A stretch of DNA of 64,000 nucleotides from a virus: positions 34,694 to 98,693 of the IMG/VR virus record IMGVR_UViG_3300034060_000856, one strand, 5' to 3'. The position numbers were made by a program, and so were the translations under genes. Below the pieces are notes generated by a model. The model ran no database searches and was not told where the DNA came from. It worked only from the letters and a program-made list of their open reading frames with translations. Shown piece after piece: positions 1-64,000 of the stretch; the stretch's first letter is position 1, and the number at the start of each line of letters is the position of its first letter.

Positions 1-1
1 A

Positions 2-343
2 ATTTTAGAAGAATTTAGTGATGACCAGCCTAAAGAGCTCTCATTAGATGAATGGAGTGATATATGGTATAATTTAAGACGTGAAAATAAAAGTTTTAAC
101 TATCCGGATATGAATGGTGTGTTTAGCTTTGGTAATCTTGATTTTATGTTAAGTGAAGACGGTAAGTCGTTAGAACTTATTGAGTTTTTAAGAAGTCCAC
201 GTAATTGGGGAGACGATTATGAACAAGGTTCTAATGTTCTTGAAAAATATTTTGATAAACTATCAAGTATTGTTAATAATTCTAATTTAGGTTTAAGACT
301 TAAAATGGGTCCTAGATACCATATGAAAATTGTAAAAGTCTAA
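2..343 (+). CDS. hypothetical protein, 5'-truncated by window edge
   Basis: Frame of the 110..343 ORF is open back to the window start. Confidence 0.6.
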   Translation: MLEEFSDDQPKELSLDEWSDIWYNLRRENKSFNYPDMNGVFSFGNLDFMLSEDGKSLELIEFLRSPRNWGDDYEQGSNVLEKYFDKLSSIVNNSNLGLRLKMGPRYHMKIVKV

Positions 344-347
344 ACTT

Positions 348-641
348 ATGAAAAGATTACCCCCAGTTTTTATTAGAAGGTTTAACGGACATAAACTTGA
401 AAAAATTATGCGGAAGGGTGCTATTCACGCATATTTTGATACTACAAATAGAGAACAATTCAAAAAAGAATTGGCGTCATCGGCAGTTGATGGTTTTTTA
501 TATACAATACATAGAATTGAGTCGGAAGAAGAATTAACAAAAGAAGATATGGATACTATTGTTGACTATATTATTGGGATTTATGGTTCTGTAATGGATA
601 TGTATTATAATAATTTGAGAAAAGACTACCCAATGGGTTAA
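348..641 (+). CDS. hypothetical protein (paralogous RR...IYG helical domain)
   Basis: ORF; resembles the C-termini of 2423..2944 and 12572..13378. Confidence 0.6.
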   Translation: MKRLPPVFIRRFNGHKLEKIMRKGAIHAYFDTTNREQFKKELASSAVDGFLYTIHRIESEEELTKEDMDTIVDYIIGIYGSVMDMYYNNLRKDYPMG

Positions 642-713
642 TATCTGTAAAAAAGTTATATCATTAAAATAATTTTTTAAAACTTTGGTATATTTATAAA
701 TAAAATAATAATT

Positions 714-1049
714 ATGGGAAAATTTGTAATTTCAGAAGAAGAAAAAAAAAGAATACTTAATATGCACCAATCACAGTATTCAAAAAATGTGTTAAAAGAG
801 AATGTTAATGTTAGTAAAGGTAGTATGTTAAATAATGGTAAAACCATTTTAAGTATTGGTAAACCAATGATGGCTGGTAACCCACCGTCAACCGCTGTGT
901 TTATTGAAACTGAAAAAGGAAGTGGAGGAAATTTTGTTTGTAAAGCTCACGAAGCAAAAAAGTATTATCTACAACCAAATAGTACTAACCTACCACTAAC
1001 ACCAGAAGAATCTCAAGCATTATACGATACATATTGTAAGGCTGTTTAA
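714..1049 (+). CDS. hypothetical virion-associated protein with shared N-terminal leader
   Basis: MGKFVISEEEKKRIL...LKE; TATTTAT upstream; terminator downstream. Confidence 0.65.
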   Translation: MGKFVISEEEKKRILNMHQSQYSKNVLKENVNVSKGSMLNNGKTILSIGKPMMAGNPPSTAVFIETEKGSGGNFVCKAHEAKKYYLQPNSTNLPLTPEESQALYDTYCKAV

Positions 1050-1068
1050 TTTAAAATCAAAAAATATT

Positions 1069-1097
1069 AAACCCATCTAAATTCTAGGTGGGTTTTT
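1069..1097 (+). terminator. intrinsic terminator
   Basis: aaacccatcta-aattc-taggtgggttttt hairpin plus U-tract. Confidence 0.7.
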
Positions 1098-1119
1098 AAT
1101 TTATACTATATTTATTTAT

Positions 1120-1662
1120 ATGGCAAAATACATCATTTCAAAAAAACAAACGCTACTACTTGAAGCCACAGATTCAAAAAAGGTTGCAAATAAATTACTT
1201 GCTAGTATTTTAAAAAGATATTATCCATATATTATTGGTGTTGAGATTGAAGAAAAAGATTATTATACAACATTGGTCAGTGCGAATATATACGTTGATT
1301 TAAATAAATTTTACCAAACTACAAACACAACACCACCTTTAGAATACCTTGAATATGATTATTTACTAGATTTATTAGAAGACCCAAGTTCGTATTTGAT
1401 GACTTATGTTGATGAAAAATACAAAAAATCTTTTGCTGCAGTATTTAACCACATTCTTGAAGAAAACCTACAAAAAATATATCAAACATTACCGACTCAT
1501 ATTATTAAGACCAAATTTCAAAATATCCCAGATGATTATGAACCATCAACCATATCACCAGAGTTTATACAAAAATGGAAAGAGGAACTTGAACCGGTTG
1601 ATTTAAGAATAGGGAAATTCATACCAACGGTTAACCTTGAAGAATTGAAAACTTTAAAATAA
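1120..1662 (+). CDS. hypothetical protein with leader variant
   Basis: MAKYIISKKQTLLLE; TATTTAT upstream. Confidence 0.6.
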   Translation: MAKYIISKKQTLLLEATDSKKVANKLLASILKRYYPYIIGVEIEEKDYYTTLVSANIYVDLNKFYQTTNTTPPLEYLEYDYLLDLLEDPSSYLMTYVDEKYKKSFAAVFNHILEENLQKIYQTLPTHIIKTKFQNIPDDYEPSTISPEFIQKWKEELEPVDLRIGKFIPTVNLEELKTLK

Positions 1663-1680
1663 CAAGATATTTATTTTATT

Positions 1681-2421
1681 ATGGGAAAAAAATTAATTAT
1701 AACAGAAGAAGAAAAAAGACAAATAAGAAAGTCATATGGTTTAAATGAAAACTTGCCAGAATTAGATGCCTTCCCAATTGCCGGTGGTAGATATAACATT
1801 GGTTACGATAATGATTGGGATGATTTTGGAAATCCTCGTGGTACCGCAAATTCAGATTATTCTAAAAAACCAACTTATGCTGGTGCTGGAGGACATTTAA
1901 AAGGACATATTGGTGTTGATATCTTTGGATCAAAAGGTACACCAATTTTGGCACCTGTTGATGGTAAAGTAAAGTTTGGTGGTAATGGGCTAACTGTTAT
2001 AATTGAGGATCCAGAAACCGGTTATTCACATTGGTTAGGACATTTAGATAGTAGAACTGTTGATGAAGGTGAATTTGTAACTGCTGGTACTAAAGTCGGT
2101 ACATTAGGTGATTCTGGTAATGCTAAAGGAACCGCACCACATTTACATTATAATATTTATAAAACCTCTAGTGGTTTTTATTCAGGAGAAGATCCTTTGG
2201 ACGTACTAAAAGGTGCTATGGATAAAAAAGGTGAAAACTTAAAAGATAAGGATCTTGATTCTATGGGCGAAAAATTTAAAAAAGCATTTAAAAACTTATT
2301 CAGTGATGAAGAAAAAAATGAAAAGGGTGAAATTAGTGCTAAAGATGAAGAAGATTTATGGGATAAAATGAAAAAGGCTGGAAGTACCTTTTTTAATAAA
2401 ATAGGAAATTTTTTTAATTAA
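1681..2421 (+). CDS. M23-family metallopeptidase (peptidoglycan endopeptidase) with N-terminal leader
   Basis: HIGVD (HxxxD), GTPILAPVDGKV, GNAKGTAPHLHY motifs. Confidence 0.9.
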   Translation: MGKKLIITEEEKRQIRKSYGLNENLPELDAFPIAGGRYNIGYDNDWDDFGNPRGTANSDYSKKPTYAGAGGHLKGHIGVDIFGSKGTPILAPVDGKVKFGGNGLTVIIEDPETGYSHWLGHLDSRTVDEGEFVTAGTKVGTLGDSGNAKGTAPHLHYNIYKTSSGFYSGEDPLDVLKGAMDKKGENLKDKDLDSMGEKFKKAFKNLFSDEEKNEKGEISAKDEEDLWDKMKKAGSTFFNKIGNFFN

Positions 2422-2422
2422 A

Positions 2423-2944
2423 ATGAAAAAATATATCCTAACAGAAGAACAAATAACAAAAGCTTTAACAAGTGGTGGAATCAAAAAAGGTATTGGTTTA
2501 AAAATCAATGAGGGTGATTCTTTTTATTATAAATCAGTTATAAAAGAATTTGACAACGAAGATGATTTTGAAGAATGGAAAGATAATCTACCGGAAGATC
2601 AAAAAGTAGTTGGTGTCATTGATATTAAAAATGATACAATTACAGAGTCCATAAAACCGGAAGAATTAAAAAGATTAAGGAGAATCCAGGAGGTTAGAGA
2701 TATTATAGATTTTCAAATGGAGATTCAATACCCTTGTAATTTTGATGATGGTGAAGAATATGCTGATTTTTGTATTGGAGAAGGAATGAGATTTTTCTAT
2801 GGTGATGAAGACTATGAGAGAGAAGACGATATTTTTGCCGATGAAACTGAAGATCATATGAGAGATGAAATTGAAGAAATGATGATTGATGAATATTATA
2901 ACCAACTAGTTGAGTTCTGGGAGGAAGAAAGTAAAGACTGTTAA
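2423..2944 (+). CDS. hypothetical acidic protein with leader
   Basis: MKKYILTEEQ. Confidence 0.6.
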   Translation: MKKYILTEEQITKALTSGGIKKGIGLKINEGDSFYYKSVIKEFDNEDDFEEWKDNLPEDQKVVGVIDIKNDTITESIKPEELKRLRRIQEVRDIIDFQMEIQYPCNFDDGEEYADFCIGEGMRFFYGDEDYEREDDIFADETEDHMRDEIEEMMIDEYYNQLVEFWEEESKDC

Positions 2945-2955
2945 TATTTGTAAAG

Positions 2956-4014
2956 ATGAAAATAATATTAACAGAATCACAATTAAAATTAATCACTGAA
3001 GCATCATTGGCTTATGATGAAGAATTTAAAAAACTTGTAAGGGGGTTTGAAGGTAAGGTTATTGACCCAACAACAAAAAAACACATTACTTATGATGATG
3101 AAACAGGAAAACCAATAACATCGTCAAAACAACTTAAAGGTACTATGACAATTGGTTATGGTACAACAGACGATATTTATCCAGAAATGAGACCTGGTCA
3201 AAAAATTTCAGATTCAGTTGCAAACGAATTACTCAGTAAAGGTATAACAAAAAAAGAAGACGATTTAAGAAGGTTATTACCTAATTTTGATAAATACCCA
3301 AGGTATGTTCGTGCCGCGTTATTAAACGCCAAATATAGAGGTGATTTAGGATCAAAAACAATTGAGTTAATAAATCAACGTAAGTGGGATTCTGTCTCAA
3401 GAGAGTACTTGGATCACTCAAACTATAAAAACCCAGATAAATTTCCTGGTGTTGTTGCTAGGATGAAATCTAATGGTGATGCGTTTGATAGATATGCGAA
3501 AGAATTGAAAAACCCAACCAAACAACAAACAACAACTCAAAATGATTTTACTGACCCAATACTTTTATCTTTAGAGTCAAGACTTAAAATGTCAACATCT
3601 ATGAAGGTTCATAGATTTAAAACAAATAAAGGTTATAGATTAGAAGTAGGGCCGTATCCACCACCAGCTAGAGAAGGACGTTATTTAGTATTTTTTAGGG
3701 ATGGAAGGATTATATGGTATAATGGAAATAATTTTGATAGCTATGTTGGTAGGTGGGGCAGTACAACATTAGTATTTAACCAAGTACAATCTAAAACTGG
3801 TATAACATCATTAAAGGACGCTTTAAATAATCCGGTAAAACATTTTGCAACAACTACAAAAACTGGTGGTGTGTATTACACCGTAAAACAAAATGATACA
3901 TTATCAAAAATTGCCGCAAATTACGATAAATCTGTTACACCACAATCAATAGTCAAATTGAATAATCTAAAGGGCGGAATCATACGACCTGGTCAAAAAT
4001 TAAGAATTAAATAA
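2956..4014 (+). CDS. phage lysozyme-like muramidase with C-terminal LysM domain
   Basis: FEG...YDD...TIGYG lysozyme-type motif; C-terminal YTVKQNDTLSKIA...LNNL...IRPGQKLRI LysM. Confidence 0.85.
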   Translation: MKIILTESQLKLITEASLAYDEEFKKLVRGFEGKVIDPTTKKHITYDDETGKPITSSKQLKGTMTIGYGTTDDIYPEMRPGQKISDSVANELLSKGITKKEDDLRRLLPNFDKYPRYVRAALLNAKYRGDLGSKTIELINQRKWDSVSREYLDHSNYKNPDKFPGVVARMKSNGDAFDRYAKELKNPTKQQTTTQNDFTDPILLSLESRLKMSTSMKVHRFKTNKGYRLEVGPYPPPAREGRYLVFFRDGRIIWYNGNNFDSYVGRWGSTTLVFNQVQSKTGITSLKDALNNPVKHFATTTKTGGVYYTVKQNDTLSKIAANYDKSVTPQSIVKLNNLKGGIIRPGQKLRIK

Positions 4015-4092
4015 AAGTTTTAATTGATTTTTACGAACCAATGTTTAAACATTTGGAATCCAAGTAATATTTATTTGTATAAAATTTAATTT

Positions 4093-4557
4093 ATGAAAAA
4101 AGTAGTAAGACTAACAGAAGCTGATTTGACAAGAATTATTAAACGAGTAATTAGTGAAGCAACAAATGTACAATCACAAGAAAAGATTATGGTGCTTAGG
4201 AATAATGCTAAAGGAGAAGCAAAAATGAGTCCTTGTTGGACAAAAGGTATGTGTCCTAGAGTAGATGCTGGAAAAATTTATAGAAATGAGTGTGAAGTTT
4301 GTGCTGGACCTATAGCTGGTATTTTAATACCAACTGTTGGTGCTATTACTGGGGCAATTATTGGGATCACAAATAGAGCCGAACAACAAAAAAGAAGAGT
4401 TCAAGAGAACGAATGGATAAAAACTAACCCAGAACTTCAAGACAGAACGTTTACATATTTTAAAGATGGTAGTGTACAAGCAATTAAAGATGGATTTGCT
4501 GAAGATGTTATGATATTAGAAAAAGGTGGGACTTGGAAAAAATTAAGTGATTACTAA
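4093..4557 (+). CDS. hypothetical protein with leader and one hydrophobic segment
   Basis: MKKVVRLTEADLTRIIKRVISE. Confidence 0.6.
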   Translation: MKKVVRLTEADLTRIIKRVISEATNVQSQEKIMVLRNNAKGEAKMSPCWTKGMCPRVDAGKIYRNECEVCAGPIAGILIPTVGAITGAIIGITNRAEQQKRRVQENEWIKTNPELQDRTFTYFKDGSVQAIKDGFAEDVMILEKGGTWKKLSDY

Positions 4558-4614
4558 ATAAAGAAAAAGTAATTGGTGTTTGACATAACGACATTTTTGT
4601 TTTATATTTTACAT

Positions 4615-5145
4615 ATGCCAAAAAAACAAAAATATACTTTAGAACAAATCAAAACAAAGACAACAGATAAACTGTTCAAAAAGTTAGAAGTTTTATATGA
4701 ACTATTTAAACGAAATCTAACTTTATATAAAAAATATAAAGCATTAGAAGACCAAGAATACGTTGAAATGTTTATTAGTATGTTTCGTAGTCCTATCTGG
4801 GACGTAACATCAACATCCTTTTTTAAAAGTGGTTTAAAGTCAACTTGTGTACCTGACATCAAATCTAAAGACAATGTTGATGATCATTTTATACAACGTG
4901 TTAAAGCTGCTAAGTTTCTTTTTGAAATTTTTTATGAGAATCCAAAAACAACCTTTGTTTCATTTTTAAATTTTTTAATAAAATACGGATCAACAATAGC
5001 TTTGACAAAAGAAGAACATAATCTTGTTACCAGTACTGCAAAGAAGAACAAAGAACTTATGAACTATCAAATATATGAATCTTGTGGTGTTGAAATACCT
5101 GGACTAAATGAACTTTTACAATCATTAGAAATAGAATCAACTTAA
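4615..5145 (+). CDS. hypothetical protein
   Basis: ORF; ATG at 4615 preferred over the upstream alternative start. Confidence 0.55.
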   Translation: MPKKQKYTLEQIKTKTTDKLFKKLEVLYELFKRNLTLYKKYKALEDQEYVEMFISMFRSPIWDVTSTSFFKSGLKSTCVPDIKSKDNVDDHFIQRVKAAKFLFEIFYENPKTTFVSFLNFLIKYGSTIALTKEEHNLVTSTAKKNKELMNYQIYESCGVEIPGLNELLQSLEIEST

Positions 5146-5183
5146 TTTTTTATTTTATTTGATATTTATAATAAAATATCAAA

Positions 5184-5735
5184 ATGAAAAAAGACATTCT
5201 TTTATCCGAAGACCAATTAAAAAAATTAATATATAAAATAATTAAAGAAGTTCGCGGTGGTTATGACGATTATGATGTTATGGCAACACACGCTGAATCC
5301 TCAATGAAAACAATGATCCATTCTCTCTCGGATCTTACAGCATCCTTATTGAATATGATCCAGTCAGTGGCATTTCTTGATGATCCAATCGGTTCTAAAG
5401 GTTTTTTTGAGTCTGCAAATGAATTTATTTCTTTAGTTGATGATTATAGGGATGTAAACAAAATTGTTTATAGAGACTTTTCTGAAGATGAAGTGATTAA
5501 CGCCGGACGGAAGCTTCTAAAAAAACTTAACACACTCCAAGAAAATTTAAGAAGGATACAAACATTTGGTAGAGAATTTTTTCAATCAAATGATGATTTT
5601 AAAGAAAAATTTAAAAATTACGCCATTGACGTTTTCCAAAGTATTCAAGATTATGACCAAACTCTTGAGAAAACACATAATATGTTTGCCGGAAGATTAT
5701 CTGGAAAGGGACGACAAAAAAACGAAGAATCTTAA
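5184..5735 (+). CDS. hypothetical helical protein with leader
   Basis: MKKDILLSEDQLKKLIYKIIKE. Confidence 0.6.
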   Translation: MKKDILLSEDQLKKLIYKIIKEVRGGYDDYDVMATHAESSMKTMIHSLSDLTASLLNMIQSVAFLDDPIGSKGFFESANEFISLVDDYRDVNKIVYRDFSEDEVINAGRKLLKKLNTLQENLRRIQTFGREFFQSNDDFKEKFKNYAIDVFQSIQDYDQTLEKTHNMFAGRLSGKGRQKNEES

Positions 5736-5737
5736 AG

Positions 5738-5995
5738 ATGAGAAAAATAATAATAACAGAAAATCAACTACAATATGTTGTTGATTCAGTAGGTAAAAAA
5801 AAATCAATACAAGAATCAATTTATGATTCTGAAAAAATGTATTCTAAAGAATATGTTAATTCTGTAACTAGGACAGCACCCAAATACGTCAAAAAAGTAA
5901 TTAAAAATTTACCAGAATATGACTGTCCAAATCGTCCTGGTAAATGTGTTAAAATTCCAGAGATGATTTTTCAATATATAAAAGGTAATTTCTAG
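5738..5995 (+). CDS. hypothetical protein with leader
   Basis: MRKIIITENQL. Confidence 0.6.
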   Translation: MRKIIITENQLQYVVDSVGKKKSIQESIYDSEKMYSKEYVNSVTRTAPKYVKKVIKNLPEYDCPNRPGKCVKIPEMIFQYIKGNF

Positions 5996-6028
5996 GTTAT
6001 TGGTATATTTATATATAAATAATATATT

Positions 6029-6334
6029 ATGAAAACAGTTAGACTAACAGAATCAGATTTAAGAAGAATAATTAATAGAATTTTAAAAGAAGACGAAATT
6101 GATTTAGCGGATGACGTTAAAGCATTTGAAGATCATAGTGACATTCCTGGATGCGATCCATCAAGTCTAGATTTTCAAATGTGTACAACAGAAGCTTTTA
6201 AAAAATTGCCAGCTGAAGAATTTCTTGCTTTATTTACAAAATTATCTAATCAATCTAAAGAACCATTAGAAAACCCAATGGAAAAAATGGGTACTATGGC
6301 AGAATCTAGAAGAAGAAGATACGGAAGAAAATAA
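6029..6334 (+). CDS. hypothetical protein with leader
   Basis: MKTVRLTESDLRRIINRILKE. Confidence 0.6.
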   Translation: MKTVRLTESDLRRIINRILKEDEIDLADDVKAFEDHSDIPGCDPSSLDFQMCTTEAFKKLPAEEFLALFTKLSNQSKEPLENPMEKMGTMAESRRRRYGRK

Positions 6335-6349
6335 AAAAAATTGTTGGTA

Positions 6350-6775
6350 TCAAGCGATACCAACAATTTCTAAATCAAAAATTAACTTTTTTCCTGCTAA
6401 AGGGTGATTTGCATCCAAAACAACAGTTTCTTCTTTAACCTCTAATACGTTAAAATTTACAATACCCATAGGAGTTTCCGTTTGTAAAACGTGACCAACT
6501 TCTACTTCTTGTGGTACTCTATCTTTTGGTACTTCTTGAACCATACCTTCGTTTACATCACCATAAGCATCAGCTGATTCAATCTCAACAGTCTTTTTAT
6601 CACCAACTTGCATTTCTAATAAACCTTGTTCAAATCCACGAATAAGCTGTCCTTGTCCTAACGTTGCAACTAACGGCTCACGGCCTTCTGTCAATGATGA
6701 ATCAAAAATAGACCCATCTTCTAGTCTTCCTGTGTAATTTACAGTCACAGTACTGTTTTCATTAATTTTTGTCAT
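6350..6775 (-). CDS. FKBP-type peptidyl-prolyl cis-trans isomerase (SlyD/SlpA-like, no His tail)
   Basis: VNYTGRLEDGSIFDSS, GQGQLIRGFEQGL, DANHPLAGKKLIF; TAACTTTG host-type promoter upstream. Confidence 0.92.
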   Translation of the reverse strand: MTKINENSTVTVNYTGRLEDGSIFDSSLTEGREPLVATLGQGQLIRGFEQGLLEMQVGDKKTVEIESADAYGDVNEGMVQEVPKDRVPQEVEVGHVLQTETPMGIVNFNVLEVKEETVVLDANHPLAGKKLIFDLEIVGIA

Positions 6776-6826
6776 AACTTTTTTTTATACAAAGTTAGAA
6801 TATTTATTTTAATAAGTCAAATTAAA

Positions 6827-7330
6827 ATGAGAAAAATTATTATCACAGAAAATCAATTAAGATTACTTTTAGAAAATCAAGAATATATTGATTCATTATT
6901 AGATAAAATAAGTACAAAGGGTGTTGAGTCATTAACTCCCAGTGAAAAGAAATATTTAGATGGTCTATCATCACACGAAGGGCATATGGATGATTACGAT
7001 AATCCAAACTATAAAGATGATTATGATGAAAGAAGAGGAGAGAAAATAACCTCATCATTACCAAACTTACCACAAGTACAATTTATTTTTGATTATGAAG
7101 AACGTGAGGGAGACGAAATACTATTATACGGATCCGTATATTTCCAAGGGAATGAATATATTGGTGTTATTATTACAAACAATAACGGAAATTTAATTGA
7201 CTTTGATTTTGAAATTGCAGAACTCAGCTATGATGAATCAGAAGTGACCAATTTACTAGATGATGCAGAAGGTTTAGAACACGAATTAAGTGTATTTTTT
7301 GAAGATGATGTTATTCCGACTTTAATGTAA
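6827..7330 (+). CDS. hypothetical acidic protein with leader
   Basis: MRKIIITENQLRLLLE; IDSLLDKIS.KG.ESLT..EK motif. Confidence 0.6.
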   Translation: MRKIIITENQLRLLLENQEYIDSLLDKISTKGVESLTPSEKKYLDGLSSHEGHMDDYDNPNYKDDYDERRGEKITSSLPNLPQVQFIFDYEEREGDEILLYGSVYFQGNEYIGVIITNNNGNLIDFDFEIAELSYDESEVTNLLDDAEGLEHELSVFFEDDVIPTLM

Positions 7331-7332
7331 CT

Positions 7333-7548
7333 ATGGTAGATTTTTTCAAATATCTTATAATCCAACTAATGAACAAATATGGTTCGTTTATGTGGTTTGG
7401 GACTCACCTATCTATGACACAAATAGAATGGCACTATTTAATTGAAACTTTTTTATGTATTTTTGTTAACTTTTTAATTTTATTTTCATTATATTTGCAA
7501 TACAAAGAAGAAGAAAATGAAAAATTACGAAAAACTAACAATACCTGA
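7333..7548 (+). CDS. small membrane protein
   Basis: ORF with hydrophobic segment. Confidence 0.45.
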   Translation: MVDFFKYLIIQLMNKYGSFMWFGTHLSMTQIEWHYLIETFLCIFVNFLILFSLYLQYKEEENEKLRKTNNT

Positions 7549-8107
7549 AGAATCCGCTTGGAATAGGAAAGGGTTATCTGCACGTATTTGGAGAAACCTA
7601 CATTGGAGAATAAGATACTTTATTGGTGGGTGTAAAAATATAATAAGGTGGATACCAACATTATATAAAGATAAGGATTGGGACGAATGGTATATCTACA
7701 CTATTTTACAAAAGAAAATTGAGTTCCAAAGAAAGGAAATTATCTATGCAAACCGTCATATACAAGTTGATCGTGATAATCGTGATATGACTATTGTTTT
7801 AAATCTCATAGAAAGAGTAAAAGAAGAACATTATGGGTCGGAGTATCTTGATTACTCTGAAAGTAAAATTAGATTTGAGGTAATTGAGGGGGATAGAGAG
7901 CTTTACTCAATGGAGGAAGATGTTATATCAGAAACTTATGATGACTATTTAAAAAAATATCCGTCAAGTGTTCGTAAAGTATTAAAAGAAAAACCTAACC
8001 TTAATAAAAAAGATTTGTGTTATTATGTTGCAAAACATAATGGAGAAAGGGCACACGATCTTTTACATAGAGTATTAAAAGAAAGAATGAAATTGTGGTG
8101 GGACTAA
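7517..8107 (+). CDS. hypothetical phage protein
   Basis: ORF with W-rich motifs (RWIPTLYKDKDWD; C-terminal WWD). Confidence 0.6.
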   Translation: MKNYEKLTIPEESAWNRKGLSARIWRNLHWRIRYFIGGCKNIIRWIPTLYKDKDWDEWYIYTILQKKIEFQRKEIIYANRHIQVDRDNRDMTIVLNLIERVKEEHYGSEYLDYSESKIRFEVIEGDRELYSMEEDVISETYDDYLKKYPSSVRKVLKEKPNLNKKDLCYYVAKHNGERAHDLLHRVLKERMKLWWD

Positions 8108-8251
8108 ATGTGTACAAAGTAAAAAATAAAGAAACTTATAACCAGTTAAATTCGTTATTAGTTGGTTGGTGTTTTTTTAGACACGAAGATGGTGAATACT
8201 TTATTAAAGCACCACTTAATAAGACAATTAAAAATTTAATAGAAATGGGTT

Positions 8252-8569
8252 CTATTTTTGAGTTAAGTCAAAAGACGACTGAATAATAATATCTTTTTTA
8301 TCCCCAACAACACTCCAAGCTCTTTGTACTAACATCTCTAACCCAATAGGGTAAACTTCGTCTAATTTTGTTGGGTCATCAACAAATAATGTAATATTTA
8401 TTAGGTGTGATTTTTTACTCCTTACATATGTTATGTTACTTATTTTCACATAACTACTTTCACCAAAAAGTTGAGTCAAATTTTTACATAATTGTTTGTC
8501 AAAAAATAGTTGTAGATATTTCTTTCTATTCATATAATAAATTATAACCAGCAAATGTTCATTTGACAA
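8252..8569 (-). CDS. hypothetical protein
   Basis: ORF; true start probably MNRKK. Confidence 0.5.
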   Translation of the reverse strand: MSNEHLLVIIYYMNRKKYLQLFFDKQLCKNLTQLFGESSYVKISNITYVRSKKSHLINITLFVDDPTKLDEVYPIGLEMLVQRAWSVVGDKKDIIIQSSFDLTQK

Positions 8570-8612
8570 GTTAAATTGTGTGTAATCATTAAAACTTTAA
8601 TATTTATTGTAT

Positions 8613-9206
8613 ATGAAATTTATACTTTTAATATTATTCTGTTTTAAAATTATTATAAGTATTGGACAATGTAATGGTGTACAATCTTTTACATTAAATC
8701 CGGCTCCAGTTAATAATACTTATAACCCAGGACAAGTGGTAACTATGTGTTATACAATGAATGGATATACTCAAGCTGGAACAAACTGGATTGAAGGATT
8801 TGATCTAACATTAGGACCGGGTTGGGGTTCAGTTACACCACAATCAGCTCCGGCAAACTGTGGTGGTAATGCAACTGGGGGTCAATGGGTTTGGAAGACT
8901 TCCGTAACCTCAACAACAACGCCAATTGTAACGGTTGGTCCTGGTTATTTCTTTGATTTAACCGTTGATGGTAACCCAGGTAATGATTTTGGTGATGCCG
9001 GATCCTGTGTTTGGACATTCTGTGTCACTTTAACTGTTACAAACGTATGTACACCACAAAATTTACTAATACAAGTAACTCCTGGATCAGATGGAATGTG
9101 GGGGAGTTACACAAGCACAACTTGTGACGTTGCAACACCTTTTGCCGTATTTAACGGAATAATAAACATAACCCTACCAACAGTAGGACCAATAAACCAT
9201 AATTAA
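8613..9206 (+). CDS. secreted beta-rich Cys-containing protein ending PINHN
   Basis: Sec signal peptide (MKFILLILFCF...SIGQ); T/G/C-rich. Confidence 0.7.
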   Translation: MKFILLILFCFKIIISIGQCNGVQSFTLNPAPVNNTYNPGQVVTMCYTMNGYTQAGTNWIEGFDLTLGPGWGSVTPQSAPANCGGNATGGQWVWKTSVTSTTTPIVTVGPGYFFDLTVDGNPGNDFGDAGSCVWTFCVTLTVTNVCTPQNLLIQVTPGSDGMWGSYTSTTCDVATPFAVFNGIINITLPTVGPINHN

Positions 9207-9209
9207 TTT

Positions 9210-9773
9210 ATGAAAAAACTATTATTTTCTCTTATGATGTTGATAACCGGAGTGGTATCAGCTCAATCAACAGTAAACCCAGACACAGTTTGCTACCAAA
9301 CTAACGGATCAACCTATACTGTACCCTCTTTAGGTGTTGGTTATACCTACACTTGGACAGTTTTAGCACCTGGAACACTAACATCCGGACAAGGTACTAA
9401 CTCAATCAACGTAAACTGGTCTGCTGCAGCGTCCGGATTGATAAATAACGCCATCTCTGTCGTTGCGACAAGCCCAAGTGGGTGTCAAAGTACCCCAGTT
9501 ACATTAAACGTGTTTATATTGCAAGTAATACCTACCATTACAGCTATTGGACCTTACTGTTCAACAGACCCTTGTGTCAATTTAGTAGGTGCTCCAGCAG
9601 GTGGTACTTGGTCTGGTACTGGTGTTAGTGGTAATCAGTTCTGTCCTAACCTTGCAAGTAGTGGTTCTAACACTGTAACTTATACTGTAACACAAGGCGG
9701 ATGTACGTTTTCAACAACAAGTACTGTAATTGTTAACGCTCAACCAGTATTATCGCCGATACAACACAATTAA
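9210..9773 (+). CDS. secreted PKD/Ig-like repeat protein ending PIQHN
   Basis: Signal peptide ending SAQ; YTWTV...GQGTNSINVNW and GGTWSGTGVSG motifs typical of Bacteroidota adhesin repeats. Confidence 0.75.
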   Translation: MKKLLFSLMMLITGVVSAQSTVNPDTVCYQTNGSTYTVPSLGVGYTYTWTVLAPGTLTSGQGTNSINVNWSAAASGLINNAISVVATSPSGCQSTPVTLNVFILQVIPTITAIGPYCSTDPCVNLVGAPAGGTWSGTGVSGNQFCPNLASSGSNTVTYTVTQGGCTFSTTSTVIVNAQPVLSPIQHN

Positions 9774-10342
9774 TGAGGTATATTTTACTAATATTATTCA
9801 TTTTTTACGGGTTTTTATCCTTCACACAACAATTTATTGAGATATGTGAAGGATATACACCCACTTATACCTATTTTTCAACAACAAATGACCCTGGAAA
9901 CAACGAATGGACGGTAAATGGACAGTATTTTTACACAGAAGAGCTAGAAATTACGTGGAATACACCCGGAAATTATCAAATTAACGTAATTAGGTATTCA
10001 GATGGCTGTCCATCGCCAGAAATGACCTATAATGTAGCCGTAACACAATGTCCAGAGCTCATTTATTGGATACCAAACACATTTACACCTAACCAAGATG
10101 AGTTTAATACCCTTTGGGGGCCTGTTTTTACCTCTGGATATGATGTTGATGGGTTTAAATTACTTGTTTTTAACCGTTGGGGTAACATTGTATGGGAATC
10201 TAACGACCCAAATGGCCGTTGGGACGGTACATATGACAATAAAATGTGTTTAGATGGTGTTTATACGTGGAAAATTAATTTTGGGGTAAAAAATACGGAC
10301 GAAAGGAAAGAAATACACGGTTTTGTGACTATAATTAGGTAA
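9773..10342 (+). CDS. secreted protein with gliding-motility-associated (T9SS type B, CHU_C-like) C-terminal domain
   Basis: IPNTFTPNQDEFN...VFNRWGNIVWES...WDGT...DGVYTWKI...GFVTIIR. Confidence 0.88.
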   Translation: MRYILLILFIFYGFLSFTQQFIEICEGYTPTYTYFSTTNDPGNNEWTVNGQYFYTEELEITWNTPGNYQINVIRYSDGCPSPEMTYNVAVTQCPELIYWIPNTFTPNQDEFNTLWGPVFTSGYDVDGFKLLVFNRWGNIVWESNDPNGRWDGTYDNKMCLDGVYTWKINFGVKNTDERKEIHGFVTIIR

Positions 10343-10343
10343 T

Positions 10344-10790
10344 TTACCACAAAAAATCATCATTTTCGGTATTAATTTCTTCAATTTTGATAATTTTTAC
10401 GTTTTTTCCCTTATTTTTAACAGTAATTTCGTTTTCGTGGGGATAAAGTATGTTATTTCTAACAGTTTCACCCAAATTTATCTCATTTTTGGGTATTTTA
10501 GCCGTAATTAAGTAGTATTTGTCACCTAAACCGGTCAAATATGAGTGATTTGAGAGTAAATCAGCCTTATTTTCGGCAAAATGTGACCCAATTTCGTCAA
10601 AATTGATGTCTTTTTTGTCATTTACCCTTAAAATTCGGTATCCTTTGACCATTTCTGGTAGGTTTTTTAACCTATTTAGGTGGTATTTTAGCTCTTTTTC
10701 GGCCTCTTTTTCACTAAAATCCATCGTTTTTAGGGCTAAAATGAGCTCTTTTTTGTCTATTATTTCACTTAAAATGGGTAATAATTTCAT
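10344..10790 (-). CDS. hypothetical protein
   Basis: ORF; TATTTAT upstream on minus strand. Confidence 0.6.
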   Translation of the reverse strand: MKLLPILSEIIDKKELILALKTMDFSEKEAEKELKYHLNRLKNLPEMVKGYRILRVNDKKDINFDEIGSHFAENKADLLSNHSYLTGLGDKYYLITAKIPKNEINLGETVRNNILYPHENEITVKNKGKNVKIIKIEEINTENDDFLW

Positions 10791-10807
10791 ATAAATAAAT
10801 ACTTTAA

Positions 10808-10963
10808 TTAACTCTTTTTCTTATTGTATTTGATTTCTACCTCATATGGGCCGGAATTTGACTTATAATTGTCATATTTCCAGATCAAAACACAATCTTC
10901 GTGTTTAATAACCCTCTCAAATGCCTTTCTTTCTACTTGTTTTTTAACTTTTTTGTCAATCAT
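10808..10963 (-). CDS. small hypothetical protein (51 aa, absent from ORF track)
   Basis: MIDKKVKKQVERKAF...; TATATTTG host-type promoter upstream. Confidence 0.5.
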   Translation of the reverse strand: MIDKKVKKQVERKAFERVIKHEDCVLIWKYDNYKSNSGPYEVEIKYNKKKS

Positions 10964-11039
10964 AGGATACAAATATAATAATAATTATTTAAAAAAAGAA
11001 ACCCCTCTTGCGGAGGGGAGTAAAAAACTTAATAAAATG

Positions 11040-11273
11040 TTAATCTTGGGGTTCTTTATTATCCTCTTTAAAGAAGTTTGTTAAAAATTTACCAACAACA
11101 CCAAATATGATTGATGATACGATCATAATTTTAAGTTCCTGTGGTGTAAAAATTTCTTTTAAACTGTCATACTGCCAGATACCACCAACAGCAATTATTG
11201 TAGCTACTGCTAATAATGAATCCCCAAGTTTTCTCCACTTTTTTGGGGTGGGTTTCCAATAATTTTTCATCAT
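11040..11273 (-). CDS. two-TM membrane protein, holin-like
   Basis: MMKNYWKPTPKKWRKLGDSLL, two hydrophobic helices, charged tail, tandem Met start. Confidence 0.55.
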   Translation of the reverse strand: MMKNYWKPTPKKWRKLGDSLLAVATIIAVGGIWQYDSLKEIFTPQELKIMIVSSIIFGVVGKFLTNFFKEDNKEPQD

Positions 11274-11371
11274 AATTGTTTTTATAATAAATATCTTTAA
11301 ATTAAAAAAGGGACAGTAGCGAATTGTCCCTTTTGTGTTACCAATAACGGTAACGATCCTAAGCAAAACTT

Positions 11372-11911
11372 TTATTTACCTTTAATAATGTTTAAACACT
11401 GTTTTAAATATTCTTTAGCTCTAGCCGATGGTGTAAATTCATCATCTTTTGATTGTAAAGCTAAAACTCTCTCAATATCTTTTACTAATTCTGTACCGTG
11501 TTCATTTTCTTTATATAGTTCAGATATTTTATCTAATGCTTTATGACATTCACCAGTTGTTTCATCGTGATAGTTTTTATTTCTAAACTTATCTAAATGA
11601 TTCATCATTTCATAAGCCAAATGTGATCCACCATCTTTTACATCATTAGCCCAACGGATATTATTTAAAATACCTAAAGTATCAACCATTGAATTAACAC
11701 CAAAGGCTCTTTTTTTAATTCCGGGTGAATATTTCACATATTCATTTGCCTGACCAACCATTTCATCTAATGGTGTGATGTTTTCTGGAATACATCTAGG
11801 TTTTTTTTCTTTTTCTTCTTTAGCCGGACTAGACGGATTTGCATCTTCTTCTTTAAGAACTCTTTTAACGATTCTTTTGATATCTGACTCTGTCAATATA
11901 ATTTCTTTCAT
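11372..11911 (-). CDS. hypothetical protein with leader
   Basis: MKEIILTESDIKRIVKRVLKE. Confidence 0.6.
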   Translation of the reverse strand: MKEIILTESDIKRIVKRVLKEEDANPSSPAKEEKEKKPRCIPENITPLDEMVGQANEYVKYSPGIKKRAFGVNSMVDTLGILNNIRWANDVKDGGSHLAYEMMNHLDKFRNKNYHDETTGECHKALDKISELYKENEHGTELVKDIERVLALQSKDDEFTPSARAKEYLKQCLNIIKGK

Positions 11912-11987
11912 ATTATATATTTTTTTTAATAAATATTCTATAAACAATTAAATAATAAAGTATTTATAAACATAAATATCTATTGTT

Positions 11988-12578
11988 ATGGTAATTTTAG
12001 AAAATCTAATAAAGAAAGTTTTGAAAGAAGAGTTTTCAAAACCTATGGAATTGAAAAAACGTATAAAAATTTCAGAAAATTTAAAATACCATTTAGATAA
12101 TCAAATAACTTTATCTGAAAATATTTTTAGAATTTATTCACAGTCTTATTTTGATTTAATTAACGAAGTAAGAGATTTATATGAGGATAATTTAATTAAT
12201 TTAAATCAGGAAGATAAATGGGTCGTTGAAAGTGATTTAGGGAAATCTGTTTTAAGTGAGGAACAGTTTAATTACGAAGACTTTTATGGTTCTGTAGAAA
12301 ATGTAGATCTATTGAATGAGGCCGAGTATCAAGGAAGAAATGTACAACTTGGAAAAATTATGCAAGGGGACATTAAGAAGTTTAAAGTTTATGTTAAAAA
12401 CGACAAAGGAAAAGTTGTTAAAGTAAATTTTGGTTTTGGTGGTAAATCAGCAAAAGGTAAAAGAATGGTTATTAAAAAGAACAATCCAGAAAGAAGACGT
12501 TCTTTTAGAGCTAGACATAATTGTGATAATCCAGGCCCAAGATGGAAACCAAGATATTGGGCTTGTAAAACTTGGTAA
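11988..12578 (+). CDS. conserved large-phage protein with basic C-terminal domain
   Basis: LNEAEYQGR...KFKVYVKN...KVNFG...RRRSFRARHNC...RYWACKTW, a motif recurring in large T4-like phages. Confidence 0.65.
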   Translation: MVILENLIKKVLKEEFSKPMELKKRIKISENLKYHLDNQITLSENIFRIYSQSYFDLINEVRDLYEDNLINLNQEDKWVVESDLGKSVLSEEQFNYEDFYGSVENVDLLNEAEYQGRNVQLGKIMQGDIKKFKVYVKNDKGKVVKVNFGFGGKSAKGKRMVIKKNNPERRRSFRARHNCDNPGPRWKPRYWACKTW

Positions 12579-13378
12579 AAATGAAACTATACGAAAAATT
12601 TATTAACCCTAGATATATCAAAATGTTCAACCACTTTTTACAAAAAGTTTGTGAACCAAAAATTAAACAAAAATATAATAGGGATGTTAAATTAACTTTA
12701 TATGGAATTTCTATTAAACCAAAAAATTCTAGTTATAATTTGATACCAAAAGATGAATTAACACAATCACAAGGAAAGGTTAGTTTTTTTATTGACTCTA
12801 ATCCTTCAAAGTTAACCCCACACAACTTTGTTGAGGGTTTAATCCTTGGTGATGGTAGAACATTTTTAAATTTACAAGATGCAACTTACTATGGGGGCGG
12901 GTTTGATAAATTCCTAGTTGATGTTCATTTTGACAAAAGACCACTATATCCTTTAGATTATGTTGCTGAAGATCCGATTACTGAAAATAAATTAGAATTT
13001 AAAAAAAATAATATAAAAACCAAGTTATTAAAAGAAAGTGTAATACTTGAATCTAGATACAATAAAAAAAGCGCTGCAAATTTTCTTTTTAGAAGAGTAA
13101 CAAAAGAAAAACTTGACGATGAATTTAAAGACACATACCAATACTATTCTGATAATTGGAGTAAAAGACATAAATACAGATTTGAAAATTTTGACCTATT
13201 TAAAAAAGTGTTTACAACAACTATAATGGATGGTGTACACGGAAGATTGATTGATGGTTTTTTAGAAACAGATGATGAAATTGGTGAACTTTATGATAAT
13301 GTATTGGAAATAATAGATGATATTTATGGTAATCGTATAGCAAGACTATGGACTCAAAAAACCGGTGAAAGAGTTTAA
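12572..13378 (+). CDS. hypothetical two-domain protein
   Basis: ORF. Confidence 0.55.
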   Translation: MVKMKLYEKFINPRYIKMFNHFLQKVCEPKIKQKYNRDVKLTLYGISIKPKNSSYNLIPKDELTQSQGKVSFFIDSNPSKLTPHNFVEGLILGDGRTFLNLQDATYYGGGFDKFLVDVHFDKRPLYPLDYVAEDPITENKLEFKKNNIKTKLLKESVILESRYNKKSAANFLFRRVTKEKLDDEFKDTYQYYSDNWSKRHKYRFENFDLFKKVFTTTIMDGVHGRLIDGFLETDDEIGELYDNVLEIIDDIYGNRIARLWTQKTGERV

Positions 13379-13391
13379 AAATTAAAGAATA

Positions 13392-14357
13392 TTAAGTTCT
13401 AATAACATATCTGACACTACTCAAACATTCTATCGAATTTGGGTTACCACCAGCATAAGAAATTGAACTTTGTAGTGATTCTTCAATATCATTTAATTTA
13501 TCAAAAATAGAAACGTCTTTATACGGTACTAATTTTCTGATACCCTCAATTCTATTTGCCTTACCAGATTGTGAAGATGATGCACTACCCCAAAATTCTT
13601 TGTACCAATGACCGTCTACTTCGTTTTTAAGTTTGTCTCCTGGTGAATCTATGTATCCAGATAACATACCACCAACCATAACCATAGAAGCCCCTAAAAC
13701 AAGACTTTTTGTAATATCACAATGTTCTTTTATTGACCCATCAGCAATAATTGGTTTTTTAGCCACCTTAACACACTTCTTAATCATTGATGCTTGCCAA
13801 CCACGATTACCAAATCCAGTTGAGTGATATGTAGTGCAAGCGGATCCCCCACCAATACCACATTTAACGGCGTCACAACCCCAAGACTCCAAATCAGTAA
13901 CGGCTTCTGGTGTACAGACATTCCCACCAATTAAAAATACATCTGGCATTTTATTTTTGATGTATTTAACCATTTTTTTCATTTTAATAGAATGACCGTG
14001 TGCAATATCTACAGTAATAAAGTGTGGTATTAAATCTTCTGATACAAGTTCATCAATTAGTTTATACGAATCGTCATTTACACCAACAGATATTGAAGAA
14101 ATTAAGTTATGTTCTTTCATATCTCTCACAAAAGAAACCTCATCAATATTAAATCTGTGTAATATATAAAAATAATCATCTTTTGCCAATTTTTTTGCTA
14201 GATTAATATCTATAATACTTTCCATATTTGCTGGAACTATCGGTAGTTTAAACCTATGACCACCAAATACACAAGTTGTATCACAATCACTTCTACTCTC
14301 AACACGACTAAAGTTTGGTAGTAATGTTATATTATCAAAATCAAATACTTTTTTCAT
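13392..14357 (-). CDS. guaC: GMP reductase
   Basis: PANMESII, VDIAHGHS, KCGIGGGSACTT, EFWGSAS; IMPDH/GMPR barrel without CBS domains. Confidence 0.9.
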   Translation of the reverse strand: MKKVFDFDNITLLPNFSRVESRSDCDTTCVFGGHRFKLPIVPANMESIIDINLAKKLAKDDYFYILHRFNIDEVSFVRDMKEHNLISSISVGVNDDSYKLIDELVSEDLIPHFITVDIAHGHSIKMKKMVKYIKNKMPDVFLIGGNVCTPEAVTDLESWGCDAVKCGIGGGSACTTYHSTGFGNRGWQASMIKKCVKVAKKPIIADGSIKEHCDITKSLVLGASMVMVGGMLSGYIDSPGDKLKNEVDGHWYKEFWGSASSSQSGKANRIEGIRKLVPYKDVSIFDKLNDIEESLQSSISYAGGNPNSIECLSSVRYVIRT

Positions 14358-14763
14358 TCTCGTTATTTTTTTCTATTAGTTTTGTGATTCTATTTTTTCC
14401 TTTTTCACCAATTGGAATTGGGTTACCCTCTTCGTCAATTCTTACAAATCGTATATTTGTCTTTAAAACAACAACTTGATTCCCGGTATATACATTGTGA
14501 GCTCGGGCTTCCATATATAATGTTGTTGAACTGTTACCTAATACTGCTGGTTCACCATAGATCTTTAGTAACTGACCCTCCTTTGCTGGTTTTTCAAAGT
14601 TACATTTATCAATAGATACTGTAACCATTCTTGGTGTATCACATAACTGCATGGCATAACCAGCGGCAGAAGCATCAATCCAAGCTAGAAGTTTACCACC
14701 AAATAAATTTCCGTGAAAACCTAGGTCTGATTTTTTAATTGGGTGTGAATTTAATAATTCCAT
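14341..14763 (-). CDS. acyl-CoA thioesterase (hot-dog fold, YciA-like)
   Basis: HGNLFGGKLLAWIDASA, VTVSIDKCNFEKP. Confidence 0.88.
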   Translation of the reverse strand: MELLNSHPIKKSDLGFHGNLFGGKLLAWIDASAAGYAMQLCDTPRMVTVSIDKCNFEKPAKEGQLLKIYGEPAVLGNSSTTLYMEARAHNVYTGNQVVVLKTNIRFVRIDEEGNPIPIGEKGKNRITKLIEKNNENEKSI

Positions 14764-14829
14764 TTTTTGTTTTTTTAAAAAAAATACGTAAATTTGAAAT
14801 TATAGTCAAATCAACTATTTATTATTATT

Positions 14830-15414
14830 ATGTCAAAGGTGTTGTTAGAAGATTCTAGGTTAAGAAATGTGATCAGAACTATTGTTAAAGATATAATCAT
14901 CACCTACAAAGAAAATGGTGAGGGTGAGTTTTATTTGCCTAAAGGTGATGATGATTCGTATAATTTTCCTGGGTTTGAACACGACATTATAGTACAATTA
15001 AATTTAGTTGAAAATGGTGATATTGATGATTATGTTGCAAACGCTCATCTTTGGCAGGACACCGACATAATTGAAATTGGTCTTGAGTATAATCCGGAAA
15101 AAAAATCAAAAATACTATATGACGTTGTTGGTGAGATGAATGAATTGATTGCTCACGAACTTCGGCATATTTATCAAAGAGAAACCGGTATGTTTAATAT
15201 TAGTGGTAAAGAAAAAACTAACCCACTAAAATATTACACTCAACCTCACGAAATTGACGCACAAGTATTTGGTTTTAATAGATTAGCAAAACTATCAAAA
15301 AAACCATTTGATGTTGTTGTCAATAACTGGTTTGAAAAAAATAAAGAAACACACAGGTTAAACGATAAAGAGATTCAAAAAGTGATAAACTTAATAATGA
15401 AACATAAGAAATGA
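14830..15414 (+). CDS. putative zincin-like metallopeptidase
   Basis: IAHELRHIYQ (HExxH) and downstream PHEIDA. Confidence 0.65.
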   Translation: MSKVLLEDSRLRNVIRTIVKDIIITYKENGEGEFYLPKGDDDSYNFPGFEHDIIVQLNLVENGDIDDYVANAHLWQDTDIIEIGLEYNPEKKSKILYDVVGEMNELIAHELRHIYQRETGMFNISGKEKTNPLKYYTQPHEIDAQVFGFNRLAKLSKKPFDVVVNNWFEKNKETHRLNDKEIQKVINLIMKHKK

Positions 15415-15818
15415 AAAATGTACCAGAAAATTATTTGAGTAAAATTAAAACGATGAAAAACGTTATACTAACCACTTCTGGTCTATTATCTGAATATGGT
15501 AACTCCATTAGTTTAGAACTTGGTGATATTGATTACAACCAAAACGTCAATGACGTTTACGAAATTGTGTTAGAATTAAAATTAACAGATGTTTATTGTC
15601 CAGATTGTGATCACGAGCCCAATATGGTAAGTAATACGATAAATGAAATTATTAAAAAAATATATAAAGGGTGTAATTTTGGTTTGACAGGTGATTTACA
15701 ATTTAAAAATTCATTTATGTCAACAAGAGGTGTCTTATTGTACGAAACTAAATTGTGGAGGGATAATTTTGAATATATAGTTTTTGGTATTTTTATTGAT
15801 CCAGGACAAAAATATTAA
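15411..15818 (+). CDS. hypothetical protein
   Basis: ORF, contains CPDC. Confidence 0.5.
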   Translation: MKNVPENYLSKIKTMKNVILTTSGLLSEYGNSISLELGDIDYNQNVNDVYEIVLELKLTDVYCPDCDHEPNMVSNTINEIIKKIYKGCNFGLTGDLQFKNSFMSTRGVLLYETKLWRDNFEYIVFGIFIDPGQKY

Positions 15819-16432
15819 TTTCCAAACTTTTTTACAATTCCTTGTAATAGGTTTTTTATCATAGACCCACTTAACGTTACACCAACAAAACCAATTACTC
15901 TTTTTATCATTTCTTCAATTTCCATAGAAGAATGACCTTGCGAATATTCATATAATTCAGGTATTATTGGTATTATAAAAGTATAGGCCATCATATTTGA
16001 TATTTTTGAAACCGGTATTGCTAGACTACCAATAAAAGAAATAAAATAATCTTTTAACTCTGATGCTTTATTTAACATATGGTCAAATTCTTGAATTAAA
16101 GATTTTTCTTTTACCTTATCTAAAACTTTTTTCAGACCTTCTTTATTGGTTGTAAAATACGTTAAAATAACCCCTGTTGAAAGTAATGCTAATTCCGTAT
16201 TTGTTAATTCTGGATAATTACCTTTTATAAATTCAGCTATTGGTCTAACAAATCCGGCGATTGTAACACCCCACGTTGCTAAAAATTCAAGATCTAAACC
16301 AATCTGTTTTTTTGACTCTGAAGAGACGGTTTTAAAAAACTTTTTTAGTGATTGTAATTTATCAACAACATTATTTGTTCTTTCTTCAAATATTATTTTT
16401 TTGTATTGTGATTCTGTCAAAATAAACTTCAT
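15815..16432 (-). CDS. membrane-associated protein with leader
   Basis: MKFILTESQYKKIIFEE; several hydrophobic segments. Confidence 0.6.
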   Translation of the reverse strand: MKFILTESQYKKIIFEERTNNVVDKLQSLKKFFKTVSSESKKQIGLDLEFLATWGVTIAGFVRPIAEFIKGNYPELTNTELALLSTGVILTYFTTNKEGLKKVLDKVKEKSLIQEFDHMLNKASELKDYFISFIGSLAIPVSKISNMMAYTFIIPIIPELYEYSQGHSSMEIEEMIKRVIGFVGVTLSGSMIKNLLQGIVKKFGN

Positions 16433-16465
16433 AACAAATAAATATTTCGCTATATTTATATTTGT

Positions 16466-16792
16466 ATGGCAAAGAAAATTAAATATGTAAAAAATGCACC
16501 ACTAGAGGTTGGTGACAATGTTGTTTGTATGCATATGGCTGACGACTTTTCAGCTGTGGCAGGAGGAACACCAGGTATTGTACAAACGGTTAGTAATGTT
16601 GGTGGACAAAATATTTATTACGTTAAATGGCGTAGTGGTTCAAAATTAGCATTATTAGAAGGTGTTGATATGTGGAAAAAAGTTGTTGAAGAAGACGATG
16701 ACGAAGAGGGACAAGAAGATTTAGCAGAAGGTATCTTGTTTGTAACAACAAAGAATAATCTGTTAAAAGAAATAAAAAGAAAAAAATATTAA
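16466..16792 (+). CDS. small SH3-like protein (DUF4314-like)
   Basis: GD.V...GTPGIV...VKWRSGSKLALLEGVD. Confidence 0.55.
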   Translation: MAKKIKYVKNAPLEVGDNVVCMHMADDFSAVAGGTPGIVQTVSNVGGQNIYYVKWRSGSKLALLEGVDMWKKVVEEDDDEEGQEDLAEGILFVTTKNNLLKEIKRKKY

Positions 16793-16795
16793 AAT

Positions 16796-17401
16796 ATGAA
16801 CTCTTACTTTTTTAAAATGACAAAAGAAGAAAAACAAAACATTTTAGACTCACATAAAAGTGTCTATGATGGTTTTGCAACACAGTATGGTCAAAATACA
16901 AATCAACAACCTTTATACGTTCAAGACTTTGCAAACGACAAAAATGGTATTACTGTTAACAACAAAGGAGAAGTAAAAACATATACAAATATGAATATCA
17001 ATGAACGTTTTGATAGTAGAGATAAAATTGCTGACGGACCACACGATTTACAAAATGGTACTGTTGATTTTAGAGGTACACCAGATATGTCAGAGGTGAA
17101 TAGTGAATATTTTCACGATTTAAAGTCATCACCAAACGAAGATGAGGTAGAATTTATTTCATTAGGTATTGATGAACCAGAAAGTGAAGAAAGTGAAGAA
17201 GAACCATTTGACGATTATAACGATTTAAGTATGTATAACCCATATTATGGTAGTGACGATTATGATATAGATGAACCAACTGACAATACTGAAGATGATT
17301 ATGATGTATTTTCAGAATTAGGTGTGGAAGAAAAACCAGAAGTGATTGAGAAAATAAACGAGTCTTTAGATATGTTTAAAAGATTCAAAAGATATAATTA
17401 A
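16796..17401 (+). CDS. acidic hypothetical protein
   Basis: ORF; KMTKEEKQNIL leader variant. Confidence 0.55.
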   Translation: MNSYFFKMTKEEKQNILDSHKSVYDGFATQYGQNTNQQPLYVQDFANDKNGITVNNKGEVKTYTNMNINERFDSRDKIADGPHDLQNGTVDFRGTPDMSEVNSEYFHDLKSSPNEDEVEFISLGIDEPESEESEEEPFDDYNDLSMYNPYYGSDDYDIDEPTDNTEDDYDVFSELGVEEKPEVIEKINESLDMFKRFKRYN

Positions 17402-17402
17402 A

Positions 17403-17708
17403 ATGGAAATACTGGAAATCGTCAATTATTATCTTTACGAAGATACTAAAAGATTAGAGGTTTCTTTTCGTTTAACTTCTGATACGGAAGATGAAATTAG
17501 AAATGATATACTCAACCTAGACGAAGCTGAAGAATTTGGATATGAATTGGTCAAAGATACTTTGAGTTTTTTTGACGTATCCGATGAAGAAGAAGATGAT
17601 GACGATTTTGAAGATTTTGATACAATAGATGAGGACGTTTTACAAAACTTCCTAAATGAGTATTATGTTGTTTACCCAGATAAATTACCCAAAAGTGAAC
17701 TAGTATAA
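17403..17708 (+). CDS. acidic hypothetical protein
   Basis: ORF. Confidence 0.55.
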   Translation: MEILEIVNYYLYEDTKRLEVSFRLTSDTEDEIRNDILNLDEAEEFGYELVKDTLSFFDVSDEEEDDDDFEDFDTIDEDVLQNFLNEYYVVYPDKLPKSELV

Positions 17709-17953
17709 TGGAATTAGATGTAATATTGGGTTTAATGAGTAAATACACAAGGACACATAAAAATGAACTTGACGAAGAAGGTGAAGGTGCCCCAGAATCT
17801 GGTACATCAGCACCGGCTGCGGCTAGTGGTTACCCAACAGTTACAAAATGGGAGACAGGTCTTACAAGAAGTGTTGCAAACACAATTGACGATAAAGTTA
17901 CTTGGAAGTCTTTAAATAAAATAACGAGAGGAAAAGCAAATACATTATTATGA
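17708..17953 (+). CDS. hypothetical protein with two W-x4-5-TR-x2-AN repeats
   Basis: KWETGLTRSVANT / TWKSLNKITRGKANT. Confidence 0.55.
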   Translation: MELDVILGLMSKYTRTHKNELDEEGEGAPESGTSAPAAASGYPTVTKWETGLTRSVANTIDDKVTWKSLNKITRGKANTLL

Positions 17954-19191
17954 GCAATTTAGATGATGTAATAAAGGATATATTGGGTAATATGTATTAT
18001 GATGTTAGTGATACGTTGTCTGAACAAAAATTAGTTAAAGGGGTACAAACACCAGCTCTTACAAATTATTTAAATCAATCTAAAACAAACCCTTTATCGG
18101 TAGGAATTGATCCACTTGGGATTTTTAATAAACAAAAAACCCCACAACCTTCTGTAGGTGTGTCTAATCAAATTGTTCAGTTTGACACTTGTGTTAGGGG
18201 GATGTCATTTAGAATTGCCGCTAGAGGTTCAGATTTTGGAATCAAACCAATAACTTGGTTAAATAGAGACGAACCTTATAATCAAGATAAAGCACGTATG
18301 TTTTTTGGTACTGCGTGTAAATTTTGGTCAAAAATTCCAAGCACTAGTCAATTTGTTGAGCCTAGCGATCAATACTTCTTCAACCAGGAAACACTATTAC
18401 CTTGTCAGGCAATATACAATAATGAAAGGTATACCGCTTATAATACGACTGATCAAGAAATACAAAAAAATAAAACAAAAAATAGATATAATACTTTTGT
18501 GTCAAATTTACAAAAAATTGGACAAAAAAAATGGAATGAAATTTTAAAAAAAAGTAATGGACAAATTTTTAAATCTGGTAATGGTTGGTTTGAAGCAAAT
18601 GGAAAAAAAATTCCCGCGAGAGAATACACATATGAAAAAAATTGTATAAGAATTACTGAAGATGTCTGTTTGAAATTAAGTTGGCAATCTTTACATTTAA
18701 ATTCAAATGTTGGGATGAAAACATTTGCAACAATAGATAGAAGAAAGGATAAAAACCGCCCAACAAAAATTAATTGGTGTGCTTGCACTGGAAAACAACT
18801 ATCTTTTGATAATTTAACTTCAGAAAATAAAGCAGATTATTACGCCACAACTAATTTTAAATATCCTTGGGATTATACATACATTGGGTTTAAAAACTGC
18901 GCTGCTGGCAGTGGCGAATGTTTAATGGAACCACAAAAAATAGTCCCTGTTGATATTCAATTTAAATTACCGGGCAATGAAATAGGCTCTTTAGATTTTC
19001 AACAAAAACAAAATTTACTTCAAAAAAATGAAGTGCCTATGGAAAATGCTATAAGATATAATTTATATGGTGTACCTTATGATGCTTCAGCTACTTTTGG
19101 TAAACAGCCGACAATTACACCAGAAGAAATTCAAAAAAGACAACAAGCTTTGGCTTTATTCGGTAATGGTGCGATAATACCTGGAACTTAA
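17950..19191 (+). CDS. large hypothetical protein (putative virion)
   Basis: 413-aa ORF in tightly coupled operon. Confidence 0.6.
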   Translation: MSNLDDVIKDILGNMYYDVSDTLSEQKLVKGVQTPALTNYLNQSKTNPLSVGIDPLGIFNKQKTPQPSVGVSNQIVQFDTCVRGMSFRIAARGSDFGIKPITWLNRDEPYNQDKARMFFGTACKFWSKIPSTSQFVEPSDQYFFNQETLLPCQAIYNNERYTAYNTTDQEIQKNKTKNRYNTFVSNLQKIGQKKWNEILKKSNGQIFKSGNGWFEANGKKIPAREYTYEKNCIRITEDVCLKLSWQSLHLNSNVGMKTFATIDRRKDKNRPTKINWCACTGKQLSFDNLTSENKADYYATTNFKYPWDYTYIGFKNCAAGSGECLMEPQKIVPVDIQFKLPGNEIGSLDFQQKQNLLQKNEVPMENAIRYNLYGVPYDASATFGKQPTITPEEIQKRQQALALFGNGAIIPGT

Positions 19192-19196
19192 AAATT

Positions 19197-21416
19197 ATGA
19201 AAAAAATAGATAACATATTATTTGAAGAACTAAACCGAATTAAAGCCCTTTTAAACGAACAAAGTGTAAAAAGTGATAGACTAGGTACAACAGGACAATT
19301 TCAAAGTTTTGTTCCACAAACACCAAAATTTAAAGGTAAATTAGTTCCATCTTTATCACAAAATGAACAGTATAGATCAAAATTTTTGAAGGATCCTTGT
19401 GAACTTTCTGGTGTTGATGCGTTTTATAGACAAAAAATGGTTGACGTTCCTGGGTACTATTCCGATTTTAAATTAGGGGAATGTTCTGCTGTGGAGTATT
19501 TTGGAGGACAAGAAACCGCACTAAACACTATGAATATTAATAGAAATATTTACCAAGACGAACAAGGTTATTTTTTTAAAGTAAATACAGAAGGTAGTAC
19601 TAAAGAAACACAATTTGACGTTTCAATATACTTACCGCAAGATGAGTTTTTTAAACAATTACAAGGCAAAGCTAAATCATTTATTACTTTTTCTACGTGT
19701 CCTGCGGCTTGTAAATACAAACAAGGTCAACAATTAAATGATGATGAACAAAGTTCTAGATATGTACTTTTGTATCAATTAGCTGATCCTAGTAAAGCCA
19801 CAGAAACTAGTATTGCAACGCCACAAGGAATACAAACGTTTGGTTTAGAAACTATAGATAGAGGTTGGCAGTTCTCAACCGTAAATGTTTTAGAATCTGG
19901 TTATTACTCGGTTTCAAATCCAGAACAAATGGCAACTTCAGAAATAAAAGAATATACAAGCACTGATTATGGTGAAAATCAAGCTAGAAGTGAATTTGAT
20001 ATATGGTATGATGGTACTGCCGGTACAATAGCTCAAATAGGTATTGCCGTATTATTATCATACGTAACAGCTGGCGCAGCCGCTCCATATCTTGCCGCAA
20101 TTGAGTCACAAGGCGCTAGAATTTTTGCAAATTTAGCTTTGCAAACAACCGTTGAGTTAACCGTTGCAATACCTGAAGCGGTATATCTTTACGGTAGAGG
20201 AATGAACAGTAATGCGGCCTTTGTGATAATGCTATCATTAATTCCAGTTGTACAAGCAAAAGTATTTAAAGGTGAATTTGCGGATCCGGCAGCATTTGGT
20301 TATGTCCACGAATTAACAAGAAGATATGGTACTGGTCAGTTTAAAACACCGGCGGATTTAAAAAGATATGTAAATAGTTTAGGAAAAACAGAAAAAGCAT
20401 CTCTTGAAAAATTATTAAAAGGGACACAGGATGCTTTAATTGCTAATGGTGGAAAAATGGCACAAGAAGAAGTTGCTGCAGTTATGGGGCTTGTTTTAAA
20501 AAATTCAGATACTGGAATAAATAAAATTGGATTTAGTTTAGGTCGTGTTGGTTATGAACAAATTATAGCACAATATGTACCAACCGCAACTCAAAATTTG
20601 ATTAAAAATGCAACATCTTTATTCGGGACACTTGGGTCAACATTATTGATCCACCCAATTACGGCATACCTAATAAAAGATGCCGATTGGGTCAAAAATC
20701 CACAAAAAATAGATATTGCACAAAAAACTTTAGAAAAGATTTTTAATTCTCAAAAAGATAAAAATAAAGAAAAAGTACAAAAAGAAGTAAAAGGTTTACA
20801 GACAAAAATAGAAAAAGCAGCATATAATCAAAATAAATCAGAGGTCATCCAACCTATTTACGATTTAATTTTTTATATAGACGATTTATTAAAAATTGCG
20901 GAAAATAAGATAGTACTTGGACAAAGTTTAGAAGTTTTAAAAACCCAGTATAAAAGTGTAATAATTGGTCAATTACTATCGGAAATTGCTAGGGCTATTT
21001 ATGAAGAAATGAAAGCTAGTCAAGGGGCTTCTTCTCCGACTGCGAATTATTTAGACCAAAATGGGTTACCGGTATCAACAAAACCTTGGTTTGAGATTCA
21101 GATCGAAACTTGTAAATCTGAAGAACTTTATAAAATGAAACAACTAAACTTTACAAATATTGATAATCCTAGTGATATTGAAATAAAAAGAGCTTGTTCA
21201 TTTAGAGATTTTATTAGGTCAACATATCCTAGTATGGCTAATTTAAAACATTGTGGTTTTTATGAAGAAGGGGAACAAGTTCCACCACCAAAATGGTTTT
21301 ATATAAAAGATTGTGAATTTAAGAAAATTTGGAATGGGGTTGAAACTAAAACCAATAAAAGATATTGTGAATTGTGGCTAGAATCGTTAATTAACAAAAA
21401 AAAACAAAAAGTATAA
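19197..21416 (+). CDS. large protein with central hydrophobic helices (putative ejected/internal virion protein)
   Basis: ILFEELNRIKALLNE leader; GTIAQIGIAVLLSYVTAGAAAPYLAA. Confidence 0.6.
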   Translation: MKKIDNILFEELNRIKALLNEQSVKSDRLGTTGQFQSFVPQTPKFKGKLVPSLSQNEQYRSKFLKDPCELSGVDAFYRQKMVDVPGYYSDFKLGECSAVEYFGGQETALNTMNINRNIYQDEQGYFFKVNTEGSTKETQFDVSIYLPQDEFFKQLQGKAKSFITFSTCPAACKYKQGQQLNDDEQSSRYVLLYQLADPSKATETSIATPQGIQTFGLETIDRGWQFSTVNVLESGYYSVSNPEQMATSEIKEYTSTDYGENQARSEFDIWYDGTAGTIAQIGIAVLLSYVTAGAAAPYLAAIESQGARIFANLALQTTVELTVAIPEAVYLYGRGMNSNAAFVIMLSLIPVVQAKVFKGEFADPAAFGYVHELTRRYGTGQFKTPADLKRYVNSLGKTEKASLEKLLKGTQDALIANGGKMAQEEVAAVMGLVLKNSDTGINKIGFSLGRVGYEQIIAQYVPTATQNLIKNATSLFGTLGSTLLIHPITAYLIKDADWVKNPQKIDIAQKTLEKIFNSQKDKNKEKVQKEVKGLQTKIEKAAYNQNKSEVIQPIYDLIFYIDDLLKIAENKIVLGQSLEVLKTQYKSVIIGQLLSEIARAIYEEMKASQGASSPTANYLDQNGLPVSTKPWFEIQIETCKSEELYKMKQLNFTNIDNPSDIEIKRACSFRDFIRSTYPSMANLKHCGFYEEGEQVPPPKWFYIKDCEFKKIWNGVETKTNKRYCELWLESLINKKKQKV

Positions 21417-21497
21417 ATCAAAAAACATAAATAAAAAAAAATAGATTTTATTATATTTTTTTTATTTATTTAATATATTTATTAAAAAATGTAAAAT

Positions 21498-23525
21498 ATG
21501 AAAAATTCAAAACTACTCCTTGAGGAGGTTTTTAGAATGCGCGAACTTATGGGGTTTCCCTCAACTGATAAAGTCTTAAATTTATTAAAAGAAAGTGTTG
21601 GTGAAGGAATAAATGATTTTTGGAAATTTTTAGGGAAGGAATTAGCTTCTACTACTGACGAAGCAACAAAACTTACCAACATACAGAAGGCCTACGATGG
21701 TTTAGATGCTTTAGACAAAAATACGATTGACGAGTTCATAAGAATTAAAAGAGGAGTTAGTGGTAGCTTTACAATCACCGATTTGATGAGTCTTTATAAA
21801 ACTAAAGGATTACAACAATTAGTTAATGATATGGCAAATGATCAAGCACGATTACAACAATTACTTATAAAAAACCGTTTTAGCTTTAATATCCGTCCTG
21901 GTGAAAATATTATTACTTCAACAACAAGACTTTTAAACGATCCAAATATCTCAGATGAGGTAAAAGGAATTTATCAAAAAACACAACAAATGGCAAAAAA
22001 TCCTAGTGAAGTAGTTGGTGAATCAGAATTGGAGGCCTATTTAACCCAAATGGTTAAATTTAAAAATTCCCCAGAGTTCAAAAAGTTGAGTTCAGATGTA
22101 CAAGACGATATAAATAAAACGTATGACGAATTGAATGCCATACAAGTTAAGGCTGAAAAAGAAAGAATTGCTTTTGAAGCGTCGATTGAACCTGGTAGGT
22201 ATGATGACGATGTGTTAGCTGATGTTGACACAAATCTTGGTGATGATTTTGAAGCAGAACAAATCATAACAAGAGCTGAAGATGAAGCCGGTGATGCCGC
22301 AAGAGGTGCTGATGAGACTGGTGGTCGAACATATAGTATGCCAGAAGTAGAAGAAGAACGAATTGTAGAACTATCCATAGATGAAATAAGGACTCAAAAA
22401 TACACCGGTATGGATGATATGTTATTAAAACAAGAATATGCAGTATTGATTGCAGGTATTAAAGGTAATAAAGTTAAATTCCCATTTGATAAAAACGTCC
22501 TAGCTCTATTCAAAGAAATGGAACAAAGAGGTTTATTAAAAAATGATGATCTTGTTGGTAATATTTTAGCTAGTAACATCACAATGAACCCTAATGTTAT
22601 TGCAATGCAAAAATTATTATCTGAATATGAAATATATAAAAAGAAAATGTTGAAAGACAATGTTAAAATTGTTGGTCCTGATGGTATCCTTAAAGATAGT
22701 GCACCATTAGATTTTGTTGATTGGGCAATTAAAAATAAAAGAACAATACCAACTAATGTAAATTCACAAACTTTACTAAATAAAACTTCGGAGTATTTAG
22801 ATTTTGTTTTTCTATGGCCACTTAGAAGACTCATTGGTAAAAGTACAGAGCAAGGAAGTTTCTCTAGAGCTTTACTTAATTTATTATTAGGATATGGGGG
22901 TGGAGCATCTCTTGGTTGGGGTTTTTACGCCTCTTTAAAAAGTTATGGTCAAGCTGGAATTAGTTTTTTGGATTCAACACCTATCGCACAAAAACAAGCA
23001 ATAAAAACTGGTTTAAAAACTTACTTTACTTATGATAATCCTCAATTAATTATTAATGGTGAAACAGAGTCTATCTATGGTACAAGTATTGACCAAAGTA
23101 GACAAGCAAACATACAATTTAAAAATGCCACACCAACACCAATTTTTGATTTAGATATTAAACAAAGACAGTTTTCATTGGATCCTGGCATAGTAATAAA
23201 GGGTAAAACATATAATGCATTTCTTATTAATTTTGGTGAAGGTAATTTTATTACACAAGGTTCAGAAAATTTTGGTAATAAAAATATATTAGTTGCAATA
23301 ACCCAATCAACTAAAACACCTACAACCACAACTCAAAAAGGAACAGAAGCAATTTTTAAAACCTCAAATTTCGCACAAGGTAAAACAATAACAGCATTTG
23401 TTTATAAAGGAATTGTAAATAACAAAGAACAATACGAAGTGAAATTCTATTCAAATACAGATCCTGATAAAAATGTAGTATCAAGAACATATTACTTTGA
23501 TGGTACTAATTGGACAAAAAATTAA
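21498..23525 (+). CDS. large helical protein with hydrophobic segment (putative internal virion protein)
   Basis: LLLEEVFRMRELMG leader; TATTTAT upstream. Confidence 0.6.
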   Translation: MKNSKLLLEEVFRMRELMGFPSTDKVLNLLKESVGEGINDFWKFLGKELASTTDEATKLTNIQKAYDGLDALDKNTIDEFIRIKRGVSGSFTITDLMSLYKTKGLQQLVNDMANDQARLQQLLIKNRFSFNIRPGENIITSTTRLLNDPNISDEVKGIYQKTQQMAKNPSEVVGESELEAYLTQMVKFKNSPEFKKLSSDVQDDINKTYDELNAIQVKAEKERIAFEASIEPGRYDDDVLADVDTNLGDDFEAEQIITRAEDEAGDAARGADETGGRTYSMPEVEEERIVELSIDEIRTQKYTGMDDMLLKQEYAVLIAGIKGNKVKFPFDKNVLALFKEMEQRGLLKNDDLVGNILASNITMNPNVIAMQKLLSEYEIYKKKMLKDNVKIVGPDGILKDSAPLDFVDWAIKNKRTIPTNVNSQTLLNKTSEYLDFVFLWPLRRLIGKSTEQGSFSRALLNLLLGYGGGASLGWGFYASLKSYGQAGISFLDSTPIAQKQAIKTGLKTYFTYDNPQLIINGETESIYGTSIDQSRQANIQFKNATPTPIFDLDIKQRQFSLDPGIVIKGKTYNAFLINFGEGNFITQGSENFGNKNILVAITQSTKTPTTTTQKGTEAIFKTSNFAQGKTITAFVYKGIVNNKEQYEVKFYSNTDPDKNVVSRTYYFDGTNWTKN

Positions 23526-23536
23526 TTTAAGTAAAA

Positions 23537-25555
23537 ATGGGTAAATGTAAAGGTAAAATAGTAGACTGTGATGGACCATATGATTGTTATGATCCGTCTG
23601 ATGATGAATGCTATAAAAATGTTGGTAATTCAAAACCACAACCAGTGCCAGATAATAATAAGAAAAAAACAACTCCGATACCAGCACCAGTACCAAAAAA
23701 TGTCTGTAAGGATGACTACGGTATTGAAATATCTGATAAATTTTTCGATCCGGAAATGAAAACAGAAAGGGGTATTAAAGCTTTTAAAGACTTTTTAAAA
23801 AAATATTATCCAGAGTTAGTAACAAGAATTGCAGGTAGTCCAGATAATTTAGATAAAGCTAAATATAATGATTGTATTGTTATTAAACTTTTCAATACAT
23901 CTGATCCAGTAAGAAACAGAATTATTGGTGATTATGTGTATGATGATTGGAAGGACTTTGTTAATGGTTGGGAAAACTCAACAAGTAAAACACCTGAAGA
24001 ATTTCAAACCTGGTTGAGGCGTGAAAAAAAATCAAGTGGGAAAATAAACGCAACAAAAGAAGATTGGGAAAAAATAGTTGGCGAGGGTTGGTTTTCATCT
24101 GGAGGAAGAATATCAGAAATAAACAACAATACGGTTCTTCTATATAAGTACGATTCTCAAGATAATATACTTAAATTTGATGCTTTAACCGAAACAGGTG
24201 AACTTGATTTTGAAAAGATCAAATCTGATTTAGAAGTTAAGGATGGTAGTATTAGTTATTATTATAATACATACCCAGTTGATTATACTGGTGATGTATT
24301 ATACCCTAAAATTTCTGATGAATATCAACTCTATTTAGGTGAAACAGGTTCTTTAAGAACAAAGAAAACAGCAACTATTGGTCTTGAGAGTCCTGTTGTA
24401 CTTAAAGAAAACTATTTTAGAAAATTTCTTTTAGAAAAAATAAGAGAAAAGAATGTATATAAGACTATTTTTGTTGAGGATATAAAAACACCACAGACAT
24501 CACAACCAACTGTTATTGGAAAACGTGGTGGTACTAAAATCAATACTGAAACAAAAACAGAAACAGATGTTTTCGGGTTAAACAATCCAGAAAATAATTT
24601 GGTAACTACCGAAGCAAAAAAGAATTTCATTAATACTAAAACACCAACGATTCAAATTCTAATTAATAGAGGTGCGAGATCAAATGACTTTTTAGCTTGG
24701 AATACACTAGCTGCTTCATTGGATGCTACAGAATTGACATATAAAGATAAAGACGGTAAAGACATAACAATTGATGAAAATAATTCATTTAATGTTGGCG
24801 AACCAGCACAAAAGGGTCAATATACTGAACAACCATTTTATAATGTTTTAAATATAACCGGTAACGAATTAAACACCGGAAAAATTTACACACCAATATC
24901 GGTTACAAATAAACAACCATATATAGATGTTAAAGTAAGTATTCCTTTTTGTAGAACACAATTAATTAATTATTTAAAAGACGGTTTAAGTCAAAATTAT
25001 TCAGGTAATCCCCAACAAAATTGGAATAGAAAATATGAAATCTGTGGTTGTAACCAAAGAGGTGGATATGAACCATTTAAATTCTATCGTAAATTACCAC
25101 AATTCGGAAAAAATCAAACTGGTCGTGAAAAACTAGATGTAAGACCAAATTCTTCTGTCTTTACTCAAACTGACAAGATTATAAATCCGGAAACGGGAGA
25201 GGAAGAAGTTTTTGTTGGTGATGTTGGGGGATCAGCGTCTCCATTTATACCGGTACTCAATAAGAAATTAAATTGGGAAGAAATAAAAAACATACTTAGC
25301 GGTGGGATTTATAAAAGTAGAGATGGTGTTAATAGAACAATTGATTCAGAATTAGTTATAGCTGGTTTTGACGAAGGTGGTGATTGTGTAAGTAATAAAT
25401 TTATAAGTGCATACCCATATAAACCAACAACAGAAATACAAAAAGAATCATTTGATGAAAGAATTGATAATAAACTTTTAGAGTCAATTAAAGATAAAAA
25501 TAAAAAAGAAAGTATAATAGAGAACGTTCTTAAAAATTTACTAAAAGATAAATAA
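23537..25555 (+). CDS. large hypothetical protein
   Basis: 672-aa ORF; Cys-rich N-terminus. Confidence 0.6.
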   Translation: MGKCKGKIVDCDGPYDCYDPSDDECYKNVGNSKPQPVPDNNKKKTTPIPAPVPKNVCKDDYGIEISDKFFDPEMKTERGIKAFKDFLKKYYPELVTRIAGSPDNLDKAKYNDCIVIKLFNTSDPVRNRIIGDYVYDDWKDFVNGWENSTSKTPEEFQTWLRREKKSSGKINATKEDWEKIVGEGWFSSGGRISEINNNTVLLYKYDSQDNILKFDALTETGELDFEKIKSDLEVKDGSISYYYNTYPVDYTGDVLYPKISDEYQLYLGETGSLRTKKTATIGLESPVVLKENYFRKFLLEKIREKNVYKTIFVEDIKTPQTSQPTVIGKRGGTKINTETKTETDVFGLNNPENNLVTTEAKKNFINTKTPTIQILINRGARSNDFLAWNTLAASLDATELTYKDKDGKDITIDENNSFNVGEPAQKGQYTEQPFYNVLNITGNELNTGKIYTPISVTNKQPYIDVKVSIPFCRTQLINYLKDGLSQNYSGNPQQNWNRKYEICGCNQRGGYEPFKFYRKLPQFGKNQTGREKLDVRPNSSVFTQTDKIINPETGEEEVFVGDVGGSASPFIPVLNKKLNWEEIKNILSGGIYKSRDGVNRTIDSELVIAGFDEGGDCVSNKFISAYPYKPTTEIQKESFDERIDNKLLESIKDKNKKESIIENVLKNLLKDK

Positions 25556-25695
25556 TAAGAAACTTGTTTGGTGTAGTTACCGAATAAGGATAAACCATCT
25601 AAAGAAAGGGAGGTGTTCAGTTTATCTAGCAGAATAGGAGCTTAGGTTCCTATTTTGTTTTAAGGTTGGGCTATATTTATTATTAAATATCTTTT

Positions 25696-26292
25696 ATGTT
25701 TTCAGTGGTAATACCAACAATGTGGCAAAGTGAATATCTTTTACTTATGCTACCAATATACGAAAATTGTGATTTAGTAGTGGAAGTCATATTGATAGAT
25801 AATGCTTTTGAAAAAAAACCGAATTTAACAGATTTTAAAAAAATTAGATATTATTCAGAATTTAAAAATATTTTTGTAAACCCAGCATGGAATGTTGGTT
25901 ACAAACTGGCTAAACACAAAATCATTTTAGCAAATGATGATATATTAATTGAAAATTTAACAGAAGTTTTACAAGAAATAAAAAATTCTAATTTTGATAT
26001 TATAGGTGTTAGTTGGGAGCAAAGTAACACTTTAAGAATTGAAGAGATTGACGAATTTAAAAGATCCGGATTTGGATGTTTTATGTATGTAAAACATTAT
26101 ACAACAATTCCAGAAAATTATCTAATATTTAGAGGTGATTATATTTTATTCCAAAATAACACTAGGAGGGGTGAATTATTCAATCCAAAGATAAAAGGTG
26201 AAATTGGTAAAACAAGAAAAAGCGATGAGACACTAAGAGAAATTTCATTAAATGATCTGTGTAAATATTCCCAAAACAATTTAAATGTATGA
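25696..26292 (+). CDS. GT2-family glycosyltransferase
   Basis: FSVVIPTMW, EVILIDN, NPAWNVG, ANDDI. Confidence 0.8.
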   Translation: MFSVVIPTMWQSEYLLLMLPIYENCDLVVEVILIDNAFEKKPNLTDFKKIRYYSEFKNIFVNPAWNVGYKLAKHKIILANDDILIENLTEVLQEIKNSNFDIIGVSWEQSNTLRIEEIDEFKRSGFGCFMYVKHYTTIPENYLIFRGDYILFQNNTRRGELFNPKIKGEIGKTRKSDETLREISLNDLCKYSQNNLNV

Positions 26293-27260
26293 ATAAAATT
26301 TTTGACATAACGGTTGTAATCCCAACGTATAATAACATTGAATATCTTGAAGAAATGCTAGAGTCTATAAATAACTCTAAACAAAATTATACAGTTGAGG
26401 TTCTAGTTGGTATTGACGGTTGTAAAAAAACTTTGGACTTTGTTAAAACCAATTTTTTTGACGAGAATGTAAGGTTTCTTTTTTTTGAACAAAATGGTGG
26501 CCCGTATACAATAAAAAATACCCTAGTACAAAAAGCAAGTGCGGAAAAAATAATTTTTTTTGATTCTGATGATTTAATGTCAGAAAATTTAATACCAAAA
26601 ATAATAAAGACATTGGATTTGTTTAAGATTTGTAAATTTCGTTATAAAAACTTTATTTATAATAAAACTGATAATTATAAACAATCGGTTTCATATGGTG
26701 AAGGTGTTTTTGGTATAACAAAAAGTTTATTTTTAGAAATGAATGGGTTTGAGCCTTGGATTTGTGCTGCAGATAGTGATTTTTGGGGTAGGGTATATAA
26801 ATCAAATGTAAAAGCTAGATTTATAAATGAAATATTAATGCTTCGCAGAATACATAATAATCAATTAACAAAAAGAAATGATACTGGAATGCGATCAACT
26901 TTGCGAGCTTATTATTGGAAATTAAGTAAGTCAAAAAGAGGAAATGGTAACCCATCTTTTTTGAGTGTTCGAAAATACTTTGAAATCCACGATGTTAATT
27001 CAGAAAGATTAAAATTTGAACAAATTAGTATTTTAAGAAAAAAGGAAGTTCTAATTGAGAGTGTAAAATCGGTATTAATGTCTAACAATTTAATTGTTCC
27101 ACCATCGAAACCAAAAAAACAACCTCCAGTCGAGTTAAACTACGATCTTGTAAATAAGTTAATGATAAAAAAATTAAATCAAACTCAAGAACAAGAAAAA
27201 AAACCAAGTTTAATCCCAGATAGACAAAATCTTTTTGATTTAAAAAGAAAAAAGGTTTGA
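26289..27260 (+). CDS. GT2-family glycosyltransferase
   Basis: VVIPTYN, VGIDGC, FFDSDD, GFEPWICAADSDF. Confidence 0.88.
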   Translation: MNKIFDITVVIPTYNNIEYLEEMLESINNSKQNYTVEVLVGIDGCKKTLDFVKTNFFDENVRFLFFEQNGGPYTIKNTLVQKASAEKIIFFDSDDLMSENLIPKIIKTLDLFKICKFRYKNFIYNKTDNYKQSVSYGEGVFGITKSLFLEMNGFEPWICAADSDFWGRVYKSNVKARFINEILMLRRIHNNQLTKRNDTGMRSTLRAYYWKLSKSKRGNGNPSFLSVRKYFEIHDVNSERLKFEQISILRKKEVLIESVKSVLMSNNLIVPPSKPKKQPPVELNYDLVNKLMIKKLNQTQEQEKKPSLIPDRQNLFDLKRKKV

Positions 27261-27300
27261 TATATTATATAATATTTTTTATCTTTATAAAAAAGAAAAT

Positions 27301-27480
27301 ATGTACGTAATAGTTAAACACATCAAATTAGAGGAAAGTAAAAAAAGAGTTCCTGTTATCTTACTTAATACTCAAAGTGAAATTTGGGAATTTGACACAG
27401 AAAAAGAGGCTGAAAAAATGAGAGAAGTTTTTGAATTAAATTCAGATTCGGGACATATTTACGAAATTAAAAGGATTTAA
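27301..27480 (+). CDS. small hypothetical protein (59 aa, absent from ORF track)
   Basis: MYVIVKHIKLEESKKRVPVILLN... Confidence 0.55.
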   Translation: MYVIVKHIKLEESKKRVPVILLNTQSEIWEFDTEKEAEKMREVFELNSDSGHIYEIKRI

Positions 27481-27612
27481 TAAAAATGTTATACTATGGA
27501 AGAAATACTTGAAGAAATCCATTTTGAGTTTGTTGATTCGGACGATTTCATACATTTTATAAAATTATTGGTAGAATTACAACAAACTGAAGATAACTGA
27601 TATTTATTTTAT

Positions 27613-28044
27613 ATGAAAGTAAGATTAACTGAATCAGAATTAGTTTCTTTGATAGAAAAAATCATCAAAGAAGAAAGAACAACTATGGATGATATTAAAT
27701 ACATACATCCAGAGACAGGGAAAGAATGTCTTATAAAAGTTGCAAAACACAAATATACAAATAGGTTTGGTGCTGAATATGGATCTATTTTGGTTTGTGA
27801 TGAATATGGTGATGGTGAATATATGACCGTTGCCGAATTACCAATTAATGGTTCTAGTTTTGAAGAGGTGAGTGATATGATATGTAATAATCTTGAACGA
27901 GTATTTGAGATTTTAAACAAAATGTTAGCTGGCGAAAGTGAAGAAATAACAGAAGATTATAGTAAATACAGTAAATGGGATGTTATAGACCAGCCTATTG
28001 TTTGTTCAGGTAGACCAAAAAGGAAAAGAAGTTGGGAAGCTTAG
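27613..28044 (+). CDS. hypothetical protein with leader
   Basis: MKVRLTESELVSLIEKIIKE. Confidence 0.6.
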   Translation: MKVRLTESELVSLIEKIIKEERTTMDDIKYIHPETGKECLIKVAKHKYTNRFGAEYGSILVCDEYGDGEYMTVAELPINGSSFEEVSDMICNNLERVFEILNKMLAGESEEITEDYSKYSKWDVIDQPIVCSGRPKRKRSWEA

Positions 28045-28925
28045 TTAATGACAATTAATTTTTGTTTTTCTTTATAAACTAAACAACCAAAAATTCGTTC
28101 CATTGCATGATTTGGTGATGGTTCGTAAACATAACCACTTGGAAGTGTTGTTAATATTTTATCTATATTATTTGGGGTTAAATATTTTTTTAAAACACTG
28201 TTTCTAACCCAGAAAACGGTACCACCAACAAAAAAACAATTATTGTGGTTATTAGGTGTGTTAAAAATTCTAAAAATAGAGTTCATTTCTTTAATATTTG
28301 TTGAAAAATTATTATATTGTTTAAATCCAACCATACCACATTCTGGATTATGTTTAAATTCATTTAAAATATTATTAACTTTTAGTTCGTTTAATAATAC
28401 ACCATCCATTAAACGTTTAAACCAACCATTACCTGAATTTTTTGCTGCAACAATACCTTTATTTAAGACACCTCTTGACGGTGTTTGAGTACTACCCAAA
28501 CCAGCTTTAGTGTGTATTTTTAATATTAAATCAGTTTTTGGATCTACGTGTTTATAGGTATATAAAAAACCACCAATATCAACACCTTTATTTGGTGAAG
28601 ATATTATTTTAGCGTTTGGTTTAAACTTTTTTATTCTATCCTCAATCAATATATTATTTGTATACTTTCTCTTTTCTTTAATTCCGTGTTTTAAATAGTG
28701 TCTAATAGCTAGAGGTTCTGTTTTAACACCATTTGGTATAAGGTCTGGATTTAAACTTGTGTATTTGGACCAGATAAAATCTGCCGGAAGATTATTGTCA
28801 AATTGTGTTTCTTTTATTGGTAAATTCACATATAAATCATATTCTACTTTTAAATTATTCAAATAAGGTATAATTTCTTCCCACATATTTGTATGATATA
28901 AGTGAATACAGACAGCAATTTTCAT
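28041..28925 (-). CDS. RgpF/rhamnan-synthesis-F-like glycosyltransferase
   Basis: IHLYH, NKGVDIGGF, LKIHTK, FVGGTVFWVR, HAMERIFG. Confidence 0.8.
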   Translation of the reverse strand: MKIAVCIHLYHTNMWEEIIPYLNNLKVEYDLYVNLPIKETQFDNNLPADFIWSKYTSLNPDLIPNGVKTEPLAIRHYLKHGIKEKRKYTNNILIEDRIKKFKPNAKIISSPNKGVDIGGFLYTYKHVDPKTDLILKIHTKAGLGSTQTPSRGVLNKGIVAAKNSGNGWFKRLMDGVLLNELKVNNILNEFKHNPECGMVGFKQYNNFSTNIKEMNSIFRIFNTPNNHNNCFFVGGTVFWVRNSVLKKYLTPNNIDKILTTLPSGYVYEPSPNHAMERIFGCLVYKEKQKLIVIN

Positions 28926-28946
28926 ATTTAATAAATATGTAAAAAT

Positions 28947-28981
28947 AAATTTGGTAGATTAAAAAATTATTTATACTTTTG
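28947..28981 (+). promoter_or_regulatory. Bacteroidota sigma70-type promoter (copy 1)
   Basis: TTTG-N20-TACTTTTG. Confidence 0.7.
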
Positions 28982-28985
28982 TTTT

Positions 28986-29291
28986 ATGATAACATTTAAG
29001 GATATAGAGTTTATACCACATCCAACTGGTGAAGGATCACAAGGACTGATTTTTTTTCCTGGTGGATACGGACTTTCAGTTGTTAGATTTAAACATCCTT
29101 ATAATGTCAGATATTCGTCTTACACAGATGATAAAACCTGGGAGGTTGCAATTTTAAAAGGAACAAAAAATCATTGGGATATCTGTTATGATACAGAACT
29201 AACAAATGATGTTTTGGCTTACCAAACAGAAGAAGATATAAATAAAATAATTAAACACGTTCAAAGATTATATAACGATGAAAATAATTGA
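28986..29291 (+). CDS. hypothetical phage protein
   Basis: GYGLSVV...WEVAIL...YDTELTNDVLAY. Confidence 0.65.
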   Translation: MITFKDIEFIPHPTGEGSQGLIFFPGGYGLSVVRFKHPYNVRYSSYTDDKTWEVAILKGTKNHWDICYDTELTNDVLAYQTEEDINKIIKHVQRLYNDENN

Positions 29292-29394
29292 GATCACATA
29301 TCAAGAAATTAAGATGGCTACAAGACCAAATGTGTATCGTAATAAAAAAAAATACACAAGAAAAGAAAAGTTTAAAAAAAATTTGGTAGATTAA
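29278..29394 (+). CDS. 38-aa basic peptide, weak ArfA/BrfA-like motif
   Basis: RPNVYRNKKKYTRKEKFKK; absent from ORF track. Confidence 0.4.
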   Translation: MKIIEITYQEIKMATRPNVYRNKKKYTRKEKFKKNLVD

Positions 29395-29413
29395 AAAATT
29401 ATTTATATCTTTG
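29379..29413 (+). promoter_or_regulatory. Bacteroidota sigma70-type promoter (copy 2)
   Basis: TTTG-N20-TATCTTTG; first 29 bp identical to copy 1. Confidence 0.7.
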
Positions 29414-29417
29414 TCTT

Positions 29418-29570
29418 ATGATTACGTTAGAAAACATTGGAAAGTTTAAAATGTCTTACGATTTAGCTAGACAACAAAAAAAAGAAACCTTTATGTTCGA
29501 AGGATCTGAAGTACTTGTTGGTTATGCAAAATATGTAATCCAACATTTTGACGGTCTTTTAAAAAAGTAA
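29418..29570 (+). CDS. small hypothetical protein (50 aa)
   Basis: MITLENIGKF...FEGSEVLVGYAKYVIQHF, directly after promoter. Confidence 0.55.
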   Translation: MITLENIGKFKMSYDLARQQKKETFMFEGSEVLVGYAKYVIQHFDGLLKK

Positions 29571-29594
29571 ATTTGTTAAATTAAAATTTGTATT

Positions 29595-29966
29595 ATGAAA
29601 AAACTATTTTTTATCCCTATCTGCATCGGTGTATTATTATTATCAAGTTGTGAACCGAAAGATCCCTCAATACTTAAAGTATATGTCAGAACCTCAACAA
29701 ATAGTTTGGTTGATAACGCCAGAGTGGTTGTAATCGGTGACCAACAATCAAATCCTGCGACAATGGATTTTGTGGATACGATTTACACTAATTCATCTGG
29801 TTTTGCAACATTAAATATGGATCAGTATTTTGACAAATATCGTAATGGTGATCAAAACACAACCGGATATTTTGACATTATTGTGGATAATGATATTGCT
29901 TCCGGTTCTGGTAAAGTAAGATGTAGGATTCACACAACGTCTGTTGAAACAGTTTATATACAATAG
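29595..29966 (+). CDS. lipoprotein
   Basis: MKKLFFIPICIGVLLLSSC lipobox. Confidence 0.75.
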   Translation: MKKLFFIPICIGVLLLSSCEPKDPSILKVYVRTSTNSLVDNARVVVIGDQQSNPATMDFVDTIYTNSSGFATLNMDQYFDKYRNGDQNTTGYFDIIVDNDIASGSGKVRCRIHTTSVETVYIQ

Positions 29967-29975
29967 GTTTTAAAT

Positions 29976-30081
29976 AGTCAAGTGGCGGAATTGGCAGACG
30001 CTGGGAGATAATACTCAAAACTCCCTGGGATAAGGTGAATTGCATACTTGTCCCGTGAAGGTTCGAATCCTTCTTTGACTA
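29976..30081 (+). ncRNA. tRNA-Leu-like RNA with 13-nt anticodon loop and long variable arm (element 1)
   Basis: AGTCAAG/TTTGACT-A acceptor, Leu-type D arm GGCGGAATTGGCAGACGC, GGGAG-ataataCTCAAAA-CTCCC, GAAGG-TTCGAAT-CCTTC. Confidence 0.7.
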
Positions 30082-30258
30082 CATAAAGATGATAGGATGC
30101 GTAGAACAACGGACACGGAGAGGTGTTCGCAAGGGTACACACTAAGGATAGGTCTTCAATCTAATATAACTGTATTGATGTAACAACCCGACTCTCTAAT
30201 GGTGTGTGAAGTCATTACGACGGGATTCCTGATAAAGTTGTTCATCATTTTTTTTTCA

Positions 30259-30287
30259 GCACCCGTAGCTCAGCTGGATAGAGCAAC
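30259..30287 (+). pseudogene. 5' fragment of a tRNA-Arg-like gene
   Basis: GCACCCGTAGCTCAGCTGGATAGAGCAAC, then sequence breaks off. Confidence 0.6.
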
Positions 30288-30291
30288 AAAT

Positions 30292-30363
30292 AGCTCCATA
30301 GTTAAATGGATATAACGAATCTCTTCTAAAGATTAGTTCCTAGTTCGATTCTAGGTGGGGCTA
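30292..30363 (+). tRNA. tRNA-Arg(UCU)
   Basis: AGCTCCA/TGGGGCT acceptor, AATCT-CTTCTAA-AGATT anticodon arm, CCTAG-TTCGATT-CTAGG T arm; CCA not encoded. Confidence 0.9.
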
Positions 30364-30400
30364 CAGGCAGAAGCTCAACTGAAGAAAAAATAGGGTGGTT

Positions 30401-30499
30401 AGTCAGGTGGCGGAGAGGAAACGCTAACTATGGATAGTCTGCGGAGTGGAACATAGTCCTATACTCCAATGATCACAGGTTCGAATCCTGTCCTGACTA
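30401..30499 (+). ncRNA. tRNA-like RNA, anticodon arm replaced (element 2)
   Basis: AGTCAGG/CCTGACT-A, GGCGGAGAGGAAACGC, ACAGG-TTCGAAT-CCTGT; no canonical 7-nt anticodon loop. Confidence 0.7.
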
Positions 30500-30514
30500 C
30501 TAAAAATAAAAATT

Positions 30515-30706
30515 ATGGAATTAATATTGTATGGAATTATTGGATGTTTGATGGGTAGTTTAATTGTGTTAATTACACTAAACCTATTTAAGTCAAAACC
30601 CTCAATTGACTATCAGGAGTTAATTAAACGATCTGAAGAACGATTAGATAAGTCAAAAAAGTATGGTGAAGAGTTAGACAGAATGTTAGAAGAAATGAAA
30701 AAATAG
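30515..30706 (+). CDS. small membrane-anchored protein between tRNA-like elements
   Basis: N-terminal TM helix plus coiled coil; TAG stop overlaps element 3. Confidence 0.6.
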   Translation: MELILYGIIGCLMGSLIVLITLNLFKSKPSIDYQELIKRSEERLDKSKKYGEELDRMLEEMKK

Positions 30707-30830
30707 TCAGGTGGCGGAATGGTAGACGCTATGAATAAAGGTTAATAGTAAAGATGACGCAGAGTAACCTTGAAAGACCCATAAGTGAAGCTCATAAGTT
30801 ATCGTATAGGTTCGAATCCTGTCCTGACTA
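30705..30830 (+). ncRNA. tRNA-like RNA with ~55-nt insert in the anticodon loop (element 3)
   Basis: AGTCAGG/CCTGACT-A, GGCGGAATGGTAGACGC, TATGA...TCATA enclosing aaggtta/taacctt hairpin, T arm. Confidence 0.7.
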
Positions 30831-30845
30831 CTAAAATAAAACAAT

Positions 30846-30941
30846 ATGGAAAATAGAAATAAAGAAGCGATTAGAGAAGCAGTGATCGGAGTGTTATTAT
30901 GTTCTGCTTTGGTTTATATATTTTATTTAATCCTTAATTAA
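30846..30941 (+). CDS. 31-aa membrane peptide between tRNA-like elements
   Basis: MENRNKEAIREAVIGVLLCSALVYIFYLILN. Confidence 0.5.
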   Translation: MENRNKEAIREAVIGVLLCSALVYIFYLILN

Positions 30942-30953
30942 CAAATAATATAT

Positions 30954-31028
30954 AGTCAGGTGGTGTAATTGGTAGCACAACTCCGTAATAGGGAGGAGGT
31001 TATACAGGTTCGAGTCCTGTCCTGACTA
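30954..31028 (+). ncRNA. tRNA-like RNA, near-canonical length, possible AAU anticodon (element 4)
   Basis: Same acceptor/T arms as elements 2-3; GTGT/GCAC D stem; CTCC-GTAATAG-GGAG. Confidence 0.6.
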
Positions 31029-31361
31029 CAACCGGTTACTTGATTCCTGGTAGTAGAGTAACAACCGTTGGAGAATTCGGGATATCTCGTGAATGGTGGT
31101 GTAAGGTGAGAAGAACTTACGATGGTGGAGTACCAAAAACAAAAGAAACGAGACATGTGGGTGATCATATGTTGGTGCAAATCTCCACCTTTTTTAAAAT
31201 TAAAAAAAAATATTATGACACCACTATTGTTATTATTCTTTATATTGTTTATATTTGTAATAAGAAAAAGACGATAAACTTCAGTTCCCATACAGCGGTG
31301 AGATGGGCTAAGTTATATACAATTCCTCGGTGCTGGGAGTAGAAGGCTGAAGAGTCGTTTT

Positions 31362-31444
31362 TGTCAGGAGTGTAAAAAGCATCGGTGCCGAATCCTTCCG
31401 TTGAGGAAGGTTGCTCATTGTGGGTTCGAATCCCACCCTGACAA
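31362..31444 (+). ncRNA. tRNA-like RNA with degenerate D/anticodon arms (element 5)
   Basis: TGTCAGG/CCTGACA-A, CCTTCC-GTTGA-GGAAGG, GTGGG-TTCGAAT-CCCAC. Confidence 0.6.
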
Positions 31445-31460
31445 CTAAAAATTAAAAAAT

Positions 31461-31576
31461 AGTATGGTAGCTTAACTGGTAAAGTGTTTGGTGAGTAGTA
31501 AAAGGTAGGGAGTCGCGACCCAATAATATACAATAAGTCTTGTCAAAAGTTATGGGTTCGGATCCCATCCAAACTA
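31461..31576 (+). ncRNA. tRNA-like RNA with ~43-nt anticodon-loop insert (element 6)
   Basis: AGTATGG/CCAAACT-A, GCTT-AACTGGTA-AAGT D arm, TTTGGTGAG...CTTGTCAAA, ATGGG-TTCGGAT-CCCAT. Confidence 0.6.
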
Positions 31577-31590
31577 CAAAAATTAAAATT

Positions 31591-32277
31591 ATGGAAAAAA
31601 AAGAAATTTCAATATTAATACCAACAATAAATAATTTGGAATATATTCAAATTACGCTAGATTCAATTATAAAGTCGTGTGAAGGATTTGATTATGAAAT
31701 TTTAATTGGGATCGATTCTTGTCAAGAAACACTACAGTTTTTTAGGTCAAATAAACAAAATGATAATGTAAAAACATTTTTTTCGGAAAAAAATGTTGGT
31801 GCTTATGTGATTAGAAATTCATTAGTATTAAAATCAACAAAAAAAAATATTTTATTTTTTGATTCTGATGATATTATGGGTGAAAAAATGATTGAGACCG
31901 TCTTATCTGAATTAAAAGATGATAATTTTATTAGGTCAAAACATTTAAGATTTTATGATGACGGAACAAAAAGTGTGAATATTTCCCATTGTCAAATTTG
32001 TTTACGTAAAGAAGTTTTTTTAAAACTAAATGGTTTTGAACCTTGGCCAATTACGGCAGACACAGATCTGATAAAAAGATTAGAATATAATAAATTTAAA
32101 CCGGTTGAGTCAACGGAGGTTCTTTTTAATAAAAGAATACATAAAAATTCTTTAACACAACAAAAAAATACTGGATTTGGGTCTCCACTTAGGAATATGT
32201 ATGCAAACCTAATCAAAAAAAGATCTGGAAAAGTTTCACCAAAAATTTTAACAACAACAGACTTAATTGAATTATGA
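31591..32277 (+). CDS. GT2-family glycosyltransferase (paralog of 26289..27260)
   Basis: ILIPTIN, IGIDSC, FFDSDD, GFEPWPITADTD; start moved to 31591 because the upstream part lies in element 6. Confidence 0.85.
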   Translation: MEKKEISILIPTINNLEYIQITLDSIIKSCEGFDYEILIGIDSCQETLQFFRSNKQNDNVKTFFSEKNVGAYVIRNSLVLKSTKKNILFFDSDDIMGEKMIETVLSELKDDNFIRSKHLRFYDDGTKSVNISHCQICLRKEVFLKLNGFEPWPITADTDLIKRLEYNKFKPVESTEVLFNKRIHKNSLTQQKNTGFGSPLRNMYANLIKKRSGKVSPKILTTTDLIEL

Positions 32278-32467
32278 TACCAATATTGTTTATTATCTTT
32301 ATTTTATTTACCTTTACGGTAAGAGAAAAAGATAGGTTTTCTCATTGTGATTAATCCGGTAATGAATACCTAAAAAAACCTCAAGAAATTTCTTAAAATT
32401 AAAGAAGACTAATTTTTATTGTTTTTAGATATTTATTGTTATAAAATAAACATTAAAAACAATTTAA

Positions 32468-32635
32468 ATGAAATTTTCAAAAGAACGAATCCTTGGTATT
32501 ATTAGACACACATTAACGTTTGTAGGTGGTATTATGGTAATGAAAGGTCTTGTTGATGAAACAACTGTGACTGAAATTATTGGTGGTGTTATTACACTTA
32601 CTGGTACTATCTGGTCTGTAATTGACAAAAAGTAA
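32468..32635 (+). CDS. small two-TM holin-like protein (55 aa, absent from ORF track)
   Basis: MKFSKERILGIIRHTLTFVGG...IGGVITLTGTIWSVIDKK; TATTTAT upstream, terminator downstream. Confidence 0.65.
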   Translation: MKFSKERILGIIRHTLTFVGGIMVMKGLVDETTVTEIIGGVITLTGTIWSVIDKK

Positions 32636-32653
32636 ATTTTAATCATTTTTACT

Positions 32654-32682
32654 AAAACCCCATCTTTTAGGTGGGGTTTTTT
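32654..32682 (+). terminator. intrinsic terminator
   Basis: aaaaccccatct-ttt-aggtggggtttttt. Confidence 0.75.
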
Positions 32683-32712
32683 ATTTTATCTAATATTTAT
32701 ATATAAAAAATT

Positions 32713-33492
32713 ATGAAAAGACTCATAACTGAAGACGAAGAAAAAAATATAAAACAAATGCATTCTATGGATGAAGGGATGTTGTCTGATCTTATTGATA
32801 AGGTTAAATCTTCTGATACCGTACAAAATATAAAAAAGAAATTTGAAGATTTATTTGGTGTTAAACTAGGTGATGACGATAAAGAAGATACTGATGATGG
32901 TGGTGAATATACTGGTAGTGTTGAGTATACTGGTGGTGGTATGGATTCAGACCAAAAGAAAAATATGGGTCTTATTTTAAAAGCGTTAGAAAGTGCTGGA
33001 GTGACGGATCCTAAATCACAAATTGGTATTTTATCTGTTATAAAAAAAGAAAGTAATTTTAAATTGGGAGATGAAATTGGATACTGCAGTACTTCTGATT
33101 CCAGAATTGAGTCTATTTTTGGTGCTAGAGGTAAGAAATGTAAATCAATGAAATGTAACGATAAAGAATTTTTTGATTGTTTATATGGTTATAAATCTGG
33201 TGTGAATTTAGGTAATACCGAACCCGGTGATGGTTATAAGTATTTGGGTAGAGGTTTTCACGGTTTAACCGGTAAGGCAAACTACAAAAAATATGGTATT
33301 TCTGATCCGGAATCATTAAATGACGACCCAAAAGTTGCGGCTAAAGAAGTTGCGGATTTTTTCAAACCACACGTAAAAGATTTTGATAGTGTTGAGGACG
33401 CTGTTACGGAAATGAATAGAATTAATTCCGGAGGATCACAATTTGGACTTTCTAAAGCGCTTGAAGCCTCAAGTGGTTTTAATGTCAAATAA
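32713..33492 (+). CDS. GH19/chitinase-like lysozyme-fold hydrolase with leader
   Basis: KESNF, LGNTEPGDGYKYLGRGFHGLTGKANY, INSGG. Confidence 0.8.
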   Translation: MKRLITEDEEKNIKQMHSMDEGMLSDLIDKVKSSDTVQNIKKKFEDLFGVKLGDDDKEDTDDGGEYTGSVEYTGGGMDSDQKKNMGLILKALESAGVTDPKSQIGILSVIKKESNFKLGDEIGYCSTSDSRIESIFGARGKKCKSMKCNDKEFFDCLYGYKSGVNLGNTEPGDGYKYLGRGFHGLTGKANYKKYGISDPESLNDDPKVAAKEVADFFKPHVKDFDSVEDAVTEMNRINSGGSQFGLSKALEASSGFNVK

Positions 33493-33529
33493 TTTTTGGT
33501 AATTTAAAAATAATTTATATCTTTGTGGT

Positions 33530-34012
33530 ATGAATATATTTTTTCTAGATTTTGACACAAAAAAATGCGCTGAGTATCATTGTGATAAACACGTTGTAAA
33601 AATGATACTAGAGACGGCCCAGTTACTCTGTGGTACTCATTGGGTTATTGGTTCAGAAGCACCATACAAGTTATCACACAAAAACCACCCTTGTGCCATT
33701 TGGGTAAGAGAATCTTTATCTAATTATCTTTATTTATGTGATCTAGGTTTAGAGTTATGTAAGGAATATACTTACCGGTATGGAAAAAGACATAAATCCC
33801 AGGATATAATAGAGTGGTGTATAATTAACAAACCAAACATTCACGATAAATTATTTACAGAGCCACCTAGGGCGATGCCTGATGAATATAAAGTTGTTAG
33901 TGTTACTGAATCTTACCGCAATTACTATGTTGGTGCTAAATCTAATTTCACAACCTGGAAAAATAGATCAATTCCAGATTGGTTCGTTTATCAAGGTACA
34001 ACTGTAATATAA
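33530..34012 (+). CDS. pyrimidine-dimer DNA glycosylase (endonuclease V-like) family protein
   Basis: MNIFFLD...[17 protein letters not shown]...HKNHPC.IW...[10 protein letters not shown]; host-type promoter upstream. Confidence 0.75.
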
Positions 34013-35661
34013 TCTTTAAACTCATAGAACAAATACCCATTTGTTGGTTGACCCATTTGTCCATTATTTGACCTAATTGAAATACTATATGTACCAGGTG
34101 TGTTATATTGAACGGTAACTGGTCTGTAATTTTGTATTTGATTTATTGGGACTTGTACAGTACCTCCACCACACGAAGATGGTTTAGAATATGTGAATGT
34201 TGCAGTACTAATCGCATTTAAAACGTCTAGACCGACTTCAGCCCAGTCACCAGTTGGGAAACTGTAGAAATTTAATAAACTAAAGTTTGGGGCTGATGTG
34301 TTAAATGTATTTGTCGGTACTTGTACTGGGTTATTAACATACTGACCACCCTCAAAGTAAATTCGGTTTTTTGCAAATACACCATTAGTAACAGGAAAAC
34401 CTTGTGTCCAATTTGGTAATACTGTGATATTACTACCAACAGTTATTATTTGTGGTTGAATTGGTGACCCACTTAAACAAGTAAGCTCTGAATTTGTTTT
34501 TAAATCCAATAAAGAGTTTGGTCCTATTTTCCTAGGTTGGTTATCTGGACAAGAAACATTTGCACCCCAAACTGATTTATTATATAAAACACCATCAAAA
34601 CCAGTAAATGGTGACGGTGTCCTTACTGTTACATATGCAAATGTAGGTGTTGCAGCACTTTTATAAAAAGTCCAAAGCTTATATGAATCAATATTATTAA
34701 ATGTTGGTGAACCCTCAAAATTCGGAATACCCAAACATTGTGGATCATTTTCAACATAACTATCGAATGGACTTTGACACGGACTATTAAGAATTGTTTG
34801 GTTATTCCAAATTAATGTCATTGTGTCTGGACTTATCTGATAATTAAAACCTACTTGAACATTACCAATAGCGGTACCTAAATTTATTTGGTATGTCCTT
34901 GTTGCTGGAGCACTAACATTTGAGCTTGCTGTTAATCCGAAATTAGTACCACATCCTATGATTTGGATATTAGGTGAAGGTGTTGGTGTTGGTGGTGGAT
35001 TAAACGTTGATGTTGGTGTTGGTGATATTTTTGGTACTGGTATAAACTGTATTGTCTGTGTTGGTGTTGGTGTTGGCGTTTTTGTTGGTGTTGGTGTTGG
35101 TGTTGGTGTTCTTGTAACAGTTGGTGTTGGTGTTGGTGTTGGCGTAAAACCAATTGTGGGTGTTACAGTAGGTGTAGGAGTAGGAGATGGTGGCGGACAA
35201 AAACAATCAATACCACCATAAGTAATTACTGAAAAAGTTATTGGTGCGTTACTTGCATCTACATAAGTTTCAATACTATTATTTCTAATACAACCAGACA
35301 ATGTATATGTTTGACCACCCTCAACAAATTGTGTAAAAATATTGCCACAACAATCTTTCCACTGCATAAATCCTTTATCTTTAGGTATAACTGTTGCACC
35401 AACCTTACAATCATATATACAGTCTAAATAACTAGATATTTGTTCATTAGTAAAGTTTCCATAAGCTGATAGACAATTTCTAATTAAATTATAGTCTGTT
35501 GAACTATTCAAAATAGTAGCGCAACCTATTAATAAAGTTGGGTTAGTAATTCCTAGTGTTGTGTTTAAACAGTTTACAACATTGACTGGTATTCCAGTTG
35601 GCCCAACCGTTAAGGTTGATGTATAAGCTGAAAGAATTGATTGTATATTAATAGTTGGCAT
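33991..35661 (-). CDS. Cys-rich protein with PT-repeat linker (virion fibre/decoration-like), paralog A
   Basis: Long (PT)n tract; C-terminal [13 protein letters not shown]-like strand. Confidence 0.7.
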
Positions 35662-35676
35662 ATTTTTATTTTTTTA

Positions 35677-37365
35677 CTAAACAACGGTTATATGATTTTT
35701 AAATCTGTACCAATAACAAGGTAATGAACCACTTTGTGTGTGAGTTTTTACCGTAATATCATATGTTCCTGGTGTGTTATAAACAACACTAAAAGGTTTT
35801 AAAGTATGTAGTACTTGTGGGATAATACTAAACGTTTGTCCAGAACTTGGTCCACATTCAACAAGATAAGGCCAAGGACCTTGTGATGTGTTAGTACCAA
35901 ATTTGAATTGAGTACCAAAAAAAGTTAAATCTGGTAAAGCTGTGGAATAGTAATAACTAACTTGTGGATACCAAGTATTTTGCCAGTTTGGTGAAAATGG
36001 TATTGTGGAAACTGACACAGGATTTGGAGCAGGAAACCCACCTTCAGTCCAAACTGTATGAATTATACCACCAACACTATTACTCCCAGTAGGTGGGATT
36101 TCCCAAGATGGTAAAATTGTTAATACTGTATTGGCAGGTATTGTAATTGGTGTTAATGTATCACCAGTTAAACAATTATATTGATCTGGGGTTTGAAGTC
36201 TTTTTAAAGATGTTGAATTAATAGGTGCACTAGGTCTACCGTCTGGACAAGTAAGTGACACACTATATATTGATTCTATACAAGTATCACCTGCGTGTTG
36301 AGAGGGTGTTCTCATTACAAGGTATGCAAATGTCGGTGAAGCGGTTGGTTTATGAAACGAGGCTTTTAGACCACAGTTTCCAGTTTCTATATCACCACTT
36401 AAATATGGGGCGTTCCAAGGAGCTAATTGTTCACCGGTATTACATTGTGGGTCAGCATAACAAAAAGCGTAATAATTCCCATTACAACCAGTCTCAATTA
36501 CAGTTTGCCCATCATATATCACGGTCGCCCTATCACTACAGGAAATAACGTCTAATGTCAATGATACATTACCAATTTGTGTTCCTAAATTCACTTTATA
36601 TATAAAAGTTTGTGGCCCAATAATCGTCTGTTGAAGTGTTGGCCCAACTGATGTTTCACAACCAATTGTTGGTATGTTTGGTGAAGGTGTTGGTGTTGGT
36701 GGTGGATTAAACGTTGATGTTGGTGTTGGTGATATTTTTGGTACTGGTATAAACTGTATTGTCTGTGTTGGTGTTGGTGTAATTGTCTGTGTTGGTGTAA
36801 TTGTTGGTGTTGGTGTTCTTGTTGGCGTTACGGTTGCCGTTGGTGTTGGTGTAAAACCAATTGTAGGTGTAACAGTAGGTGTAGGGGTTGGTGACGGTGG
36901 AGGACAATCACAATTAACACCACCATATGTTATTGAGGAGAAGCTTATCGCTTGGTTGTTGTTATTAACATAAGACTGTATTGAGTTTGTTTTAACACAA
37001 CCAGTTATTACGTAAGTTTCATTATTAATAAATTGAATATTTGTATTATTACAACAATCCTTCCATTGAAAAAGTCCTTTATCTAAAGAAGATACTGTTG
37101 CACCAACCCTACAGTTACTTATACAATCAATTAAAGCTTGAATTTGTGCGTCAGAAAAAGTACCATATTGTGATAAACAATTTCTTATGTATGTATAATC
37201 GGCTGATGATGCCATTCCCCAAATACAACCTAAAGGTAGTGTAACGTTTTGGATACCTAAAACCGAAGTTATACAGTTTTTAACTTGTTGTGTTGGTTTG
37301 AACGCTTGGGCGTATTTTGATTCAGAGTATCCAGAAAGAATTGATTGTACGTTAATAATTGGCAT
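35677..37365 (-). CDS. Cys-rich protein with PT-repeat linker, paralog B
   Basis: Same architecture as paralog A; TATTTAT upstream on minus strand. Confidence 0.7.
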   Translation of the reverse strand: MPIINVQSILSGYSESKYAQAFKPTQQVKNCITSVLGIQNVTLPLGCIWGMASSADYTYIRNCLSQYGTFSDAQIQALIDCISNCRVGATVSSLDKGLFQWKDCCNNTNIQFINNETYVITGCVKTNSIQSYVNNNNQAISFSSITYGGVNCDCPPPSPTPTPTVTPTIGFTPTPTATVTPTRTPTPTITPTQTITPTPTQTIQFIPVPKISPTPTSTFNPPPTPTPSPNIPTIGCETSVGPTLQQTIIGPQTFIYKVNLGTQIGNVSLTLDVISCSDRATVIYDGQTVIETGCNGNYYAFCYADPQCNTGEQLAPWNAPYLSGDIETGNCGLKASFHKPTASPTFAYLVMRTPSQHAGDTCIESIYSVSLTCPDGRPSAPINSTSLKRLQTPDQYNCLTGDTLTPITIPANTVLTILPSWEIPPTGSNSVGGIIHTVWTEGGFPAPNPVSVSTIPFSPNWQNTWYPQVSYYYSTALPDLTFFGTQFKFGTNTSQGPWPYLVECGPSSGQTFSIIPQVLHTLKPFSVVYNTPGTYDITVKTHTQSGSLPCYWYRFKNHITVV

Positions 37366-37446
37366 TTTTTATTAAAATTTATGTTTATACCAATAAATAT
37401 ATAATTTATCTTATTATTTGATATTTATTAATAAAAAACAAAAAAT

Positions 37447-39612
37447 ATGGCAGAAATAATTATAACAGATCCGGTTGGTGGTAAGTCAACAACAGTAAGA
37501 TGTGGTTTATGTAATACGGCGTTAGGACCTAATTCGGTTGTTCTTGCCGGTAAATTTAATATAAATGAAGGAACTTGGTCATCAATACTTGGTGGTACTT
37601 ATAATGTATTAAAAGATACATCAAGTCACTCAATAATTGGAAATGGTAAATTAAATAGTTCTGACCAAAATTATGCAGTAATTGGTGGTGGTGTGTATAA
37701 CACTATTTCTGGTTCTTACTCAACGATAAGTGGTGGTAGAAGTAACACTATGACGTGTAATTCTAGGTATTCTGGGATTAATGGTGGTAGATTGAACATT
37801 ATAAACTCATTTTACGGGTCTATTGTTGGTGGGTGTTTAAATTCTGTAAGTGGTAGAAATGATATTATTGGTGGTGGGTGTTGTAATATTACAACTTGCG
37901 ATTCCGAATCATCAACAATTACTGGTGGTGAAAACAATATTTCAAACGGTTATGGTATGTCAATTAATGGTGGTTATGGAAATTCTGGTTCAGGGTATTT
38001 TAACAACCTATCAGGTGCTGAAAATACTGGTGACGCAATGTTTGGTAATGTATCCGGTTTTCAAAACACAGTTTCAAACGCTTACGAATCAACAATTAAT
38101 GGTGGTTTTGCAAACACTATTGAGTCATATACCTTTTCTTGTTTTCACACAATTGGTGGTGGTAAACAAAATACAATTACTTCATTATATGGATCAACAA
38201 TTGCCGGTGGTAGATTTAATAATTCGTCTGAAATATTCTCAACAGTATCCGGTGGATATTTTAATACCGTAACAGGTTCATATTCTTCTATATTAGGTGG
38301 TTGTCAAAATACGGTTACTTGTTCTAATTCATTTATTTTATCATCTAATTCATTACTTACAGGTCAAAATTCAGTAATTTTGGGTGGGATTTCAGTTACT
38401 GGAACTGCGGACAACACCGTTTATATTCCAAAACTTAATGTTTCATCAACATCTGGATTCCCAACATATAAATTAGGTATTGATTATGACAATAATGTTG
38501 TCACATACACGGGTGATGCACTTAATGATATAATAATCAAAGAATCTGTTGGTATACAATCAACAGTAAGAACTGATTTATCAAATACCGCAAGTGGTTA
38601 TCAATCATCAGTATTAGGAGGTGGACTTAACACCGCAACCGGTGATTATAGTACTATTGGTGGTGGTACAACTAATTTAGCAATAGGTTTAGGCTCAAAT
38701 GTTAGTGGCGGACAAGCAAACACATCATCACAATCATCATTTATTGGTGGTGGAGGAGGAAACTTCGCTGGTGAGTTTGGTTCAATATCAAGTATTAGTG
38801 CCGTAACAAGTGCGAGTTCTATTACAGATGGTATCTACATAGTCTCAACAACTGGAACGTCGTTAGGTTTTGGTGCGTTATTCTCAATACAGTTTTCTTC
38901 TGACACAATTGTAGATATAACAATTGATAACCCAGGTTTTAATTACCTAACTGGTGATACATTAACCGTACCTGGCTACGCGTTTGGTGGATCCAGTCCA
39001 GCGGATGATGTTATAATTACAGCTTTATCTACAACAACTAACCAATACAATGTTGTTGATGGTGGTTTTGCAAATGTAATTAAAGGTAATTATTCAAAAG
39101 TTGGTGGTGGAAGTTTAAATACCGTATCTGGTGATTACTCATCAACAATTGGTGGAACACAACAACAAATTATTGGTGATTTATCAAGTGCGATTTCATC
39201 AAGTGGTGTTACAATTTCTGGTGATAGTATTGTTGTTTTAGGTGTAAATGATATTACAGCAACAACTAGTAATACAGTTTATTTACCTAGTGTTGAAATG
39301 ACCGGTTCTTTAAGTAGAAATATCACTACAGTAGACGCAACCATTGATCCAAATTTAATAGGTTCTGATAGTATTGTTTTTTATGAAACACCAAGTCCTG
39401 GTGGGACTATTTACTTACCAGCAGCAAAACCAGGTAAAGAAATTATCCTAATTAGGATAGGGAATACAAATTCAGCTTTTGTAGCTGGTACTGGTTCAGC
39501 TAAAATAAATGGAGTTGGTATAGCTCAAAACTTACCAACAGTTTTGTACACCAAAACAACATTTATTAGTAATGGTACTGACTGGTACGCTAATGATGGA
39601 TCACCAATTTAA
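37447..39612 (+). CDS. tail-fibre/adhesin-like protein with S-x-I-x-GG-x-x-N beta-roll repeats
   Basis: More than 20 STIxGGxxN units. Confidence 0.75.
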   Translation: MAEIIITDPVGGKSTTVRCGLCNTALGPNSVVLAGKFNINEGTWSSILGGTYNVLKDTSSHSIIGNGKLNSSDQNYAVIGGGVYNTISGSYSTISGGRSNTMTCNSRYSGINGGRLNIINSFYGSIVGGCLNSVSGRNDIIGGGCCNITTCDSESSTITGGENNISNGYGMSINGGYGNSGSGYFNNLSGAENTGDAMFGNVSGFQNTVSNAYESTINGGFANTIESYTFSCFHTIGGGKQNTITSLYGSTIAGGRFNNSSEIFSTVSGGYFNTVTGSYSSILGGCQNTVTCSNSFILSSNSLLTGQNSVILGGISVTGTADNTVYIPKLNVSSTSGFPTYKLGIDYDNNVVTYTGDALNDIIIKESVGIQSTVRTDLSNTASGYQSSVLGGGLNTATGDYSTIGGGTTNLAIGLGSNVSGGQANTSSQSSFIGGGGGNFAGEFGSISSISAVTSASSITDGIYIVSTTGTSLGFGALFSIQFSSDTIVDITIDNPGFNYLTGDTLTVPGYAFGGSSPADDVIITALSTTTNQYNVVDGGFANVIKGNYSKVGGGSLNTVSGDYSSTIGGTQQQIIGDLSSAISSSGVTISGDSIVVLGVNDITATTSNTVYLPSVEMTGSLSRNITTVDATIDPNLIGSDSIVFYETPSPGGTIYLPAAKPGKEIILIRIGNTNSAFVAGTGSAKINGVGIAQNLPTVLYTKTTFISNGTDWYANDGSPI

Positions 39613-39686
39613 AATTATTTTTTTAAAATTATTTGACTCATAAATAAAATTATTGTAAGTTTGTAATATATTTAAAAACAAACAAA

Positions 39687-39836
39687 ATGAGTGAGACACA
39701 AAATGAAGTATTAGACGTTGAGATCTACGGATATGTAAACGCTGAAGGACAAAGAGTTTTTACACCAAATTTAGAGTTTGCCCACATTATGGCAACAAAA
39801 TACGGTACAGAACATGTCTTTATAGAAAAAAAATAA
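39687..39836 (+). CDS. small hypothetical protein (49 aa)
   Basis: MSETQNEVLDVEIYGYVNAEGQRVFTPN; TTTG-N-TAAGTTTG promoter upstream. Confidence 0.55.
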   Translation: MSETQNEVLDVEIYGYVNAEGQRVFTPNLEFAHIMATKYGTEHVFIEKK

Positions 39837-39854
39837 AAAAAATTTACAAAAAGA

Positions 39855-39925
39855 TTTGACAAATCAAAAAAAATGTCTTAACTTTGTAAAACAATTCGGA
39901 AATGACCGAATACGTTCTTTGAAAA
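39855..39925 (+). promoter_or_regulatory. host-type promoter followed by boxB-like hairpin and boxA-like element
   Basis: TTTG(39855)-N20-TAACTTTG(39879); ttcgg-aaatga-ccgaa; GTTCTTTGAAAA at 39914. Confidence 0.65.
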
Positions 39926-40776
39926 ATGAATTATCCTTTCAGGAGTAAGTAATGAAACTGATAAAGATATTGGGCCGTGTATAGTCCATAAAATAAACTG
40001 GGAAACCAGGATAAAGTGAGTAAGTTGTGTTAACTTATTTGCGGTTTAGGCAACTGAACTTGAGTACACAAGCGGGATACCGTTTAATCTTTAGTACCGA
40101 GGGCAACGCTGTAGGGAAAGTGGTTAGGTGAATTGGCAATGTGGGTTGTCAGTTTGAGATGGGAACATCAATAGGAATAACCCGTAGGAATTATGCAAAA
40201 AATAGAGTTATCCAATTTTATTATTGCGTGTTCCAGTATCATAGGATACTTAAAACCGAAAGGTATGTTGATGTACAGGTGGTGCTGTTATTAACCTTGA
40301 TTAAGTCTTACCAAAGATTTGATTTCGAAGTAGTCTAGAAATATTGAGATGGGGACATTTCACAGAGTAGTTGAGTATCGATTCGTCCAAAAGATGAATT
40401 GGCTCGGTTGACAGACCACTACTTTGATAATCCACAACACAACATTTATTACATATGGATGTAAATCATAAAATAATAATGGAAAAGTGTCTGTCAGGTT
40501 TGGATGAAAGGTGACTACATAGTAATGAGCCGTTCATTGCACACAAGGATCCCAAGTCTGAGTGTAATTATCCGAAAAACCTTTAGTCCCGCAAGGACGA
40601 ACTGGGGAGGCATCCTCAAAAAGAGTCAAGTAAGATGAGAGTAATTCAAACCTCAAGGAGTGGTAAACCTAAAAGACCGTCACTGGGAAATACTTCTCAA
40701 AAGGAAGTGGATACGAAGGGAAACAATAATCCTTCCAAAGGTTCTCAATCACAGGTGTAATCTCAACCTTTTTTTT
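39914..40776 (+). ncRNA. giant structured non-coding RNA, GOLLD-like
   Basis: ~860 nt, GC-richer than flanks, no credible ORF, many hairpins incl. GNRA loops (ctgg-gaaa-ccag, gatg-ggaa-catc, acc-gaaa-ggt), own promoter, ends in hairpin plus U-tract; family call from size and context only. Confidence 0.7.
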
Positions 40777-40888
40777 AAAATTTAAGATCTTATTAAAAAA
40801 AATTAGGGGTAACAAGTTGTTACCCTTTCCTTTTTACAAAAAATTTGATATATATTAGTATAATAAACTTTAATTAATCTTATTCAAA

Positions 40889-41047
40889 ATGAAAAAATTA
40901 TTTTTAATTTCTTTAACAATTTTCTCGACAATTTCTCTTATGACATCTTGTGGTGAAAACGGAACTGGAAACGCAACAGCTAACGCAACACCAGAAGCGA
41001 CTGTTGAAGCTACGGCCGTTGTAAAAGATACTACTGCTACTAAGTAA
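40889..41047 (+). CDS. small lipoprotein (52 aa, absent from ORF track)
   Basis: MKKLFLISLTIFSTISLMTSCGEN..., A/T-rich tail. Confidence 0.7.
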   Translation: MKKLFLISLTIFSTISLMTSCGENGTGNATANATPEATVEATAVVKDTTATK

Positions 41048-41068
41048 TTAGGATATGTCCTAAAAAAG

Positions 41069-41097
41069 AAAACCCACTTCAAAAGAGTGGGTTTTTT
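41069..41097. terminator. bidirectional intrinsic terminator
   Basis: aaaacccactt-caaaa-gagtgggtttttt between convergent lipoprotein gene and tmRNA. Confidence 0.75.
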
Positions 41098-41100
41098 AAT

Positions 41101-41508
41101 TGGTGGATCCGGAGAGTTTCGAACTCTCGTCCGGCTCGTTTTGTCTAAAAGACAACTACATGCTTAGGTTGGTATTTTCTAATACCCCAAAATATTTGGT
41201 TTTAATTTGACCAAAAACAAAGTTGATCTGTTCTTCACCATCGTAAATCAACAACCAATGGACGACTCGATTTCGGGTTCAGTCGTATTCCACCTTAGTC
41301 ACTTCTGTTCCTGAGCGTATGTGAACCGGCTCGCGTTTCCGTAAACTTATTAAGCTACAGTAACTTCAGAACCTCTTAGTAAACCAAGAGTTTCCATTTT
41401 GTTTAGCAAATTGCCAGTTGTTTTTCTAAATCAGTTTTTAACGAGATTAATTCAGTCTCGGCATGCGTCTAAAATTCAACCAACGCCCGTCAATTCCAAT
41501 ACGGACCC
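41101..41508 (-). ncRNA. ssrA: tmRNA
   Basis: 5' GGGTCCG pairs with 3' CGGATCC-ACCA (G3.U70); GGAATTGAC and GGAC-GAGAG-TTCGAAA-CTCTC; tag ORF 41415..41353 GNLLNKMETLGLLRGSEVTVA then TAA TAA. Confidence 0.93.
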
Positions 41509-41511
41509 ATA

Positions 41512-41561
41512 TTTTCAAAGAACTATACACAAATATAAGCATATTTTTAAATAAATACAAA
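41512..41561 (-). promoter_or_regulatory. host-type promoter plus boxA-like element for tmRNA
   Basis: Minus strand TTTG-N20-TATATTTG, then GTTCTTTGAAAA 3 nt before the tmRNA 5' end. Confidence 0.65.
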
Positions 41562-41574
41562 TATATTCAAAGTT

Positions 41575-42177
41575 TTAAGTGTTAATATTTGATAATCTGT
41601 TATTATTATGAATAACTAGTCTTGTATATCCATTTGGAAGCAACTTTATTGTTTTTGTAATCAAATTCATTTTATGGTGCATTTGTTCAAAAATAAAATG
41701 TTTATTTACTATTTGACAAAGTGATACATGCATTGATACAAAGTTATGTGAATATCTAGTCTTCATTGGTTTAATAGTCTTTGACTTAAAAAGGTATAGG
41801 TTTGGTTGACTTTGAATTAACATAGTATTAATACCCGACTGTAGTGTTTTAACTTTATTCCACTCTATTTGTATTTTTTGAATGTAATTTTCCCTCATCC
41901 AATCATCAAAATCGTGTCTTGTTTGAATCTCAAAAAAATCTTGTTGTAAAAATTTTTGAATTTCAGTAATATTTTTAAAAAATAATGTATTAATTTTGGG
42001 ATCAATTAACTCTCTAATAATTTCTTTATGTTTTTCATTAACAGTAAAACATAGTGTAAAATTTTTATTGATCTGTGAATTAATCCCAGGAAAAAATGTT
42101 TCTTTTGCAACCTTTAAATATTTTTTAAATAACTGGTCGTCTTGAAAATTTGCTCTAACAACTACAACGTGTTTCAT
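41575..42177 (-). CDS. putative glycosyltransferase (GT-A-like)
   Basis: FFPGINSQINKNF, IQTRHDFDDW (DxD), VIHNNN. Confidence 0.6.
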   Translation of the reverse strand: MKHVVVVRANFQDDQLFKKYLKVAKETFFPGINSQINKNFTLCFTVNEKHKEIIRELIDPKINTLFFKNITEIQKFLQQDFFEIQTRHDFDDWMRENYIQKIQIEWNKVKTLQSGINTMLIQSQPNLYLFKSKTIKPMKTRYSHNFVSMHVSLCQIVNKHFIFEQMHHKMNLITKTIKLLPNGYTRLVIHNNNRLSNINT

Positions 42178-42197
42178 AATTTGATATATTTATAAAT

Positions 42198-43256
42198 ATG
42201 TCTAGTAAAACTTATGAATTTTTAATGTCTTTAGCAAAAGGTGAAGAACATAGCCGCTGGGATTATCCGGACGATTTAATTTACGATGTAAAAACATCTA
42301 ATTCCGGTACCGGAACAAAAATTGTAATCGCAATTGATAAAGATGATGATTTTTTAGATATAATAGGTATTGAAGAAGAAACTAATGATAGGTGGGTTTG
42401 GAATAGGTTTTTATATTCTAATGATAACTACGACACATACCAGTATAACGATGACTGGAATGAAGGATACTTAATCAACAATTTTAATGAAGAAAATGTT
42501 GATCGAGTAAATGAAATTTTAAAATATACAAACCCAACCTTGAAATTAGATTTGGATAGTGAAAATTCGCGAACTAACGTTTCTCGTTTTTTACAGTCAA
42601 CGTTTGAAAGTGAGGTTAATGATATTATCTATGAATATATGGTTTTAGACACGGATTGTAAAACGCGGGCAATTAAAGAAGTACTTGTAAAAGAAACTTC
42701 TAATCCGTTTAGTAGGTTTGGTATTATAGAAATAACGCACGCATACAAATACGAAACAACTGTAGGTATCCTACTTAGTTTGTATAAAATGATGAAAGCA
42801 GAAGATGACGATTTAAAAGAGTTGTTAAGAAAAATTGATGAAAAATACAATTCAAATGTTGATAGAGGTGGTTGGGATGAACTGGAGTATAATGTGTATT
42901 GTGATGACTTTGATACTGAGGAACTTCAAAGAAAGATTGAGACTGAACTTGAGAGTATGTTAGAAAAAGCACAAGAAAATTTGAGTGATGGGGGTGATTT
43001 TGAAGAATATAATAAATTATATAGTAAAGTTATGTCTCTTGGTGGATTTGAAAAGCTTATTGACATACCAGAAAAGGGGATTCAGGTAATTTTTGAAAAA
43101 ATAGATCCGGATACAAATAAACTTGTTTTCAAATTATATAAAAGTACGGGGTCACTTGAGAAACGTTCTGTTGACAACCTAGAAGATCTAAATTTAGAAC
43201 TGTACCACCCAGAGTTATTTGAAAGTATTAGAAATATATTAAAAAAACTTTTGTAA
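42198..43256 (+). CDS. acidic hypothetical protein
   Basis: ORF; TATTTAT upstream. Confidence 0.6.
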   Translation: MSSKTYEFLMSLAKGEEHSRWDYPDDLIYDVKTSNSGTGTKIVIAIDKDDDFLDIIGIEEETNDRWVWNRFLYSNDNYDTYQYNDDWNEGYLINNFNEENVDRVNEILKYTNPTLKLDLDSENSRTNVSRFLQSTFESEVNDIIYEYMVLDTDCKTRAIKEVLVKETSNPFSRFGIIEITHAYKYETTVGILLSLYKMMKAEDDDLKELLRKIDEKYNSNVDRGGWDELEYNVYCDDFDTEELQRKIETELESMLEKAQENLSDGGDFEEYNKLYSKVMSLGGFEKLIDIPEKGIQVIFEKIDPDTNKLVFKLYKSTGSLEKRSVDNLEDLNLELYHPELFESIRNILKKLL

Positions 43257-43284
43257 ATCAAAATATTCTTTATACATTTGTTGT

Positions 43285-44070
43285 ATGGAAAGAAATTTTG
43301 AATTACTAAAAAAGGTATTGTCTGTCCCAACAAAGACTTATCAAGAAGATTTAATGATTGATTTTATTACAACTTGGTTGGACGAAAATCACATACCTTA
43401 TTATGTAGATAATTTTTATAATATCTACGCAACAAAACAAACTGATGAAAATACCCAGTATTTTCCTTGTGTTGTTGCACACACAGACACGGTACATACG
43501 ATTGATTCTATCAACGTTGTTGAGGAAATGTTACCCAATGCTCAAAAAGAAATTAAACTGTCCTTAAAAGCGTATAATGATAGTGGTGAACCAACCGGTA
43601 TTGGTGGTGATGATAAATGTGGTGTCTATGGTTGTCTTGAGTTATTAAAAGAATTACCCAATTTAAAAGCCGCATTTTTTGTTGCGGAAGAAACTGGTTG
43701 TAAAGGTTCTTTTAATGCTGATCCCAAGTTTTTTGAAAATGTCGGTTATGCAATACAGTTTGATGCACCAGAAAATAATATGATTTCAGAGTATCTTATG
43801 TCAAAACCTATGTTTAATAGAGAATCGGAATTTTTTAATGTTGGTGGTCGTTTAATAACAGAACATTTTCCAGGTGATACCAAATACCATAAACACCCCT
43901 ACACCGACATTTTCCCTTTAAACCAAAATTTTGGTCTATCTTGTTTTAATATTTCAATCGGTTATTACAACTATCACACAAGAAATGAATATGTTGTTGT
44001 GGAAGATACCTATAATGGTATTAAAGTTGGTAAACTAATGATAGAAGAACTTGGGTATACCAAACATTAA
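43285..44070 (+). CDS. M20/M28-clan zinc peptidase
   Basis: VAHTDTV, GIGGDDKCG, AEETGC, GYYNYHT..E; TACATTTG promoter upstream. Confidence 0.8.
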   Translation: MERNFELLKKVLSVPTKTYQEDLMIDFITTWLDENHIPYYVDNFYNIYATKQTDENTQYFPCVVAHTDTVHTIDSINVVEEMLPNAQKEIKLSLKAYNDSGEPTGIGGDDKCGVYGCLELLKELPNLKAAFFVAEETGCKGSFNADPKFFENVGYAIQFDAPENNMISEYLMSKPMFNRESEFFNVGGRLITEHFPGDTKYHKHPYTDIFPLNQNFGLSCFNISIGYYNYHTRNEYVVVEDTYNGIKVGKLMIEELGYTKH

Positions 44071-44086
44071 CAAAAAGGGAGGGTTT

Positions 44087-46147
44087 TTAATCCTCCTTTT
44101 TCTTTCTTCCTTTTTTCTTTGGTTCTGGTTTTGACCTATCTTCAATTTCTATTGTTTGGTCTTCACCTTCTCCTTTTACAAATAACATATATTCTTTTTC
44201 TTCCAAAACTTCATTTGTTAATATTTTTTCTGAAATAAGATCTTCTATTTTATCCTGTATTGCACGTTTAATTGGTCTAGCACCATATTGTTCATCAAAA
44301 CCAACTTTAGCTATTAAATCAATAACAGACGACTCATAAGAAACCTTATATCTCATTGCAGCAAGCCTAGATATCAACTTATCAATTTCAAGTTTTACAA
44401 TTTTATCAATGTGTTCTTTCACTAAAGAATTAAAAATAACAACATCGTCAATTCTATTTAAAAATTCTGGTGCAAAAAACTTACGTAATTCTTTCTTCAA
44501 AACATCTCGTTTATATTCTTCTTGAACCGCCTCACTACTATTACTCGTTTTAAAACCAACACCGCTTCCAAAATCTTGAACTCTTCTAACCCCAATGTTT
44601 GAAGTCATAATAATCAAACAGTTTTTAAAATTAATTTTCCTACCTAGACCGTCTGTCATATGTCCATCATCTAACATTTGAAGTAGTGTTGAGAATATGT
44701 CTTTATTTGCTTTCTCAATCTCATCAAAAAGAATGACACAGTACGGTTTATTTTTTACCTGTTCTGTTAATTGTCCCCCTTCTTCGTGACCAACGTATCC
44801 TGGAGGAGAACCAATAAGTCTTGATATTGTGTGTTTTTCTTGATATTCAGACATATCAACACGAATCAAACTATCTTCGCTACCAAAAATTTCTTTCGCT
44901 AGTTTTTTCGCTAAGAATGTTTTACCAACACCGGTTGATCCTAGAAATATAAATGAACCAATTGGTCTATTTGGATCCTTAATCCCAACCCTATTTCGTC
45001 TAATTGCTTTTGATATTTTTTTAACGGCTTCTTCTTGACCAATCACATAGTCGTTAAGGGAGTCTTCTAAATTAACAAGTGAATTTTTTTCATCAATGTT
45101 AATTTTATTAACTGGTATTTTGGTCATATTTGAGACAACCTCATAGATCAAATCTTCTGGAATACCACGTTTACTAGTCCTTAACCCATCTTCAAATTTC
45201 TTTTTTTCTTCGTCAAGTTTCATTAAGATACTTTTTTCACGATCACGAAGTTCTGCCGCCATTTCATACTTTTGTTTTTTAATAACATCGGCTTTTTCTT
45301 GTTTTATATCAACAGCTTCTTGTTTTAATATCTCAATGTGTTCAGGAAGTTTAATATCAATTTGCATACGTGAACCAACCTCATCTAAAATATCAAATGC
45401 TTTATCTGGAAATTCACGATCGGTAATATATCTATCAGCTAACTCAACACACAACCAAAGTGATTCATCTGTATAATGTACTTTGTGGTGTTCTTCGTAT
45501 TTTTCCTTACTTTGTTTTAGAATTTGAAATGTTTCTTCTTTGGTGGAGGGGTCAACAATAATTTTTTGAAATCTTCTTTCTAAAGCTCCGTCTTTTTCAA
45601 AATGTTTTCTGTATTCGTCAAGTGTTGTGGCACCGATACATTGTATTTCTCCCCTAGATAGGGCTGGTTTAAAGATATTTGACGCGTCAAGTGACCCAGA
45701 ACTATTACCAGCACCAACCATTGTGTGGATTTCATCAATAAAAATTATAATGTTTGGGGTTGCCTGTAATTCTTCAATAATTACTTTCATTCGTTCCTCA
45801 AATTGTCCACGATATTTTGTACCGGCAACAATAGAATTAATATCTAAAGATACAATCCGTTTATCTGCTAAATTTTTTGGACATTCCCCACTATGGATCA
45901 TCATTGCAAGACCCTCAACAATTGCCGTTTTACCAGCACCGGGTTCACCAATGATAATTGGGTTATTTTTCTTTCTTCTAGATAATACTTGAGCAATACG
46001 TAAGATTTCTTTTTGTCTACCAATTACTGGGTCCAATTTACCTTGCTCCGCTGCTTTTATTAAATCTTTACTGAAATTATCTAAAACTGGTGTACCACCG
46101 TCTTTTTTCTTTCCTTTATCACCATCGTCTATAAATTCTATTGCCAT
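44087..46147 (-). CDS. clpC: ClpC-like AAA+ ATPase lacking the N-terminal domain
   Basis: GKLDPVIGR, GEPGAGKT, short UVR-type M domain (KQKYEMAAELRD), GSTGVGKT, ClpP-docking-like VGF loop. Confidence 0.88.
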   Translation of the reverse strand: MAIEFIDDGDKGKKKDGGTPVLDNFSKDLIKAAEQGKLDPVIGRQKEILRIAQVLSRRKKNNPIIIGEPGAGKTAIVEGLAMMIHSGECPKNLADKRIVSLDINSIVAGTKYRGQFEERMKVIIEELQATPNIIIFIDEIHTMVGAGNSSGSLDASNIFKPALSRGEIQCIGATTLDEYRKHFEKDGALERRFQKIIVDPSTKEETFQILKQSKEKYEEHHKVHYTDESLWLCVELADRYITDREFPDKAFDILDEVGSRMQIDIKLPEHIEILKQEAVDIKQEKADVIKKQKYEMAAELRDREKSILMKLDEEKKKFEDGLRTSKRGIPEDLIYEVVSNMTKIPVNKINIDEKNSLVNLEDSLNDYVIGQEEAVKKISKAIRRNRVGIKDPNRPIGSFIFLGSTGVGKTFLAKKLAKEIFGSEDSLIRVDMSEYQEKHTISRLIGSPPGYVGHEEGGQLTEQVKNKPYCVILFDEIEKANKDIFSTLLQMLDDGHMTDGLGRKINFKNCLIIMTSNIGVRRVQDFGSGVGFKTSNSSEAVQEEYKRDVLKKELRKFFAPEFLNRIDDVVIFNSLVKEHIDKIVKLEIDKLISRLAAMRYKVSYESSVIDLIAKVGFDEQYGARPIKRAIQDKIEDLISEKILTNEVLEEKEYMLFVKGEGEDQTIEIEDRSKPEPKKKGRKKKED

Positions 46148-46262
46148 AATCTTTTTCTTCAAAATTTAGGTATAAAATTACGGTATGTCAACAATTTAAA
46201 AACCGAGTATTATATACAATTAAGTTTGGGTTACTATAATATTTATTATAAAATTTTAGATT

Positions 46263-46508
46263 ATGGCAATTTTAAAGGAAGAAATCAAAGGAACAAAAAT
46301 TATCAATGAAATTGAGTCGTCAAATATTGTAAAAACAGAATACGACACTGCGACAAAAAAATTAGTTACAGAATTTAAAAATGGTATTCGTTATGAATAT
46401 GACGATGTACCACACCAGTTATATACGTCATTTAGAACTGCAAAATCACAAGGAAGTTTTTTTAATACAAACATTTCAAAAATTTTTAAATATAAGAAAT
46501 TGAGTTAA
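46263..46508 (+). CDS. KTSC-domain protein
   Basis: ESSNIVKTEYD...EFKNGIRYEYDDVP...SQGSFFNTNI. Confidence 0.85.
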   Translation: MAILKEEIKGTKIINEIESSNIVKTEYDTATKKLVTEFKNGIRYEYDDVPHQLYTSFRTAKSQGSFFNTNISKIFKYKKLS

Positions 46509-46533
46509 TTCATTTTTCTAATATTTATAACTA

Positions 46534-47265
46534 ATGGATAATGAATTATTAAAAAGTTTTGAACCCCAAACAAAGTTAAATACAAAAGTTTGGGAGGGTA
46601 GTAGTGGGTCTCCTAAAATGAAATCAGAAATTAGGGATGGCTTACTCCAGATCGCTTATGAATTTATTGAGTTTCTTGATGTGGACATTGTTGTGACCGA
46701 TATAATCCTTACAGGATCATTATCAAATTACAATTGGTCCAAATATTCCGACTTTGATTTACACATTGTTGCAAATTTTGAACAATATAATCAAAACCAA
46801 GTTAAGTTATATGAAACATTATTTAATCTTAAAAAAATGTTGTTTAATCAAAAACACGACATTACAATTAAAGGTTATGAAGTTGAGTTATATGTACAAA
46901 ACGAAACTGAATCACATTTTTCTACCGGTGTTTATTCTGTGCTTTTTGATGAATGGTCTAATGTCCCTAAAAGAGAAAAAGTAAGTGTTGATAAAGAGTT
47001 GTTAAAAGAAAAATCTAAACAATGGATGAACATTATAGACAACCTTATAGAGACAATTAAAGATGATGATGTTAGAACCGCTAAAGAACTAGTACAAAAA
47101 TATAAGGACAAATTGAAAAAGTTTAGGTCTTGTGGTTTAGAAAAAGATGGTGAGTATTCTACTGAAAATTTGGTGTTTAAAATTTTAAGAAGAAACGGTT
47201 ATATAGAAAAACTAAATGATTTATCTACAAAAATTATTGATAAGAAATTGTCAATGAACCAATAA
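46534..47265 (+). CDS. Pol-beta-superfamily nucleotidyltransferase
   Basis: LTGSLSNYNWSKYSDFDLH (GS...DxD), VELYVQ. Confidence 0.75.
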   Translation: MDNELLKSFEPQTKLNTKVWEGSSGSPKMKSEIRDGLLQIAYEFIEFLDVDIVVTDIILTGSLSNYNWSKYSDFDLHIVANFEQYNQNQVKLYETLFNLKKMLFNQKHDITIKGYEVELYVQNETESHFSTGVYSVLFDEWSNVPKREKVSVDKELLKEKSKQWMNIIDNLIETIKDDDVRTAKELVQKYKDKLKKFRSCGLEKDGEYSTENLVFKILRRNGYIEKLNDLSTKIIDKKLSMNQ

Positions 47266-47340
47266 TTTGTAAAAAAATAAAATAATCTTAATATTTGATA
47301 TATTTATTAAGAAAAAATAATTTATTCAAAAAAATATACT

Positions 47341-48927
47341 ATGGGAGGACTTAAACCTATTGGAAGTGAAAAATTACAAGGCATGGACAAAATCCGTAGA
47401 ATTATGGAAATTGCCAGATACAATGAAATTTTACCTAACTCAATCAATGAAAATGAAAAAAATGAATATTCGTTAGATTTAGCGGATGGAAATACATATC
47501 ACATTGTTAAAGAAAGATTGGGATACATAATCAAAAAAGGGCTTAATGAGTCTACAACTGACTACATTGATCCTATGAAAAATAGAAAATATTTTCCATC
47601 TTACTCACAAGCACTGAAAAAGCTAAATTTGATGGCAAAAGAATTTAACGTTTTATATGAAAACGTAGAGGGGACTTCGTTATTTAACGAAGAAAAAAAA
47701 AAGTATAAACTAAAATTAGGATCATCTAAAAAGAGTTCAACACCAACATCTACTGACGCTGTTGGTGGTCTAGGTATTAGTGCTCCCGCACCAGTACCAG
47801 CACCTATTACACCGGCGCCGGCCTCAACACCTATGACTCCGCCAATGGATATGGGTGGAGAAAACAAACCAACAGATTTAGCATCAACACCATCTACTAG
47901 TGGTGATTTGTCAGTTCCAGATTCTGAAGAACCAACTGATGATTTATCAACACCACCTATGGATGATACCTCTATGGGTGAAAAACCAATGGATAGTGAG
48001 GAAGAACCAATGGACACAGAAGAAGAGCCAATGGATAATGAAGAAGAACCAGAAGATAATGAAGAAGAACCAGAAGATAAAGAATCTAAAGGTGGTTCAT
48101 CATTTAAATTTATACAAAAACTTACCGGTAAATTAGCACAAAAAATCAGAACATATTCTGAAGATAGTGAAATTGACAGTAAAGATGCGAAATATATTCT
48201 TAATTCTATTTTATCCGCAATTGATGTTGATAGTTTAGATGAAGATGATGTTGATGACATTATCGCACGTTTAGAAGGTGAAGACGAAGATGAAGATGAA
48301 AATATGGACACTGATACTATGGACGACGAAGAAGAACCAATAGATAATGAAGAAGAGTCAATTGATAATGAAGAAGAATCGTCTATAGGATCGGAAGAAA
48401 GTGTAAGCCCTATGAGAGGTATGAGAAAACCACCAATGAAAAAAACGTCAGCACCACCAATGGGTGAAATAGGTGAGACTATGAGTTTACCGGACGCAAT
48501 TAATAAAAGTGTTGGTATTAGGTATAATTCGGCTATTCAAGATGAGTTGGGTGAGGATTTAGAAAATGAGTATCCAAAACACGGATCAAGGTTTGAAAGA
48601 AAACCAAGATTTTATGATGATTTTGAGATGTTCGGTGAATCAAAAGTAGATAAAATTATTTCAAAATATTTTGAGGTTTCAAGTGAACAAGTAATTGCAG
48701 AAGAAAGAAAAAAAATAAGTTTGTTAGAACAAAAAGAAAAAAATGTTTATAAAACAAATAGTAATATTAGAAAACTTTCTGAAACTATCAAACAAGAAAA
48801 GTCCGCGCTTAAATTTATGGAAAAATACCCCAATTCAAAATTATTAGGAAAAACAAATAAAGGTAATTTGGTTTTTGAAGAAGGGTTTGTTAACACAAAA
48901 ATTACAACAAACGGTACTGTAATATGA
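47341..48927 (+). CDS. acidic low-complexity protein (putative head/core protein)
   Basis: D/E/P-rich repeats (EEEPMD); TATTTAT upstream. Confidence 0.6.
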   Translation: MGGLKPIGSEKLQGMDKIRRIMEIARYNEILPNSINENEKNEYSLDLADGNTYHIVKERLGYIIKKGLNESTTDYIDPMKNRKYFPSYSQALKKLNLMAKEFNVLYENVEGTSLFNEEKKKYKLKLGSSKKSSTPTSTDAVGGLGISAPAPVPAPITPAPASTPMTPPMDMGGENKPTDLASTPSTSGDLSVPDSEEPTDDLSTPPMDDTSMGEKPMDSEEEPMDTEEEPMDNEEEPEDNEEEPEDKESKGGSSFKFIQKLTGKLAQKIRTYSEDSEIDSKDAKYILNSILSAIDVDSLDEDDVDDIIARLEGEDEDEDENMDTDTMDDEEEPIDNEEESIDNEEESSIGSEESVSPMRGMRKPPMKKTSAPPMGEIGETMSLPDAINKSVGIRYNSAIQDELGEDLENEYPKHGSRFERKPRFYDDFEMFGESKVDKIISKYFEVSSEQVIAEERKKISLLEQKEKNVYKTNSNIRKLSETIKQEKSALKFMEKYPNSKLLGKTNKGNLVFEEGFVNTKITTNGTVI

Positions 48928-49331
48928 GTTATTTGATATATATAAATGGGTTAGGATCTAATTATAGGGGTGAAAACATTTATGAGTTTATTTTTACGGA
49001 TTCTATGGATGAGGTTTGGGGTGAGAATTGGGAAGCAAGGCCAGCTAATGGATACCCAAGTCCACCTGACATAGAACATATTAAAAAAGTAGGAACATTA
49101 ACACACGAAACTGTAACATTAGAACTTGTACAAAATTCTGATGTTTTTTCGGTTCAAGATTCAATTGATGGTGTTATCGCTTTAGGTTGGGAAAAAGAAG
49201 ATGAAATAGATTTTTCATTAGTCAAAAGATTGGTTTTTAAATATGGAGACCAAGAACAAGATGTTAAAGATAAATTATACGAGAGAGACCTCGTATTACA
49301 ATTTGAAAAAAAGGTAGTGTATGAAAACTAA
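48924..49331 (+). CDS. hypothetical protein
   Basis: ORF coupled to neighbours. Confidence 0.6.
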   Translation: MSYLIYINGLGSNYRGENIYEFIFTDSMDEVWGENWEARPANGYPSPPDIEHIKKVGTLTHETVTLELVQNSDVFSVQDSIDGVIALGWEKEDEIDFSLVKRLVFKYGDQEQDVKDKLYERDLVLQFEKKVVYEN

Positions 49332-50517
49332 AAAAAATGTTGGGGTATTATTAGAAAATGGGATTCATTTTAATACTGTTATGAGCTTGAGTGATAAACA
49401 AGTAGGTGTTTTAGCTGAAAGATTTTTTAAATCTAAACCTATGGGTGATGTTGAGCAAGCAAAAAAAGATTCATTACAGGGTATGAGGGCTTTTATTGAT
49501 AATAATATGAGTTTAGCAGATCCTGCTAATAAACTATCTGATAATCAAGTATTAGATTTGATTAAAGGGGCTGCTCGTTGGGCAAAATCACCTAATGGTT
49601 CTAAATTTAATAAAATGGCGGCTGAAATATATAGAATAGCAAAACCGTTATTTGAAGGCAGTAAAGGAGAAACCAACGAGGTACAAACTTATAGCACACA
49701 AACTAAAGTTTTTAATCCGACATCATCAACAGATAAAGGTGAATTTGATAAAGTAGTAAATAACAGTCCAGATCCTAAACAAATTACAATGACAAAAAAT
49801 AATCAAGTTGCCGTAACAACTGGAAATGTACCAAATTTAGAAGAAGACGTTGTTAGTGAAAGATTTGAATCAGAGGCACAACAAGGGTTCTTCTGGGCTA
49901 AATGTAATACAAGTAAGGGTGTTAAAAAGAAAAAATGGTGTGAAATGGCAAGAAAGTTTTCTGATGAAACATCAAAAAAACAATATAAAAAAATGCCAGA
50001 AAAAAAAGAAACTGACGAAAATTATGAAAAGTTTTTAGAAGAGCGGATATTTGAAATGATAGAAAGACACGTAGAGCCCTCAATGACAAAACGTGACTTT
50101 ATAAAGTCTATCCAAGAAAAAAAGAATGGTTCAGAAAATTTTATGTTGGAAAACCCAAAAAAAAATAGTATGTTTGCACAAGATGAAGGTCTAGAGATGA
50201 AAAGACCAATTGGTAAACTATATTCAAAAGAGATGAAAGAAAATACAAAAGAAAAAGAAAGAACAACAACAAAACCTGGTATTAAAACACCAACCAGAAG
50301 AAAAAATCCACATAAGGATCCAGCACCGGGTGTTGAGGAACAACCAAAAGCAAAAGGTGGTGAAAAAGAAGCACCGTCTAAACCAGGAATTAAAACACCT
50401 ACAAGAAGAAAAAATCCACACAGAGATCCGGCTCCGGGAGTTAAAGAACAACCAAAAGCTGAAAACCAAAAAAATGACTTTATGTCGGCAATAACATCAA
50501 TATTAAACAACGCATAA
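49321..50517 (+). CDS. hypothetical protein with duplicated KPGIKTPTRRKNPHxDPAPGVxEQPKA motif
   Basis: Two 27-aa near-identical repeats near the C-terminus. Confidence 0.6.
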   Translation: MKTKKNVGVLLENGIHFNTVMSLSDKQVGVLAERFFKSKPMGDVEQAKKDSLQGMRAFIDNNMSLADPANKLSDNQVLDLIKGAARWAKSPNGSKFNKMAAEIYRIAKPLFEGSKGETNEVQTYSTQTKVFNPTSSTDKGEFDKVVNNSPDPKQITMTKNNQVAVTTGNVPNLEEDVVSERFESEAQQGFFWAKCNTSKGVKKKKWCEMARKFSDETSKKQYKKMPEKKETDENYEKFLEERIFEMIERHVEPSMTKRDFIKSIQEKKNGSENFMLENPKKNSMFAQDEGLEMKRPIGKLYSKEMKENTKEKERTTTKPGIKTPTRRKNPHKDPAPGVEEQPKAKGGEKEAPSKPGIKTPTRRKNPHRDPAPGVKEQPKAENQKNDFMSAITSILNNA

Positions 50518-50519
50518 AA

Positions 50520-51902
50520 ATGGGAAATAGAGGAGAATTAGAAAAACTTATAAGAAAAATTGTAAATGAAGCGCCAGTTGATTATGGTGATTATCCAGAA
50601 AGAATGGACCCACGAACTCAACAAAAAATTGAAGATCCAGAAGGTATATATTCCAAAAACAGAGCGTTTAAAGGTGGTGTTTCAGATGTAGAAAGATTGA
50701 CAGGTTCTAGATTCAAAGAAATTGTAGATTACGTAAAAAGATATTTTAGTACTGATATGAATATTTCAGATCCTCAAGTTAAAAGAGCAATTCAAATGGA
50801 ACAAATGTTGTCTGTAAGACAAGCAATGCAAATTGAGCCTAGATATAGAGAGCAATTAAGGGATTTAGCCGTAGAGATTGCCGCTAAAGAAGAAGGTTGG
50901 TTAGATAGTAGTATGACAATGGAACAAGCTGTTGAGCAAGGGTTAATTGTTAAAGTTAGAAAAGAAGGTGGTATTGTCTATGAATTTGATTTTGTCAATA
51001 TGCTAACTTTCTTGGGTGAACAAAGAATTGATCCAGCGATATTCCAAATGAAACCACAAAAAGCCGAAAAACTACCATTACCTCCAAATTTTTCATTTGA
51101 TGTTGATGAATTAACACCAGATGAACAAAAACAACTAGAGATTGAGAAACGAAACGTGATCAATGCTATTATAATGGGTAAGGGAAAACGTGGTCAGTTT
51201 GCTTTTCAAATGTATAAAGATAGATTAGATGCTATTGATCCAGGACTATACGTTTTGTACAATAAAATTATGGGTGCAAATGACTTGATGTATTTTACTA
51301 GTGAAGATTTAATTGAGGCTCTTGGTGGAAATGCGGCAGGTGCTGCAGGTAAAATGCAACAAAGTGGTGATGATGAAGAAGATGACGATGATGACCAAGG
51401 TGGTGAAGAACAAGATGAAAATGACACATATTATGCAAATGGTGTTATTTTTCCAATCTTACTTCACGAGTTATTCAAATCATTCTCAATCATTTCATCT
51501 AGACATCAATGGAAAGATATGGATCCGGAAATGGCAAGACAAGTAATGGGTCAAACCGATACAATGGAAAACGAACCAATGAATTTTCGTGTAGGTGCAG
51601 AACTTGTTAGAAAATTAAGAAGACTTTTACCGGACGAATTAACAGTTGATGTTGAAGGAAAAAAATATGTTCCTTACTTTGAGCAATTACTTTATAGTAT
51701 ACCGGCTCAAGAATTTCTTAAAGATGTTATTGCAAACGTTGTTTCTGATGATAAGTCAGATAATGAAAAAGCACAAAAAAGATTTAGAGAGTTATTACAA
51801 CAAGCAAAGTCTTTATATCAAAAATATCAAAGTGATGACGATGATGATGACTATGAAGATGACGAAGAAGACGATGATATCCTTACAAGACTAGGTTTAT
51901 AA
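50520..51902 (+). CDS. conserved large-phage protein with leader
   Basis: LEKLIRKIVNE; FPILLHELFK. Confidence 0.6.
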   Translation: MGNRGELEKLIRKIVNEAPVDYGDYPERMDPRTQQKIEDPEGIYSKNRAFKGGVSDVERLTGSRFKEIVDYVKRYFSTDMNISDPQVKRAIQMEQMLSVRQAMQIEPRYREQLRDLAVEIAAKEEGWLDSSMTMEQAVEQGLIVKVRKEGGIVYEFDFVNMLTFLGEQRIDPAIFQMKPQKAEKLPLPPNFSFDVDELTPDEQKQLEIEKRNVINAIIMGKGKRGQFAFQMYKDRLDAIDPGLYVLYNKIMGANDLMYFTSEDLIEALGGNAAGAAGKMQQSGDDEEDDDDDQGGEEQDENDTYYANGVIFPILLHELFKSFSIISSRHQWKDMDPEMARQVMGQTDTMENEPMNFRVGAELVRKLRRLLPDELTVDVEGKKYVPYFEQLLYSIPAQEFLKDVIANVVSDDKSDNEKAQKRFRELLQQAKSLYQKYQSDDDDDDYEDDEEDDDILTRLGL

Positions 51903-52047
51903 TTTAAAATAAAATTGTCCTAACCCCCTTTTTTAGTAGAAATATTAGAGAGGGGGTTTTTCTTTTTATAAAAAAAATGAAATAATAGTAATATTACCAA
52001 AATTGTAAATATTTATTAGTAAATAAAAAAATTAAAAACAAAAAACT

Positions 52048-53256
52048 ATGCCTTTAAATGTAGATTTATTAAACACGGGATGTCTTTTAATAAATGGAAG
52101 TCCAATAACAAGTTTATATGAAACTGGTTCTGGATACTGCTCAACGCAAAGAGTTGGTGTTAGTGCTGATGCTAGTGGTGAGTATTCAACCGTAGGTGGC
52201 GGATTTAAAAACACATCAAGTGGTTATAGTTCATTTGTTGGTGGTGGTCGTAATAACACATCAAGTGGTTGTTATTCTTTTGTTGGTGGCGGTAGAAATA
52301 ATAACGCAAAATTAGATTATTCAACCGTAGGTGGTGGATGTAGAAACACAATAGATACAATTACAACACAGAGTGGGTATTATGTTTACGCCTCAACAAT
52401 TGGTGGTGGTTCTTGTAATACAATATCATCTTACAGTGCGGATTATGATTCTTACGGTAATACAATTGCCGGAGGAACTTCTAATGTAACTGTTTCATCA
52501 TATTATAATGGACAAACAATTGGTGGTGGAATACAAAACACAACAAGTGGAAATTACTCAACCATAAGTGGTGGATTATATAACACATCAAGTGCTTATT
52601 TTTCAACCGTAAGTGGTGGATTTTGTAACACATCAAGTTGTTATTATTCAACCGTTGGTGGTGGAAGGCAAAACAAATCAAGTAGTGATTCTTCAACCGT
52701 AAGTGGTGGATTATGTAACACATCAAGTGGACGTTATTCAAATGTAGGTGGAGGACGACAAAACACATCAATTGAATGGTATTCAACCGTAAGTGGTGGA
52801 TATTGCAACACAACAAGTGGAAATTATTCAACCGTAAGTGGTGGACGTAGAAACACATCAATTGGACAAAATTCAACCATAAGTGGTGGATTTAATAACG
52901 AATCAAGTTGTAATTTTTCAACCGTAAGTGGTGGTCGTCAAAACACATCAAGTGGTGTCAATTCAACCGTAGGTGGTGGAAGATGTAACACAGCAAGTTG
53001 TTATTATTCAACCGTAAGTGGCGGACGGGAAAACACATCAATAAATGGTTGTTCGGCGATACTTGGAGGACAATACAATACAGCACAACACGATTGTTCA
53101 TTTATTGTTGGTAGTGGAATTTCTAGTACGGCAGCAAATACATTACATATAAATTGTTTAAATATAAAAGATCTACCAAATGAAACCGCAATTGGGTTAC
53201 CTTTAGGTACAGTATTTTATGACTCATCAACTTGTAATTTGTGTGTGTGTTTATAA
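52048..53256 (+). CDS. fibre/adhesin-like protein with 15-aa GG repeats (MPLNVD cassette 1)
   Basis: NTSSxxxSTVSGGxx repeats, Cys-rich. Confidence 0.75.
   Translation: MPLNVDLLNTGCLLINGSPITSLYETGSGYCSTQRVGVSADASGEYSTVGGGFKNTSSGYSSFVGGGRNNTSSGCYSFVGGGRNNNAKLDYSTVGGGCRNTIDTITTQSGYYVYASTIGGGSCNTISSYSADYDSYGNTIAGGTSNVTVSSYYNGQTIGGGIQNTTSGNYSTISGGLYNTSSAYFSTVSGGFCNTSSCYYSTVGGGRQNKSSSDSSTVSGGLCNTSSGRYSNVGGGRQNTSIEWYSTVSGGYCNTTSGNYSTVSGGRRNTSIGQNSTISGGFNNESSCNFSTVSGGRQNTSSGVNSTVGGGRCNTASCYYSTVSGGRENTSINGCSAILGGQYNTAQHDCSFIVGSGISSTAANTLHINCLNIKDLPNETAIGLPLGTVFYDSSTCNLCVCL
52558..53025 (+). repeat. 11 tandem 45-bp coding repeats
   Basis: Core tcaaccgtaagtggtgga recurs every 45 bp (52558, 52603 ... 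53008). Confidence 0.85.
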
Positions 53257-53292
53257 CATAAAAAATAATAAATTAAATAAAAAAAATAAAAA

Positions 53293-53487
53293 ATGGAAAA
53301 CGTAGAAAAAAAAGTATTGTTCAAATATGATGAACCAGTTACAATTGGTGAACATAAAGTAAAAGCAATTAGACAAGTCCCAAGAGGAATTAGATTCAGA
53401 ACTGAAAATGGGCCAGTCCTTAAAGAGGTTGAAACAAAAGAAACTTGGACTGAAGAAGAATTACACGAATTAATAAATAAAAAATAA
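53293..53487 (+). CDS. 64-aa protein following fibre gene (putative chaperone/cap), copy 1
   Basis: MENVEKKVLFKYDEP...KETWTEEELHEL. Confidence 0.7.
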   Translation: MENVEKKVLFKYDEPVTIGEHKVKAIRQVPRGIRFRTENGPVLKEVETKETWTEEELHELINKK

Positions 53488-53510
53488 ACAAAAATTAAAA
53501 ACAAAAAATT

Positions 53511-54626
53511 ATGCCTTTAAATGTTGATAGAATAAACGCAGGTTCAATATTGATTAACGGAAGTCCAATATTAAACCTTTATGAAACTGGTTCTGGGTAT
53601 TGCTCAACAGTTAGATCTGGAATTAATAGTATTGTTTCTGGTGATTGTTCAGTAATTGCTGGTGGATACTATAATACAATAATTGAAATTAGTTGTGCTT
53701 CAACAATTAGTGGAGGTAGACGTAATACAACTGTGGGTAGGTTTTCAACAATTGGCGGTGGATGTGATAACCAATCTGGTACGGAGGGATTTGTAGATGG
53801 ATGGAATAATGTTATTTATGGTGGAACTTTAAATAATCTTGTTTGGGAAGGTCCATTTTCACCATCTAGTGGGTCAACATTAAGTGGATACGGTGCTGAG
53901 TTTAGCTTCTATTTTAATGGTATGGGTTCTGTTTCGTTAGACATTATTAACAGAGGTTTTGGATATAAAAACGGTGATGTATTATTATTTAATGGTAATT
54001 TATTTTCTGGTGGTGCGACTCCTACAGATAATGTAACATTTAGTGTTTATGTAAGTAATAATGGTTATGCAACCGTAGGTGGTGGTAAAGAAAATACCGC
54101 ATCTGGAGAATACTCAACAATTAGTGGTGGTTATGAAAATACCGCATCGGGTTATGCGTCAACAGTTTCTGGTGGATACCAAAACGAAACGCGTTGTAGT
54201 TACTCAACTGTAAGTGGTGGGTATCAAAACACAGTGTTAGGTCGTTCATCAACAATTTCTGGTGGGTATGATAATACAGTATCCGGTTATTACTCAATAA
54301 TTAATGGTGGTTGTAGAAATACAATAAGTGGAACTTATTCAACAATAAGTGGTGGTTATGATAATACAGCTTTAGGTGATCGTTCAATAATTAATGGTGG
54401 GGGTAATAATACTGTTGCTAATACTAGTAATAATTCATCAATACTTGGTGGGTTTAGTAATGTTGTTACAAATGCTAACGCACACGTAATAGGTTCTGGA
54501 ATATCAAGTACTGCTGATGACACTTTACATATAAACTCTTTACACTTTAGTAATATACCAACATCGTCAGCTGGTTTAGCAACTGGTATGGTGTGGAGTG
54601 ATTCTGGAATGTTATGTATTGTATAA
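53511..54626 (+). CDS. fibre/adhesin-like protein (MPLNVD cassette 2)
   Basis: STISGGxxN repeats interrupted by an inserted beta domain. Confidence 0.75.
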   Translation: MPLNVDRINAGSILINGSPILNLYETGSGYCSTVRSGINSIVSGDCSVIAGGYYNTIIEISCASTISGGRRNTTVGRFSTIGGGCDNQSGTEGFVDGWNNVIYGGTLNNLVWEGPFSPSSGSTLSGYGAEFSFYFNGMGSVSLDIINRGFGYKNGDVLLFNGNLFSGGATPTDNVTFSVYVSNNGYATVGGGKENTASGEYSTISGGYENTASGYASTVSGGYQNETRCSYSTVSGGYQNTVLGRSSTISGGYDNTVSGYYSIINGGCRNTISGTYSTISGGYDNTALGDRSIINGGGNNTVANTSNNSSILGGFSNVVTNANAHVIGSGISSTADDTLHINSLHFSNIPTSSAGLATGMVWSDSGMLCIV

Positions 54627-54647
54627 ATTAAATAAAAAATAAAAAAA

Positions 54648-54842
54648 ATGGAAAACGTAGAAAGAAAAGTATTATTCACTTATGAAGAACCGATTACAAT
54701 TGGTGAAAATAAAGTAAAAAAAATTAAACAAACACCAAAAGGGATTAAATTTAAAACTGAAGACGGTCCCGTATTGGTAGAGGTTGAAGCAAAAGAAACT
54801 TGGACTGAAGAAGAATTACACGAATTATTAAACAATAAATAG
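54648..54842 (+). CDS. 64-aa protein, copy 2
   Basis: Close paralog of 53293..53487. Confidence 0.7.
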   Translation: MENVERKVLFTYEEPITIGENKVKKIKQTPKGIKFKTEDGPVLVEVEAKETWTEEELHELLNNK

Positions 54843-54866
54843 ACAAATAAAAAAAAACAAAAAATT

Positions 54867-55232
54867 ATGCCTTTAAATGTAGATTTAATAAACACAGGAG
54901 CCTTGTATATTGATGGGACTGAAGTTGGCGGTACTGTAATTGATAATGAAGGAAATGCGATTATTGCAAATACTTCAGATAATTTAGTAAATGTTGCTAG
55001 TGGTGCAACGCATCAAATTCCTTTATTTTCTGGTCTATTATTAGTAAACGACCACGATTTGGGTCTTGTCGAATTATGGCTTGCCGGTGGTGGGAATAGT
55101 CAACTAGTAAACTCAACTGATTCAACTAATAGTACACTAGAACAAAATGGATTGGGTTATGAATGGACAAATGTTGATGGTTTAGGTGGTCCTTTTACTT
55201 TCACAGTTATCAAAACAAGAAATGAAGCGTAA
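54867..55232 (+). CDS. short MPLNVD cassette 3 protein
   Basis: Shared N-terminus, unrelated C-terminal domain. Confidence 0.65.
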   Translation: MPLNVDLINTGALYIDGTEVGGTVIDNEGNAIIANTSDNLVNVASGATHQIPLFSGLLLVNDHDLGLVELWLAGGGNSQLVNSTDSTNSTLEQNGLGYEWTNVDGLGGPFTFTVIKTRNEA

Positions 55233-55258
55233 ATAAACAAATAAAAAAACAAAAAATT

Positions 55259-55702
55259 ATGCCATTAAATGTAGATAAAATCTCAACTGGTTCGCTGGTT
55301 GTAAACGGAACTGAAATAAATAACGGTACCGCACATTATGAATTAGACTTTGACCAAACCAGTTTTTTAACAGTAAACACAACAAAAGGTATTATTGACA
55401 TTCTTGGTATGGGTACAGGTGCTTTATACACACCAGCACCAGCTTTTAGTTCTACTACTGCTTTTTATATTAATAATCCAGATCTTGATCTTACGGTTGG
55501 TAATAGAGAAAACATATACATGCAGTATTCTGTGTATTATTCAAGAACTACTTCAGATAATACAATTCCATATGTAATATCAACAGGTGTTCTTGCAAAT
55601 GGAATAGAGTTTAGTCTGTATAATGCAAACCCAGCTACTGCCGGAGTTAATAACTGGGATGGTGCTTTGTATGTATATTATGAGTTATATACTCTTAATT
55701 AA
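55259..55702 (+). CDS. short MPLNVD cassette 4 protein
   Basis: Shared N-terminus, unrelated C-terminal domain. Confidence 0.65.
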   Translation: MPLNVDKISTGSLVVNGTEINNGTAHYELDFDQTSFLTVNTTKGIIDILGMGTGALYTPAPAFSSTTAFYINNPDLDLTVGNRENIYMQYSVYYSRTTSDNTIPYVISTGVLANGIEFSLYNANPATAGVNNWDGALYVYYELYTLN

Positions 55703-55720
55703 TTAAAAACAAATTTTTAT

Positions 55721-55754
55721 AAAACCCCCATTTTAGAAATAATTTGGGGGTTTT
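55721..55754 (+). terminator. intrinsic terminator
   Basis: aaaaccccca...tgggggtttt. Confidence 0.65.
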
Positions 55755-55777
55755 GATATTTATATAGAAATATCTTT

Positions 55778-64000: not shown

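What the first reader, a model, noticed from the sequence alone, without database searches (positions are those of the whole stretch)
39914..40776. ~860-nt highly structured ncRNA (GOLLD-like or new class)
Seen: the only long ORF-free stretch in a very compact genome. It is GC-enriched and bounded by its own promoter and a terminal hairpin plus U-tract. It contains many helices: ctgg-gaaa-ccag, gtatc-atag-gatac, atgcaa...ttgcgt, gagtatcgattcgtc-caaaa-gatgaattggctc nested in agtagt/actact, gtcc-cgcaa-ggac, acttc...gaagt, gaagg...ccttc. Known: GOLLD (~800 nt) and ROOL (~600 nt) are giant phage-associated RNAs of unknown function, often near tRNA genes. Inference: a GOLLD-type RNA or a new giant RNA, here next to a tmRNA.
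Basis: partly seen in the sequence, partly recalled or inferred. Interest (0 to 1): 0.8.

Follow-up and report, generated by a model that had tools for sequence, protein, structure and literature searches.

The report
GOLLD RNA in a lake phage
This gene-free stretch is a clear member of the known GOLLD family of giant, cage-forming phage RNAs, made here from its own promoter behind the host phylum's rRNA-type boxA signal and next to a phage tmRNA, so it is a known kind of RNA whose function is still unknown.

Summary
Rfam's GOLLD model (3' domain only) matches window 40363-40769 end to end at 314 bits against a threshold of 150. The upstream half (about 39970-40362) is the GOLLD 5' domain. It shares its invariant blocks with env-38, the GOLLD solved by cryo-EM as a 14-mer cage. 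Across 15 homologs it has 109 pairs in 18 helices, 96% paired, 69 with compensatory changes (0 of 500 shuffles reach this).

The window is part of a 98.7 kb lake-water phage contig, about 34% complete, whose host is probably a Bacteroidota. Contigs from RNA libraries of four studies cover the GOLLD body and the tmRNA.

One added feature: the 12-mer GTTCTTTGAAAA occurs only twice in 64 kb, just upstream of GOLLD and of the tmRNA. It recurs before GOLLD in 16 of 18 loci listed (about 16 of 17 relatives) and before 16S rRNA in 24 of 28 Bacteroidota leaders. It is therefore very probably the rrn boxA, the Nus antitermination signal. This scan has reported the same boxA-GOLLD arrangement several times on other DNA. 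I found no paper on it. GOLLD's function remains unknown.

The parts
39855..39886 (+). Bacteroidota-type promoter: -33 TTTG (39855-39858) and -7 TAACTTTG (39879-39886), 20 nt apart. The predicted transcription start is about 39892-39895.
   Evidence: The pattern TTTG-N18-22-TAnnTTTG occurs 13 times in the window against 5.5 +/- 2.3 expected. Most hits lie directly upstream of genes, and one is this site. The same promoter type stands before GOLLD in the homologs. The start site is inferred, not mapped.
39894..39911 (+). Small hairpin at the 5' end of the leader (boxB-like): stem ATTCGG/CCGAAT with a 6-nt loop.
   Evidence: Found. The nearest relative L109 has the same hairpin. Bacteroidota 16S leaders often have a hairpin directly before boxA, and B. 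subtilis rrn operons have the same layout (PMC13753749).
39914..39925 (+). boxA-like element GTTCTTTGAAAA, the presumed NusB/S10 loading site.
   Evidence: There are only two exact copies in 64 kb; the other lies 3 nt before the tmRNA. GTTCTTT[GA]A stands 8-85 nt before the GOLLD core in 16 of the 18 loci listed, which include the window's own copy L001. The same word lies 82-283 nt before 16S in 24 of 28 Bacteroidota leaders, four of them the exact 12-mer.
39926..39969 (+). Leader spacer holding two conserved words: ATCC(A/G)TTCAG, and GATAAAGATATT directly before the core.
   Evidence: Leader comparison. Length is variable: the spacer is 8-9 nt in L043, L032 and L123 and up to about 80 nt elsewhere. 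Its function was not determined.
39970..40362 (+). GOLLD 5' domain, the 'cap' domain of the cage in env-38.
   Evidence: It is conserved in 14 IMG/VR and huge-phage homologs. It has 109 pairs in 18 helices, 96% of cells paired against 78.5% shuffled and about 40% slid, 69 pairs with double changes, and 0 of 500 shuffles reach this. It shares invariant blocks with the env-38 construct, which starts at the equivalent of about 39970.
40363..40769 (+). GOLLD 3' domain, the universally conserved part covered by Rfam RF02032.
   Evidence: 314.4 bits against a gathering score of 150, model positions 1-416 of 416, not truncated.
40427..40485 (+). Variable A-rich linker. It is disordered and faces the cage interior in env-38. 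There is no tRNA insert here.
   Evidence: This is the unpaired, poorly conserved stretch in the Rfam alignment and in A2. It is closed by a covarying helix, 40410-40419 with 40487-40495. Its role in env-38 is described in PMC12286853.
40496..40505 (+). 5' arm of the Rfam pseudoknot. In env-38 this pairing is the intermolecular kissing bridge B7.
   Evidence: It pairs 10 of 10 with 40644-40653 and covaries among homologs (columns 630-639 with 779-795). The intermolecular reading comes from PMC12286853.
40644..40653 (+). 3' arm of the same pseudoknot or bridge.
   Evidence: As for the 5' arm.
40754..40777 (+). Last GOLLD hairpin (GGT-GTAATCTCA-ACC) followed by U8, the likely 3' end.
   Evidence: Seen in the Rfam alignment. 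The hairpin is conserved and covaries, but the U-run follows it in only about half of the homologs. The env-38 construct ends at this hairpin.
40805..40827 (.). Strong two-way terminator hairpin with a 10-bp stem and T-runs on both sides. It backs up termination of GOLLD and of the convergent tmRNA/small-ORF unit.
   Evidence: Found.
41101..41561 (-). Neighbouring phage tmRNA gene (41101-41508) with its own TTTG..TATATTTG promoter (41561-41530) and the same boxA 12-mer (41523-41512), 3 nt before the mature 5' G.
   Evidence: Rfam gives tmRNA at 99.6 bits. Sequence is and the motif. The same promoter-boxA-AATAT-GGGG layout stands before the tmRNAs of L109, L103 and L123.

Best explanation
Window about 39893-40777 (+) is the transcription unit of a GOLLD RNA of the env-38 type. 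The mature core is about 800 nt (39970-40769).

Shown:
- It is a full member of the GOLLD family in both domains.
- It is conserved with extensive compensatory base-pair changes.
- It lies in a large lake-water phage whose ClpB/ClpC-like gene is most similar to Bacteroidota genes.
- Sequences identical to it are present in RNA libraries.

Inferred from the solved relative: the RNA folds into a 5' 'cap' domain and a 3' 'ring' domain joined by a disordered A-rich linker, and self-assembles without protein into a closed homo-oligomeric cage. Env-38 forms a 14-mer. The number here is uncertain because this RNA lacks a roughly 17-nt extension of the P11 arm.

Inferred from sequence: it is transcribed from its own host-type promoter. 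The nascent leader (5' hairpin, then GUUCUUUGAAAA) is the host phylum's rrn boxA. It would load NusB/S10 and convert RNA polymerase to the Rho-resistant rRNA mode, so that a long untranslated RNA can be completed and made in quantity. The same signal precedes the adjacent phage tmRNA and many phage tRNAs in related loci, so GOLLD belongs to the phage's set of stable, translation-related RNAs.

What the cage does is unknown. My best guess, at about 30%, is that it holds or shields translation RNAs or ribosomal particles late in infection.
For: Family identity.
- Rfam GOLLD scores 314.4 bits (threshold 150), full model, E about 4e-89.
- All 14 full-length homologs score 270-328 bits.
- 5' domain: nhmmer finds full-length relatives. 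Covariation is strong, with 211 pairs overall, 142 of them with compensatory changes. In the 5' domain alone 96% of cells are paired, 69 pairs have double changes, and 0 of 500 shuffles reach this, against about 40% paired when slid.
- The env-38 construct sequence begins and ends at the equivalent positions and shares the invariant blocks.

Cage. Cage formation of env-38 and its two-domain architecture are described in PMC12286853. Dependence of oligomer number on peripheral helices is described in PMC12990946.

Phage and host.
- The window is part of an IMG/VR virus record of 98,693 b, 34% complete.
- The nearest records are 635-642 kb uncultured phages.
- The best cellular relatives of the ClpB/C-like gene (57-59%) are all Bacteroidota.
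- The TTTG..TAnnTTTG promoter pattern is enriched.

RNA presence. Contigs of four metatranscriptome studies cover 39953-40751 and 41174-41499. Several are letter-perfect: X15 records 4 and 5, and X18 record 21.

boxA.
- Only two exact copies occur in 64 kb, both directly 5' of the two large RNAs.
- It is conserved before GOLLD at variable distance from the promoter, before 4 of 5 phage tmRNAs, and before 16S in 24 of 28 Bacteroidota leaders.
- The hairpin-then-boxA layout and NusB binding of the near-identical B. subtilis element are shown in PMC13753749.
Against: - Nothing here shows the 5' or 3' end of the RNA, its level, or its timing. The RNA data are assembled contigs, many of them from related phages at 90-99% identity.
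- Oligomer state is extrapolated from a relative. This RNA and 10 of the other 14 aligned homologs lack the P11 arm extension, which makes an inter-chain contact in env-38.
- boxA function is inferred from sequence only. No boxC-like GT-rich word follows it here, unlike in many 16S leaders.
- One relative (L002) and one tmRNA (L034) lack the word.
- Only 1 of 5 sampled host ssrA genes has it.
- The biological role of any GOLLD is unknown in the literature.
Confidence: 0.85

Rival explanations
1. The RNA is GOLLD, but GTTCTTTGAAAA is not a Nus-factor boxA. It might be a promoter-proximal element (initial transcribed or discriminator-like sequence), or a processing signal for leader removal by RNase P, RNase E or RNase III, that stable-RNA genes share.
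For: Before the tmRNAs the word sits at a fixed 6 nt from the mature 5' end and only 4-7 nt after the -7 box. That fits a promoter or processing role as well. No boxC-like word follows it in the phage leaders. No binding or functional data exist.
Against: Before GOLLD its distance from the -7 box varies from about 16 to 75 nt, and its distance to the core from 8 to 85 nt. That argues against a fixed promoter or cleavage-site role. The same word lies 82-283 nt before 16S in 24 of 28 Bacteroidota leaders, often after a hairpin, which is the defining position of rrn boxA. It matches the B. subtilis NusB-binding consensus AUGAUCUUUGAAA at 10 of its 12 bases, 11 of the 13 aligned positions.
Confidence: 0.2
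2. The stretch is a new class of giant RNA that only resembles GOLLD in part.
For: Rfam's model covers only the 3' half, and GOLLD 5' domains are described as variable.
Against: The 3' half matches the whole model at twice the gathering score. The 5' half is collinear with the 5' domain of the published env-38 GOLLD and shares its invariant blocks. All homologs are GOLLD by Rfam.
Confidence: 0.01
3. The stretch is a self-splicing intron, another known large RNA (ROOL, OLE, RNase P), or a cryptic protein-coding region.
For: It is long and highly structured, and short ORFs of up to 65 aa exist.
Against: A sensitive cmscan to E = 1 over 39600-41100 lists only GOLLD plus three sub-threshold chance hits in the flanks. 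Substitutions among homologs preserve base pairs rather than a reading frame.
Confidence: 0.01

Closest known systems
GOLLD RNA env-38 (JCVI_SCAF_1096627009515/1239-410), the marine metagenomic GOLLD solved by cryo-EM as a D7 14-mer nanocage (Kretsch et al. 2025, PMC12286853)
   Same: Both have the same two-domain layout, with the same start (GGCCG..TATGGTC hairpin) and end (GGTGTA(A/T)TCTCA hairpin). They share the invariant 5'-domain blocks, the A-rich linker at a similar position, the 3' domain and the bridge B7 pairing. Tracing the variable P11 arm separates the two forms. Env-38 lies downstream of tRNA-Met, as do many relatives of this window.
   Different: This RNA is about 800 nt against 833 nt. 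It lacks the roughly 17-nt GGGG-AAA-CCCC extension of the P11 arm (against A2), so its oligomer number may differ. It comes from a freshwater phage, has its own promoter and boxA leader, and a tmRNA rather than tRNA-Met is its immediate neighbour.
GOLLD family as defined by Weinberg et al. 2009 and Rfam RF02032
   Same: It matches the model over its full length. It is phage-borne, derives from lake water, and lies near tRNA-type genes.
   Different: Nothing essential differs. The model covers only the 3' domain. This subgroup, from Bacteroidota-type phages, has a well conserved 5' domain.
Bacterial rrn operon leader (promoter, boxB-like hairpin, boxA, boxC) and the Nus/S10 antitermination complex
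   Same: Both have a promoter-proximal hairpin followed by boxA. The word is the same as before 16S genes in Bacteroidota and nearly the same as the NusB-binding B. subtilis boxA.
   Different: The cargo is a phage GOLLD RNA or a tmRNA, not rRNA. No boxC-like word was seen. GOLLD has a single promoter here, while two TATATTTG boxes stand before the tmRNA. Nus factor involvement is untested.
ROOL RNA, the other phage-associated cage-forming giant RNA
   Same: It has a similar genomic habit (phages, tRNA islands) and also forms an RNA-only cage.
   Different: Its sequence and fold are unrelated, and there is no Rfam ROOL match here.

Membership tests
GOLLD RNA (Rfam RF02032) | Covariance-model match above the curated gathering score over the whole conserved 3' domain | tested here: met
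   314.4 bits against 150, model positions 1-416 of 416, E 3.8e-89.
GOLLD RNA (Rfam RF02032) | Conserved long-range pseudoknot of the 3' domain (intermolecular bridge B7 in env-38) | tested here: met
   40496-40505 pairs 10 of 10 with 40644-40653, and the pairing covaries in 15 sequences.
GOLLD RNA (Rfam RF02032) | Large size (about 800 nt) with a separate structured 5' domain and a variable linker | tested here: met
   The core is 39970-40769. The 5' domain has 18 helices, is 96% paired and has 69 compensatory pairs. The linker is 40427-40485.
GOLLD RNA (Rfam RF02032) | 5' domain homologous to that of a published GOLLD (env-38) | tested here: met
   The env-38 construct in the paper's supplementary table was read directly against alignment A2. 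It has the same start and end and the same invariant blocks.
GOLLD RNA (Rfam RF02032) | Location in a phage or prophage, near tRNA-type genes | tested here: met
   The window is in a virus record. The tmRNA lies 331 nt away, tRNAs lie about 9 kb upstream, and tRNAs or tmRNA are present in all 14 related loci.
GOLLD RNA (Rfam RF02032) | Protein-free homo-oligomeric nanocage | not testable with these tools
   Known for env-38 (14-mer) and S. agalactiae GOLLD (10-mer). It needs mass photometry or cryo-EM of this RNA.
GOLLD RNA (Rfam RF02032) | Expressed as a discrete RNA, rising during phage lysis | tested here: inconclusive
   Contigs of RNA libraries from four studies cover the body, and some are identical to the window. 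Contigs show neither ends, strand, level nor timing.
rrn-type boxA antitermination leader | boxA word identical or near-identical to that of the host group's rRNA leaders | tested here: met
   GTTCTTTGA.. lies before 16S in 24 of 28 Bacteroidota leaders, and four carry the exact 12-mer. The window has the exact 12-mer at 39914 and at 41523 on the minus strand.
rrn-type boxA antitermination leader | Position in the transcribed leader, between the promoter and the stable RNA, often after a hairpin | tested here: met
   The order is promoter 39855-39886, hairpin 39894-39911, boxA 39914-39925. The same order is seen in the homologs. The transcription start is inferred.
rrn-type boxA antitermination leader | boxC-like GU-rich element after boxA | tested here: not met
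   Many 16S leaders have (A/G)GTGTGC or GAGTGAGTG after boxA. The phage GOLLD leaders have ATCC(A/G)TTCAG instead.
rrn-type boxA antitermination leader | Binding of NusB/S10 and resistance to Rho termination | not testable with these tools
   This needs biochemistry or a reporter assay.
ROOL, OLE, group I/II introns, RNase P RNA | Covariance-model match | tested here: not met
   No match at gathering score in the window, and none at E up to 1 in 39600-41100.

The most novel reading that the evidence does not exclude
In large Bacteroidota lake phages, GOLLD, tmRNA and tRNA genes would form one class of boxA-led stable-RNA units that borrow the host's rRNA (Nus/S10) antitermination machinery. 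GOLLD would then be made at rRNA-like levels as part of a phage translation-RNA toolkit, with the cage acting on tRNA, tmRNA or ribosomal particles. That would give the first handle on GOLLD regulation and a concrete partner set to test. This scan has noted the boxA-GOLLD link several times on other DNA. I found no paper on it.
Probability: 0.4. Interest if true: 0.55.

Novelty: new member of a known kind. Interest (0 to 1): 0.3.

Why it matters
GOLLD is one of the largest bacterial or phage RNAs with no known function, and was recently shown to build RNA-only cages larger than a ribosome.

This copy adds no new class, but it is a clean example with useful properties:
- It has its own promoter and terminator.
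- It has a full env-38-type 5' domain with a shortened P11 arm, which offers a natural test of what sets cage stoichiometry.
- A conserved rrn-type boxA leader is shared with the neighbouring tmRNA.

If the boxA reading holds, GOLLD synthesis is tied to the host's rRNA transcription mode and to the phage's translation RNAs. That narrows the search for its function.

Tried and rejected
- **ARAGORN** found only two tRNAs and missed the window's tmRNA. Rfam was used instead for the window and for the homologous loci.
- **RNA contigs.** The bins 39500-39807, 40809-41116 and 41502-41800 have no cover in any of the four RNA runs. Absence of contig cover cannot be taken as proof of discrete transcript ends, and summed word depth cannot rank GOLLD against tmRNA. 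I use only the presence of cover.
- **Published GOLLD alignment.** I searched it for exact 5'-domain words of this window and found nothing. The file holds only the 3' end of env-38, and env-38 differs by two bases in the word searched. The construct table settled the question instead.
- **Host ssrA leaders.** Only 1 of 5 Bacteroidota tmRNA genes has a boxA-like word, so the phage arrangement is not simply copied from host ssrA.
- **Leader-trailer processing stalk, as in rRNA operons.** The consensus fold gives only three weak pairs between the ends (columns 6-8 with 918-920). I claim no support.
- **Local hairpin gtatc-atag-gatac.** It is not conserved.
- **Covariance model of the 5' domain.** Not attempted, because the alignment exceeds the 400-column limit.
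- **L009.** This partial or rearranged GOLLD-like copy, and the truncated copies L053 and L035, were left out of alignment A2.
- **Literature.** Searches for a GOLLD-antitermination link or a boxA-tmRNA link found nothing relevant.

Full report
**What is there.** The window is positions 34694-98693 of an IMG/VR virus record of 98,693 b that CheckV rates 34% complete. That makes it a fragment of a large phage. Between the end of a 721-aa gene (39612) and a 200-aa gene on the other strand (41575) lies the longest stretch of the window without an ORF of 80 aa or more. It holds two tiny ORFs, the finding, and a tmRNA. Inside 39914-40776 no ORF exceeds 65 aa. GC rises to 0.36-0.40 from 0.27-0.30 in the immediate flanks. 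The single sequence folds 3.8 sd better than shuffles.

**Identity.**
- Rfam's GOLLD model matches 40363-40769 (+) at 314.4 bits against a gathering score of 150, over all 416 model positions, E about 4e-89.
- A permissive scan of 39600-41100 lists no other family above chance. ROOL, OLE, introns and RNase P are therefore excluded.
- The Rfam model covers only the conserved 3' domain of GOLLD, so the 5' half was tested separately.

**The 5' half.**
- blastn finds two 635-642 kb uncultured phages whose match spans the whole element.
- A scan of IMG/VR with a 14-mer invariant in the 5' half, followed by nhmmer, gives 14 full-length homologs. All of them are GOLLD by Rfam at 270-328 bits.
- In the 15-sequence alignment A2 the consensus fold has 211 pairs, 142 with compensatory double changes.
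- For the 5' domain alone (109 pairs, 18 helices), 96.0% of cells are paired, against 78.5% after shuffling and about 40% when partners are slid.
- In that domain 69 pairs show changes on both sides against 41.5 +/- 3. No shuffle of 500 reaches any of the five measures.
- The construct used for the cryo-EM structure of GOLLD env-38 is printed in the supplementary table of Kretsch et al. 2025. It begins at the position equivalent to about 39970 and ends at the hairpin equivalent to 40754-40769. It carries the same invariant blocks as A2.
- Both domains are therefore those of the published GOLLD. The core is 39970-40769, about 800 nt against 833 nt for env-38.

Six of the seven listed helices are real. 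The local gtatc/gatac hairpin is not conserved.

**Differences from env-38.**
- This RNA and 10 of the other 14 aligned homologs lack a roughly 17-nt extension of the P11 arm that env-38, L103 and L076 have.
- Peripheral helices of this kind decide whether a GOLLD forms a 10-mer or a 14-mer (PMC12990946). A cage is expected here, but its subunit number is open.
- The pairing that forms the inter-chain bridge B7 in env-38 is intact: 40496-40505 pairs 10 of 10 with 40644-40653.

**Expression signals.**
- A Bacteroidota-type promoter stands at 39855-39886, with TTTG and, 20 nt further on, TAACTTTG. The pattern is enriched in the window (13 against 5.5 +/- 2.3) and mostly sits just upstream of genes.
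- The promoter is followed by a small hairpin (39894-39911) and the 12-mer GTTCTTTGAAAA (39914-39925).
- This 12-mer occurs exactly twice in 64 kb. The second copy lies 3 nt before the mature 5' end of the tmRNA on the other strand.
- The core GTTCTTT[GA]A precedes the GOLLD core in 16 of the 18 loci listed, which include the window's own copy L001. Its distance from the promoter and from the core varies.
- It precedes 4 of 5 phage tmRNAs in a fixed layout: -7 box, boxA, AATAT, GGGG. It also precedes many phage tRNAs.
- In 16S rRNA leaders fetched from a sample of Bacteroidota genomes the same word occurs once, 82-283 nt before 16S, in 24 of 28 leaders, often after a hairpin. Four of them have the exact 12-mer. 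About 0.05 per leader would be expected by chance.
- It matches the B. subtilis rrn boxA consensus, which binds NusB and also follows a 5' hairpin, at 10 of its 12 bases, 11 of the 13 aligned positions (PMC13753749).
- I therefore read it as the host phylum's rrn boxA. Nus-factor binding and antitermination are inferred, not shown.
- No boxC-like word follows it in the phage leaders. Only 1 of 5 host ssrA genes has such a leader.
- At the 3' end, the last GOLLD hairpin is followed by U8 (40770-40777), and a strong two-way terminator lies at 40805-40827.

**Host and habitat.** The ClpB/ClpC-like gene at 44087-46162 (-) has its best cellular relatives (57-59%) only in Bacteroidota. That agrees with the promoter type and the boxA word. 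DNA runs that hold the stretch are lake-water metagenomes.

**RNA evidence.** Six metatranscriptome runs hold part of the stretch. I laid four of them, from four studies, on 39500-41800. Their contigs cover 39953-40751 and 41174-41499, and several are identical to the window. This shows that GOLLD and tmRNA sequences of this phage or its close kin are present in RNA libraries. It does not give ends, strand or level.

**Context in relatives.** GOLLD lies beside tRNA-Met in many loci and inside arrays of 24 and 17 tRNAs in L013 and L076. It lies within about 2.5 kb of a tmRNA in L109, L034, L103 and L123 as well as here. That matches the published habit of GOLLD near tRNA islands and adds tmRNA as a recurrent neighbour.

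**How it most likely works.**
- Shown: GOLLD membership and conserved structure.
- Inferred at about 0.7: protein-free self-assembly into a cage, by homology with env-38.
- Inferred at about 0.6-0.7: boxA-dependent, Rho-resistant transcription, as for rRNA.
- Speculative, at about 0.3: the cage acts on translation RNAs or ribosomal particles late in infection, as Kretsch et al. suggest. Pull-downs with ribosomes and tRNA inserts in other GOLLDs point the same way.

**Novelty.** GOLLD has been known since 2009 and this copy is found directly by Rfam, so the finding is a new member of a known kind. The boxA leader is not in any paper I could find. However, this scan has already reported it several times on other Bacteroidota-phage GOLLD loci, and a first-reader note on this same stretch gave me the lead. 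My tests here agree with those notes.

Noticed in passing
window 41101-41561 (-): A phage tmRNA (Rfam 99.6 bits, missed by ARAGORN) has two TATATTTG -7 boxes about 29 nt apart, and the boxA 12-mer only 3 nt before its mature 5' G. The same promoter-boxA-AATAT-GGGG layout stands before the tmRNAs of L109, L103 and L123.
   Followed up: partly
window 29976-30081, 30705-30830, 31461-31576 (+): Rfam calls tRNA over 106-126 nt, far longer than a tRNA, and ARAGORN does not call these. They look like tRNA-like genes with large inserts. The nearest relative L109 has the same kind at 10710-10825 and 13013-13118, and a boxA core lies upstream of one of them (L109 11133, minus strand).
   Followed up: no
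window 30954-31029 (+): ARAGORN calls a tRNA-Ile with anticodon AAT. This is unusual for bacteria and phages, where GAT is the norm.
   Followed up: no
window 39687-39836 (+) and 40889-41047 (+): Two tiny ORFs (49 and 52 aa) flank GOLLD. Each stands behind promoter-like sequence; the first follows a full TTTG..TAnnTTTG match. The second begins like a lipoprotein signal peptide and is conserved after GOLLD in L109. Neither has a Pfam match.
   Followed up: partly
window 44087-46162 (-): The phage encodes a ClpB/ClpC-like double AAA+ chaperone that is 57-59% identical to Bacteroidota proteins. I used it here as a pointer to the host phylum.
   Followed up: partly
L013:3694-8411 and L076:1-5533: GOLLD is embedded in arrays of 24 and 17 tRNA genes, with boxA cores scattered between blocks of tRNAs.
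   Followed up: partly
window 40430-40442 (+); A2 columns about 549-560: The start of the otherwise variable linker keeps a conserved word, ATCCACAA (ATCTACAA in some). Its meaning is unknown.
   Followed up: no
L009:2405-3256 (-): This GOLLD-like copy matches only positions 100-761 of the query, and a 5'-domain-like block lies displaced upstream. It may be rearranged or misassembled.
   Followed up: no
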